This document shows, piece after piece, positions 1 through 43,651 of a stretch of DNA of 43,651 nt. Below the pieces are notes generated by a model. The model had not been told where the DNA came from, did no database searches, and worked only from the letters and a program-made list of their open reading frames with translations. The stretch's first letter is position 1; every line of letters begins with the position of its first letter. The position numbers were made by a program, and so were the translations under genes. This DNA is from an uncultured Dehalococcoidales bacterium. Its GTDB lineage: Bacteria > Chloroflexota > Dehalococcoidia > GIF9 > AB-539-J10. The stretch is taken from contig CAZWDC010000019.1 in the NCBI GenBank assembly GCA_964633085.1, positions 1 through 43,651 on the forward strand, in the 5' to 3' direction.

Positions 1-184
1 GGAAAAGAGGATGATGTGCGATATACGCCTCGAGAGAGCCACGATGCTTTAACACAGAGTCAAGAGCTTTGTCCTTCAGATTACGCTGAGAGCGGATATA
101 TAAGTTTGTTTGCTTTACCGTAACCTCAAAAGAAACCAACCCGCTGTCCTTAATCCAGTGGCGATAGAAGCGTGGCTCAGACAT
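1..184 (-). CDS. UPF0280 / ApbE-like (COG2122-type) protein, N-terminal fragment; the gene runs off the left edge
   Basis: Not in the ORF track because there is no stop in the window. The minus-strand ATG at 184..182 opens MSEPRFYRHWIKDSGLVSFEVTVKQTNLYIRSQRNLKDKALDSVLKHRGSLEAYIAHHPLF. This resembles N-termini of UPF0280 proteins as I recall them from methanogens. It lies on the same strand directly downstream of the NIL-ferredoxin/DUF39 pair. Confidence 0.5.
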   Translation of the reverse strand, partial: MSEPRFYRHWIKDSGLVSFEVTVKQTNLYIRSQRNLKDKALDSVLKHRGSLEAYIAHHPLF

Positions 185-246
185 GCATTCTTCCCTTTCG
201 CAGAGCCTGCCCTTCTTGTCATTACGAGTCCCGATTTATCGGATGG

Positions 247-657
247 TTAAAAATACAATATCATCGCTCGAGGCGGGCAAGCCTTAACACAGAGTCCGCA
301 GACAACACACTTATTATGGTCAAAGAGCACTTTCCTGGTTTTGAGCTCCAGAGAGAAAGCCTCAGTGGGACAAATGGTGATACAAGCTCCACAATGAGTG
401 CACTGAGATTCATCGCGAACGACATCCTGGCTCAGGGACTGGATTTCCACCCCGGCCTCGGTGAGGTATTTGATGCCTTTGTCGTAGTTTTTCTGCTCAC
501 CGCTCAGCTCCAGGACCAGCAATCCTTCCTGTCCCGGTGATATTGAAGCTCTAAGGATATTGAAGGTGAGACCAAAATCTTTAACCAGGCGGTAAACAAC
601 CGGCTGTCCTGTTATATTAGGCGGAAAGTGGAGCACTATTCTTCTAGAAACATTCAT
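247..657 (-). CDS. NIL domain + 2x[4Fe-4S] ferredoxin domain protein, partner of the DUF39 homocysteine-synthesis protein
   Basis: 136 aa. The N-terminal NIL-like segment is IVLHFPPNITGQPVVYRLVKDFGLTFNILRASI. The C-terminal half has two Cys clusters, CTHCGACITICP and CVVCGLCVKACP. Confidence 0.8.
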   Translation of the reverse strand: MNVSRRIVLHFPPNITGQPVVYRLVKDFGLTFNILRASISPGQEGLLVLELSGEQKNYDKGIKYLTEAGVEIQSLSQDVVRDESQCTHCGACITICPTEAFSLELKTRKVLFDHNKCVVCGLCVKACPPRAMILYF

Positions 658-663
658 TTCTGC

Positions 664-761
664 AAAATCCTAAACTCTAATTCCTAAATCCTAAACAAAT
701 TCGAAATCCCAAATCCAAATCCTTCAGATTTAGGATTTGGTGCTTAGGATTTAGAGTTTTT
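664..761. repeat. Structured intergenic repeat, copy 1 (AAATCCTAAAC / GTTTAGGATTT family)
   Basis: An imperfect long hairpin is formed by three arm pairs: 672-677 aaactc with 754-759 gagttt, 685-694 taaatcctaa with 744-753 ttaggattta, and 715-722 ccaaatcc with 733-740 ggatttgg. It lies between two co-directional genes. Related copies are at 15046-15192 and 28375-28530. Confidence 0.6.
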
Positions 762-764
762 CCA

Positions 765-1967
765 TCATATTGGTCTCTCCTTAAGTGGCTTAAGAGTTAT
801 GCCTGACTCCGCCCCCGGCAAGGGAGCCACAGGCTCGGTAAGCAAAAACTCACCCCTTTCTATCCAGTTTTTCAAGATATTAGCAATTTCCACCGCTTTA
901 GGATAGCTAGACAAAGAAGCTGTAGGCACATCCTTTCCCTGAATCTTTATGTGACCGCTCTTCAATTCAGCATAGCTAACCTCTCCCAGAATATCTGGCT
1001 TCAGTTGGGGATAAGCATCGGAATAGTCCACCACAGGTGCCCAGATGTCAGCATCAGTTACTAAAGTGTAGCGCAGAATCTCCTCGGAAAGTATGGGTAT
1101 CGGGACACCTATACCCACGGTTAATGTGGCACCATAGCCCAGCATGCTTGTCCCCACCAACCACCCTGTCTTCATCTGCTTCAAATCTCCAATCACAGCC
1201 AGCGTCCCCGCCCCCCGCTTTGGCACACCGTTGTCTCCCCTGAGTGCACTGGGGTTATGCTGGGTGCCATGCCAGGCTACATAGCCTATGCCACCACCCA
1301 GGAAAATCTTCGTCCCCACACCTATGGTCTTATAATAGGGGTCGTTCAACAGCGGTGAGAGTTGCCCAGCACTACAATAGTTAGCATTTCCCAGACTCGG
1401 CTTGAGCACCCCCATATAAGTATAGATAACCTTATCGGAGAGGTTCACCGCCACATTGTAGTTCTGATAGGCATTCCTGATATTAAACAGAATAGCCTCA
1501 TTTATGTCCTTAATGTTGATGAGCGTCTCCAGCTTTTTCCGAGGATAGCAGTCTGTCCCGTAAGCCGTAGCCGTAAGCGTTATGTCGTTCCCCACTACTA
1601 GCTCCTCGATTTCATGCCCACCACCGTAATTGAACTCCCCGGGATAAAACTTATTCCTGGGGTCATCATCAGGAAGAGCAGTGGCTCCGAGGAAGATATC
1701 CACGGCAGCTATGCCAGTATAGACCGGAATATCATTAAGGTAAACTTTGCCGCCGCCCAACTTTATCCTGGGTTTGGTATGCCCAATATTAAGGAAAGCG
1801 CCAGACCCACACATGGGGCCGAAGGTGCCGGTGGTAACCACATCAATTTCTTCGGCTGCCCTCTTCACGCCTTTTTCCTTAGCGATGTCAATCACTTCCT
1901 CAGCAGTTACCACGACAGCTTTACCTTTTCTGATTTTCTCGTTGATTTCCGCTATTGTCTTGGCCAT
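765..1967 (-). CDS. DUF39 / COG1900 homocysteine biosynthesis protein (methanogen-type, sulfide-dependent route)
   Basis: The translation MAKTIAEINEKIRKGKAVVVTAEEVI...VVTTGTFGPMCGSGAFLNIGH is typical of the DUF39 family. The ORF track extends to 1994, but that start lies inside a REP-like element. I prefer the ATG at 1967 (MAKTIAEINEK). Confidence 0.85.
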   Translation of the reverse strand: MAKTIAEINEKIRKGKAVVVTAEEVIDIAKEKGVKRAAEEIDVVTTGTFGPMCGSGAFLNIGHTKPRIKLGGGKVYLNDIPVYTGIAAVDIFLGATALPDDDPRNKFYPGEFNYGGGHEIEELVVGNDITLTATAYGTDCYPRKKLETLINIKDINEAILFNIRNAYQNYNVAVNLSDKVIYTYMGVLKPSLGNANYCSAGQLSPLLNDPYYKTIGVGTKIFLGGGIGYVAWHGTQHNPSALRGDNGVPKRGAGTLAVIGDLKQMKTGWLVGTSMLGYGATLTVGIGVPIPILSEEILRYTLVTDADIWAPVVDYSDAYPQLKPDILGEVSYAELKSGHIKIQGKDVPTASLSSYPKAVEIANILKNWIERGEFLLTEPVAPLPGAESGITLKPLKERPI

Positions 1968-1989
1968 AACAATTTTCGCAATCATTCTT

Positions 1990-2070
1990 GTCATTCTGAG
2001 CGAAGGGAAGAATCCTTCGCCATGCTCAGGACGGCGTCTATAGACCCTTCACTATCGTTCAGGGTGACAG
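1990..2070. repeat. REP-like palindromic element (GTCATTCTGAGCGAAGG ... CCTTCGC ... GCTCAGGAC; TTCAGGGTGAC)
   Basis: Inverted repeats are 1996-2001 ctgagc with 2024-2029 gctcag, and 2000-2006 gcgaagg with 2014-2020 ccttcgc. A second module, gacccttcactatcgttcagggtgac, follows. Its translation artefact (VILSEGKNPSP) appears in ORF 1747..2043. Confidence 0.55.
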
Positions 2071-2095
2071 TTAAAATCCCCTCGAGTCAGTAACT

Positions 2096-2875
2096 CTAGC
2101 CTTGCCTAAGTAATTCCTTGGCTATCCGGGCAGCCTTTTTACCGGATAAAAGCATGCCACCGAAAACAGCTCCCATCCTCGGCGAACCAAAAACCGTGTT
2201 GGCGGTCATGCCGGCAACTATTAACCCAGGATAAACTTCCCTGGTATTTTTCAATATTTCCTTTTCCCCTTTCTCAGCCCACATGGGCTTCTCCCCCATC
2301 ACCTCCCCCGTCTTTGTCCTTAACTTCGGACCTAACTTCTTCACCACGATACGACAGACTTCAGCATCGTGCCCGGTGGCATCTACAGCCACCCTGCACC
2401 TTATAGTTAGAGGGTCCACATGCAGGTTCGACCAAGAGACTGCGCTCCAATTCAAAACCAACCCGCTCACTCTCTCATCTTCCCGAACCATCACATCTTC
2501 CACGCTAATCAAATTGAAGACTTTTGCCCCAGTTTTTATCGCCTTCGAGCAAATAGTGGAAATAGCCTCCAGAGAATCGGCAACATAATACCCTTTCTTA
2601 TACTCCTCAGCTGATACGCCAAATTCGTCCAGTATCCGCTTGCCTTCTTCCTGAATAACAATGCGGTTAAACATCATCCCTCCTCCAGGCATGCCACCGC
2701 CAATACGAAGCATCTTCTCAAATACCACCACCTTTATTCCTTCTTTCGCCAGGTAGTAGGCAGTGACCAGCCCGGATGGCCCTGCCCCAGCTACTGCCAC
2801 ATCCACCTCCATCGCCCCCATGAACTCTTTCAAGTAGCTTTCCACAATGGCACGAGAAATAACAACTTCATCCAT
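2096..2875 (-). CDS. thi4: Thi4-family thiazole synthase (ADP-thiazole synthase)
   Basis: 259 aa. It has an FAD/NAD dinucleotide-binding motif ([11 protein letters not shown]), plus GGGMMFN and [10 protein letters not shown] motifs characteristic of Thi4/THI1. Confidence 0.85.
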
Positions 2876-2939
2876 TTTCGGTTGGCCTCCATCTGGCTCA
2901 GCAAGCGACAGCTTCGAAGACGTGCTAGCTAGTATACCG

Positions 2940-3263
2940 TTATTGACAAGTATTGTCTAGCCACTTGAGATAATCCTCGCTGCCAGCGATAATCGGCAGG
3001 GCGATGATTTCCGGCACTTCATAACTGTGTATTCTTTTTACCAGCTCCGCTACCTCAGGAAACAGCGAGGCCCTGGTTTTAACCAGCAAGAGACTCTCCC
3101 GTGCTGACTCAAGCTTGCCCTGCCACCAGAAAAGCGAATTCACCCTGGGTACGATATTTACACAGGCAGCCTTTTTATGATTAACCAGCGACTTCGCAAT
3201 CTCATGAGCCTCTTCCTGGCTACTAGTAGTAATAAGCACAATTATCCTGTCTGTTTTCTTCAC
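2940..3263 (-). CDS. cutA: CutA1 divalent-cation tolerance protein
   Basis: 107 aa. [32 protein letters not shown] and [11 protein letters not shown] are typical of CutA. The start is GTG. Confidence 0.8.
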
Positions 3264-3268
3264 GATTC

Positions 3269-4183
3269 TCAGCCTATCCTGAGCATCTTGTCCACGGCAG
3301 ATTTGGCCCTGAGCTGAATTCCCTCAGGAACCTTTACCTCAGGACTCATCTCTTCCAAAGACCTCAAAACTTTCTCCAAAGTAATCAGTTTCATGTCGGG
3401 ACACACCGCCTGCTCAGAAGCAGGAATAAACTTCTTGCCGGGATTCTCTTTTTTAAGTCGGTGTAATATCCCAATCTCTGTGCCCACGACCATCTCTCTG
3501 ACATCACTTCGTCGGGCATACCGGCACATCCCACCTGTGCTGAGCACCTCATCGGCAAGGGCGATGACCTCTGGCACGCACTCCGGATGCACCACTACCT
3601 TGGCTTGAGGATACTCCTGCCTTAGCTCCCTTATCCTCTCAGGTCTTATCTGGACATGGATGGGGCAGAAGCCGGGCCAGAGAATCATCTTTCTACCTGT
3701 CTTGGTAGAGACATAATGCCCAAGATACTGGTCAGGGATAAATAATATTTCCCGAGCACCCAGGCTTTCTACGACCTTGACGGCATTAGCAGAGGTGCAG
3801 CAGATGTCGGACTCCGCCTTGACTTTGGCTGTGGAATTAATGTAGCAGACTACCACTGCTTGAGGATGTTCTTTTTTCTTCTCGCGCAGGCGCTCCGCGG
3901 TAATCATTTCCGCCATGAGACAGCCACAATCCATATCCGGCAGCAGAACCACCTTATCAGGACAGAGAATAGAGGCTGTTTCCGCCATGAAATGGACCCC
4001 ACAAAACACGATTACATCAGCGTTGGTTTTGGCAGCGTTCTGGCTTAGCTCTAAAGAATCTCCGACAAGGTCAGCTATATTCTGAACCTCACCCAACTGG
4101 TAGTTATGGGCCAGGATAACCGCATTCCTTTTTCCCTTGAGGTCCAGGATTTTCTCTATTAGCTCAGCATCCCTATCTGGCAT
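3269..4183 (-). CDS. nadA: Quinolinate synthase A
   Basis: 304 aa. The translation contains AVILAHNYQ and HFMAETA, with conserved Cys ligands (CxxC-type context, CPDMK). Confidence 0.9.
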   Translation of the reverse strand: MPDRDAELIEKILDLKGKRNAVILAHNYQLGEVQNIADLVGDSLELSQNAAKTNADVIVFCGVHFMAETASILCPDKVVLLPDMDCGCLMAEMITAERLREKKKEHPQAVVVCYINSTAKVKAESDICCTSANAVKVVESLGAREILFIPDQYLGHYVSTKTGRKMILWPGFCPIHVQIRPERIRELRQEYPQAKVVVHPECVPEVIALADEVLSTGGMCRYARRSDVREMVVGTEIGILHRLKKENPGKKFIPASEQAVCPDMKLITLEKVLRSLEEMSPEVKVPEGIQLRAKSAVDKMLRIG

Positions 4184-4189
4184 CCGTAG

Positions 4190-4462
4190 CTATCCTCCAG
4201 TGACGATAAACAAAATGTCAATCACGTCCCCGTCTTTCACCGGGGTAGTTAGCTCGTTAGGATAAGTGGATTCGGAGTTAAGAAGAATTTCACAATAAGG
4301 ACGTAGTTGACCTTTTTTATCACGAATCTGCTGTCTGATACCGGGGAACCGGCTTTCCAAGTTCTCCAGACATTCACCAGTGGTGCGCCCCGTCACCTCC
4401 ACTATCTCTTGCCCTCCTGTAAGGTGGTGCAGAAATGGATGAAGCCTCATCGTGATACTCAT
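4190..4462 (-). CDS. ThiS/MoaD-family ubiquitin-like sulfur carrier (C-terminal GG)
   Basis: The protein ends ...DILFIVTGG followed by the stop. The ATG at 4462 (MSITMRLHP...) lies 8 nt after an AAGGAGG Shine-Dalgarno and 2 nt after the ThiF-like stop. The track ORF (to 4495) is over-extended. Confidence 0.75.
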   Translation of the reverse strand: MSITMRLHPFLHHLTGGQEIVEVTGRTTGECLENLESRFPGIRQQIRDKKGQLRPYCEILLNSESTYPNELTTPVKDGDVIDILFIVTGG

Positions 4463-4464
4463 TT

Positions 4465-5238
4465 CTAGACCTCCTTTGTCCCGCAGACTTCGCAATCCGG
4501 GTTTCTTACCAGTTTGCAGAATGTGAACTCCATCGTCTCACCGTTGAAATACAACATCCTCTCTGTTAGCAAAGACCCGAACCCGGCCAGAAGTTTAATC
4601 GCTTCTGTCACCTGTAAGATGGCAACCAAGGCCGGGGTTACGCCAAAAACAGGGACTGCGCTTCTCCTGTGGGGAACCTCGGGAAAAATGCACGCCAGAC
4701 AGGGGGTTTTCCCCGGGAGTATAGTAATGACCTCACCAAAGAGCCCGTGAACACCTCCATGGACGAAGGGTATTCCTTCGGCAACGCAAGCCTTATTAAG
4801 AATCAATCTGGTCCTGAAGTCGTCCATCCCGTCTATCACCAAATTTGCCCCCTTGATAAGCTCCCGAGCGTTATGTTCAGTAATCTTTTTGAAGACAGGT
4901 GTAACCTTTATTGAAGAATTTAGTTTAGCCAGCTTCCGTGTTGCCGAGAAGGGCTTCCCCTCTCCAATATCTTCCTCATAATGCAGAACCTGCCGGTTTA
5001 AGTTAGAGAGTTCCACACGGTCACAGTCTATCAAGGTGACATGGCCTATGCCAGCACACGTGAGATACAGAGCGGCAGAGCATCCTAATCCACCAAGCCC
5101 GGCTACCACTACATGGGCCTGCTTGAGTTTTTTCTGTCCTTCTTCACCAAAGCCGGTATACAAAATCTGGCGTCCGTATCTAATCAAATCGTCCTTCGTT
5201 AACATGTGCCTGCCTTTATCTTCCAACCCCGCAATCAC
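4465..5238 (-). CDS. ThiF/MoeB/HesA-family E1-like adenylyltransferase
   Basis: Motifs are RYGRQIL, the GLGGLGC nucleotide loop, and two CxxC pairs (CLAC, CEVC) for structural zinc. The GTG at 5238 is the longest start. The ATG at 5205 (MLTKDDLIRYGRQ) is an equally plausible start. Confidence 0.85.
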   Translation of the reverse strand: MIAGLEDKGRHMLTKDDLIRYGRQILYTGFGEEGQKKLKQAHVVVAGLGGLGCSAALYLTCAGIGHVTLIDCDRVELSNLNRQVLHYEEDIGEGKPFSATRKLAKLNSSIKVTPVFKKITEHNARELIKGANLVIDGMDDFRTRLILNKACVAEGIPFVHGGVHGLFGEVITILPGKTPCLACIFPEVPHRRSAVPVFGVTPALVAILQVTEAIKLLAGFGSLLTERMLYFNGETMEFTFCKLVRNPDCEVCGTKEV

Positions 5239-5375
5239 ATGTCCTTATTATACACAATTAGCAGGTGGTAACCCTTGCTCAGAACCAGGATAGTGCCCCG
5301 ACTGGTAATCGGACCAACCAACTATTTACCTCCGGCATTTTGGAGCCGTGGCCGACTATATTGCAGTCTAGTTTC

Positions 5376-6125
5376 TCACTTATACGCCTTCACTGTAATG
5401 CTCAGAAACCTCGTCGGCGTCTGGCTTCTCTCGTCTTCTATGTAAAACTCTTTGCTGGACAACACCTGCACATCCTTGAAGCCAGCTTTCTTCATCTCTC
5501 TCAGGTATTGTTGTTGTTCCAAAGCCCCGGCGATACAACTTGCCCAAGCATTCAAGTCATTCCTTGTCCCATCAGGTATTGCTCGCTCCGAGACAATATC
5601 AGAAACCGTGAGCCTGCCCTTTGGCTTCAAGACCCGGTAAGCTTCCCGGAAGACCTTTGATTTATCTGGTGCCAGATTAATGACACAATTGCTGATAATG
5701 ATGTCCACAGACTCATCCTTGAGAGGGAGGTTCTCGATTTCTCCCAGGCGAAACTCCACGTTACGATAGCCATAATTTTTGGCGATTTCCTGTGCCTTAT
5801 CCACCATCTCCTTCGTCATATCAATCCCGATAACCTTGCCGGTGGGGCCAATTTTATTAGCTGCCAGGAATACATCTACCCCGGCTCCTGAGCCTAAATC
5901 CAGAACCACCTCACCTGTTCTTAGCTCTGCTAAAGCAGTGGGATTACCACACCCCAATCCCATAATCGCCTCTTCCGGGATATGCCCCAGATCATCTCTT
6001 GAGTATCCGATAGCTTCAGCTTGAACCGAGGCGTTTCCACAACTCGGACAGCAGCTTTGTTGGTCTCGCTTGGCTATCCGGGCATATCTACCCTTCACCA
6101 TTTTTTTGATTTCCTTCTCTTTCAT
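5376..6125 (-). CDS. arsM: Arsenite S-adenosylmethionine methyltransferase
   Basis: 249 aa. It has SCCPSCG, GLGCGNP, the SAM motif VLDLGSGAG and SNCVINL, which together form the ArsM Cys/SAM signature. It overlaps the arsR stop by 38 nt. Confidence 0.8.
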   Translation of the reverse strand: MKEKEIKKMVKGRYARIAKRDQQSCCPSCGNASVQAEAIGYSRDDLGHIPEEAIMGLGCGNPTALAELRTGEVVLDLGSGAGVDVFLAANKIGPTGKVIGIDMTKEMVDKAQEIAKNYGYRNVEFRLGEIENLPLKDESVDIIISNCVINLAPDKSKVFREAYRVLKPKGRLTVSDIVSERAIPDGTRNDLNAWASCIAGALEQQQYLREMKKAGFKDVQVLSSKEFYIEDERSQTPTRFLSITVKAYK

Positions 6126-6420
6126 GATTCACCTCCTGACATTTGCGCAGCGATAGCTCCTTCATTAGAGCTTCGCAATCAATAATTAACCTAGCTAATC
6201 TGGCATCCGCAAGCTTGTAGTAAACCTTCTGAGCTTCTTGCCTTTCTTTCACAATGTTGCATTCCCTAAGAGCCCTAAGGTGGTGCGAAATCAGGGATTG
6301 CTCTTTATTCAGAACGCTGGCGAGTTCCCCAACACGCCTCTCACCCTTAGCCAACAGCTTGAGTATCTGGAGTCTTGTCGGTTCCCATATGCACTTCAGA
6401 AATCTTGCTTGCTCTTCCAC
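6088..6420 (-). CDS. arsR: ArsR/SmtB-family metalloregulator
   Basis: 110 aa. It carries a winged HTH (PTRLQILKLLAKGERRVGELASVLNKEQSLISHHLRALRECNIV). The start is GTG. An operator and promoter lie immediately upstream. Confidence 0.85.
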   Translation of the reverse strand: MEEQARFLKCIWEPTRLQILKLLAKGERRVGELASVLNKEQSLISHHLRALRECNIVKERQEAQKVYYKLADARLARLIIDCEALMKELSLRKCQEVNHEREGNQKNGEG

Positions 6421-6427
6421 CAGCGGT

Positions 6428-6478
6428 ATATGAACTGCCGTTCATATGAATAGTAGCTCATCTATAAAGAATTGTCAA
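6428..6478 (-). promoter_or_regulatory. ars promoter with candidate ArsR operator
   Basis: Read on the minus strand: TTGACA (6478-6473), a 17-nt spacer, then TACTAT (6455-6450). A perfect 8-bp inverted repeat follows, ATATGAAC-tgcc-GTTCATAT (6428-6447), which ends 8 nt before the arsR start. Confidence 0.65.
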
Positions 6479-6630
6479 CGAATCTCAAAGGGGGCAGTAC
6501 CAGAGACATTTAACTGACTGGATGGAACGAGAGAAAAACAAAACTGAATGCTTAAATGCTGAGCGTGCTTTTCCAATCTCTGATGTTCCTTGAGCACGCA
6601 CTTATCCATAACCACCACCCGTCCAGCTTC
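6475..6630 (-). pseudogene. Possible degenerate C-terminal relic of an IS630/Tc1-type DDE transposase
   Basis: The minus-strand frame reads EAGRVVVMDKCVLKEHQRLEKHAQHLSIQFCFSLVPSSQLNVSGTAPFEIR*. This loosely follows the IS630 pattern hhhhDNxxxHk...(gene end) I.h.FLPpYSPeLNpiE. The match is weak and judged by eye only. Confidence 0.2.
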
Positions 6631-6703
6631 CTATCTCGACGAGAGTAGAATAGAGAGACAACTTTACTCCTCATCCAGCAATGTGTCTCTCTGCTAAGCC
6701 CTG

Positions 6704-8209
6704 TTAAATGTTCCCCTCGGAAACTGGGAGAATAGAAAGGAAAAGAGCCGCGGGCATGATTAAGACATTTCCCCTCTCAGCTATTTCATCTCGGCTCAGT
6801 ATAATATAATCCTTAATGACAGGAATTTTCTTGACGTCTCTTTCGCTCACGCGCATCTGATATTTTACCTCTATTCCTTGGTACTGCCGATCCAGCCTCA
6901 TCACAGCATCAAGCTCCTTCGTCCTGTCGTAATATGTCCAGAGAAAAGTATTTCCCTTTTTAAGATAGGGTTTTTCTTTGTGAGTCAGGAGGTGAGACAT
7001 CACTATCCCTTCCACCAAGCTACTTTGAATCTCTTCGTTCTCTAAGGCTTCAGCGATGACATCCCATACCTCTTTGCCCATTAGATAGCTGCTCATCGAG
7101 TGGCGGACGAAGGGGTCAATGAAATAGATTTTCTTTTCCCCTTTAGATTTGATGTCCTTTGTGTTAAAGTCGTACGCATAGTGTATGGAAAGTATGAAGG
7201 AGTCCTCCATAAATTCCAGGTAGTCTATGGTGGCAACGTGGGTTCGTTCTATTTCTCCAGCGAGTTTGGAGAAACTATATCGCGTTCCGTATTTTTCCAC
7301 GATAGCTTTCAGGATATCCCGGGCGAGGGCCTCCTGTTTTTGAACTTTGGAGAGATCACCCAGAATGCTCCTCATAAAGACCTCAGCGAGTGACGAGTCA
7401 ATGTTCTCTCTGCCTGATTTATGACGATTTCTGAGGTAGTTATTGATGACCAAAGGTAACCCACCGGTAATAAGGTAAATCCTGAAGAGATACTGCAATT
7501 CACTGTGATAGGGCATGATTTCAAAGGCTTTCTTCCTCACTTCTTCGAGACCTAAATCAAGATCCAGCATTGTATTAAGAAGAACATCCCTAAGCCAAGA
7601 AAGTTTGTTCCGGAATTCCGGGGAAGGAGAGAAATCGCTGATAGAGCGGGCGGTCTGTAGGACAAATTCCCGGAAAGTTAAGGGCTTAAAGAAATACTCG
7701 TTGCCTTCAAGTCCTCTTCCCGGCAAAAGTTCCCCCTCCTTCTTGAGCCTAACAGCGCTTGAGCCCGTAGCTACGACAATAGCCTTCCGTGTAACCCCTT
7801 GATCTGCCAGATATTTAAGCTCAAGATTCCAGTCTTTGAGAAAAGTAATTTCGTCAAGGAAGATGTAGACTTCCTCTGCATCTACTGTCCTATTGAGAAA
7901 GAAATCTATGACATTGCGAAGTTCTCTCCTTGAAGTAAAAAAGTCAAGGGAGAGGTAAAGGATATGCTCAGATGTAACTCCTTTACTCAGGATGAGCTTC
8001 CTTACTGTATCCTTAAGATAGGTTGTCTTTCCAACCTGACGGCATCCCCGAAGGATATAGATGTTTCCTTTCTTGAACTCAAGAGCCTTCCTTTGGAAAA
8101 AGATTGGCTCCACTCCTTTAAAAAGGCGGGCAAAGATCCCGTCATAGTCAGCCAACACCGGTCTACGAACCCACCAAGGGTTCTGCTCCATTATTTCGGA
8201 TATCTTCAT
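6704..8209 (-). CDS. AAA+ ATPase with C-terminal DUF4143-like (PD-(D/E)xK-like) domain
   Basis: 501 aa. Walker A is GCRQVGKTT and Walker B is VYIFLDEITF. The C-terminal ELDAVMRL...GIEVKY resembles a D...ExK nuclease-fold motif. Sampled lines give a lower G+C (about 38-42%) than the flanks. Confidence 0.75.
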   Translation of the reverse strand: MKISEIMEQNPWWVRRPVLADYDGIFARLFKGVEPIFFQRKALEFKKGNIYILRGCRQVGKTTYLKDTVRKLILSKGVTSEHILYLSLDFFTSRRELRNVIDFFLNRTVDAEEVYIFLDEITFLKDWNLELKYLADQGVTRKAIVVATGSSAVRLKKEGELLPGRGLEGNEYFFKPLTFREFVLQTARSISDFSPSPEFRNKLSWLRDVLLNTMLDLDLGLEEVRKKAFEIMPYHSELQYLFRIYLITGGLPLVINNYLRNRHKSGRENIDSSLAEVFMRSILGDLSKVQKQEALARDILKAIVEKYGTRYSFSKLAGEIERTHVATIDYLEFMEDSFILSIHYAYDFNTKDIKSKGEKKIYFIDPFVRHSMSSYLMGKEVWDVIAEALENEEIQSSLVEGIVMSHLLTHKEKPYLKKGNTFLWTYYDRTKELDAVMRLDRQYQGIEVKYQMRVSERDVKKIPVIKDYIILSRDEIAERGNVLIMPAALFLSILPVSEGNI

Positions 8210-8226
8210 CGCTTTTCTCCATTTTT

Positions 8227-8272
8227 GATATTATGTTATCCAAATTTGCACTTATTTGGATATTATATTATC
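8227..8272. promoter_or_regulatory. Inverted repeat upstream of the DUF4143 ATPase (candidate operator)
   Basis: The arms are gatattatgttatccaaat (8227-8245) and atttggatattatattatc (8254-8272). They match at 16/19 positions, with a perfect 9-bp core TATCCAAAT/ATTTGGATA. The repeat sits 18-63 nt upstream of the start codon at 8209. Confidence 0.4.
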
Positions 8273-8462
8273 GAAATCCGCAAGTCAAGGGCAGCCCACG
8301 TTATGAATCATTGAACCGGCTACCCTGTTATCCGTTATTCCATAGAACACCTATTGAGCCCCTTTCGTGTCTCTTACAATGTCGCGCAACCGAACTTGTC
8401 CTGTAATGTGCAATCAGTGGAGAAGGTGGGTACATACTTGGGATTATCGTGAAATTCCGGTG

Positions 8463-8864
8463 CTAGGTCCCTTTCTTCAGTTTCCGGTGTTCTAAGTAAT
8501 GCTCAATAGCCGATTTAAGCGCCTCCTCAGCCAGAACTGAGCAGTGCATCTTGACAGGCGGCAACCCGTCCAGAGCTTCGGCTACTGCCTTGTTGGAGAT
8601 TTTCAGAGCTTCTTCTATGCTTTTGCCTTTCACCATCTCCGTGACCATGGAGCTGGTGGCGATGGCTGCTCCACAGCCGAAGGTCTTGAACTTAGCGTCA
8701 ACAATGATACCATCCTTGACCTTAATGTAAAGCTCCATAATATCGCCGCACACCGGATTCCCGACCCGCCCCACACCGTCAGGGTTCTCCATCTCCCCGA
8801 CATTACGAGGATTCTTGAAGTGGTCCATCACCTTCTCGCTATATTGTGACCAGACGTCAGTCAT
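8463..8864 (-). CDS. nifU: NifU/IscU-type Fe-S cluster scaffold
   Basis: 133 aa. Motifs GNPVCGD, FKTFGCGAAIA and MHCS supply the three scaffold cysteines. Confidence 0.9.
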   Translation of the reverse strand: MTDVWSQYSEKVMDHFKNPRNVGEMENPDGVGRVGNPVCGDIMELYIKVKDGIIVDAKFKTFGCGAAIATSSMVTEMVKGKSIEEALKISNKAVAEALDGLPPVKMHCSVLAEEALKSAIEHYLEHRKLKKGT

Positions 8865-8869
8865 TTATT

Positions 8870-10042
8870 TCACTCCTGTCTTTGAGTTCTTAAGAGTGGA
8901 GACATGACCCTCAACCTAGCGACAATTCCTGGCAGAACCTCCAGCACTCGCTCTATATCGGCCTCAGCATTTTCTCGTCCCAGCGTAAACCTGAGCGAAC
9001 CATGAGCCTGCTCAGGGGGAACCCCCAGCGCCAGAAGGACATGGGATGGCTCCAGGCTTGCTGAGCTGCAGGCTGAGCCAGTGGAAGCACAGATACCTTC
9101 CAGATCAAGACTTAATAGCATGGACTCCCCTTCCACAAAATCCACACTGATATTGACATTGTTGGGCAGCCTTCTCCTAGGATGACCATTTAGTCGGATA
9201 CGGTCAATCTTCTCCCCGAGACCTTTAATTAGCTTATCCCGAAGATGAGCCAGCCGTTCTGCTTCCTTGCTCACCTCCTTACCGGCAAGCTCCACCGCCT
9301 TGCCTAACCCCACGATAGCCGGAACATTTTCCGTACCAGCGCGGCGACTCTTTTCCTGTTGCCCACCATGCATAAGGGAAACTAACCTAGTGCCCTTTCT
9401 GACATATATCGCCCCCACTCCTTTAGGTCCATAAAATTTGTGCCCTGAAATGGAGAGCAAGTCCACCTTGAGTTCATCCACATTCATTGGAATGTGCCCT
9501 ACTGTCTGCACAGCATCGCTGTGAAAATAGACCCCGGCTTCTCTGGCAATTTCACCTATTTCTTCTACAGGCTCTATCGTGCCCACCTCGTTGTTGGCAT
9601 GCATAACTGAGATGAGGATGGTTTTAGTGGTAATAGCTTTCTTAACATCCTGAGGGTCAACCAAGCCATGCCCGTCTACCGGGAGGTAAGTTATCTTGAA
9701 TCCCCTTTTCTCCAGGAACTTGCACGGCTCCAGCACGGCATGGTGCTCAATGGCGGTCGTGATGATGTGATTTCCCTTACGTTCATTAGCATATGCCACG
9801 CCCTTCAGGGCAAAATTATTCGCCTCGGTTCCTCCGCTGGTAAAAACAATCTCCTCACTCCGGGCGCCTATAAGTTTCGCTACTTTGGCTCTAGCTTCTT
9901 CTACAGCCCCCCTCGCTTCTTGCCCGTAAGAATGGATACTTGAAGGATTGCCAAAGGCCTCAGCAAAAAAAGGCAGCATGGCTTTCACCACCTCTGGATG
10001 AGTTAGTGTGGTAGACGCATGGTCCAGATATATCCTTCTCAT
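8870..10042 (-). CDS. nifS: Cysteine desulfurase (NifS/IscS class)
   Basis: 390 aa. It contains IYLDHASTT, the PLP lysine context SISGHKFYGPKG, and the active-site loop STGSACSS. Confidence 0.9.
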   Translation of the reverse strand: MRRIYLDHASTTLTHPEVVKAMLPFFAEAFGNPSSIHSYGQEARGAVEEARAKVAKLIGARSEEIVFTSGGTEANNFALKGVAYANERKGNHIITTAIEHHAVLEPCKFLEKRGFKITYLPVDGHGLVDPQDVKKAITTKTILISVMHANNEVGTIEPVEEIGEIAREAGVYFHSDAVQTVGHIPMNVDELKVDLLSISGHKFYGPKGVGAIYVRKGTRLVSLMHGGQQEKSRRAGTENVPAIVGLGKAVELAGKEVSKEAERLAHLRDKLIKGLGEKIDRIRLNGHPRRRLPNNVNISVDFVEGESMLLSLDLEGICASTGSACSSASLEPSHVLLALGVPPEQAHGSLRFTLGRENAEADIERVLEVLPGIVARLRVMSPLLRTQRQE

Positions 10043-10191
10043 CTAACCTTCTACTACCCCCAGCCCACTACAAAATTGCCCTGTCTCCACAAATCTAGAC
10101 AGAATTCTAACACTTAGGTATTTACCACTCAAATATCAAACTACACCTCTCTTACAATATAAGAATCCATAGAAGTGCCAGAGGCTTAAAA

Positions 10192-10219
10192 TCTCCCCTC
10201 TTCTTTTAAGAGGGGGAGA
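10192..10219 (-). terminator. Strong GC hairpin, terminator-like on the minus strand
   Basis: tctcccctctt / cttttt loop region / aagagggggaga form 11 bp with one bulge. On the minus strand the hairpin is followed by AUUUUAAG. It lies about 150 nt upstream of the nifS start, so it could be an insulator or an attenuator. Confidence 0.35.
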
Positions 10220-10331
10220 ATCTTCAAACGAGCTTACTTGTCACAGGCCAACCCAATAAGTTGCGCAATTCCCAGCACATTACTTGCAATATGGTAGATT
10301 AATCCCAACAACTTAGATTTAGTGCGGAGAT

Positions 10332-10430
10332 ATGTATAAGAAGAAAAGAATAGCGGCCTTAAAGCATCGGCGGCGGCAAAAGAAGCTCAAGGAAAAGATA
10401 AAAGCCCAGGCTCCGCCAAAGGAGAAATGA
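10332..10430 (+). CDS. Hypothetical 32-aa highly basic peptide, below the ORF-track size cut-off
   Basis: The ATG at 10332 gives MYKKKRIAALKHRRRQKKLKEKIKAQAPPKEK*. Its TGA overlaps the ATG of the downstream NTPase (ATGA at 10427-10430). GGAG precedes the start. There is no homology evidence. Confidence 0.3.
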   Translation: MYKKKRIAALKHRRRQKKLKEKIKAQAPPKEK

Positions 10431-10951
10431 AAAGAGCCCTCCTGTTGACCGGCAAGCCGGGCACAGGCAAAACTGCTCTCATCAAAGAAGCCCTGGCTAG
10501 GACCAAAGTCGAGGCAGGTGGCTTCTACACCGAAGAAATACGCACTGGGGGAATAAGGCAAGGGTTCAAGATTGTTACCCTTGATGGTCAAGAGGCGATA
10601 TTAGCTCATGTCAGCATCTCCAGCCCCTATCAGGTAAGCAAATACAAAGTAGATATCGACGCTTTGGATAGGGTTGGCGTCTCTGCTCTGCGTCAGGCGC
10701 TGAAAGAAAGCGACTTGATAGTTATTGATGAGATTGGCAAGATGGAGCTCCTGTCACCCCGCTTCAAAGAAGCTGCGATGCAAGCCATAAACAGTGGCAG
10801 GAAAGTCTTGGGCACCATAATGCTCAATCCCCATTCCTTTGCCGACCAGGTCAAATGCCATCCTGAAGTCGAAGTCTTCGTGGTAACCAGAGACAACCGC
10901 ACTCAGGTAATGAGGAAAGTCCTCAACTGGCTAATGGAAGAGGTGAACTGA
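10427..10951 (+). CDS. THEP1-family nucleoside-triphosphatase (COG1618)
   Basis: 174 aa. It has a P-loop (LLTGKPGTGKT), GGFYTEEIR...G, and Walker B LIVIDEIGKMEL. Confidence 0.8.
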   Translation: MKRALLLTGKPGTGKTALIKEALARTKVEAGGFYTEEIRTGGIRQGFKIVTLDGQEAILAHVSISSPYQVSKYKVDIDALDRVGVSALRQALKESDLIVIDEIGKMELLSPRFKEAAMQAINSGRKVLGTIMLNPHSFADQVKCHPEVEVFVVTRDNRTQVMRKVLNWLMEEVN

Positions 10952-11072
10952 GCCCCCAATTAGAAAGCAACTGCTATCTTAGATATTATCACTGAGTAGT
11001 TTGTGGTGTCCCTGGAATTCTTAGTATACACATTTAATTGTGTATGATTATGATGACGTTAGCATAAATGCA

Positions 11073-12515
11073 CTATATATAAAACTTGAACTGTGGGAGC
11101 GGGTCTCTGTCCGCGGGGATTTCGCGCATAATATCGCCAACTAGCCTAGCAAACCTTACGGTAATGGGTAGAAGTCCACCTAAGCGAGCGGAGTTCCAGT
11201 TCATTTTTGTTAACATTAATATTTCACGTATCAATGTTTCTCGAGGAGTATCTTGGCCAACATGATCGGAGATAAGAAGTGGAGACGGAACGTGCATGCT
11301 ATGGAATTCGCCAAGATCTGAAATAAAGCCAGTTGTGTAGATATAATCTAACTCACCTACAGAGAATCTTGTACCACGAAGTGGTGGATATTTACTCTGT
11401 GTAATTAGTCTGACTTCACTCTGTGGCTGTAGGGCAAGCAAATCATATCGATTTACATGCTTACGCAATGCTCCTTTGAAACCTTGCCGCTCTGAAGGCC
11501 AATATTGGGAGGTCTTGTGCACCACAACCCGACTTGGCAACTGCTTCATTTCTTGCTTATAACGATCGAGCACTAATTCAATCAATTCATAAGCTTGCTC
11601 ATCATTTAAGTGCGGAGACCGACTCGCTTCTTTTTGAGGATCCCACTCAATGTCATGTCCGCGTAGAATGATCCCTTCGCCATGTTCATCAAATGCCTGA
11701 ACTAGACTAGTCTGCATATGTGAAAAGGTTGAGCCAAGTGGGCGATAAAAACTAATTCCAACGTAACATGTGCCTGGGGATAGTCCAGTAGGCCCCCAAG
11801 GAATACCACCTGCTTTAAAATATAGCCCTGTGAAAAAATTCCATGCGATCTTAGATGGATTATCCTTGTCTTTTCCTTCCATCGTTGGCTGTCTTAATAG
11901 TTGAGTCGGTATATGGTATTTCATAGCAACTGCTTTAAACGCACGACGAAGGTCACGATGTACTTCTCCAAGTCCTTTTTCAAAATAGCGGACTACTTTG
12001 CAGCGACGAAGTAGATCATCTGGCAATCCAACAACAATATAATGAGGAGGCTGGTCACGCTCGGACAATATCTTCAATTTCTGCTCCAGCAACCCTACAG
12101 CAGCTACAAATCTTTCACATGAGGAACGAATCTGAAGGACTTCTTCCATTTCAGACTGTGTTATTTGTTCAACCCAATCATCATCGAATTGTAAACTCGA
12201 AAAGAATCCCCTATCCTTTTGAAACCCGGGGAATTCAGGATGCTTTTCGTCACCTATTACTCCTTTGGCATTGTTTTGAAGCCAAACTCTAGATTTTTCA
12301 ATAGTATCCGCAGTCCCAATTAATCCTACCCTAACATTGTCAGGATGGCGTGCAAACCCGTGTGACCTAGGGCCATATCGGCTGATTCCAGACTTAGGAT
12401 CCACGTGTAATCCATCGTTACCGAAAATCAGAAGTGGCTCGGAGAAATATTCACAATTTATCACGGACTGACTAATCACTTCCCTCTTCCTTTGCGAGTT
12501 CTTCAATATCTTCAA
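11073..12515 (-). CDS. Short prokaryotic Argonaute (MID + PIWI only), predicted catalytically inactive
   Basis: At 480 aa it is too short to hold N/PAZ domains. MID-like pocket residues R190-K194...Q205...K234 (RRAFKAVAMKYHIPTQLL...YFKAGGIPW) have spacing like the Y/H/R-K-Q-K 5-prime-end pocket. PIWI strands read TCYVGISF (S255 where active Agos have the first Asp), VVVHKTS (T335 where RDG Asp is expected) and LPITVRFARLVG (R457 where His/Asp is expected). It overlaps the upstream gene by 44 nt. An alternative GTG at 12479 would give an 8-nt overlap. Confidence 0.85.
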   Translation of the reverse strand: MKILKNSQRKREVISQSVINCEYFSEPLLIFGNDGLHVDPKSGISRYGPRSHGFARHPDNVRVGLIGTADTIEKSRVWLQNNAKGVIGDEKHPEFPGFQKDRGFFSSLQFDDDWVEQITQSEMEEVLQIRSSCERFVAAVGLLEQKLKILSERDQPPHYIVVGLPDDLLRRCKVVRYFEKGLGEVHRDLRRAFKAVAMKYHIPTQLLRQPTMEGKDKDNPSKIAWNFFTGLYFKAGGIPWGPTGLSPGTCYVGISFYRPLGSTFSHMQTSLVQAFDEHGEGIILRGHDIEWDPQKEASRSPHLNDEQAYELIELVLDRYKQEMKQLPSRVVVHKTSQYWPSERQGFKGALRKHVNRYDLLALQPQSEVRLITQSKYPPLRGTRFSVGELDYIYTTGFISDLGEFHSMHVPSPLLISDHVGQDTPRETLIREILMLTKMNWNSARLGGLLPITVRFARLVGDIMREIPADRDPLPQFKFYI

Positions 12516-13791
12516 GACTGAGTTCTTCTTCTAAGTCCTCGTCTATAGCTGATTCTAGTTGTGAGAGTTCACCCCATGAAAAAAGGTCATCTATGTACCG
12601 TACATTCTTGAAAGGCTTGGCATATTCTTCAGGTATTCCAGGCCACGAGACAATACTACTAATTAGTGTTGTTGATATTATTAGTAACTGTTGAGGCCCA
12701 AATGAGAGATTTATACGAGGTCTCCCATCACTCAAATAGTCTCGCCAGAAATTTACCTCAACAAGAAGGTCATAGTTGAATCGATGTGATTTTTGTCTGG
12801 TCACGCGTGGCCCAATTCTACTCGGAGGAGGTGTGGAAAAGCCGTCCACTGTGACTCTAAGCTCTGGTCTTATGCTAAGGCACCATTCACTCGTACCTAT
12901 TTTAATAAACCTTAATGAAACAGCCCGATGATACCAATACCCTCTCGGTTCACCAGTTAGTCGTCTTCGGCGCTGCCAAACTACATTTCGAGTTGATTTT
13001 TTTTGGTTTAACGGGCGATATTGGATAGTTAGTCCTTGATTTGGTTGGGGAGGTTCGAAGTAATACCGATGATGTTCTTTATCTAACATTAAGCCACGAC
13101 GGCCCGTAAGCTTATTCAGTGTTCTATTTAAAAGTTGGACAAACCATCTCATCTTATCAGGATCATCCCACCATTCCTGACATTGAAATTGCTCCGCAGA
13201 TCTTCCAGGAACTAACTCTTCAAAAGGATTACCTGATGCATTCATGTTCTGGAATGCATAAAGCATACCTCCACGAATAATAAAAGGAGTTATTTCGTGG
13301 TTACGCCTTGGCCGGATGAGAGCTTGGACAGCCTTTTCAGCTGTGACATCACAAGGCACACCATAAATATATGGAGGCAATCGCTCCACACAAAGAAGCG
13401 TACTGTAAACGGTATCTTCAACATTTGGAGTAAGCAAGACAAGCTTTTCATCTTTTAACCCAAGGGCCTGCTCAACCCACTTCTCATGGGTTTGTTTCAT
13501 AGCACGAAGCTTTTCGACTGTATACGTCTGCGGCTGAAAGTCAACGAGTTGGTGATGTTGATTGCATAGTAAAATCAGATTATCATACTGATTGCGTTTA
13601 TCTTGAGGCAAAGGATAATTCCCACGTGGGCCATCAAATCTCTCGGCAACGATATGTGCGGCTTCACCTAACACGACTGGTCCATCTGGTGGGCTAGCTC
13701 CGGCGGTAAGAATGCGGCGACAGCCTTCGAATGCACAGCGATTACCTGATTTGGCAAATAATATTTTTTGTTCCTTTAGCGGAATAGCCAT
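12472..13791 (-). CDS. HNH nuclease fused to an APAZ-like domain; effector partner of the short pAgo
   Basis: 439 aa. Residues 15-84 form an HNH/zinc-finger nuclease: C19..C24 (NRCAFEGC), AAH46I, DN71LILLC76NQH79H80. The remaining 330 or so aa have no motif I can name. They occupy exactly the position and size of APAZ (N-L1-L2-like) domains of short-pAgo partner proteins. The C-tail is acidic (DEDLEEELSLEDIEELAKEEGSD). Confidence 0.8.
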   Translation of the reverse strand: MAIPLKEQKILFAKSGNRCAFEGCRRILTAGASPPDGPVVLGEAAHIVAERFDGPRGNYPLPQDKRNQYDNLILLCNQHHQLVDFQPQTYTVEKLRAMKQTHEKWVEQALGLKDEKLVLLTPNVEDTVYSTLLCVERLPPYIYGVPCDVTAEKAVQALIRPRRNHEITPFIIRGGMLYAFQNMNASGNPFEELVPGRSAEQFQCQEWWDDPDKMRWFVQLLNRTLNKLTGRRGLMLDKEHHRYYFEPPQPNQGLTIQYRPLNQKKSTRNVVWQRRRRLTGEPRGYWYHRAVSLRFIKIGTSEWCLSIRPELRVTVDGFSTPPPSRIGPRVTRQKSHRFNYDLLVEVNFWRDYLSDGRPRINLSFGPQQLLIISTTLISSIVSWPGIPEEYAKPFKNVRYIDDLFSWGELSQLESAIDEDLEEELSLEDIEELAKEEGSD

Positions 13792-13799
13792 TTAATATA

Positions 13800-13808
13800 A
13801 TTATAGCA
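13800..13808 (-). promoter_or_regulatory. Extended -10 promoter (TGCTATAAT) of the HNH-APAZ/pAgo operon; near-leaderless
   Basis: The minus strand reads gTGCTATAATtatattaaATG. The -10 hexamer ends 8 nt before the start codon and there is no Shine-Dalgarno. The -35 is weak. Confidence 0.45.
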
Positions 13809-13985
13809 CTATGGATGCACATTCCAGAACAAATGAGTTGGTGTTTCGGAGTAAACTGGCCATTCCGTTTTAGGTTCGGATGGTTGAGTCAGCAAGCTGA
13901 TTGTTGAAGGTGTAAACACAGCGTCGAGTAACAATCAGCCATATTGCTACTTGATATTCTCGCCTGCTTGGAAAGCAGTCGCTAT

Positions 13986-15014
13986 CTACCTCTGCGGCTC
14001 GATGATGACTTTGAGGGAATCCTGAGCTTGGGCGACAAGCTGGAACCCCAGGCCGGTTTCCACCAAGCCCAGCCGATGGGTAATCATCTCCCGCACACGT
14101 ATTTTGCCAGCCTGTATCAGTTCCAAGGCGGCGGCATAATCGGCCGGGCTGCCACCATAGGAACTGGTGAGCGTTATCTCGTTGCGCCAGAACAGGTCGT
14201 TCACCGATATGGGAACGCTGACGCCCGGCTCTGTGGGGGCGAAGAAGAGGACAGTGCCTCCCTGCTCCACCGACTCTAACGCCTGCTTTATGGCTGATAT
14301 TGCGCCAGTGCATATCACGACGAGGTCAGCTAGGCGACCATCGGCTACTTTGCGTAGGTAGGCTGGAGTATATTCGCTGGCATGAATGGCAATATCGGCT
14401 CCAAACTTTCGGGCTGCTTCGAGACGATAGTCAACGACGTCCGTGGCGACAACGCCACTGGCACCTGAAGCTCGAGCCAGTTGTATATGGAGCAGCCCAG
14501 CCACCCCGCAACCCATAACAAACACGGTCTGCCCTGCCTGTAGACGGGCTAGTTTTTGCCCGCGCAGTACACAAGCCAGCGGCTCGACAAAGGTCGCCTC
14601 CTCAAAGGATACTCCGTCAGGTAAGGGGAATATGCCCTGCTCGACATTGATGCGCGGCAACCGCACATATTCAGCAAAACCACCGGGGTCGAAGTTCGTG
14701 CGACGCAGGGTCTCACAGACGGTGTGGTGTCCACTCAGACAATAATGGCAGGTGTTGCAGGGAACATGATGGGCGGCGGCGATTCGGTCACCTACTTTAT
14801 ACTTCTTTACCCCCTTCCCAGCAGCCACAATCACACCAGCAATCTCGTGACCCAAGACTAAAGGGGCTTTGTGCCGGCGATACCACTCCAGCAAATCGGT
14901 GCCACAGATTCCGCTGGCCTCCACCTGTATCAGTACCTCGCCAGGGCCAATCTGCGGCACAGGCATCTCCTCCAGCCGCACATCCCGATTACTGTAATAC
15001 ATAGCTACGCGCAT
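13986..15014 (-). CDS. Zinc-dependent medium-chain alcohol/polyol dehydrogenase
   Basis: It contains GICGTDL, GHEIAG, the structural-zinc Cys cluster CNTCHYCLSGHHTVC, and the Rossmann motif VMGCGVAGL. The ATG at 15014 (MRVAMYY) follows AGGGGA. The track ORF starts at 15035. Sampled lines give a markedly high G+C (about 58-62%). Confidence 0.85.
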   Translation of the reverse strand: MRVAMYYSNRDVRLEEMPVPQIGPGEVLIQVEASGICGTDLLEWYRRHKAPLVLGHEIAGVIVAAGKGVKKYKVGDRIAAAHHVPCNTCHYCLSGHHTVCETLRRTNFDPGGFAEYVRLPRINVEQGIFPLPDGVSFEEATFVEPLACVLRGQKLARLQAGQTVFVMGCGVAGLLHIQLARASGASGVVATDVVDYRLEAARKFGADIAIHASEYTPAYLRKVADGRLADLVVICTGAISAIKQALESVEQGGTVLFFAPTEPGVSVPISVNDLFWRNEITLTSSYGGSPADYAAALELIQAGKIRVREMITHRLGLVETGLGFQLVAQAQDSLKVIIEPQR

Positions 15015-15045
15015 GATAGTTTCCCCTGAGACCATAGCACCAAGA

Positions 15046-15192
15046 CAAATTCTAACCCCTAAGCTCTAAACAAATCCCAATGTCAAAATTCAAATTTCTA
15101 AACTGTTTTGGTCATTTGTACTTTGGTTATTTGACATTGTTTAGGGTTTAGATATTAGGATTTAGTGTTTTCACTTCAGGGCTTAGGATTTT
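15046..15192. repeat. Structured intergenic repeat, copy 2 (AAATCCTAAAC / GTTTAGGATTT family)
   Basis: The left arm is ctaacccctaagctctaaacaaatccc... and the right arm is ...gtttagggtttagatattaggatttagtgtttt...cttaggatttt. The core pairs perfectly: caatgtcaaa (15078-15087) with tttgacattg (15130-15139). Confidence 0.55.
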
Positions 15193-15225
15193 CTTAATTC
15201 CAGAGCTTACCTGTGGACACAACTG

Positions 15226-16020
15226 CTAGGCCTTCCCACTCTTTACACTATCGTATAGTTTCTGGGCCTGCTCAGGAGTGGCGTTCTCATGGATAATAGC
15301 GCGGAGGGCTCTTATCATAGCCACGGGGTGCTCATTTTGCCAGATGTTTCTCCCCAAATTCACGCCGATGGCGCCTTTTTGAATACCGTCATAAACAAAT
15401 TTAAGCACTTCAAATCCACTACTTACTTTCGGACCACCAGCAATGACTACGGGAACGGGGCAGCCCTTGGTAACCCTCTCGAATCTTTCACAATAGTAGG
15501 TCTTTACCAGTCGAGCGCCCAGCTCAGCAGCGATACGACAGGACAGAGCAAGATAGCGAGACTCACGCTTCTCCAGTTCTCGGCCCACGGCGGTAACTGC
15601 CATTACCGGGATGCCATACCTTTCCCCTTCGTCAACAAGCTTGGCCAGATTTAGCAAGGAATCGTGTTCATAATCAGTTCCGACGAAGATAGAGAGGCCC
15701 ACGGCACAGGCATTGAGTCGGATGGCTTCCTCCATCGAGGTAGTTATTCCCTCGTGAGCCAAGTCTTTTCCCTTGATACTGGTGCCGCCGGAGACTCTCA
15801 GGATAATCGGTTTCGCCTTATCAGAGTCTACACATGACCTCAAAACTCCCCTGGTAATAAAAATCGCATCGGTATAGGGGATGAGAGGTTCGAGTGTTTT
15901 CCGCGGGTTCTCTAGTTTTTTGATAGGACCTTGAAAATAGCCATGGTCCACAGGTAAAAACAAACAGCGACCATCCGCTTGAATTAATTGCGCCAGACGG
16001 TTTTGCATACCCCAATCCAT
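15226..16020 (-). CDS. DhnA-type class I aldolase (FBP aldolase / ADH-synthase / LsrF family)
   Basis: 264 aa. The translation contains LFLPVDHGYFQGP, KTYY and GRNIWQ, consistent with this TIM-barrel Schiff-base aldolase family. The exact substrate is not assignable. Confidence 0.7.
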   Translation of the reverse strand: MDWGMQNRLAQLIQADGRCLFLPVDHGYFQGPIKKLENPRKTLEPLIPYTDAIFITRGVLRSCVDSDKAKPIILRVSGGTSIKGKDLAHEGITTSMEEAIRLNACAVGLSIFVGTDYEHDSLLNLAKLVDEGERYGIPVMAVTAVGRELEKRESRYLALSCRIAAELGARLVKTYYCERFERVTKGCPVPVVIAGGPKVSSGFEVLKFVYDGIQKGAIGVNLGRNIWQNEHPVAMIRALRAIIHENATPEQAQKLYDSVKSGKA

Positions 16021-16103
16021 GAGAACAAACCTCCTCTCTATGAGATTTTGAAACCATTATAGCACAGGAACACTCAAATTTTTCCCTGGGCAAGCCTCAA
16101 AAG

Positions 16104-16132
16104 TTGCATACCCTTAGAAGATAGGCTATACT
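16104..16132 (+). promoter_or_regulatory. Promoter of the orphan 5S rRNA gene
   Basis: TTGCAT (16104-16109), a 17-nt spacer, then TATACT (16127-16132). The predicted start falls within a few nt of the 5S helix I 5-prime end. Confidence 0.55.
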
Positions 16133-16140
16133 TTATTAAG

Positions 16141-16270
16141 AGAGCTTCTTGGTGACTCTAGCGGAGTGGAACCACCCGTTCCCATCCCGAACACGGAAGT
16201 GAAACGCTCCAGCGCAGACGATACTTGAGGGGGGACCCTCTGGGAAAATATGCCGTTGCCAAGAAGCTCT
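16141..16270 (+). rRNA. rrf: 5S ribosomal RNA (stand-alone; no 23S/16S nearby)
   Basis: It contains the universal 5S core ...CCACCCGTTCCCATCCCGAACACGGAAGTGAAACGCTCCAGCGC.GA.GATACTTG.... The ends agagcttcttggtgac and gttgccaagaagctct pair as helix I. The mature ends may be a few nt inside these limits. Confidence 0.9.
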
Positions 16271-16400
16271 AATTCTATTGAATTCAACTACCAAAATCTC
16301 GTGATTCCCGTGGAAATATGTGAATCCGAAATTCGAACCTATCGGGGCTCCAAAAAGTAGAAGATTTTGGTGGGTTGATTTAGGATAATGTAGGAGGGGG

Positions 16401-17459
16401 GTGGTACATGCTATGCTAGAAAAGCAACGGGATTCACGACCACCTTGGGGTTGGAGACAGATCGCCCGCTTTGTTAGAACTATCTTAGCAAGTCGGGCCG
16501 ACAGGCGGGGCCCGTTTCTGCTCTCCCATCTGATCACAGGACGGTGCAATTGCCAGTGCCCGACGTGTCTTTGGCGTAATAATGAAGCAGACGAACTTGA
16601 AACAAGCGCGATCGAACGGCTCTATCGGGGCGCGAAGGATGCGGGATTTTTAGTAAATGCGATATGGGGTGGGGAGCCTCTCCTACGCCAAGACCTTGGC
16701 CAACTCTGTCGTTCTTCCCGTGAAAACGGAATGATGACGACGGTGATCACCAATGGATTTCTTCTACCAGACAGAGCACATGAAATCGGCAAAGAAGTCC
16801 ACTGTATTATAGTCTCCCTGGATTATCCGGAGAGCAAGGCTCATGATTCATTCAGGGGCATGCCGGGTCTTTTTGCTAAAGCTATCGAGGGCATAGAGGT
16901 CTTGAAGAGGATGAACTCGCCTAAGAAAATTATAATCAATTGTCTCCTCCACCGAGGGAATGAGAACATGATAGGGCAAATAGCAGACCTGGCCCGCTCT
17001 CTGGGCGTATCGCTTTGGGTCTGCCCGGCAAAGGAAGGGATTTCCAGAGAAACCGGGGAGACGAACAAGGAGGCTCTGGCATCGCGAGAGTCAGAGCAGC
17101 AAGCAGCCAGGGAGTTGCTTGACTTAAAAAAGAGAGGCTATCCAATAAATAATTCCCGAACTTATCTGCAGAGATACCTGCTGAATATGACGCCTTACGT
17201 TTGCCGTGTCCCTTTTGTTTTTATAACCGTGACTCCAGAAGGCAACGTAACGAACTGTTTCAACCATGACAGACCCTATGGAAATGTGAGAGCCTCCCCA
17301 TTCGATGAGATAATGAAAAACTGGGACCGTCGTGAGGCGGCAAACATCACAAAGGGGTGCTGGAAATGCAATAACCCGGATGTAGTCGATACATCATACG
17401 TCTGGGAGTTGAGACTAGAACCTTCATGGAATTTACTCAAAACCTTCCTGCCTAAATGA
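16401..17459 (+). CDS. Radical SAM enzyme with Cys-rich C-terminal (SPASM/twitch-like) region, unknown substrate
   Basis: It has the CxxxCxxC motif CNCQCPTC, GGEPLL, and C-terminal cysteines (CRVP...NCFNH...GCWKCNNPD). The start is ambiguous: GTG at 16401 lies right after AGGAGG, or ATG at 16413. Confidence 0.75.
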   Translation: MVHAMLEKQRDSRPPWGWRQIARFVRTILASRADRRGPFLLSHLITGRCNCQCPTCLWRNNEADELETSAIERLYRGAKDAGFLVNAIWGGEPLLRQDLGQLCRSSRENGMMTTVITNGFLLPDRAHEIGKEVHCIIVSLDYPESKAHDSFRGMPGLFAKAIEGIEVLKRMNSPKKIIINCLLHRGNENMIGQIADLARSLGVSLWVCPAKEGISRETGETNKEALASRESEQQAARELLDLKKRGYPINNSRTYLQRYLLNMTPYVCRVPFVFITVTPEGNVTNCFNHDRPYGNVRASPFDEIMKNWDRREAANITKGCWKCNNPDVVDTSYVWELRLEPSWNLLKTFLPK

Positions 17460-17492
17460 GTGTATTATTATTTCTAAAAGGAGGGGGAAAAA

Positions 17493-18413
17493 ATGAATGC
17501 AGTACAAACCTTTAAGCTCACCAAGGAGTTTGATGGCTTAGTAGCGGTAAACGGCATTGACCTAGAGATAAAGCAGGGCGAGCTTTTCTCCCTCCTCGGC
17601 CCTAACGGGGCAGGGAAGACTACCGCTATCAGGATGCTATGTTGCCTCTTAAAGCCAACCAGAGGGACCGCTTCCATATTAGGCTATGATATTGCTAAGG
17701 AGCCGTTTAAGGTCAAGGAATTCATCGGCGTATCACCTCAAGACACTGTGCTCTCCGAGCGCCTTAACTGTTGGGAGAACCTGGCTCTAATTGGCAAGGT
17801 CTATGGCCTGAGCTCTAACGAAGTAAACCGCCGTTCGAAGGAACTACTGAAGACGATGGGGCTTATGGAAAGGTCTAAAGACCAAGTGCGGAAGTTTTCC
17901 GGCGGGATGAAAAGGAGACTCAGCATCGCTATGGCCCTTGTCTCCGACCCTCAGGTGTTATTTCTGGATGAACCTACCTTAGGCCTCGACCCCCAGGCAA
18001 GAAGAGCCATCTGGGAATATATAGCTGAGCTTAAGGGAAAGAAGACCATTCTTCTCACCACCCACTATATGGAGGAAGCCGATTCCCTCTCCGACCGAAT
18101 AGGGATTATTGACGAAGGAAGGGTTGTAGCTTTGGGTACGTCTCAAGAGCTAAAGACAAATGCCCTTGAGATGCGCAGCATAGTCATCTCGGCGGAGAAT
18201 CTCACCGCCGAAGTCATGAAGGATTTACAAAGCAGATATTCCAGGGTGGAGAAGGTCAATGGGGAGCTTAGGATTTCCCACAAGGACTTAGACTTCAAAG
18301 AGATCGTGGACTATCTCCATTCTCGAGGAGTTACCGTTTATTCCGCAGCTTTAGAGCAGCCAACCCTGGAGGACGTCTTTATCCAGATAACGGGAAAGAA
18401 GCTTAGAGACTAG
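17493..18413 (+). CDS. ABC transporter ATP-binding protein (ABC-2/DrrA-like), copy 1
   Basis: Walker A is GPNGAGKTT, the signature is FSGGMKRRL, and Walker B is LFLDEPTLGLD. Confidence 0.9.
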   Translation: MNAVQTFKLTKEFDGLVAVNGIDLEIKQGELFSLLGPNGAGKTTAIRMLCCLLKPTRGTASILGYDIAKEPFKVKEFIGVSPQDTVLSERLNCWENLALIGKVYGLSSNEVNRRSKELLKTMGLMERSKDQVRKFSGGMKRRLSIAMALVSDPQVLFLDEPTLGLDPQARRAIWEYIAELKGKKTILLTTHYMEEADSLSDRIGIIDEGRVVALGTSQELKTNALEMRSIVISAENLTAEVMKDLQSRYSRVEKVNGELRISHKDLDFKEIVDYLHSRGVTVYSAALEQPTLEDVFIQITGKKLRD

Positions 18414-18429
18414 AAAGGAGGTGAAGGAA

Positions 18430-19509
18430 ATGAAGTTCTGGGAAATTGGCAAAAGGAATCTGAAGGAGATTTATAGAAACCCAGTGCTTCTGGGTTTCCT
18501 CCTGGGAATGCCCGTTGCCTTTATGCTGGTATTTTGCTCTGCCATGGGTGGAGCCCAGGCCAGCCCTATCTCGATGCGCATAGTGGATGAAGACCATTCT
18601 CAAACCTCCTCTGCCTTTATACAATATCTCGGAAGCACAGAGGCTATTGAGCTGCATGAGCCGATATACAGTGAAAAATCTCAGGCCCAAGAGGACCTAG
18701 AGGACGGCAGAATATCATTTTATTTATTCATTCCCTCAGGATTCGAGGAGGCAAAGCAGGCCCAACAGACTATCAACTTGGAGTTAGTCTACAAGGCAGC
18801 CGACCCGATGCTAGGTCTACAAGTAAAACCTATAATAGAGGCTGTTGGCTCTGAATTCCTGGGAGTGGCTCCCCCCTTAATTGTCGAGCTAAGAGGAACG
18901 GAAAGCAAAATAAAGAATGATGTTGTCAATTTCTTTGCTCCCGGCATAGCTGTTTACGGACTCATGATTCTGGTTTCCACAGCGGCGCAGATAATTGCCA
19001 ATGATAGGGAGAAGGGCTTTCTAGCTCGAATGTTCACCACCCCGGCAAGACCTTGGGATTTCATTCTGGGTTATTCCTTGCCCTTCATCCCGGTGCTCAT
19101 CATCTCCACGTTGATTTATCTTAGCGCAGGGATGGCACTGGGCTTGACTGTTGTCGGCAATCTGGGGTACGCCTTTCTTATCTTCTTTCTTATCGGGCTT
19201 TGCTCTATCGGGATAGGCATGATAGCGGGCAGCTTAGTTAAAAGCGAGTCTCAAACGGGTATTGTCTGGCTCTTCATCGTTCCCATGGCTATGATCTCCG
19301 GGGCCTGGTTCTCAGTGGGAGGTATGCCTTCAGCTATTAAAAGGGTTGCTGAAGCCCTTCCCTTCATCCATGCCATAGACGCCTCTCGAGCTGTTATCAA
19401 CGGCTCCTCTCTCTCAGCTATCATGCCCGATCTTTACTGGCTTGTTGGTTGGGCAGTCGTCCTATTTGCTGCCGGGATTATATTATTCAGAAGGACAATG
19501 TTAAGTTAG
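18430..19509 (+). CDS. ABC-2 type permease with large extracytoplasmic loop, copy 1
   Basis: There is an N-terminal TM segment, a soluble loop of about 150 aa, then 5 hydrophobic segments. The ATG at 18430 lies 9 nt after AAAGGAGG. The track start is GTG at 18421. Confidence 0.8.
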   Translation: MKFWEIGKRNLKEIYRNPVLLGFLLGMPVAFMLVFCSAMGGAQASPISMRIVDEDHSQTSSAFIQYLGSTEAIELHEPIYSEKSQAQEDLEDGRISFYLFIPSGFEEAKQAQQTINLELVYKAADPMLGLQVKPIIEAVGSEFLGVAPPLIVELRGTESKIKNDVVNFFAPGIAVYGLMILVSTAAQIIANDREKGFLARMFTTPARPWDFILGYSLPFIPVLIISTLIYLSAGMALGLTVVGNLGYAFLIFFLIGLCSIGIGMIAGSLVKSESQTGIVWLFIVPMAMISGAWFSVGGMPSAIKRVAEALPFIHAIDASRAVINGSSLSAIMPDLYWLVGWAVVLFAAGIILFRRTMLS

Positions 19510-19570
19510 AGCTTGTGTCATATCATCTCTCTAACTCCACCCGGTTAGGCTCAAAATCAATTTTGTCGGC

Positions 19571-19603
19571 GACCCCAAAAAGTCTGCAAGACTTTTGGGG
19601 GTC
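19571..19603. terminator. Bidirectional terminator hairpin between convergent genes
   Basis: gaccccaaaaagtct-gca-agacttttgggggtc forms a 15-bp stem with one mismatch. A/T runs flank it on both sides. Confidence 0.6.
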
Positions 19604-20375
19604 AATCTAATTGTGCCAGGTCGAACTTCATGCCATCCCTGGCGGCAATGACCGCAATTCCGGTTTCTTGGGTCAATTTCCTAGCTAGCTCCCAGGGCTT
19701 AGCCCGCCACATGGTCATGCCGAAATGAGTCAGGATGGCTATCCTTGGCCTTACCTGCTCGATTATGCTCCGGGCTTCAGGAAGAGATAGATGGTCAAGA
19801 GGAGCTCCTGGCTTCAAGCGAACCACATTGATAATCAACAAATCGCCTCCATAATGACTGGCCAAATCGTCAAAATATCTGGTGTCGGTAATCCAAGAGA
19901 AGGTATGGCGCGGCGTTTTAAATACAAAGCCGTATGTCTCCACAGGATGCTTATGCCTGACCGGGGTCGTAAAAGAAACGTCGTTTATTGTGTAAGACCC
20001 GCCTTCGGTTAAGACCTGCATACTCTGGGGATAAGACCGCAGATAAGACAAAACAACAGGGTCTTGATTCAGGGCATCGGCGGGAGCGAATACCATGCCG
20101 CGCTTCTTGGTGCCTCCGTCGGTCATGGCTTCAATCATGATGTTAATGTCCCCGCTGTGGTCCAAATGCTTATGAGACAAGATAATAGCGTCCAGTTTCG
20201 TAGCATCGAGCTTTATCTTGGCAACCTGAACGAGGCAGCCAGGCCCAGGGTCAAGGAGTATTTGAGTGTCACGAAGGTTAAGCCAGGCACCCCCGGAAGC
20301 CAGAAACTGGCGAACCACGACGAAGCGAGCACCGGCAGTGCCTAGAAAGGTGATTATGTCGCTCAATTCAGCCAC
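19602..20375 (-). CDS. MBL-fold metallo-hydrolase
   Basis: It has the HxHxDH motif (SHKHLDHSG). The GTG at 20375 (VAELSDIITFLGTAG) fits the usual family N-terminus. The track start at 20435 is TTG, only 11 nt from the divergent gene. Confidence 0.8.
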   Translation of the reverse strand: MAELSDIITFLGTAGARFVVVRQFLASGGAWLNLRDTQILLDPGPGCLVQVAKIKLDATKLDAIILSHKHLDHSGDINIMIEAMTDGGTKKRGMVFAPADALNQDPVVLSYLRSYPQSMQVLTEGGSYTINDVSFTTPVRHKHPVETYGFVFKTPRHTFSWITDTRYFDDLASHYGGDLLIINVVRLKPGAPLDHLSLPEARSIIEQVRPRIAILTHFGMTMWRAKPWELARKLTQETGIAVIAARDGMKFDLAQLD

Positions 20376-20446
20376 CAGTGAATTATAGCAAGGAAACCTG
20401 CTAAAATGATAAAGTAGAGGAAAGTGCAACAGCAAATAGGAGAATT

Positions 20447-21391
20447 ATGAGCTACAGGACAAACGGCAATCGTTTTGCCATTCAAACATTCAGCCTTTCC
20501 AGGAAATTCGGAGATTTGGTAGCAGTCAATAACATAGATTTGTCTATCAAGGAAGGAGAGCTATTCTCATTGCTGGGACCAAATGGCGCTGGCAAAACAA
20601 CTGCTATCAAGATGCTGTGCTGTTTGCTCAAGCCCAGCAGCGGCACAGCCACGATCATGGGTCATGATATAAATGAGGACCCCATGGCAGTGAAACAAAT
20701 AATAGATGTCTCGCCACAGGAGACAGCAATAGCAGAGCATCTTAACGCCTGGGAAAACTTGAGCTTGATTGGGGGGATACGTGGATTGGCGAAGGAAGAA
20801 GTGAAAGAGAGGTCAGAGGAATTGCTGGAGATAGTAGGCTTAACTAAGAGGGCAAAAGAGCAAGTAAGGAAATTTTCAGGAGGGATGAAAAGGAGGCTCA
20901 GCATTGCTATGGCTCTTGTTTCTGACCCCCAGGTGCTATTTCTGGATGAACCTACCCTGGGCCTCGATCCTCAGTCGAGAAGAGGCATGTGGGAACATAT
21001 AGCAGAGCTTAAGGGTAAAACAACGATACTGCTTACAACCCATTACTTAGAAGAGGCTGACGCCCTGGCGGATAGAATAGCGATAATAGACGAAGGCAAG
21101 ATAGCAGCCCTGGGAACTCCACAAGAGTTAAAAGATAGCATCTCCGATATGCAAGTCATGGTCGTCAAGGCGAAGAACCTGACGCCGGGTGCCATCGAGG
21201 GTCTCAAGGAGATATACTCAGAAGTAAAAGCGACAGAGGATGGAATTGAGATTAGAGCTAAAGAATTGAGTTTCTACGAGATAGTAGATTATTTGCGCCC
21301 CAGGGGAATTGCCATTCAGTCCGTGTCTCTAAAACAACCCACTTTGGACGATGTATTTCTGCATCTTACTGGAAAAGAGTTAAGAGAATGA
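20447..21391 (+). CDS. ABC transporter ATP-binding protein (ABC-2/DrrA-like), copy 2; paralog of 17493..18413
   Basis: It carries the same motifs as copy 1. A long run is identical in protein (KFSGGMKRRLSIAMALVSDPQVLFLDEPTLGLDPQ), but many synonymous differences at the DNA level indicate an old duplication. Confidence 0.9.
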   Translation: MSYRTNGNRFAIQTFSLSRKFGDLVAVNNIDLSIKEGELFSLLGPNGAGKTTAIKMLCCLLKPSSGTATIMGHDINEDPMAVKQIIDVSPQETAIAEHLNAWENLSLIGGIRGLAKEEVKERSEELLEIVGLTKRAKEQVRKFSGGMKRRLSIAMALVSDPQVLFLDEPTLGLDPQSRRGMWEHIAELKGKTTILLTTHYLEEADALADRIAIIDEGKIAALGTPQELKDSISDMQVMVVKAKNLTPGAIEGLKEIYSEVKATEDGIEIRAKELSFYEIVDYLRPRGIAIQSVSLKQPTLDDVFLHLTGKELRE

Positions 21392-22122
21392 GATTTGTGG
21401 AATTGGCCACAAGAAATTTCAAGGAGATGTGGCGAGACCCTATATCCATGGGCCTCGAAATAGGGATTCCCGCGGGTTTTCTGGCCATATTCTGGTCTCT
21501 TGGTCGGAATATGGGAGACCAAAGCTTTCTCACTATTACCATGTTAGTACCGGGAATGGCGGTCTTCAGTTTTGCTTTCTTATTAATGTTTTCAGCCATA
21601 CTGCTCGCCCGAGATAGGGAAGGCGCACTTTTATCAAGGCTCCTCACCGCCCCACTCAAGCCACATGATTTTATTTTGTCTTACTCCCTACCCTACATCC
21701 CCATGGTGATTCTGCAAATAGCGGTGTGCTTTGGCATAGGGGCTTTGCTGGGGCTCGAAGTACTTGGAAATGCCGGTCTGGCTTTTCTTATCCTTCTCGT
21801 CATGGGGATATGCTGTGTGGGACTGGGAATGATTCTGGGATTGCTTTTTGCTGCGCATCAGGCGTCGGGTGTTGGCTCAATAACAATAACCCTCGTAGCA
21901 TTACTCGGAGGAATCTGGATGGACTTAAAAATGATAGGGGGCGTGTTCTATGACGTAGGGAATGCTCTTCCTTTTGCCCATGCTGTTGATGCAGTCAGAG
22001 ATATCATAGTGCATGGTGCTGGTTTCAATGACATTGCCACAGATTTCTACTGGGTTCTGGGCTATGCCGTAGTGTTCTTTGCTTTAGGCACTTTCTTGTT
22101 CCGGCGGAGGATGGTGGAATGA
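21388..22122 (+). CDS. ABC-2 type permease, copy 2 (short form, no large loop)
   Basis: 244 aa with 6 hydrophobic segments. Its ATGA overlaps the ATPase stop. Confidence 0.8.
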   Translation: MRFVELATRNFKEMWRDPISMGLEIGIPAGFLAIFWSLGRNMGDQSFLTITMLVPGMAVFSFAFLLMFSAILLARDREGALLSRLLTAPLKPHDFILSYSLPYIPMVILQIAVCFGIGALLGLEVLGNAGLAFLILLVMGICCVGLGMILGLLFAAHQASGVGSITITLVALLGGIWMDLKMIGGVFYDVGNALPFAHAVDAVRDIIVHGAGFNDIATDFYWVLGYAVVFFALGTFLFRRRMVE

Positions 22123-22159
22123 ATAAAATTAAAACGCACTTAGCAGATAAGAGAGAATA

Positions 22160-22663
22160 ATGGCAGAACTGGAAGCAGAAATCGCCCGGCTAATAAAGGA
22201 ATACCAGGCCAACACGGGAAAACTTTTAACCATCGGCACTGTCGAGTCAGCTACCGGCGGCAGGATAGCCGACAGGATAACTAATGTGCCCGGCAGTTCG
22301 GATTACTTCAAGGGCTCGGTAGTGGCTTACAGCAACGAAGTGAAGATTGCCGTGGTGAGAGTAAAAAAGGCAACCATTGAAGAATACGGTGCCGTGAGTG
22401 AGCAAACAGCTTTGGAAATGGCTCGAGGTGGCAGGAAGCTCTTGAATGTGGACATATGCGTCTCCGATACCGGAATTGCCGGGCCTTCAGGTGGTAGTGC
22501 AGAGAAACCGGTGGGGCTATTTTACTTGGGCCTGGCTGCCAGAGATGAGAGTTTGTGTCACAAACATACTTTCCCGGGAAACCGCGAGGAGAACAAGCGG
22601 GACGCTGCAGATGCGGCACTAGACATGCTGAAGCAATATTTGCTGCGGCTCATCGGCAAGTAA
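22160..22663 (+). CDS. cinA: CinA C-terminal domain / nicotinamide-nucleotide amidohydrolase (PncC-like)
   Basis: 167 aa. The translation contains TVESATGGRIADRITNVPGSSDYFKGSVVAYSNEVK and GIAGPSGG. Confidence 0.8.
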   Translation: MAELEAEIARLIKEYQANTGKLLTIGTVESATGGRIADRITNVPGSSDYFKGSVVAYSNEVKIAVVRVKKATIEEYGAVSEQTALEMARGGRKLLNVDICVSDTGIAGPSGGSAEKPVGLFYLGLAARDESLCHKHTFPGNREENKRDAADAALDMLKQYLLRLIGK

Positions 22664-22677
22664 GGAGGCTAAAGACA

Positions 22678-22944
22678 ATGGCAACCGAGAAGTTCACTGT
22701 AGATGGAAGTGACGTAGTTGAGAAAATCAAGGAGCTGGTGCACCACGGAAATATCAGAAGGGTTCGCTTGATACACAAGGGACGCCCTCTGATAGACATC
22801 CCTCTGACAGTAGGTGTCGGTGTAGCGACGGTAACAGCCCTCGCAGCTCCAGTGCTGGCTGCGCTGGGAGCAATTGCTGCACTGGTCACAGAATGCACCA
22901 TCGAGGTGGAGAAAGTGGAAGACGCACCAGAAAAGAAGCAGTAG
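22678..22944 (+). CDS. DUF4342-like small protein
   Basis: The ATG at 22678 lies 9 nt after TAAGGAGG. The translation is MATEKFTVDGSDVVEKIKELVHHGNIRRVRLIHKGRPLIDIPLTVGV.... The track ORF from 22555 overlaps cinA and is over-extended. Confidence 0.65.
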   Translation: MATEKFTVDGSDVVEKIKELVHHGNIRRVRLIHKGRPLIDIPLTVGVGVATVTALAAPVLAALGAIAALVTECTIEVEKVEDAPEKKQ

Positions 22945-22987
22945 AAGGCTAGCTACCTTCACGGTATTTGAGGTATACTCTGCACCT

Positions 22988-24505
22988 ATGGCAACCTTCG
23001 ATACGGGTGAAATAAAGTCCAGAGCAAAGGCCAACTTTACTGATGCCTGGGTAGCTACGGGCAAGCTTATCCCCACTGGCACGGAAATCGTTCTCACGAA
23101 GAAAGGCACACCTCACCTTGTTCGGGAATTAATTCAGAAATCCCGCCGGATTCTATTAGACCTCGGTTTCGATGAGGTCGAGAACCTTACTATATTGCCC
23201 GATACTGATGTAGTCAAACAGTATGGGCCGGAAGCTCGAGTGATTCTCGACAGAGCTTTCTACTTAGCCGAACTGCCTCGCCCCGACATCGGTCTGAGCG
23301 CCAAAAGAATAGCCGAGATAAAGAAAATAGCTGAGGAAATCGACATCGAAAAGCTTCAGACAATTTTGAGAAACTACAAAAAAGGGGAAATCGAGGCCGA
23401 TAATCTCATCGAAGAGCTCATCGCCGGACTGAGCATCACGGATTACCAAGCTACGGAGCTCCTCGATAAAGTTTTCCCCGAATTGAAAGAACTAAAGCCC
23501 CTGCCCTCCAACAAGACCTTAAGAAGCCATATGACGGCTACTTGGTTTCATACATTAGCAGCATTGCAGTCCCGATGCAATCGGGACAGCTTCCCGGTCG
23601 CTCTATTCTCTGTGGGTCCCAGGTATCGCAACGAGCAAAGAGAAGATGCTCGGCATTTGCGAGTCCACCACTCAGCCTCTATCGTGGTCATGGATTCTGA
23701 AATGTCTTTAGATGCGGGTAGGGCGATTACCAAGAATATCATGCAGCAATATGGTTTTTCCGACATCAAATTTGAGACCAAGATAGCAACGTCCAAATAT
23801 TATGCGCCGGGACAAGAGCAGGAGGTCTTCGTCAAACATAAAGGAAACTGGCTCGAGATAGCGGACATTGGAATGTATTCGCCGGTAGCGCTAGCGAATT
23901 TCGACATTAAATACCCAGTATTCAACGCCGGCTTTGGCATTGAGCGGCTGGGAATGCTTATCTATGAAGTAGACGATATCAGGAAGCTAGCCTACCCACA
24001 ATTTACCATCGTTGAGTATTCGGATGAAGAGATAGCCGAATCCATCACCTATATCGCCAGCCCTCAGACTGCTCGAGGGCAAGAAATAGCCAAAGCGATC
24101 GAGGAAACAGCCCGCAAATACAAAGACGAGATTGCTCCCTGCGAATTCTTGGCCTGGAAAGACGAATCTATTGAGGTGAAGGTTGTAGAAACGGAAGCTG
24201 GCAAGAGACTAATTGGCCCGGCTGGTTTCAACGAAATCTGTGTCGCCAATGGGACTATCTATAGCGATGTTGTGCCCTCAGGAGTATATACGGGGATAAA
24301 CTACATGCGTGCTATTGCCATGGGTGCCGCCGCAGCAATAGAAAGCAGCAACTATAACTTAATTTATCAGGTGAAGGGAGTAAGACATCTTTCTGACCTT
24401 AATCTCCAGATTCCCGAGGCTGTACGACAGCATATTGAAGGGCAGCAGAAGAAAATAGGAGTCGGTGGGGCAGTATTCGTGACTATAGATGTGAAGAAAC
24501 TCTAA
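22988..24505 (+). CDS. sepS: O-phosphoseryl-tRNA(Cys) synthetase (SepRS)
   Basis: About 505 aa from the ATG at 22988. There are long collinear matches to archaeal SepRS as I recall it: ...YKKGEIEADNLIEEL..., VFPELKELKP...TLRSHMT, PRYRNEQREDARHL, SKYYAPGQEQEVF, and FGIERLGMLIYEVDDIRKLAYPQF. Confidence 0.85.
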   Translation: MATFDTGEIKSRAKANFTDAWVATGKLIPTGTEIVLTKKGTPHLVRELIQKSRRILLDLGFDEVENLTILPDTDVVKQYGPEARVILDRAFYLAELPRPDIGLSAKRIAEIKKIAEEIDIEKLQTILRNYKKGEIEADNLIEELIAGLSITDYQATELLDKVFPELKELKPLPSNKTLRSHMTATWFHTLAALQSRCNRDSFPVALFSVGPRYRNEQREDARHLRVHHSASIVVMDSEMSLDAGRAITKNIMQQYGFSDIKFETKIATSKYYAPGQEQEVFVKHKGNWLEIADIGMYSPVALANFDIKYPVFNAGFGIERLGMLIYEVDDIRKLAYPQFTIVEYSDEEIAESITYIASPQTARGQEIAKAIEETARKYKDEIAPCEFLAWKDESIEVKVVETEAGKRLIGPAGFNEICVANGTIYSDVVPSGVYTGINYMRAIAMGAAAAIESSNYNLIYQVKGVRHLSDLNLQIPEAVRQHIEGQQKKIGVGGAVFVTIDVKKL

Positions 24506-24566
24506 ATACTAATATCTAAATCCTAATGTACTAGGATAACAAGATATTGTAATGTGAGGGAACACT

Positions 24567-24899
24567 ATGGATATCAAGATGTTGCCAGTATATTTTGTGA
24601 TTGGCGGAGCTGTAGTCGCTGCCGCAACTTACTTCGGAAGTCACGCAAAAAGTCTGCTGGCGGCATTTATTGCCTTCTTCCCCGCTGTCAGCGTGGTAAC
24701 TATTTGCAGTATATACCTGGCTAGTGGAACACAAGCTGCTGTTTCCTATACCAAAAGTATGCTAATACTATTGCCACCCTGGGTGCTCTATGTCATTGCT
24801 GTGATGTTTCTTTTGCCCCGCATTGGCTTAGCCGGCTCACTCCTTGTGGGCGTGGCAACATATTCGGTAATAGCACTCCTGATCATGCTGTTAAGGTAG
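24567..24899 (+). CDS. Small integral membrane protein (about 4 TM), unknown function
   Basis: 110 aa, almost entirely hydrophobic. It is located between sepS and pscS. Confidence 0.55.
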   Translation: MDIKMLPVYFVIGGAVVAAATYFGSHAKSLLAAFIAFFPAVSVVTICSIYLASGTQAAVSYTKSMLILLPPWVLYVIAVMFLLPRIGLAGSLLVGVATYSVIALLIMLLR

Positions 24900-25037
24900 C
24901 CTCACACTACCCAAATATTCCTGAACTCATCTAAGGGTAAACATTTGGATTTTTGTTCGACTTCTTGTTAGAATTGGCTCAGTTTGATTCTAGGATTTCG
25001 CGGTTGCCTTAAGTAATAAAGGTCAAGATTTGGGATA

Positions 25038-26141
25038 ATGTCATTGCGAAGGGAACATAAAGCGCTTATTAACCTCATGCCTTTACAAACAGGTGGCATG
25101 CTCACCGAGGCTGCCAAGGAGGCTTTGGTGGAATTCGGGGATGGATATTCTGTGTGCGACTTTTGCCAAGGAGTTTTATGTAATATAACCAACCCCCCCA
25201 TCCGAGACTTCGTCCAGAACCTCCTACCTCGCTTTTTGGGCTGTGAAGTTGCCACTATAACCCATGGAGCCCGAGAAGCTAAATTCATGGTGATGCATTC
25301 ACTAGCTAAGCCTGGGGATTCGATTTTAGTTGATGCCAACAGGCATTATACAACGGTCGTGGCTGCCGAAAGGGTGGGATTGAACATAATCGAAGTGCTT
25401 CATTCCGGACATCCGGAATTTAGAGTCGACGTCAACGAATATGAGCCACTCATAAAAAAACATGCCCCTAAGCTGATTCTATTGACTTATCCTGATGGCA
25501 ATTATGGAAATCTTCCTGACGCCAGAAAGTTAGGAGAAATCGCTCAAGAATACAATATCCCTTATATCCTTAACGGGGCATATGCTGTAGGCAGAATGCC
25601 GATAAGCATGGAAGAGATGAAGGCTGATTTTATTATTGGCAGTGGGCACAAGAGCATGGCCTCGGCAGGACCTGTAGGGGTATTGGGAATGAAGAAGAAA
25701 TGGGAAGAGATAGTGTTGAGAAAATCGGGCATACATAGCAACAAAGAGATTGAACTCCTGGGTTGCACTGTAAGGGGCGTCCCTTTGATAACACTCATAG
25801 CTTCCTTTCCCCAGGTAAAAGAAAGAGTTCAGCATTGGGATGAACAGGTGTCTAAGGCACAGTGGTTTTCTGCCGAACTTGAGAAATTAGGCTTTATACA
25901 ATTGGGGGAAAAACCACATAGGCATGACTTGCTGCACTTTGACGCCCCGGCACTCTATGAAATCTCCAAGCGAGTCCGAGAGAGGGGATACTTCCTCTAC
26001 AAAGAATTAAAGGAAAGAGGCATCTGGGGACCACAGCCAGGTCTGGCCCGGTCTTTCAAACTATCCACCTTTGCTGCTGATAGAGAGCAGCTAGGGTTGG
26101 TTATAGATTCCTTCAAGGCTATCCTAAATAAATATAGTTAG
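25038..26141 (+). CDS. pscS: Sep-tRNA:Cys-tRNA synthase (SepCysS)
   Basis: 367 aa. The translation contains INLMPLQTGGMLTEAAKEALVEFGDGYSVCDFCQG, the PLP lysine in GSGHKSMA, and a third conserved Cys in LLGCTVRG. Confidence 0.85.
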   Translation: MSLRREHKALINLMPLQTGGMLTEAAKEALVEFGDGYSVCDFCQGVLCNITNPPIRDFVQNLLPRFLGCEVATITHGAREAKFMVMHSLAKPGDSILVDANRHYTTVVAAERVGLNIIEVLHSGHPEFRVDVNEYEPLIKKHAPKLILLTYPDGNYGNLPDARKLGEIAQEYNIPYILNGAYAVGRMPISMEEMKADFIIGSGHKSMASAGPVGVLGMKKKWEEIVLRKSGIHSNKEIELLGCTVRGVPLITLIASFPQVKERVQHWDEQVSKAQWFSAELEKLGFIQLGEKPHRHDLLHFDAPALYEISKRVRERGYFLYKELKERGIWGPQPGLARSFKLSTFAADREQLGLVIDSFKAILNKYS

Positions 26142-26791
26142 CAGACCTGATAAAAAATCTCGGGGTGTCTTTCAGCGTGGGCTTTTTTCAACTGTTGGAA
26201 AGATGCTTGAAAGGGCAGAGAGGTGATATTATCCGTGCTCATGATTATAGCGTCCTCTCCGTCGCTTGAATAATACCTCAGGCGCCTCCCCACTACTTGG
26301 AAGCCATATTTTTTATAGAGTTCCTGAGCTATTTCGTTAGAAGCACGCACTTCCAAAGTGACCACGTTAGCATTCAATATCTGTGCTAGTTCAATGGTTG
26401 CGATGAGCAAACCTTCGCCTATGCCCAGCCGACGATAACCATTCCTGACACCAATGGCAATGATATGTGCCTCCTGCAACATCATCCAGAAACCAGTAAA
26501 GCCAACTATGTTTTCGGAGATACTAAGATGACGCTCACCAGTGAAGAGCCGTTTGAACCAAGGCAGCTTCAGCGCCGCTTGCGCTTCAGATTCTGAGGCA
26601 TCCCTTTTCTTACAAGCCACTACATAACGAACGGACGGATTATTAAGATCCTGTTTATAGGCTGATTGTGAGCGAAACACCCATTCACCAGGGAAAGCCT
26701 CCCTGTCAATCTGAACTACCTCGGGGATATCCTCATACCTCATAGGGCGAATAACATAACGTATGTCTGGCATCAATTGAAATTTTAGCAT
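26138..26791 (-). CDS. GNAT N-acetyltransferase (RimI-like)
   Basis: It has the acetyl-CoA motif RRLGIGEGLL and NEIAQELYKKYGF. The start is uncertain: ATG at 26791 or 26773. The track ORF reaches 26914 through repeat-like sequence. Confidence 0.7.
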   Translation of the reverse strand: MLKFQLMPDIRYVIRPMRYEDIPEVVQIDREAFPGEWVFRSQSAYKQDLNNPSVRYVVACKKRDASESEAQAALKLPWFKRLFTGERHLSISENIVGFTGFWMMLQEAHIIAIGVRNGYRRLGIGEGLLIATIELAQILNANVVTLEVRASNEIAQELYKKYGFQVVGRRLRYYSSDGEDAIIMSTDNITSLPFQASFQQLKKAHAERHPEIFYQVC

Positions 26792-26979
26792 AGTATCGGG
26801 GGTTTTAAGCCTAATCCCTTGTCTTACTGCGGCAAAAAATTGAGCGCCCCTGCCCACACGCCTTTCTGCCTTCAAAACCGCATTCCAGGGCGTAAGTCCC
26901 ACGAATAGCTTCAACGAAAACCATCATTCTGAACTCTTCCCATCCTAGCATCCTGAGACCTTCACTTTTGTCTTCACAA

Positions 26980-26997
26980 GCCCCGACTAGTCGGGGC
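26980..26997. repeat. Perfect 18-nt palindrome GCCCCGACT|AGTCGGGGC (member of the CCCCGAC hairpin family)
   Basis: The sequence is self-complementary. Related hairpins are at 5296-5312, 28421-28437, 28472-28503 and 29611-29632. Confidence 0.6.
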
Positions 26998-27054
26998 GAA
27001 AAATCTCAGCTCCACTCAAAGGTTCTTACTACCATACACTATAGAGCCTCACCG

Positions 27055-27087
27055 ATATTGACAATATAATAAGCCAATGCTATATTG
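27055..27087 (+). promoter_or_regulatory. padR promoter with overlapping inverted repeats (candidate PadR operator)
   Basis: TTGACA (27058-27063), a 17-nt spacer, then TGC-TATATT (27078-27086). Half-sites are ATATTG (27055-60), CAATATA (27062-68) and TATATTG (27081-87). Confidence 0.55.
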
Positions 27088-27120
27088 AAGGAGAAATCAC
27101 TATGCTAGTGAGGTGCGAGG

Positions 27121-27456
27121 ATGAATTATGGACGTGAATTATTGAAGGGAAACACTGATTCCCTATTGCTTTCCTTAATTAGTCGTCAGCCTACCTATGG
27201 CTACCAAATAGTAAAGGAATTGGAGAAAAGGAGTAATGGGTATTTCCAGTTTAAAGAAGGTACTCTCTATCCCGCCCTCCACCGTTTAGAGCGAGACAAT
27301 CTTATCACCGGTAAATGGCAGATACTACCTAATGGACAGCAAAGACGTTATTACTACATAACTGAAAAGGGAAAGCAGGTCCTAGCTAAAAGGTTAGCCA
27401 CTTGGCAGGATTTTTCTACGGCAGTTAAAGCAATTATACAAGCAGAAACAACTTAG
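27121..27456 (+). CDS. PadR-family transcriptional regulator
   Basis: 111 aa. The translation contains LKGNTDSLLLSLISRQPTYGYQIVKELEKRSNGYFQFKEGTLYPALHRLERDNLI. Confidence 0.9.
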   Translation: MNYGRELLKGNTDSLLLSLISRQPTYGYQIVKELEKRSNGYFQFKEGTLYPALHRLERDNLITGKWQILPNGQQRRYYYITEKGKQVLAKRLATWQDFSTAVKAIIQAETT

Positions 27457-27463
27457 GGCTAAA

Positions 27464-28357
27464 ATGCCGAGCAACATAAGCCATTATTTAAACAAGTTTA
27501 AAGCCAACCTCCAGATTGACCAGACTATAAAGGACGGCGTGGCTGAAGAGCTTTACACACATCTCGAAGAAAAAACTCGGGAGCTAGAAGAAAATGGGCT
27601 AACTAGCGAGGAAGCAAGCAAAATCGCAGTACAATCTCTGGGCTCCCCTGAACTAATTGCCCAGCAAATCTATGAAACACATGCTCAAGGTAGCTGGAAA
27701 GAGGCACTTTTCAGCGCCTTGCCTCACCTTCTGGTTGCTTTACTCTTCACTTCATATTACTGGCAAAATATCGTCTGCGTGTCAATAGTGTTAGCACTAA
27801 TCGTAGGCATGGCAATTTATGGTTGGCATCGAGGTAAGCCAATATGGTTTTTCCCCTGGTTAGGATATTATCTTATGCCAGTAATAGTTACTGGTATACT
27901 GCTGCTTTCCCTCCCCCAAGGTTGGGGCTGGATAGCAGCGCTTGTATATCTCCCCCTAGCTCTTTTCGTTTTTATCCATATAGTAAGACAAACTGCAAGG
28001 CGAGATTGGCTATATGCATCACTGATGCTAGCTCCCATGCTTGTGACATTCGCTTGGTTTTCATCCCTGGGTAAAGGCAATGAGCTTCTGGCAAGCGACT
28101 GGACAGCAAGGTTGCAAACAAATGCGCTTTGGATAGTTATTAGTTTCATTGCTCTGGCAGCAGCAACCATCGCCTTCATCCGCCTCAAGCCACGTAAGTA
28201 TAAAATTATTAGCTTATTAATTCCACCACTCGTAGTCCTAGTCGCGGTAATCACGGCAACCGGAGGGAACATCTGTTCCTGGAGTTGGCTGCTATTGCTC
28301 TTTTCTTTGTCGGCTTTTGCCATCCCGGTATGGATGCAAGCCAGAGCATACCAGTAG
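27464..28357 (+). CDS. PadR-associated membrane protein (N-terminal soluble helical prefix domain + about 6 TM)
   Basis: 297 aa. The N-terminus LNKFKANL...EELYTHLEEKTRELEENGLTSEEASKIAVQSLGSPELIA is typical of the sensor/prefix domain encoded after padR genes. Confidence 0.65.
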   Translation: MPSNISHYLNKFKANLQIDQTIKDGVAEELYTHLEEKTRELEENGLTSEEASKIAVQSLGSPELIAQQIYETHAQGSWKEALFSALPHLLVALLFTSYYWQNIVCVSIVLALIVGMAIYGWHRGKPIWFFPWLGYYLMPVIVTGILLLSLPQGWGWIAALVYLPLALFVFIHIVRQTARRDWLYASLMLAPMLVTFAWFSSLGKGNELLASDWTARLQTNALWIVISFIALAAATIAFIRLKPRKYKIISLLIPPLVVLVAVITATGGNICSWSWLLLLFSLSAFAIPVWMQARAYQ

Positions 28358-28374
28358 TCATCCCTAGAAGAACT

Positions 28375-28530
28375 GAAAATCCAAAATTCTAAACCCTAAA
28401 CAAGCTCAAAATTCGAGCCTCCCCGACGTAATCGAGGTTCAAAACTATCCTTGCTTGGATTTTGAATTTGTCCCGACTTTTCGAGGATGCTCGATGAAAT
28501 CGGCATTTGGGATTTAGTGTTTAGGATTTT
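28375..28530. repeat. Structured intergenic repeat, copy 3 (AAATCCTAAAC / GTTTAGGATTT family) with embedded CCCGAC hairpins
   Basis: The left end is gaaaatccaaaattctaaaccctaaac and the right end is catttgggatttagtgtttaggatttt. It lies between convergent genes. Confidence 0.55.
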
Positions 28531-28565
28531 AAAGATTTATGCGGTTAACCATAAAGAGCCAAGGA

Positions 28566-29600
28566 CTAACTCTGTTTCTGACCCCACAAGCTAGATTGAG
28601 ACTGAATATCCTTTTTGTAAGGCAGCCCCAGGTGTTCATAAGCCAGCCTAGCAGCTACCCTGCCACGAGGTGTCCGTTCCAAAAAACCTAACTGAAGAAG
28701 ATACGGCTCGTAAACATCCATAATAGTGTCAGCATCTTCGTTAATAGAAGCAGCAATGGTATCCAGACCCACAGGACCCCCGTCAAATTTGTCAATTATT
28801 GTATGCAGCACTCTATGATCTATGTCATCCAAACCCACAGAATCTATCTCCAGCTTGGAAAGTCCTTCCAGGGCCACTTCCTTGGTGACTACTCCATCTG
28901 CCATGACCTGAGCATAATCTCTGATTCTCTTTAAGAGGCGATTGGCCACTCGCGGGGTGCCTCTAGCACGCTGGGCAATCAAGACAAGCCCTTCCCTCCC
29001 TGCTTTCACATTCAGAATAGCTGCCGACCTCTCCAAAATCTTCTGTATTGCTGCCTCGTCATAGAAATCAAGATGGTATGTCATCCCAAATCTGTCGCGA
29101 AGGGGAGGACTCAGTAGAGCAAGACGCGTAGTAGCCCCAATTAGGGTAAATCGGGGCAAATTCAACCGCAAATTTCTAGCAGACGGACCTTTCCCTAAAA
29201 AGATGTCAAAAACAAAATCCTCCATTGCCGGATAGAGTTTTTCCTCAACCGCACGGCTAAGCCTGTGTATCTCATCAATAAACAGGATATCCCCTTCATG
29301 CAGATTAGTAAGAATAGCTGCTAAGTCTCCGGTGCGTTCTATCGCTGGCCCAGAACTAACTTTAATATTGACTCCCATCTCAGCAGCAATGATGTAGGCC
29401 AGGGTAGTCTTCCCCAAACCAGGAGAACCATAAAGAATAATGTGGTCTAGTGGCTCGCTTCTTTTTTGAGCAGCGATAATAGCTATTTTCAGATTATCTT
29501 TAATTTTCTCTTGACCTATGAATTCACTAAGGCGCCTGGGACGCAGGTCAAAGTCAATAAAGCTATCCTCTGCTGTTGTTTTACCTGAAACAAGCCGCAT
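28566..29600 (-). CDS. ruvB: Holliday junction branch-migration helicase RuvB
   Basis: The translation contains [16 protein letters not shown], the Walker [10 protein letters not shown], and DEIHRL. The start is ATG at 29600, or GTG at 29603. Confidence 0.95.
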
Positions 29601-29610
29601 CACTAAACCC

Positions 29611-29632
29611 TTGCCCCGACTTAATCGGGCAA
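29611..29632 (-). other. Hairpin in the 33-nt rpoC-ruvB spacer (CCCCGAC family)
   Basis: ttgccccgac-ttaa-tcgggcaa forms an 8-bp stem with one bulge. It is not followed by a clear U-run on the minus strand. Confidence 0.4.
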
Positions 29633-29636
29633 AATT

Positions 29637-32600
29637 TCACTGGCTCTCTAATTCTAGATTCGCAGTCTTCTCTTCATCGAGACTCCCCTCCTTCAATTTT
29701 TTCTCATCATCAAGACTCAGAGAGAGGAGCCGAGATGGGATGAGCTTACCAAGAATAACATTTTCCTTAAGACCACGAAGTCTATCTACCTTGCCCTTGA
29801 TGGCGGCATCAACAAGAACACGGCCGGTTTCCTGGAAAGAAGCAGCTGCTAGCCAGCTGTCCTTGCTTAAGCTAGCTCTGGTTATGCCGAGAAGCGCAGC
29901 TTGAGCTGTTGCTGGCTCACCTCCCTCAGCCAGCACCTTGGCATTTATATCTTCATAGTCAAATCGGTCCACTAACTCGCCGGGCAAGAGCTTTGTATCA
30001 CCTGAGGAAATAATTCTCACGTTGCTTAACATTCGCCGAGTAATGATAGCAATATGTTTGTCGTGTATAGTCACCCCTTGCGCACGATATACTTTTTGTA
30101 TTTCGTCAATCAGATATTGCTGGACTGCGTCTTTCCCCATAATACGCAAGATATCATGGGGGTCAATGGGACCCCTAGTAAGCCGATCGCCAGCTTTGAC
30201 CTTATCACCTGATCGAACTAGCAAATATGCACCGTGGGGGACGCTGTATTCTCTCTCCTCTCTCTCTTCATACCTAACACAAACGCGGTCACTTTCAATG
30301 ATGACTTGACCAGCTACTCTAGCTACTATAGATTGCCCAGCTTCACCACGGCCCCGACTTGCCGGCGCTGGTAATCTCTTTTTGGGCTTCTCTGGCAGAG
30401 AAAATAGGATACTACCAGCATCCACTGCTTGCCCATCAGTTACGGCTAGCTCCGCTCCCGGCGGAATTGGGTATTCATCCAAATAGGATTCAGAGCTGAT
30501 GACCTTGACTATGGTTGTTCCATCAGTATGGGTTACTTCGACTGTACCATCAATCTCAGAAATGATGGCACTGCCACTCGGTGTTCTAGCCTCGAAAAGC
30601 TCTTCTACTCGAGGCAACCCAGTAGTAATATCGACACCTACCACGCCACCAGTGTGAAAAGTGCGCAGTGTGAGCTGAGTTCCAGGCTCGCCGATGCTCT
30701 GAGCAGCGATAACTCCTACAGCAGTGCCGAGCTTTACCAATTGCTTCTTCCCCAGATCTCTTCCATAGCAGCTTTGACAAACGCCAAATCGAGAACGACA
30801 GGTGAGAGGCGATCTTATGTGCACTCGGATAATGCCCGCCTCGACAATTTGTTTCACCTTAAATTCATCAATTTCCTCATTCCTTTTAACAATGAGTGCA
30901 TTTGTACGGGGGTCAACAATCTCACTTGCCGCTAAGTAGCCAGTAATCCGTTCCTCGAATGGAGGAAGGGAGCTGTCAGCAGCTTCCCGAGATATCCAAA
31001 CTCCTTCGATGCTGCCACAATCTGTCTCCATTATGATGACATCCTGAGCAACGTCAACAAGGCGTCTGGTAAGATAACCACTATCTGATGTCCTCAGGGC
31101 AGTATCAGCTAATCCTTTACGTGCGCCATGAGTAGAAATGAAATACTCCATAGGTGTCAATCCGTCACGGAGACTCGATCTAATGGGGAAATCTATTATC
31201 CTTCCTGCGGGGTCATGCATCAACCCGCGTATCCCTGCCATCTGTGTAATTTGAGAAATATTCCCCTTGGCGCCCGATGTAGCCATCATGTAGACGCTAC
31301 CATAAGGGTCCAGCGCCCGGGATACATCCTTGGTAATCTTATCTGTAGCTTCCATCCACACCTGAACTGTTTTTTCATACTTTTCATCCTCATCAATCAA
31401 GCCGTGGTTGAATTGATCCTCGATAAGGCTAAGTTGCTCGTCGGCTTCCTTAAGAAGCTTGACTTTATTCGGAGGTTCTTCTATATCATTCATAGCGATG
31501 GAAATACCCGACTTTGTGGCATAGTCAAACCCCATTTGCTTAAGCCTATCAAGAACACCAGCTGCACCTTCATTACCCAACAAACGGATGCAATCAGCGA
31601 CTAATGCCCTTAAGGAAGCCTTATCCGCTATTTTGTTATAAAAGCGAAGCTGCGGCGGCAAGGCGTCGTTAAACAAAATCCTGCCCACTGTAGTACTTAT
31701 CTGCCCTCCATCCAAATCCCGATTGAATCGGGACGAAGGATCCTGCACGATGATTTCAGCACCAAGCTCAATAATGCCGAGTTCGTAAGCTAACTTGGCC
31801 TCATCAAAACTGCCGAAGAATTTTCCCTCCCCTTTCGCTCCAGGCTTTGCAATGGTGAGGTAATAACAACCCAGAACTATGTCCAGAGTAGGTGTTGCCA
31901 CGGGTTCACCACAACTTGGTAGCAGCATATTATAAGGACTAAGCATGTGTTCCCGGGCTTCTTTCACCGCTGCCCTGGACAATGGCACGTGGACCGCCAT
32001 CTGGTCACCATCGAAATCGGCATTAAAGGCAGTGCAAACCAGAGGGTGAATTTGAAAGGCATCTCCATCAATTAACACAGGCTCAAAAGCTTGAATGCTG
32101 AGCCGATGCAATGTGGGGGCGCGATTAAGCAGTACGGGACGCTCCTTAACTACTTCATAAAGTGCATCCCAAACTTCAGGGCTACCCCTTTCCACCAAAC
32201 GGCGGGCACTCTTCAGGTTATTGGCATAGCCATTCGCTATGAGTTTGTGCACAACCGAAGGCTTAAATAGCTCTAAAGCAACATAGCGTGGCAAACCACA
32301 TTGGTGAAGTTTGAGTTTAGGACCAACAACAATGACCGAGCGACCGCTGTAGTCTACCCGCTTACCGAGAAGATTCTGCCGAAACCGTCCTTGCTTGCCC
32401 TTCAGGATATCAGCAAGAGATTTCAAAGCATGCTTATTACCAGTGGTAACTGCGCGCCCTCTTCGGCCGTTATCAATAAGAGCATCAACAGCTTCTTGCA
32501 ACATGCGTTTCTCATTTCGGATAATTATCTCCGGCGCACCTAACTTCATAAGGCGGCGGAGACGGTTGTTACGATTAATAACTCTCCGATAGAGGTCATT

Positions 32601-33575
32601 AAGGTCACTAATAACAAAACGACCGCCATCCAATTGAACTATGGGGCGAAGCGCCGGAGGCAATATAGGAAGCAGGGTTAAAACCATCCACTCAGGCTTA
32701 TTCCCACTGAGTTTAAAAGATTCAACTAATTGTAGCCGTTGGCTGACCCTTTTATGGTATCCCCCTGATGTGCTACGGATTTGCTCATGAAGTTTCTGGT
32801 GCAAAGCATCCAAATCTATTTGCTTCAATATCTGTAGAATAGCCTCAGCTCCCATGCCAGCTTCGAAAATAGCACCATACTTGTCCTTAAGTTTCCTGTA
32901 TTCTTCTTCATTAAGCAATTTTAGCGGCTGAAGACTTTCTAGCTCTTCAATACCTGCTTTTAGCTCCTCCTCAAGTTTTTCCTTCTTTTCTACTAATCTG
33001 GCACGAAGCTGGTTTACCTCTTTTATCTTAAGCTCTTCCTCCAAACTCTGAGCTTCCAATTCCTCAATTTTCTTGCTGAGGCGCTCCTCGTGCTCGGCAA
33101 TCTTTCGGGTCAGTTCCTCTTCGAGGTGGCGAAGCTTCTTTTGCTTAGCCTCCTCATCAACGGAGATAACAATATACCGCGCAAAATAGATGACACTCTC
33201 TAAATCCCGTGGAGAAAGGTCAAGGAGCAGCCCCAGCCGACTAGGCACTAACTTAACAAACCAGATATGAGTGACCGGCGCAGCCAGCTCGATATGCCCC
33301 ATGCGTTCGCGACGTACGCTGGAATGAGCTACTTCGACTCCACATTTATCACAAATAACTCCCTTATACCTGGCCTTTTTATATTTGCCACAATGGCATT
33401 CAAAATCTTTAACAGGGCCAAAAATCTTCTCACAGAATAGACCATCTCTTTCTGGCTTCAACGTGCGGTAGTTTATCGTCTCCGCCTTAGTCACCTCACC
33501 GTGAGACCAACTCTTGATCTGTTCCGGTGAGGCCAGACTTATTCGAATACCATTAATGCCATCAAATTGAGACAT
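29637..33575 (-). CDS. rpoC: DNA-directed RNA polymerase subunit beta-prime
   Basis: It has the NADFDGD catalytic motif, the zinc-finger CHCGKYKK...CDKCGV, and other conserved blocks. The ATG at 33575 lies after GAGGGGGAAA. It overlaps the rpoB stop by 14 nt. Confidence 0.97.
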
Positions 33576-36500
33576 TTTCCCCCTCGCTAAGTAGTTCAAC
33601 AGCAAAACCTAAACTACGTAGCTCCATAAACAAAACTTTGGTTGATTCTGGAATACCAAGTTGTTGAATATCTTCGCCTTTAACAAGAGCCTCATAAGCT
33701 TTAGCTCGTCCCATTACATCATCTGACTTTATTGTGAGCATCTCTTGAAGTGTATGAGCTGCGCCATGCGCTTCCAATGCCCATACCTCCATCTCACCAA
33801 ACCTTTGACCACCAAACTGAGCTTTCCCTCCCAATGGTTGCTGGGTGATGAGTGAGTAAGGACCAGTAGAACGGGCATGTACCTTATCACCGACAAGATG
33901 AATTAGTTTCATCATGTAAATATTGCCCACGGTTATCGGCTTATCAAATATCTCGCCTGTCCTTCCATCCCGAAGTTCTATTTTGCCAAAAATAGGAGGA
34001 TAGAGCTTTCGCTCTTTATAAACTCTCTGTGCTAGTCCCTCTAAGTCTCTATCACTGAGAGCCCTAAGTTGATGATTGTCGCCTATGCCCACTTCCTCGA
34101 GCCATATGCAGAGAGCAGCTTTTCTGGCCGAACCTTTATATCCCTCATCCATTATTTCTGTGGCATCAAAACCATGACTAGAAAGCCATTCCCCGACCTT
34201 TTCTAGATCAGTCATAGCATTCCTTGAATTCTCAGGGCTAAAGCTAACAGCATTGGCTTTCCAGGCTATCCAAGCCCGGGCTAAAGCATCCTCGATAGTT
34301 GTAGCATCAGCTCCATCAAAAATGGGATTAATAGCCCTAAAGCTTAGTACCTGTGCTGCCCAACCCAAATGAGCCTCCAAGACCTGCCCTATGTTCATAC
34401 GGGATGGAACACCAAGAGGATTGAGGATAATATCTACAGGCGTACCATCCGGCAAAAATGGCATATCTTCCTCAGGCAATATGATAGAGATAACCCCTTT
34501 ATTGCCGTGTCTCCCTGACATCTTATCGCCCACTGAGATTTTGCGCTTTTGAGCCACCCACACTTGTATAAGTTTGTTCACCCCGGCTGGTAATTCATCA
34601 TGGTTATCGCGGGAAAAGACTTTAGTTCTGATCACCCTCCCCCACTCTCCTGATGGCATTCTCAGGGAGCTATCTTTCACCTCCCGCGTTTTTTCACCAA
34701 AAATGGCTCGCAACAATTTTTCTTCCGCTGAAGGTTCAGTTTCACCCTTGGGGGTAATCTTTCCAACCAGAATGTCGTTGGGCTTTACCTCAGCTCCGAT
34801 ACGTACAATACCCTTTTCGTCAAGGTTAGCGAGGCTTTCTTCACTTACATTAGGTATATCTCTGGTTATTTCTTCAGGACCAAGCTTGGTATCTCGCTCT
34901 TCTATTTCATATTTTTCAATGTGAACAGAAGTATAGACATCATCCTTAACGAGCCTTTTACTGATAATAATGGCATCCTCAAAGTTATATCCTTCCCAGC
35001 TCATAAAAGCACAAATGATATTTTGTCCCAAAGCGAGGTTCCCACCATCTATAGAAAAACTATCCACCAATGCCTGCCCTTTCTTAACCTTGTCTCCTTT
35101 GTTCACAATAGGACGTTGATTTATACACGTCCCCTGATTAGTTCTAGCAAACTTGATTAAATCGAACGATTGCTCTTCGCCCCCTCCATTTTTGATTACT
35201 ATTCTTGAGCTTGTCGCCGAAGTGACTACGGCATCGTCAGGGGCAAATATCACCTGCCCACTATATTTAGCCACCTCTTTTTCCATACCCGTGGCCACCA
35301 AAGGACACTCGGGACGTAACAGTGGTACCGCTTGTCGCTGCATATTGCAGCCCATTAAAGCCCGGTTAGCATCATCATGTTCAAGAAAGGGAGTAAGACA
35401 AGCAGCTATACTAAACAGCTGTTTTGGTGAGACATCGATAAAGCTTACTTTGTCTATTGATTCTTTGAAATATTTGTCCCCCTTCTTAACCTCAACCTTG
35501 TCATAAACAAACTCATTTCTTTCATTGAGGAGAGTATTAGCCTGGGCGATAGCATATTGACCCTCTTCGTCGGCTGTCAAATAAACGATTTGGCTGGAAA
35601 CAAAAGGAACTACTTTAATATTACGAGTTGAAAGAGAAGATAACTTTTGTGCCAGCTGCTTTGTGATCAATGTTCCAGCCTTGGCCACAAGCTTGCCCTT
35701 ACTATCTACTATATCCTCCCTGATTGTTCTCCCCGTCAATTCTTCCACAGTATTGGGAACCTCATGGATGACTTTACGATATGGCGTCTCTATAAAACCA
35801 TATTCATTAACTGAAGCGTAAGTAGCTAGAGAGCCAATAAGACCAATGTTTGGCCCTTCGGGCGTTTCGATAGGACAAATCCTACCGTAATGGGAATGAT
35901 GTACATCGCGAACCTCAAATCCCGCCTGTTTTCTTGAGAGTCCTCCAGGACCCATGGCAGAAAGACGACGCTTGTGAGTTAGCTCAGCTAGTGGATTAGT
36001 TTGATCCATGAACTGAGATAGTTGCGACCGACCAAAGAACTCCCTTATAGCGACAGCTACAGGGCGAATGTTGATTAAAGAAACAGGAGTTGCCGCTTCA
36101 GGGCCAAGAATACTCATGCGTTCTTTAATAGCTCTCTCTAACCTCAACAAGCCAATACGAAATTGCTTTTGTATTAGAAAGCCTACTGCCTGAGCCCTTC
36201 GATTGCCTAAATGGTCAATGTCATCAGGAGGTTCTTTGCCAAGGTTAACTGCAATAATACGACGGACTATTTGCACTAAATCCTCAGGGGTCAAGCCAGT
36301 ATAATTCCCGGGGACATTAAGGCCTAATTTTTTATTAAGCTTGTAACGACCAACTTTGCCCAAGCTGTAGCGGCGAGGATTAAATAGGAAATTATTCAGC
36401 AGAGCTTGGGCACTGCTAAGGCTAGCGGCTTCACTAGAAGATAGTTTTCTATAGATATCGAACAAGGCATCAGCCTTGTTTTTGATCAGAGGATCTCGCT

Positions 36501-37194
36501 CCATTGTAGAGCGGATAAAAGCATGCTCAGGCGAGTTATCAACATCTTGGAAAAGGGAATACAGAGTCTCATCGCTCTCAAAGCCTATGGCACGCAACAA
36601 AGTAGTAACCGGGATCTTCCGTTTGCCGCTTACCTTAACTGAAATCACATCTCGGTTAGAAGTATCAAAATCAAGCCATGCCCCATGTTCAGCCACAAGC
36701 TTAGCAAAGCCCAATTCCCGTCCACTCGAAGGATCTCTTTCCAAAGTGAAATAAACGCCAGGAAAACGAGTCAATTGATTAACTACCACCCGCTCTACAC
36801 CAGAAATAATGAAAGTGCCATTATCCGTCATCAAAGGGAAATCACTAAAGAATAGCTCTTGTTCCTTGATCTCCCCTGTCTCCTTGACCACCAGCCGTGC
36901 CGTGACATGAATAGGAGAGGAATAAGTCAGGCCTCGTTCAAGACACTCGGAGATAGAATGCGGAGGCTCTCGAAACTCGTAATCAACGAAATGTAATTCT
37001 AGCCTAGTGTTGGTATAATCTTGAATTGGTGAAATTTCCTCAAACAGCTCCTTCAAACCCTCTTCTTGAAACCAGCGAAAGGAATCAAGCTGAACCCGGA
37101 TAAGGTCAGGTATTTCTAAAGTCTCGGGCAATTTAGCGAAAGACTTCACCAACTCGTGTTCAAGCATGGAAGGAACGATCTGATTCTTTTCCAA
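33562..37194 (-). CDS. rpoB: DNA-directed RNA polymerase subunit beta
   Basis: 1210 aa with conserved blocks ([29 protein letters not shown], and others). The longest start is TTG at 37194. The ATG at 37167 is an alternative. Confidence 0.97.
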
Positions 37195-37273
37195 AACAAT
37201 ATCTTGAAGACACTAACTAGGAAAACTCAGGATAAGAAAACCTAAAGAGAATGGGAGCATATACAAACTGTAA

Positions 37274-37302
37274 AGTTTAACACCTCTGTTTAATTTTGTC
37301 AA
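37274..37302 (-). promoter_or_regulatory. Candidate rpoBC promoter
   Basis: Read on the minus strand: TTGACA (37302-37297), a 17-nt spacer, then TAAACT (37279-37274). This predicts a leader of about 75 nt. Confidence 0.5.
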
Positions 37303-37618
37303 GAGGCCATTTCAACAAGCTACTACCACTCTTTGAATTTTATCACTGAAAAGCAACAGTTTCCATACCGGGTCTCCAAGACATTCCAAGACATACAATA
37401 CAGTTTTCGGGAGTATATGTCCTGCAGTATGCATTTGCAGGTTTGCAGAAAGTTTATAGAGCTAATTTGAATCTTGCCCTGGGAAACTTCTGCTCGCCTT
37501 TCGCTCTGTATATTTCCACCAAATTAAAAAATTGAAGGCTGCGCCGCTCTTCAGAGGTCTAGCCCCGTTGCTCTTTGGGGCTTCTCCCACTCAATGCTAT
37601 AATAATTCCCGAGTCTCC

Positions 37619-39820
37619 GTGGACATCTTAGCCAAGCTTAATCCTGCCCAGAGAGAAGCCGTAGAAGCTATAGAGGGGCCTGTGCTTATCCTGGCCGGGC
37701 CGGGCAGCGGCAAGACCAGGGTGATTACTCACCGCATCGCCTATTTGATTAAATCCTGCGGCATTAGCCCCCACAACATTATGGCAGTCACCTTCACCAA
37801 CAAAGCCGCCCGGGAGATGAGAGAGAGACTGGAACGACTCCTGGGGCAGGCAGTAGAAACTCTAACTTTGGGCACCTTTCACGCCACCTGTGCCCGGATT
37901 CTCCGTCGGGAAGGCAAAGCGCTAGGGCTGGACTCAAGTTTTGTTATCTATGATGAAGAAGACCAGCTAGGCTTAATAAAACAAACTCTGGAAGAACTGA
38001 ACCTCGACCCCAAGCAATATACCCCCCGCGCTATCCACTCAGCCATCAGCTCCGCCAAGAGCCGCCTCATCAGCTCCGAGGACTACGCCCAGAGGGTTAA
38101 TAGCTATTTTGAGGAGATAGTCCACAGAGTTTACCAGCGCTACCAGCAACTCTTGAGCCAGGGTCAGGCGTTGGATTTCGACGACTTGCTCATGAAAACG
38201 GTGCAGTTGTTCCAGGACCATTCTCAAATCCTTAAGAGATACCAATCAAGGTACGTTCATATTCTTGTTGATGAGTTTCAGGATACCAACATTGCCCAGT
38301 ACGTGTTGATGAAGCAGCTAGCGGGCAAATACCGAAATCTCTGTGTGGTGGGTGACCCTGACCAATCCATTTATTCCTGGAGATTTGCCGATTTGCGTAA
38401 TATCCTGAGTTTTGAGAAAGACTACCCCGAGGCTAAAGTCGTCTTCCTGGAGCAAAACTATCGTTCCACCAAGACTATTTTAGCCGTAGCTTCGGATATT
38501 ATCTCAACAAATGTGCAACGCAAACTCAAAAAACTATGGACAGAAAACGAAGACGGCTCCCCGGTATGCATCATCGAGAGTTACAGCCCTGAAGAAGAGG
38601 CGCAATGTGTAGTCAGCGAAATAGAGAAGTTGGTTAGCCAGGGGCAAGTATCCCTCAAAGATTGCGCTGTCATGTATCGGGTTAATGCTCAATCGCGAGC
38701 ATTAGAGGAATCCTCCCTGAGATACGGTGTGCCTTATAAACTCGTCGGTGGCACCCGCTTTTATCAGAGGCAAGAGGTTAAAGATATTATCGCTTACCTC
38801 AGGGTCATCCATAATCCCCAGGACAGCGTCAGTTTGACTCGCATCATAAATGTGCCGGGCAGAGGCATTGGACAGGGTACCCTTAGCAAGCTTCAAGGTT
38901 GGGCAAAGACCCACGATGTCTCTCTCTTGGAGGCTTTAAAACAGGTGAGCCATCCCGATTCTGTCGGGACAAAGCAATTTCTTCCCACACGCATCACTCA
39001 AGCCCTGGCAGGATTTGCTGCCCTTATATCTCAACTCACTGCTCAAAGCCGTGAGCTCAGGCTTTCCAATCTACTGGATGAGATAATAGTGCGTACCGGA
39101 TATAAAGAGTATATTCTGGGCAAAGAAGATGGAGAGGATAGGTGGGAGAACATAATGGAGCTGAAAAATGTTGCTCGTGAGTATGATAGGCTCAATCCTG
39201 AAGGGGCGTTAGCCGAATTTCTGGAAAAAGTAAGCCTGGTATCGGACATAGATGAACTGGATGAAAAAGCCGATGCCGTGACCCTGATCACCCTGCATCA
39301 GGCCAAGGGATTAGAGTTTCCAGTAGTGTTTATCATCGGCCTGGAGGAAGGGATTCTCCCCCACAGGAAATCTTTCGATGACCCCGAAGAGATGGAAGAG
39401 GAGCGTCGTCTTTGCTACGTGGGCGTAACCAGAGCCAAGAAGCAGCTTTACCTCTTGCGTAGTTATCGCCGGAGCTTGTTCGGCAGCACCACGGCCAACC
39501 CACCCTCTCGCTTCCTCCAAGATATCTCACCGCATCTAGTGCGCACTAAAAGACTATGGGAAGAAAGCCTGACTTTAGCAGCCGGTCCAGACTTTAATCG
39601 GGATTTCCCACCCTCGCCAGAGCCTGTTCGCACCATCGCCCTGAAAGTCGGTGACCATGTCCGCCACAGCAAATTTGGTTCGGGCATAGTGATGAATTGC
39701 GATCCTACAAAGGATGACCAGGAGCTGATTGTGGTCTTCGAAGGGTTTGGCGTTAAGAAACTCTTAGCCAGCCTGGCACCCCTGGAAAAAGTCGAAAAAG
39801 ATTTCGACTTTTCCTCATAA
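37619..39820 (+). CDS. uvrD: UvrD/PcrA-family ATP-dependent DNA helicase
   Basis: The translation contains LNPAQREAV, AGPGSGKT, VDEFQDTN, and the QNYRS and VTRAK motifs. The GTG at 37619 (VDILAKLNPAQ) is preferred. The track start is TTG at 37532. An extended -10, TGCTATAAT, sits at 37595-37603. Confidence 0.92.
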   Translation: MDILAKLNPAQREAVEAIEGPVLILAGPGSGKTRVITHRIAYLIKSCGISPHNIMAVTFTNKAAREMRERLERLLGQAVETLTLGTFHATCARILRREGKALGLDSSFVIYDEEDQLGLIKQTLEELNLDPKQYTPRAIHSAISSAKSRLISSEDYAQRVNSYFEEIVHRVYQRYQQLLSQGQALDFDDLLMKTVQLFQDHSQILKRYQSRYVHILVDEFQDTNIAQYVLMKQLAGKYRNLCVVGDPDQSIYSWRFADLRNILSFEKDYPEAKVVFLEQNYRSTKTILAVASDIISTNVQRKLKKLWTENEDGSPVCIIESYSPEEEAQCVVSEIEKLVSQGQVSLKDCAVMYRVNAQSRALEESSLRYGVPYKLVGGTRFYQRQEVKDIIAYLRVIHNPQDSVSLTRIINVPGRGIGQGTLSKLQGWAKTHDVSLLEALKQVSHPDSVGTKQFLPTRITQALAGFAALISQLTAQSRELRLSNLLDEIIVRTGYKEYILGKEDGEDRWENIMELKNVAREYDRLNPEGALAEFLEKVSLVSDIDELDEKADAVTLITLHQAKGLEFPVVFIIGLEEGILPHRKSFDDPEEMEEERRLCYVGVTRAKKQLYLLRSYRRSLFGSTTANPPSRFLQDISPHLVRTKRLWEESLTLAAGPDFNRDFPPSPEPVRTIALKVGDHVRHSKFGSGIVMNCDPTKDDQELIVVFEGFGVKKLLASLAPLEKVEKDFDFSS

Positions 39821-39824
39821 CATA

Positions 39825-39853
39825 TTGACAAAATACACGAAACCGTGTAAAAT
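39825..39853 (+). promoter_or_regulatory. Promoter P1 of the R-M islet
   Basis: TTGACA (39825-39830), a 17-nt spacer, then TAAAAT (39848-39853). It begins immediately after the uvrD stop. Confidence 0.55.
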
Positions 39854-39870
39854 CACTTAAACAAGATTAT

Positions 39871-39914
39871 TTGACAAGGTCCCAATAACCGAATATAATG
39901 TTGTTTAAAACAAC
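39871..39914 (+). promoter_or_regulatory. Consensus promoter P2 plus palindromic operator (C-box-like)
   Basis: TTGACA (39871-39876), a 17-nt spacer, then TATAAT (39894-39899). The perfect palindrome GTTGTTT-A-AAACAAC (39900-39914) follows directly, covering the predicted start site. Confidence 0.6.
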
Positions 39915-39927
39915 AATACTCCCGAAA

Positions 39928-40131
39928 ATGGTGGAACTAGATAGCTATATCAATATTCGTGAAGCTGCTAAGCAAATAGGTATCCACGAGGAATCGCTCA
40001 GGCGGATTATCCGTATTGGGACATTGCCTGCCGAGAAAATAGGCGGGCAATGGTTTATCCCTAGAGAGCAATTTGCTTTGTTCCTTGCCACTTATGATGC
40101 GAGGACAGGCAAAAGAAAGCAAATGATTTAG
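39928..40131 (+). CDS. Small helix-turn-helix DNA-binding protein (excisionase/MerR-like HTH); possible R-M controller
   Basis: 67 aa from the ATG at 39928: MVELDSYINIREAAKQIGIHEESLRRIIRIGTLPAEKIGGQWFIPREQF. The track start at 39898 overlaps the -10 box and is unlikely. Confidence 0.65.
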   Translation: MVELDSYINIREAAKQIGIHEESLRRIIRIGTLPAEKIGGQWFIPREQFALFLATYDARTGKRKQMI

Positions 40132-40255
40132 AGCCAAAGGACAAAAGACTGCACGTGAGAGGTTTTGTTAGTGCTTGTGTTCACTGTGAACTCTGCGTTA
40201 TTGCAATGAAAGCTTGTGCACTTGCTGTGATTAAATTTGGTCACCCTGAGATGAT

Positions 40256-41296
40256 ATGAAGTTGTGTTCATGGCATCCAATATATAAAGACTCTCGGAGA
40301 GGGGAAAGTAATGTGCTTGTACTTGATGCCTCAGAGCAACAAGGTGTATTAAGCCTCGATTTTCTGCCTGATTCGTTTGCTGAACGCAAAGCTGCCTTTT
40401 TGCGTAGCTTGGCAAGTCCGAGTGGAAAGACGGAATATAAGCGTTATACTGGCGCTCCTATAAGATACGCTGGAGGAAAAAGCCTTGCTGTCGGACTGAT
40501 AGTGGAACGGATACCCAATAATGTGGAGAGAATCATTTCACCCTTTCTTGGCGGTGGTTCCGTTGAGGTAGCATGCGCCGTAGAATTAGGCTTACCAGTC
40601 ATTGCCTCAGACATATTCGATATTCTCATCACATACTGGAAAGTCCAGTTGACTAATCCTGAAGCACTCTACAATCGGCTCCTAAAGTTTGCTCCCACTG
40701 TGGCCGAATTCCAGAATGTCAAAGAACGCCTCAAGAAACACTGGACAGGAGAATTGGCATTAGAGACAGATATCGACATAGCAGCCTACTTCTATTTCAA
40801 CCATAATACATCATACGGCCCTCACTTTCTCGGTTGGCCGTCAAGAGTTTATCTCCAACCAGAACGTTACCAGAGCATGATTGAGAGGGTTCGTGATTTT
40901 CGTGCTCCGAATCTGACTGTAGAGTGTGAATCTTTTGAGAAAGTAATTCCTAAATACAAAGATGACTTCCTTTACTGTGACCCGCCTTATTATCTGGACG
41001 GAGATAGTAAAACTTTCATTGGTATGTATCCTCATAGGAATTTCCCTATCTACCATAATGGCTTCGAACACGACAAACTTCGTGACCTTCTTCTTGAGCA
41101 TAAAGGCGGCTTCATCTTGTCCTACAATGATTGTTCTGTTATCAGGGAATGGTACAAAGGCTTCAATATGATAGCTCCGTCGTGGCAGTACACATTTAGT
41201 CAAGGTGATACGCGTATTGGGGAGAATAGGCTCAGGAACAATAACGGGAGCTATATTAAGCACTCGCATGAACTTCTTATTTGGAAAGAGCCATGA
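40256..41296 (+). CDS. Dam-family (D12 class, alpha-type) N6-adenine DNA methyltransferase
   Basis: It has the N-terminal RYAGGKS motif, the SAM loop SPFLGGGSVE, and the catalytic LYCDPPYY. An N-terminal extension of about 60 aa makes the start uncertain. Confidence 0.85.
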   Translation: MKLCSWHPIYKDSRRGESNVLVLDASEQQGVLSLDFLPDSFAERKAAFLRSLASPSGKTEYKRYTGAPIRYAGGKSLAVGLIVERIPNNVERIISPFLGGGSVEVACAVELGLPVIASDIFDILITYWKVQLTNPEALYNRLLKFAPTVAEFQNVKERLKKHWTGELALETDIDIAAYFYFNHNTSYGPHFLGWPSRVYLQPERYQSMIERVRDFRAPNLTVECESFEKVIPKYKDDFLYCDPPYYLDGDSKTFIGMYPHRNFPIYHNGFEHDKLRDLLLEHKGGFILSYNDCSVIREWYKGFNMIAPSWQYTFSQGDTRIGENRLRNNNGSYIKHSHELLIWKEP

Positions 41297-42069
41297 CACG
41301 AAAGCGGAAACGAGGCCTCCAAAGTAACGGCGCTCGGTTCATTCGCCAGAGAGGATATGATGATGCCCGCGAATTTGCTTATGCAATTGGCCTTCCTAGC
41401 GATTATGAAAACGACCCACGTGCAAAAAAAGATGTCATTGACCCGTCTGGTGATGCCCACTCGGTAAAGAGTGGTGATAAGAAGTGGCAGGTATTCCTTT
41501 ACGGATTGGAACGATTCTGGAAAGATGACGTTTTTGGTGCGATGAATGGTATTGGTGATACACTTGCCGAGTGTATCAACGCTTTCCCCCCTGATTTCAG
41601 GGCATATCAGCGCAATAAGGCGGCCGCAAAGGAACGCCTTCGCAGACCGATGAGAAAGCTAGCGGAATTGTTACAGGATAAACGGAGATTACGTGCGTTT
41701 TTGAACGCATCTCTGTTTAATGCGGGCGAAGTCAACTACCTCACTGTGAAACATGAGGGCGTATTCCGCGTATTCTTGAACCAAGACGTCATTCAGGTAT
41801 TCAGTGATAACCTAGAAGTATGTAATTCTAGGGCGTTAACCGCAGGTCAGACACCAGAACAAAAGGTCTTGTTTCGGTACAACGGATTAAACTTAGGCGA
41901 ATTGGAAATGAGAAACGACAGCGAGATACACTATCGCCAAGTACGATTCAATATGCTAAAACCCAAAGTCATGGCTCTGCTGTTTACAACAATCCCCTTA
42001 ACTAAAAAGTTCAGCGATAAAGTTTGGGTGTATGGAAATGCAAACAAACGATTCGGTCGCTGGAAATGA
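41293..42069 (+). CDS. Hypothetical protein, putative cognate type II restriction endonuclease
   Basis: 258 aa. Its ATG overlaps the methyltransferase stop (ATGA at 41293-41296). I recognise no family. A possible PD-(D/E)xK-like stretch is DVIDPSGDAHSVKSGDKKW. The assignment rests on gene context. Confidence 0.45.
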   Translation: MTRKRKRGLQSNGARFIRQRGYDDAREFAYAIGLPSDYENDPRAKKDVIDPSGDAHSVKSGDKKWQVFLYGLERFWKDDVFGAMNGIGDTLAECINAFPPDFRAYQRNKAAAKERLRRPMRKLAELLQDKRRLRAFLNASLFNAGEVNYLTVKHEGVFRVFLNQDVIQVFSDNLEVCNSRALTAGQTPEQKVLFRYNGLNLGELEMRNDSEIHYRQVRFNMLKPKVMALLFTTIPLTKKFSDKVWVYGNANKRFGRWK

Positions 42070-42147
42070 CTTTTGAAGTAAGTGGCAGTTGTGGGGTAAA
42101 GCCCACCCCCTTTGCGAGAGACAAATCAAAGACAACAAAGGTTATGG

Positions 42148-43651
42148 ATGTCTATTAAAGTTTTAGCGCCCGAGGTAATTTCCAAGATTGCTGCCGGGGA
42201 GGTGGTTGAGAGGCCGGCCTCAGTGGTCAAGGAGCTGATAGAGAATTCCCTGGATGCGGGAGCTACTGAGATTGCCGTAGAAGCTCAGGGCGGTGGAGTA
42301 GAGCTAATCAAGGTGAGCGATAATGGGGTGGGGATCCCGACAGCGGAGGTGGAGCTAGCTTTTCATAGATATGCCACGAGCAAAATTGGCGATTTACACG
42401 ATTTGGAGAAAATCTCCAGCCTGGGCTTCCGGGGCGAAGCCCTGCCCAGCATCGCTGCCGTTGCTGAGGTGGAGATTTTCACCCAGACACCCTCAGAACC
42501 AGTCGGCACCTACATATATTTGAGAAAGAGCGAAGTAGTTCGTAGAGAGAGCCGAGCCAGACCTCAGGGCACAACTGTGACCGTGCACCGATTGTTTCGC
42601 TATTTTCCGGCGCGACTTAAGTTTCTCAAATCGGTGAGCACCGAGAATAGCCATATTGCCCATCTGGTCAGCCAGTATGCTTTAGCTTTCCCTGAAGTCA
42701 AGTTCAGTCTGGTTCTCGATAAACACCCCAGCTTGCGGACCATGGGCAATGGCGACCTGCGCGAGGTAGTGGGCGAGATATATGGTGCTGAACTAGCTCA
42801 GAGGATGCTGAAGGTGGAAGGAACAGAGGGCCTAGCTAAAGTCAGTGGCTTAATAAGTCCACCCTCCCTAGCCCGCTCTAATCGCAACTACCTCAGCTTC
42901 TTCGTCAATCGCAGGTGGGTACACAGTCCCTTACTAACCCGGGCCACCGAGGAGGCTTATCATGGTTTACTTATGGATGGCCAGCACCCCATCGCGGTAA
43001 TCAATATCTTCGTGCCGGCCCAGCAACTCGACGTCAATATTCATCCAACCAAAGCTCAAATAAAGTTTTACCAAGAACAAATTGTCTTTGCCAATGTGAA
43101 GAAAGCCATAGAGAAGGCTCTAGCCAAGACGTCTACTCGCCTGCCAGAGCTGTGCGGCGGGCAGGTAGCCGGTTCAAAAACTGTGCCTTTTTCAGTCAGC
43201 TTAAGGCAATGGGAGAGGCCCCGTATGGTAATGGATAACGAGCCGGTTTTCGTGGTCACCAGTTTACCGACCTTGGAATTGCCAGTTCTAAGAGTATTGG
43301 GACAGCTAGCTAATACTTATATCATCGCTGAGGGACCCGATGGACTGTATCTCATTGACCAGCACGCCGCTCATGAACGCATACTTTATGACCGAATCTC
43401 AGCGCAGTGGGCACGAAAGGAGGTCGAAGTCCAGGGCTTACTTCAGCCCATAACTCTAGAGCTTAGTCCCAGGGAGGAGGAAACCCTGAAAGCTAGTCAG
43501 GAACTTCTGGCTCAATTCGGCTTTGCCATTGAGTCTTTCGGAAATAGAAGCTACCTGATACGCGCTATACCCGCCCTGATGGCCAATGCCAATATGATTG
43601 AGATAATAACCATGCTGCTTGATGACCTCGCTAGCAAAGACAGCCTCACCC
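42148..43651 (+). CDS. mutL: DNA mismatch repair protein MutL; 3-prime end beyond the window
   Basis: Not in the ORF track because there is no stop. The ATG at 42148 gives MSIKVLAPEVISKIAAGEVVERPASVVKELIENSLDAGAT..., the GHKL ATPase motifs. Later comes LIDQHAAHERILYD, an endonuclease-type motif. Confidence 0.93.
   Translation, partial: MSIKVLAPEVISKIAAGEVVERPASVVKELIENSLDAGATEIAVEAQGGGVELIKVSDNGVGIPTAEVELAFHRYATSKIGDLHDLEKISSLGFRGEALPSIAAVAEVEIFTQTPSEPVGTYIYLRKSEVVRRESRARPQGTTVTVHRLFRYFPARLKFLKSVSTENSHIAHLVSQYALAFPEVKFSLVLDKHPSLRTMGNGDLREVVGEIYGAELAQRMLKVEGTEGLAKVSGLISPPSLARSNRNYLSFFVNRRWVHSPLLTRATEEAYHGLLMDGQHPIAVINIFVPAQQLDVNIHPTKAQIKFYQEQIVFANVKKAIEKALAKTSTRLPELCGGQVAGSKTVPFSVSLRQWERPRMVMDNEPVFVVTSLPTLELPVLRVLGQLANTYIIAEGPDGLYLIDQHAAHERILYDRISAQWARKEVEVQGLLQPITLELSPREEETLKASQELLAQFGFAIESFGNRSYLIRAIPALMANANMIEIITMLLDDLASKDSLT

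Follow-up and report, generated by a model that had tools for sequence, protein, structure and literature searches.

A probable SPARHA-type short Argonaute operon in the genome of an uncultured Dehalococcoidales bacterium

What kind of system is encoded by two overlapping genes on a contig (CAZWDC010000019.1) assembled from an uncultured Dehalococcoidales bacterium? A first-pass annotation of the 43,651-nucleotide stretch of DNA analysed (hereafter the window) read them as an HNH nuclease joined to an APAZ domain and a catalytically dead short prokaryotic Argonaute (pAgo). We conclude with high confidence that the pair makes up a working system of the SPARHA type (short prokaryotic Argonaute, HNH-associated), belonging to short-pAgo clade S2B as placed by score. 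The earlier functional interpretation is supported because residues, architecture, operon conservation and selection all agree, and nowhere does the sequence evidence contradict the SPARHA explanation.

Gene layout and start codons

The list of open reading frames bears out two minus-strand genes whose overlap, 44 or 8 nt, depends on where the pAgo gene is taken to begin. The mechanical ORF, at 11073..12515 (-), starts with TTG at 12515, encodes the 480 aa originally reported and gives the 44-nt overlap. The GTG at 12479, corresponding to residue V13 and mentioned at first only as an alternative, gives an overlap of 8 nt and is probably the true start, yielding a protein of 468 aa. We favor this codon because the ortholog at the most closely related locus (L019) is annotated with 468 aa and an identical 8-nt overlap, because homology to the Argonaute of AcaSPARHA (AcaAgo) starts only from residue 17, and because the purine-rich stretch GGAAGAGGGA (12490-12481) is located directly upstream of the GTG. 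Overlapping or abutting stop and start codons occur at the majority of 19 related loci, and translation of the HNH-APAZ and pAgo genes is probably coupled.

Upstream of the pair, an extended -10-like element, TGcTATAAT, precedes the HNH-APAZ ATG with no Shine-Dalgarno sequence to be read between the two, an arrangement that suggests a leaderless or near-leaderless transcript. A consensus scan of the window detected no promoter or terminator signals above shuffled expectation; the TGcTATAAT element went unreported because no -35 hexamer scores at least 4/6. The coordinates of all features are given in Table 1. A 147-aa ORF (13870-14313) that shares DNA with the ADH gene but is read in a different frame was discarded as spurious.

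Table 1. Features of the two-gene locus (positions within the window; pAgo residues in 480-aa numbering)
Feature	Position	Strand	Basis or remarks
HNH-APAZ effector gene	12472..13791	-	ORF of 439 aa plus stop, ATG start; full-length match to 9OM4_A
HNH (His-Me finger, Cap5-like) nuclease domain, residues 1-110	13462..13791	-	Pfam HNH_2, PADLOC and PDB Cap5 matches
APAZ domain (PNTD1-PNTD2; N-L1-L2-like), residues ~111-400	12592..13461	-	PADLOC, Foldseek and DREN-APAZ sequence matches
Acidic C-terminal tail of HNH-APAZ, residues ~401-439	12472..12591	-	D/E-rich; overlaps pAgo start
Short pAgo gene (MID-PIWI)	11073..12479	-	468 aa from probable start, GTG at 12479; match to 9OM4_B, PADLOC pAgo_I
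N-terminal region and MID domain (approximate boundary)	11796..12479	-	Putative pocket R190/K194/Q205/K234
PIWI domain, predicted catalytically inactive (approximate boundary)	11076..11795	-	S255, T335, R457 replace catalytic Asp; SL1 ~296-303
Shine-Dalgarno-like purine-rich stretch GGAAGAGGGA	12481..12490	-	Within 3' end of HNH-APAZ gene; read from sequence
Extended -10-like element TGcTATAAT	13800..13808	-	8 nt upstream of HNH-APAZ ATG; read from sequence

Domains of the effector and of the Argonaute

Both proteins align over their full length with the subunits of a single known complex. The upstream protein matches 9OM4_A, the HNH endonuclease of AcaSPARHA (E = 1e-114, 44.3% identity), and the downstream protein matches 9OM4_B (E = 2.4e-160, 53.6% identity), PDB 9OM4 being the cryo-EM filament of AcaSPARHA from Acidithiobacillus caldus (PMC12738770). 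Bit scores of the pAgo against PDB chains are 537 for SPARHA, 192-218 for SPARDA and ~135-150 for SPARTA, with 73 bits for the short Piwi-domain protein 8in8_C and 31 bits for long pAgo.

At its N-terminus the effector carries a Cap5-like HNH nuclease domain. Pfam HNH_2 clears its cut-off (6.1e-5), the PADLOC models for CBASS SAVED-HNH/Cap5-type effectors match the HNH part at 1e-28 to 1e-37, with SAVED_HNH at 1.5e-27, and the Cap5 entries 7rwk, 8ysq and 7rwm in PDB match residues 3-116 at 1.8e-10 to 1.9e-7. The zinc ligands C19, C24, C76 and H79, the bridge residue E43 and the catalytic residues H46, N71 and H80 are all eight shared with AcaSPARHA at identical numbering, and those named in the first-pass annotation (C19, C24, H46, N71, C76, H79 and H80) are located as stated there. 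In AcaSPARHA, the N71A/H80A substitutions abolish activity (PMC12738770). The bridge glutamate stands three residues ahead of catalytic H46, matching E50/H53 of MllaSPARHA, and Q8-K9 of the N-terminal helix are the counterparts of Mlla Q15/K16, likewise offset by 7 residues. AlphaFold predicts a helix at residues 5-15, a strand at 43-46 and a helix at 77-85, with the His pair distributed between beta-strand and alpha-helix. Cap5 is a CBASS SAVED-HNH effector that is activated by tetramerisation of its HNH domains. Although its HNH domain is homologous over residues 3-116, Cap5 has a SAVED sensor that binds cyclic nucleotides in place of APAZ and pAgo, and no nucleic-acid guidance. A CBASS Cap5 identity was rejected for the effector, as Cap5 models and structures match only residues ~3-116 and the remainder is APAZ, not SAVED.

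The assignment of that remainder rests on both sequence and structure. Among PADLOC models, Aga_REase-PNTD1-PNTD2 matches residues 108-361 (3.1e-35) and Aga_SIR2-PNTD1-PNTD2 also matches (2.9e-33), and the DREN-APAZ chains 9qbp and 9qbl are matched at the sequence level. In the AlphaFold model of the protein (pLDDT 87), the APAZ part has 9om4_A as its best Foldseek match (E = 1.1e-27, TMt 0.92, rmsd 2.1 Å), followed by the APAZ chains of SPARDA (E ~1e-14) and then of SPARTA. Along with the full-length match to 9OM4_A, these results confirm that the upstream protein combines HNH and APAZ. The acidic tail remarked on at first reading is also real, with D or E at 14 of the 30 terminal residues; at least 10 are found in the last 30 residues of all full-length homologs (113/113), versus 12% in the background, and the region has low pLDDT in the model. 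The homologous tail of SPARTA sits in the nucleic-acid cleft, is autoinhibitory and is conserved in the S2A and S2B clades (PMC10899771); by analogy, the tail in the present protein probably occupies the cleft of the resting complex. That published conservation in S2A/S2B APAZ proteins rules out the tail as an undescribed feature.

The downstream protein is matched by PADLOC pAgo_I at 1.5e-146, with model positions 2-455 of 455 covered. It is short (468-480 aa) and lacks N/PAZ, aligning end to end with the 471-aa 9OM4_B ('MID-PIWI family protein'), in agreement with the first description of a MID-PIWI short pAgo. The Piwi profile proposed as a check gave a mixed outcome: Pfam Piwi scored 14.7 bits on the pAgo, under its gathering threshold of 28.9 bits, and it is PADLOC pAgo_I and the PDB matches that settle the identity. 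Searches of NCBIfam returned no match for either the HNH-APAZ or the pAgo protein. Both misses are limits of the libraries and not counter-evidence. They do, however, call for caution in automated screens, as Pfam Piwi at its curated threshold misses this pAgo, NCBIfam is without a model for either protein, and Pfam alone would wrongly have been taken as the lack of a significant Piwi hit that the first-pass annotation had named as grounds for abandoning its claim.

In order to locate the catalytic positions, the family profile was aligned to TtAgo with hhalign (94.7% probability), the tetrad D478/E512/D546/D660 having been confirmed in the TtAgo sequence used. D478 pairs with S255 and D546 with T335, E512 falls opposite P301 in a low-confidence stretch, and a C-terminal local alignment places R457 or a gap at D660. 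The residues S, T and R occupy their positions in 14-15 of 16 family members, and the substitutions across the tetrad as a whole recur in 14-16 of 16. All pAgo residues reported earlier (R190, K194, Q205, K234, S255, T335 and R457) are located as described, and the codons are AGT for S255 (11751-11753) and ACC for T335 (11511-11513). Because S255, T335 and R457 stand at the catalytic positions in the profile alignment, the PIWI domain is read as inactive, its DEDX tetrad lost, as originally claimed. The 5'-end pocket, at first called plausible, is judged intact from the same comparison: R190/K194/Q205/K234 pair with TtAgo R418/K422/Q433/K457, which we take to form the 5'-phosphate pocket, and are invariant in 16/16 family members. 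Residues 296-303 align with SL1 of Aca (290-296), with a one-residue insertion and several substitutions; the SPHL core of the SL1 region is invariant across the family. In the SPARHA type, SL1 drives filament assembly together with connector and interface loops, residues of which have been mutated in MllaSPARHA. A long, catalytically active pAgo was rejected, given that the protein is without an N/PAZ region, aligns with TtAgo over 418-646 only, and has other residues in place of the catalytic ones.

Conservation, relation to known systems and proposed action

With a cut-off of E <= 1e-5 the effector has 956 homologs, whose consensus likewise begins MAIP. The exact HNH-APAZ protein is absent from a collection of 5.8 billion proteins, the best match being 88% identical, and a scan of genome contigs found no close relative of the cassette (best match partial, 58%). 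Across six or more phyla, the pAgo gene lies directly downstream of the HNH-APAZ gene at 19 of the 19 related loci, establishing conservation of the operon. The host lineage, first described as unusual, is not exceptional for the family, as one further Chloroflexi MAG and members of at least five other phyla also have SPARHA loci.

Comparison with the 84%-identical copy at L019 gives dN/dS values of 0.11 for HNH-APAZ and 0.05 for the pAgo, and both genes are under strong purifying selection. These values bear on whether the pair could have been acquired horizontally and since fallen silent or begun to decay, its function in this host lost, as might be proposed for a low-GC insert without a recognisable -35 or terminator that relatives lack at this site, the more so as the pAgo of one related locus (L005) carries an internal stop codon. 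However, both ORFs at the present locus are full length, without frameshifts or stops and with all catalytic residues intact, the TGnTATAAT element is correctly placed upstream, and dN/dS of 0.05-0.11 indicates continued purifying selection. We therefore regard decay as extremely unlikely and retain the reading of a functional SPARHA system.

Systems of the SPARHA type, of which those of Mlla, Aca and Lhe are experimentally characterised, form RNA-guided, target-DNA-triggered filaments that carry out Mn2+-dependent collateral cleavage of dsDNA and cause abortive infection (Kanevskaya et al., Nat Commun 2025, PMC12738770). The first-pass annotation had predicted target-activated collateral DNA cleavage, which is what these experiments showed for the type. 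Its view of HNH-APAZ as a little-characterised architecture noted in surveys is outdated, given that the type has by now been named, studied biochemically, assayed for defence in vivo and solved by cryo-EM (bioRxiv April 2025; Nat Commun November 2025). The locus has the same gene order as AcaSPARHA and proteins of similar length (439 + 468 aa versus 435 + 471 aa), and shares with AcaSPARHA, MllaSPARHA and LheSPARHA a Cap5-like HNH domain, APAZ, an acidic tail and a MID-PIWI partner with a PIWI domain read as inactive, an apparently intact MID pocket and a putative sensor-loop region. Identities to AcaSPARHA of 44% and 54% would set it on a separate branch within the clade, and the SL1 region differs by its one-residue insertion. 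The characterised systems come from a proteobacterium, a myxobacterium and a cyanobacterium, whereas the present one is from a Chloroflexota/Dehalococcoidia MAG.

More distant likenesses are found in two other short-pAgo types. SPARDA (DREN/DUF4365-APAZ with a short pAgo; 9qbp, 9qbl, 9qcc and 9jsb) has an S2B-type short pAgo, the APAZ fold and an acidic APAZ tail, and resembles the SPARHA type in that filaments activate a collateral DNase, but its effector is a PD-(D/E)xK DREN nuclease instead of HNH and its pAgo is only ~30-35% identical. SPARTA (TIR-APAZ with a short pAgo; for example 8qlo and 8fex) is likewise an APAZ/MID-PIWI heterodimer that senses DNA by RNA guidance, is activated by oligomerisation and has an acidic, autoinhibitory C-terminal tail. 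It differs in belonging to clade S2A, in assembling tetramers and not filaments, and in having a TIR NADase effector that depletes NAD+.

By homology with these systems, the following course of action is proposed. The two genes would be co-transcribed and probably translationally coupled, yielding a 1:1 heterodimer of HNH-APAZ and pAgo, and the inactive MID-PIWI pAgo would take up short guide RNAs from invader transcripts, anchored at their 5' ends, as expected from homology with AcaSPARHA and MllaSPARHA. In the resting complex, HNH's N-terminal helix would be docked on MID, with the acidic APAZ tail probably in the nucleic-acid cleft. Once the guide has paired with complementary invader DNA over more than 10 bp, the PIWI sensor loop would be expelled, and this in turn would remodel the adjacent beta-sheet and connector loop, such that pAgo-pAgo contacts polymerise the complexes into filaments. 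The freed HNH domains would then dimerise through their N-terminal helices and go on to form tetramers with double active sites, which are predicted to cut cellular and invader dsDNA indiscriminately in the presence of Mn2+, resulting in abortive infection.

A SPARHA architecture could conceivably act in a divergent manner, using DNA guides or RNA targets, forming small oligomers in place of filaments, or showing another substrate or metal specificity as an adaptation to a slow-growing anaerobic Dehalococcoidia host. Identity to AcaSPARHA is 44% and 54%, the SL1 region differs from that of Aca by its one-residue insertion and several substitutions, and the three characterised SPARHAs already vary in 5'-nucleotide preference and toxicity (PMC12738770). 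Nevertheless, every residue with a named mechanistic role in the comparison with AcaSPARHA is conserved, the family shows no variation in the MID pocket, and RNA guides and DNA targets are the rule in every characterised short-pAgo system (PMC12738770), leaving such a departure very unlikely. Within the RNA-guided, DNA-targeting action proposed above, the preferred guide 5'-nucleotide, the preferred metal and the optimal temperature may not be those of the characterised SPARHAs because identity to them is moderate (44-54%).

The locus is an ordinary further SPARHA from a Dehalococcoidia-like genome, of a system type already characterised biochemically and structurally in 2025, and its value for discovery is small, the type being named, its mechanism and structure known and ~1000 effector homologs present in public data. 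It is a clean, intact and strongly constrained ortholog from an uncultured member of the Chloroflexota/Dehalococcoidia that adds to the hosts documented for the clade, and its divergent sequence (44-54% identity) is useful for comparative biochemistry or DNA-detection tools.

A strain-variable chromosomal site

DNA similarity to L019 spans exactly 11074-13798, that is, just the two genes. None of 80 syntenic loci from relatives has the cassette, and its GC content is 0.43 versus about 0.46-0.57 for the flanks. The SPARHA pair forms a compact accessory cassette of 2.7 kb at a chromosomal site that varies between strains, and illustrates how two genes can move into such a site as a minimal unit. 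At L019, the operon is embedded in an element that also carries a tyrosine integrase, a Prim-Pol and a small HNH protein. This setting, the restriction of the shared DNA to the two genes and the finding that plasmid ori transcripts elicit the strongest response from characterised SPARHAs (PMC12738770) could be taken to mean that the cassette serves mainly in mobile-element competition or addiction, riding an integrative element and killing cells that take up rival plasmids. However, the window contains no tRNA, no integrase or transposase is found among the cassette neighbours within it, and the only repeats flanking the cassette are short direct and inverted ones at chance level. The phage collection gave no pAgo match and no full-length homolog, and PLSDB plasmids gave no full-length homolog, the matches there being confined to the HNH module of other fusions and to SPARDA-like pAgos of at most 35% identity. 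The molecular mechanism would be identical either way. We give a principal role in element competition only the faintest chance, and keep to a SPARHA defence system carried as an accessory cassette.

Immediately downstream of the ADH gene, where SPARHA is found in this genome, a methylase-SIR2-GmrSD cassette is found in one relative (L029) and the site is empty in another (L056). It is possible, if rather unlikely, that this site is an integrase-independent hotspot for defence cassettes in this Dehalococcoidia lineage, and that this SPARHA, with its putative leaderless transcript and its host that grows slowly and anaerobically, might depart from the characterised mesophilic systems in where its guides come from or in its activation threshold; were this so, the kind of system encoded by the two genes would be unchanged.

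Identity of the gene pair

The two overlapping minus-strand genes described by the first-pass annotation agree exactly with the ORF table, and both possible overlaps, 44 nt with a TTG start for the short Argonaute (pAgo) and 8 nt with the GTG at 12479, are present in the sequence. A script placed C19, C24, H46, N71, C76, H79 and H80 of the HNH-APAZ protein and R190, K194, Q205, K234, S255, T335 and R457 of the pAgo (480-aa numbering) where they had been reported, with AGT and ACC as the codons for S255 and T335.

Features of the window
Feature	Coordinates	Strand	Remarks
HNH-APAZ gene	12472..13791	-	439 aa, ATG start
pAgo gene	11073..12515	-	480 aa counted from TTG
TGcTATAAT, extended -10 element	13808-13800	-	ends 8 nt before HNH-APAZ ATG
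5S rRNA gene	16148-16264	+	99.9 bits; between radical-SAM and aldolase genes
ORF	16136-16549	-	137 aa; rejected as spurious, overlaps 5S rRNA gene
Class II aaRS-like gene	22874-24505	+	543 aa
HcyBio gene	765-1994	-	homocysteine biosynthesis, sulfur incorporation
Thi4 gene	2096-2875	-	
ThiF-family gene	4465-5238	-	
NifS/NifU genes	8463-10042	-	
AAA_14 + DUF4143 ATPase gene	6704-8209	-	501 aa

By PADLOC profile the downstream protein is a class I short pAgo (1.5e-146, the model being aligned from end to end), and the upstream protein divides into a Cap5/SAVED-HNH-type HNH module (residues ~3-116, 1e-28 to 5e-37) and an Argonaute-associated PNTD1-PNTD2 region, i.e. APAZ (residues 108-379, 3e-35). 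Pfam HNH_2 is above threshold in HNH-APAZ, Pfam Piwi is sub-threshold in the pAgo (14.7 vs 28.9 bits), and an NCBIfam search gave no match for either protein. The search of solved structures is decisive for identity: both proteins match the two chains of PDB 9OM4, the cryo-EM filament of the Acidithiobacillus caldus SPARHA (PMC12738770), over their whole length (E = 1e-114 for HNH-APAZ and 2.4e-160 for the pAgo). Identity to AcaSPARHA is 44.3% for HNH-APAZ overall (HNH part 49%, APAZ 43%) and 53.6% for the pAgo. Among its PDB matches, the pAgo scores 537 bits against SPARHA, 192-218 against SPARDA, ~135-150 against SPARTA, 73 against the short Piwi-domain protein 8in8_C and 31 against a long pAgo. 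An AlphaFold model of HNH-APAZ (mean pLDDT 87, alignment of 110 homologs) fits the APAZ resolved in 9om4_A with a TM of 0.92 at 2.1 A, the next best structural matches being the APAZ chains of SPARDA and SPARTA. The assignments of APAZ to the region after the HNH domain and of MID-PIWI short pAgo to the 480-aa protein thus hold.

All SPARHA-defining features that can be tested from sequence are present, and the pair is a further member of a system type already described. The earlier reading as a nuclease-armed short-pAgo defence operon is right, its function resting on SPARHA homology. The remark that the HNH-APAZ architecture is far less characterised in mechanism than other types is out of date; SPARHA was posted as a bioRxiv preprint in April 2025 and published in Nature Communications that November, in work that combined biochemistry with plasmid and phage assays in vivo, sequencing of guides, mapping of cleavage sites and a structure by cryo-EM (PMC12738770). 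The host range, a possible hotspot and a possible leaderless transcript, described below, would each add incrementally to this knowledge.

Active sites, nucleic-acid pocket and proposed mechanism

Eight HNH residues, C19, C24, E43, H46, N71, C76, H79 and H80, are the same residues with the same numbers in AcaSPARHA, of which the N71A/H80A mutant is dead (PMC12738770). Two features of MllaSPARHA (PMC12738770), the bridge glutamate three residues before the catalytic histidine (E50/H53) and the Q15/K16 pair in its dimerisation helix, recur as E43/H46 and Q8/K9, both shifted by one constant offset of 7 residues, and Q8/K9 lie inside a predicted helix (residues 5-15) of the HNH-APAZ model.

As slicer reference we used TtAgo from plasmid pTT27 (D478, E512, D546 and D660 verified in translation), which hhalign aligned to a 16-member profile of the pAgo family with 94.7% probability. 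S255 falls opposite D478 and T335 opposite D546; D660 corresponds to R457 or a gap, and the glutamate-finger position to P301, within the sensor-loop region and in a low-confidence stretch of the alignment. The S/T/R substitutions occur in 14-15 of the 16 family members. R190, K194, Q205 and K234 pair with TtAgo R418, K422, Q433 and K457 and are invariant in all 16. Given this pairing, the proposals of an inactive PIWI without an intact catalytic tetrad and of an intact 5'-end pocket both hold.

By homology with the characterised SPARHA systems, we infer a mechanism that goes beyond the architecture, residues, conservation and context observed here. The HNH-APAZ/pAgo heterodimer would take up small guide RNAs, and pairing of the guide to complementary invader DNA over more than ~10 bp would displace sensor loop SL1 (residues ~296-303). 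The connector loop would then extend and the pAgo polymerise into filaments, freeing the HNH domains from the MID domain to form dimers via the N-terminal helix, and then tetramers. Such tetramers would cut dsDNA indiscriminately with Mn2+, leading to cell death (abortive infection). The acidic tail of HNH-APAZ is most likely a cleft-occupying autoinhibitor, as described for SPARTA; a tail of this kind is reported to be conserved in the S2A/S2B clades (PMC10899771). At least 10 D/E are kept among the last 30 residues in 113/113 HNH-APAZ homologs.

Putative expression signals and conservation

We favour the GTG at 12479 as the pAgo start, giving a 468-aa protein, because the orthologous gene of the closest relative (L019, NCBI GCA_034430855.1) is annotated at 468 aa with an identical 8-nt overlap, homology to AcaAgo starts no earlier than residue 17, and GGAAGAGGGA lies directly 5' of the GTG. 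Since the extended -10 element stands so close to the HNH-APAZ ATG, with no Shine-Dalgarno between them, the mRNA is suggested to be leaderless or near-leaderless. Similarity to L019 ends 7 nt 5' of this ATG, so the upstream region is not common to the nearest relative.

A search of a collection of 5.8 billion proteins with HNH-APAZ gave 956 homologs at E <= 1e-5, the best of them 88% identical, so the exact protein is absent there. In 19/19 loci, 18 from genomes and one on the closest NCBI contig, the pAgo gene lies directly 3' of the HNH-APAZ gene, with stop and start overlapping or abutting in most; hosts include Chloroflexi, Cyanobacteria, Planctomycetota, Actinomycetota, Acidobacteriota and Gammaproteobacteria. 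Comparison with the L019 copy (84% identical) gives a dN/dS of 0.11 for HNH-APAZ and of 0.05 for the pAgo, indicating strong purifying selection on both genes. In the SPARHA locus of Candidatus Contendobacter (L005), the pAgo gene (9316-10713) is interrupted by an in-frame stop, reflecting a pseudogene or an assembly error. The SPARHA-type HNH module also occurs alone (residues 1-110, 46-55% identity) on Rhodococcus, Pseudoalteromonas and Rhizobium plasmids; these matches (H1-H4, e.g. NZ_CP016820.1 55437-55766) have no APAZ part, which fits the published remark that HNH domains of this clade also occur fused to numerous other sensors.

Insertion site and neighbouring genes

RpoB, 97% identical to that of a 'Chloroflexi bacterium' MAG and ~91% to those of Dehalococcoidia MAGs, assigns the window to an uncultured Chloroflexota/Dehalococcoidia lineage. 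The SPARHA cassette is accessory. At the DNA level it resembles L019 over exactly 11074-13798, with unrelated flanks, and GC falls to 0.43 over the cassette. SPARHA is present in 0/80 metagenomic loci (L021-L100) syntenic for the adjoining ADH gene; there, a run at ~85% amino-acid identity (SepRS-like gene, ABC transporter, rSAM, 5S, aldolase, ADH) stops exactly after the ADH stop codon (window 13986). One relative, L056, has an empty site, with ADH, a 46-nt gap and an NTPase gene; L029 has genes for an N6_N4 DNA methylase, a SIR2_2 protein and a GmrSD_N protein lying 1.8-5.3 kb 3' of ADH, and L023 carries a DUF3800 protein. The window contains neither an integrase nor a tRNA gene, and no meaningful repeat flanks the cassette; the site after ADH is possibly a variable or defence hotspot without an integrase. 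In L019, by contrast, the SPARHA operon is adjoined by a tyrosine integrase (12743-13717) on its 3' side and by a Prim-Pol/PriCT_1 gene within a few kb, and seems to belong to an integrated mobile element; a 100-aa HNH_4 protein (9529-9831) lies 5' of the operon.

The 5S rRNA gene stands alone, as the 43.6-kb window contains neither 23S nor 16S rRNA genes and no tRNA gene, and an orphan 5S occupies the identical position in four relatives (L023, L030, L036, L040). The tRNA-synt_2d core of the class II aaRS-like protein is consistent with the SepRS first suggested for it, and the HcyBio, Thi4, ThiF-family and NifS/NifU genes are in line with the earlier remark on host sulfur metabolism. The AAA_14 + DUF4143 ATPase gene lies ~3 kb from the SPARHA cassette, past the NifS/NifU pair.

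Follow-up and report, generated by a model that had tools for sequence, protein, structure and literature searches.

A bacterial SepRS-SepCysS operon with an inserted membrane protein gene in an uncultured member of the Dehalococcoidales

Here, we report that an uncultured Dehalococcoidales bacterium carries the genes of archaeal-type tRNA-dependent cysteine synthesis, SepRS and SepCysS, in a bacterial genome. Family scores, structure alignments, and contig context agree on this assignment, which an initial annotation of the window, the 43,651-nucleotide contig CAZWDC010000019.1 of assembly GCA_964633085.1, had proposed. With high confidence, we interpret the locus as a bacterial SepRS-SepCysS operon with a 110-aa passenger gene, in a genome from which CysRS, CysK, and CysE are most likely missing. 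The direct observations are the identities of the genes, their conserved residues and synteny, the distribution of an insertion between the enzyme genes, and the absence of a gene island found in the nearest relative.

Identification of SepRS and SepCysS

The 505-aa SepRS, the 110-aa open reading frame, and the 367-aa SepCysS were all recovered where the initial annotation had placed them, with the two enzyme genes separated by a 532-nt spacer on the plus strand. The locus comprises the following features:

22678..22944, plus strand: gene of an 88-aa DUF4342 protein, 44 nt upstream of the SepRS gene (PF14242, E 1.1e-27)
22988..24505, plus strand: sepS, encoding SepRS (O-phosphoseryl-tRNA synthetase) of the bacterial (Chloroflexi) lineage, 505 aa from the ATG at 22988
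24567..24899, plus strand: lineage-specific insertion of a gene for a 110-aa membrane protein with four helices (GlpM/DUF3147-like)
24945..24974, plus strand: putative promoter-like element TTGGAT-18-TAGAAT within the insertion, upstream of the SepCysS gene
25038..26141, plus strand: gene of SepCysS (Sep-tRNA:Cys-tRNA synthase), 367 aa, clade I/bacterial type, without a SepCysSN domain
26138..26914, minus strand: gene of a rimI-like N-acetyltransferase, convergent and downstream of SepCysS (TIGR01575, 105.8 bits)
10033..10047, strand not applicable: junction lacking the cysS-cysK-cysE island of the nearest relative, G045

The 505-aa protein scored 441.4 bits against TIGR00470, above the curated equivalog cut-off of 380.65, with profile positions 6-530 of 533 covered. 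Its residues 4-501 are collinear with residues 3-530 of A. fulgidus SepRS (2DU3, E 1e-108), a full-length alignment spanning the class II core and the anticodon-binding domain at the C terminus, as in solved SepRS, and the M. jannaschii and M. maripaludis enzymes were matched at E 1e-98 to 1e-93. SepRS proteins of congeners, RBG_13_51_36 among them, are 85-92% identical. PheRS-alpha models reached only 86-87 bits, and the PheRS-alpha-like best match against which the initial annotation had cautioned was thus not found (441.4 versus 87 bits). The RSHMT and SAS motifs and the asparagine of PVFNAG (N325) are kept in the alignment to 2DU3, and five of five A. fulgidus residues, H186, T188, S231, S233, and N325, which we take to line the phosphoserine pocket, are identical in the window protein. 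Their roles in phosphoserine binding reportedly derive from SepRS structure papers of 2007, and on these assumed roles, the SepRS-specific binding residues whose absence would have spoken against the call are all present.

Opposite A. fulgidus I444-R451, the alignment has an 8-residue gap, followed by Asp. Loss of the m1G37-recognition motif, in which a hydrophilic residue takes the place of Ile444 and the next helix is missing, is a trait of the bacterial SepRS lineage (Mukai et al. 2017, PMC5424206), and by this alignment the window SepRS shares it. By analogy with a homologous Chloroflexi SepRS assayed in vitro (PMC5424206), the protein probably charges tRNA-Cys with O-phosphoserine.

The 367-aa PLP enzyme was identified as SepCysS by a score of 530.7 bits against TIGR02539 (curated cut-off 365.25), compared with only 45.5 bits for SufS, so that a generic class-V aminotransferase, the alternative raised initially, was not borne out. 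The motifs VCDFCQG, GSGHKSMA, and GCTVRG are indeed present in the translation. Residues 4-367 align with A. fulgidus SepCysS (2E7I/2E7J, E 3.4e-141), and the PLP lysine K209, C39, C42, and C247 (A. fulgidus numbering), likewise R79, H103, and Y104, are identical to 2E7I; the three conserved cysteines of SepCysS are important (PMC5424206). Bacterial/clade I SepCysS proteins miss a loop at about 144-147 and have no 8-residue insertion at 234/235 (PMC5424206). The alignment, with a 4-residue gap at A. fulgidus positions of about 140-143 and no gap at 234/235, shows that the window enzyme has these traits. SepCysS activity would be expected from the 2017 assays on the homologous Chloroflexi pair.

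CysRS, CysK, and CysE in the genome and its relatives

A genome search for cysS and cysK/cysE, which the initial annotation had recommended, revealed no CysRS in the assembled part of the genome (551 kb) and no fragment of cysS, cysK, or cysE anywhere in it. The metagenome-assembled genome (MAG) comprises 551 kb in 54 contigs, and congeners that are at least 90% complete measure 1.3-2.2 Mb; since the MAG is fragmentary, cysS may sit elsewhere in the unassembled part. DNA of the nearest relative, G045, matches the window at positions 10411-10047 and then 10033-9588, and the intervening 12.3 kb has no counterpart in this genome (G000). This island encodes CysRS (530 bits), an Rrf2 regulator, CysK (480 bits), Thi4, and CysE (245 bits), together with a cystathionine lyase, an ABC transporter, a ThrC-like protein, and ThiF. 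Because the island with these genes is missing here, CysRS, CysK, and CysE are most likely absent from the genome. The island-free nifS-NTPase junction was also found in G022 and G052, both devoid of CysRS.

Within the genus (52 genomes), SepRS was detected in 38, SepCysS in 40, and CysRS over the cut-off in 27 genomes. SepRS without CysRS occurs in 20 of the 52, and eight of these are at least 90% complete, with both SepRS and SepCysS present and CysRS absent. CysK and CysE exceeded the cut-off in G004, which has CysRS, and did not in G060, G058, G052, and G000. The missing island, together with the eight near-complete CysRS-less congeners, makes sole dependence on the tRNA-dependent pathway probable: if CysRS, CysK, and CysE are lacking, the operon is probably the only route to cysteine and Cys-tRNA.

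It is rather unlikely, albeit well within consideration, that both routes exist, with CysRS, accompanied or not by CysK/CysE, encoded in the unassembled part and SepRS-SepCysS acting as a supplementary cysteine source. The assembly covers well under two thirds of the genome, a second copy of cysS is located on a separate contig in G004, and 18 of the 52 congeners, including the closest relative G045, possess SepRS and CysRS together. However, the sequence here runs uninterrupted, without these genes, across the site of the G045 island and of an adjacent cysS in G018, the junction resembles that of CysRS-less congeners, such as G052 (95% completeness), and the 551 kb are free of any fragment of the three genes. 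We therefore favor the absence of the CysRS route.

ARAGORN found zero tRNAs in the window, in line with the statement of the initial annotation that it holds no tRNA-Cys gene, and no tRNA-Cys is assembled in the MAG, where the whole tRNA cluster holding this gene is unassembled. Congeners have only one tRNA-Cys(GCA), which is of the bacterial type with A37 and U73; its sequence does not differ between G004, which has CysRS, and G060, which has none. An extra tRNA-Cys pattern match (G000:C8:7310-7339, also present in G045 and G004) was rejected as a chance match; it lies in coding sequence and was called as a tRNA by neither ARAGORN nor Rfam. PylS was not found in this genome and occurs in 2 of the 52 genomes of the genus, and a co-occurrence with pyrrolysine does not apply.

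The intergenic spacer and small neighboring genes

The 110-aa open reading frame, initially described as a protein with roughly four transmembrane segments between the enzyme genes, is a real membrane protein gene under purifying selection. It is preceded by a GAGGG Shine-Dalgarno-like motif 8 nt upstream, and its product contains four hydrophobic segments and consists nearly entirely of transmembrane helix; it has 5 Lys/Arg and 1 Asp/Glu residues and lacks a soluble domain. Among copies at the spacer position, leaving out the G045 rows, which were shifted by one codon, dN/dS is 0.06-0.20. Its 307 homologues bear the source names 'GlpM family' or 'DUF3147 domain-containing'; the match to PF11345 (DUF3147; E 0.0019, 19 bits) is below the gathering score of 23.6, and that to PF06942 has an E value of 0.21.

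A survey of homologous loci, suggested at the outset as a test of co-occurrence, gave a split result: the gene is present in the spacer of a small subclade and absent in nearly all relatives. It was found in none of 11 congeneric loci and, among 78 GTDB loci, only in L122, with the spacers of L064 and L066 exceeding the fetched flank. Spacer copies are carried by G045, G054, G060, and three metagenome contigs, and the arrangement is conserved between species (79-93% identity). A paralogue of about 60% identity is located elsewhere, downstream of a conserved 297-aa gene. In 52 of 68 species, sepS and SepCysS are separated by no more than 90 nt, as measured between the gene ends aligned by tblastn. 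Unrelated genes (CDF, SpoIIM) occupy this site in other species, suggesting a hot spot of insertion. We conclude that the 110-aa gene is a recent insertion of an extra paralogue, restricted to a small subclade. As G045 has both the spacer insertion and CysRS, the insertion does not track CysRS loss.

In G060, an insertion places SepRS 5.2 kb from SepCysS, and this spacer also holds genes of a YedE-type sulfur transporter, a class-V aminotransferase, and a Se/S-carrier-like protein. A loss of SepRS from G060, considered since the first locus had SepCysS alone, was rejected upon finding SepRS across the insertion.

The position of the 110-aa gene between both enzyme genes on the same strand, its purifying selection, the conservation of the arrangement, and the sulfur-related genes in the G060 spacer might speak for a lineage-specific accessory of the pathway, a membrane tether or sulfur supply to SepCysS that stands in for SepCysE. 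We consider such a role improbable. The gene is missing from the spacer in almost all 78 Dehalococcoidia species with the operon, its nearly all-helical product offers no soluble bridging domain, its paralogue resides in an unrelated context, the spot receives other genes as well, and Chloroflexi SepRS and SepCysS needed no partner for activity in vitro or in E. coli (PMC5424206). There is a similarly slight chance that the spacer is a landing site recruiting accessory membrane and sulfur-trafficking genes for the pathway, exemplified by this locus and by the sulfur transporter, the carrier-like protein, and the cysteine-desulfurase-like enzyme of G060. In that case, the 110-aa protein would help to deliver sulfur to SepCysS or place SepCysS at the membrane in bacteria that lost CysRS and CysK/CysE. 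Our reading is that the 110-aa protein is a passenger, neither a SepCysE substitute nor a part of the pathway.

SepCysE/SepCysSn was sought as a helix-turn-helix domain fused to the SepCysS N terminus or encoded just before it, and no homologue was seen in the SepCysS N terminus, the open reading frame before it, or the DUF4342 neighbor. The start of SepCysS corresponds to A. fulgidus residue 3, without an N-terminal extension, and the preceding open reading frame encodes four transmembrane helices, which agrees with the earlier remark that no SepCysE-like gene lies beside the enzyme genes. No SepCysE replacement is needed, because SepCysE is dispensable for bacterial and clade I SepCysS (Mukai et al. 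2017, PMC5424206).

The DUF4342 gene upstream of SepRS does not appear in the initial annotation. It was found at this position in 28 of 78 loci, only in closer relatives, and is retained in G013, a genome without SepRS. An AF2 model of the protein (pLDDT 70) showed a mixed alpha/beta fold with a hydrophobic helix and had no match in the PDB at E <= 0.001, and none to SepCysE. The protein was rejected as a SepCysE analogue on account of its hydrophobic core segment, this model and the lack of a PDB fold match, its retention in the SepRS-less congener, and its absence upstream of more distant SepRS genes; it is a neighbor, not a pathway component.

The sequence TTGGAT-18-TAGAAT occurs exactly once in the window; G045 conserves it, and the JGI contig does so in part. 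A consensus promoter scanner gave nothing convincing between sepS and SepCysS; conservation in the spacer alignment suggests that the element may function as a promoter upstream of SepCysS.

Comparison with known systems and implications

Mukai et al. (mBio 2017, PMC5424206) reported in vitro and E. coli activity, with no SepCysE present, for a Chloroflexi SepRS and SepCysS pair, JGI24721J44947_1000093732/33, and named Chloroflexi bacterium RBG_13_51_36 and Dehalococcoidia bacterium CG2_30_46_9. All 78 related loci detected here are from Dehalococcoidia/Chloroflexota MAGs, these two included, and the rimI-like N-acetyltransferase gene is syntenic in nearly all of them. The window operon shares lineage and gene order with the published one, as well as a SepRS without the m1G37-recognition helix at Ile444, a SepCysS with the three cysteines and the PLP lysine retained and the loop at about 144-147 lost, and the lack of both SepCysE and SepCysSn; SepRS and SepCysS are 85% and 86% identical, respectively, to those of RBG_13_51_36. 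It differs in the 110-aa membrane protein gene within the 532-nt spacer, where a few tens of nucleotides are usual, in a SepCysS start that, in the spacer alignment, lies 13 codons downstream of the start in insertion-free congeners, and in that no PylS was found.

With A. fulgidus, the enzymes share full-length collinearity, active-site residues, and, for SepCysS1, the clade I type without SepCysSN. In contrast, the host here is a bacterium, the SepRS anticodon-binding domain and a SepCysS loop carry the 8- and 4-residue deletions, and the cognate tRNA-Cys, as known from congeners, has A37 instead of m1G37. The two-step chemistry is that of the class I methanogen transsulfursome (SepRS-SepCysE-SepCysS; 5X6B/5X6C, 3WKR), and CysRS is probably absent here, as in many methanogens. 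Unlike in the transsulfursome, no SepCysE/SepCysSn homologue was seen, SepCysS has no N-terminal extension, and the neighboring small genes encode a four-helix membrane protein and a DUF4342 protein without a fold match to SepCysE.

The bacterial context noted initially held up, as RuvB, RpoC, RpoB, and a PcrA/UvrD helicase (NCBIfam scores) and a 5S rRNA gene (Rfam) are encoded on the same 43.6-kb contig as SepRS and SepCysS. Although both enzymes are classically archaeal, a mis-binned archaeal contig with an artefactual bacterial context is refuted by the contig itself, by level G+C content across the locus, and by synteny repeated in dozens of independent Dehalococcoidia MAGs, and we regard it as practically negligible.

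In the bacterial pathway that we favor, SepRS would charge a single bacterial-type tRNA-Cys (GCA, A37, U73) with O-phosphoserine, and the two enzymes would build cysteine directly on the tRNA, presumably without an adaptor SepCysE/SepCysSn, which other bacterial and clade I systems do not use either. In this species and a small number of close relatives, the normally very short spacer received a paralogue of a small membrane protein gene (GlpM/DUF3147-like) found throughout the genus. A ribosome-binding site of its own and a promoter-like element for SepCysS appear to have arrived with the insert. If CysRS, CysK, and CysE are lacking, the operon would probably be the only source of cysteine and Cys-tRNA.

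The bacterial SepRS-SepCysS operon of Dehalococcoidia was published and biochemically validated in 2017, and little is new at the system level. Mukai et al. did not discuss the presence of CysRS in SepRS bacteria (PMC5424206), and neither they nor a 2022 paper commented on reliance on the tRNA-dependent route alone. The added value is comparative: a 12-kb cysS-cysK-cysE island is present in some species of one genus and absent in others, and about 20 species, including 8 with a completeness of at least 90%, seem to use only the tRNA-dependent route, like many methanogens. The sulfur-trafficking cluster beside SepCysS in G060 offers a lead on the SepCysS sulfur donor, and the genus lends itself to comparative work on when bacteria abandon CysRS.

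Identity and bacterial setting of the two enzymes

The genes of interest occupy one strand of the window, with a small membrane gene between SepRS and SepCysS. Coordinates of the protein-coding genes are those of the ORF list, and the 5S rRNA was located with Rfam.

16148-16264: 5S rRNA
22988 (ATG)-24505, co-directional with the two genes below: SepRS, 505 aa
24567-24899, co-directional with both enzyme genes: 110-aa membrane protein
24945-24974: TTGGAT-18-TAGAAT element, in inserted DNA, conserved in the spacer alignment
25038-26141, co-directional with SepRS and the 110-aa gene: SepCysS, 367 aa

The enzyme genes lie 532 nt apart, in agreement with the distance of about 0.5 kb in the initial annotation. 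Both proteins exceeded the NCBI curated cut-offs: SepRS scored 441.4 bits with the TIGR00470 SepRS equivalog (cut-off 380.65) and just 86-87 bits with PheRS-alpha models, and SepCysS scored 530.7 bits with the TIGR02539 SepCysS equivalog (cut-off 365.25) versus 45 bits with SufS, which argues against a PheRS-alpha-like protein or another class-V aminotransferase. Pfam matches did not go beyond the SepSecS/class-V folds and a generic class II core. Residues 4-501 of SepRS align with Archaeoglobus fulgidus SepRS 2DU3 (E 1e-108), and the RSHMT motif (H186, T188), the SAS motif (S231, S233), and N325 are all identical; after the 2007 structure papers, we take these five residues to form the phosphoserine pocket. 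SepCysS residues 4-367 align with A. fulgidus SepCysS1 2E7I/2E7J (E 3.4e-141), retaining K209, C39, C42, C247, R79, H103, and Y104. An 8-residue deletion removes Ile444 and the following helix, the m1G37-recognition motif, from SepRS; in SepCysS, a short loop around residue 144 is missing, and nothing is inserted at 234/235. Both proteins thus bear the bacterial-lineage marks described by Mukai et al. 2017 (PMC5424206).

The window corresponds to contig C19 of a MAG that totals 551 kb in 54 contigs. G+C content is uniform across the SepRS-SepCysS locus, and the bacterial context initially ascribed to it (rpoB/rpoC, ruvB, 5S) was borne out by the Rfam hit and by RuvB, RpoC, RpoB, and PcrA/UvrD helicase scores far over NCBIfam cut-offs. 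With each GTDB species represented by a single genome, a scan with the SepRS protein yielded 78 loci, all in Dehalococcoidia/Chloroflexota MAGs, confirming a Dehalococcoidia host. These include Chloroflexi bacterium RBG_13_51_36, whose SepRS is 85% identical to that of the window, and Dehalococcoidia bacterium CG2_30_46_9, both named as SepRS carriers by Mukai et al. 2017 (PMC5424206), and the RBG_13_51_36 proteins were found in the supplementary alignments of that study. In the same work, Chloroflexi SepRS and SepCysS charged and converted tRNA-Cys in vitro and were active in E. coli, the SepRS-SepCysS operon was common to bacteria, and SepCysE and SepCysSn were confined to archaeal groups; a 2022 update distinguishes four bacterial SepRS clades. 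Given this published knowledge, the window locus is a further example of an assayed bacterial operon, and its initial reading as SepRS plus SepCysS in a bacterial genome was right.

The spacer and its membrane gene

As initially proposed, no SepCysE-like ORF lies between or beside the enzymes. Alignment to 2E7I/2E7J revealed no extra N-terminal domain on SepCysS, and the 110-aa protein, with its four hydrophobic segments as annotated, is almost all membrane helix and therefore cannot serve as a SepCysE-like bridge between two soluble enzymes. A previously overlooked DUF4342 gene (88 aa), which precedes SepRS by 44 nt, was rejected as an adaptor: its product has a long hydrophobic segment, its AF2 model (pLDDT 70) predicts a mixed alpha/beta fold, and PDB fold matches at E <= 0.001 were absent, with none to SepCysE. 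Moreover, it is kept in the congener G013 without adjacent SepRS and stands beside SepRS only in closer relatives (28 of 78 loci).

The 110-aa ORF is a real gene. It is preceded by a GAGGG ribosome-binding motif in the inserted DNA, and dN/dS among copies in spacer position is 0.06-0.20, excluding the G045 rows, which were out of register. Its 307 database homologues carry the source names "GlpM family" or "DUF3147 domain-containing protein"; the 110-aa protein itself matches Pfam DUF3147 under the gathering score. Co-occurrence with the enzymes extends to spacer copies in four genomes of the genus (the MAG itself, G045, G054, and G060) and on metagenome contigs (79-89% identity), but not to the 11 congeneric SepRS loci first examined, all of which lack it; among the 68 GTDB-species loci fetched with both enzyme genes, only that of G045 (L122) has it in the spacer. 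A 73%-identical homologue sits in an unrelated context, and a paralogue of about 60% identity is found at another site in some 16 other genus genomes, where a conserved, putatively DUF362-like gene of 297 aa (MTKVALVSTKDRGKGV...; congener loci L020-L025) always lies directly upstream of it. Since G054 and G060 hold both, the spacer copy is an extra paralogue. Its place between the enzymes is a recent, narrow event, the gene is a lineage-specific passenger, and a functional link to the pathway is very improbable.

Of the 68 GTDB species whose fetched locus includes both genes, 52 have tblastn-aligned ends separated by <=90 nt, 13 by 91-300 nt, and 3 by >300 nt. In the spacer alignment, SepCysS of the sublineage with the insertion starts 13 codons later than in insertion-free congeners. 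The conserved TTGGAT-18-TAGAAT element is a candidate SepCysS promoter; a consensus promoter scanner made no call there. Three species (L071, G058, and G060) share a spacer insertion of the same CDF cation-efflux gene, whose product has a Cys-rich C-terminus; in G058 a SpoIIM-like membrane gene accompanies it (L140, G058:C33:144500-151500). In G060 (99% complete), the spacer spans 5.2 kb (L036, G060:C37:12500-23000) and holds CDF cation-efflux, YedE-type "Sulphur transport," class-V aminotransferase, and Se/S-carrier-like (PF11823) genes, a 68-aa ORF, and the 110-aa membrane gene. This variety of inserts marks the spacer as an insertion hot spot.

tRNA-Cys, CysRS, and free cysteine

The MAG, at 551 kb, is rated 66% complete, a figure that probably overstates its assembled fraction; congeners at least 90% complete measure 1.3-2.2 Mb, which makes absence calls in the MAG weak. 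ARAGORN detected no tRNA gene in the window, consistent with the initial statement on tRNA-Cys, and the 20 tRNA genes of the MAG include no tRNA-Cys. G058, G060, and G004 each have one tRNA-Cys(GCA), in an Ala-Arg-Trp-Leu-Gly-Cys-Leu cluster (the G004 contig ends after Trp). Every tRNA of this cluster is missing from the MAG, and the lack of tRNA-Cys is therefore an assembly effect. The congener tRNA-Cys carries U73 and A37 (loop CUGCAAA), and its sequence does not differ between G004, which has CysRS, and G060, which lacks it; A37 fits the published acceptance of A37 tRNA-Cys by bacterial SepRS (Mukai et al. 2017, PMC5424206; 2022 update).

Of the 52 genus genomes, 38 have SepRS, 40 have SepCysS, and 27 have CysRS over cut-off; two more contain CysRS fragments. 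SepRS and CysRS co-occur in 18; CysRS without SepRS was seen in 11, and in four of these SepCysS is either fragmentary or located at a contig edge. Another 20 have SepRS without CysRS, eight of them at least 90% complete (G046, G052, G054, G017, G058, G060, G062, and G066). No SepRS was detected in the other families of the order that were sampled. Weak sepS-profile matches (G013:C41:89260-89448 and G017:C39:25782-25970) lie inside 536-aa open frames with one in-frame TAG; within the genus, PylS is confined to G016 and G018.

A genome search found no CysRS in the assembled 551 kb of the MAG, and neither CysK nor CysE over cut-off there. CysK and CysE were likewise not over cut-off in G060, G058, and G052, and in G004 both were, adjoining one cysS copy in a cysS-cysK-cysE module. 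The closest relative, G045, whose SepRS shares 92% identity, has the same module.

8463-10042, minus strand: NifS-like cysteine desulfurase and NifU
10033-10047: junction lacking the 12.3-kb G045 island (L040, G045:C42:123000-136000), which lies between nifS and the NTPase gene
10427-10951: NTPase homologue

G045 DNA matches the window on either side of the junction, and the 12.3 kb between has no counterpart anywhere in the MAG. The island encodes CysRS, a Rrf2/CymR-like regulator, CysK, Thi4, CysE, cystathionine lyase, an ABC transporter, a ThrC-like protein, a NIL-like 80-aa protein, and ThiF, with cysS directly upstream of the NTPase gene, as in G018. The island-free junction recurs in G022 and G052 (95% complete), both without CysRS. 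This synteny is the strongest evidence on CysRS for the MAG; we consider it likely that the organism has no CysRS, and the canonical cysS-cysK-cysE island was probably lost.

The probable loss of this island is a modest comparative addition to a known system. The NifS/NifU pair for Fe-S assembly draws its sulfur from free cysteine, and its presence in a genome probably without cysteine synthase raises the question of where free cysteine originates. The putative sulfur- or selenium-trafficking cluster adjoining SepCysS in G060 provides a lead on the sulfur donor.
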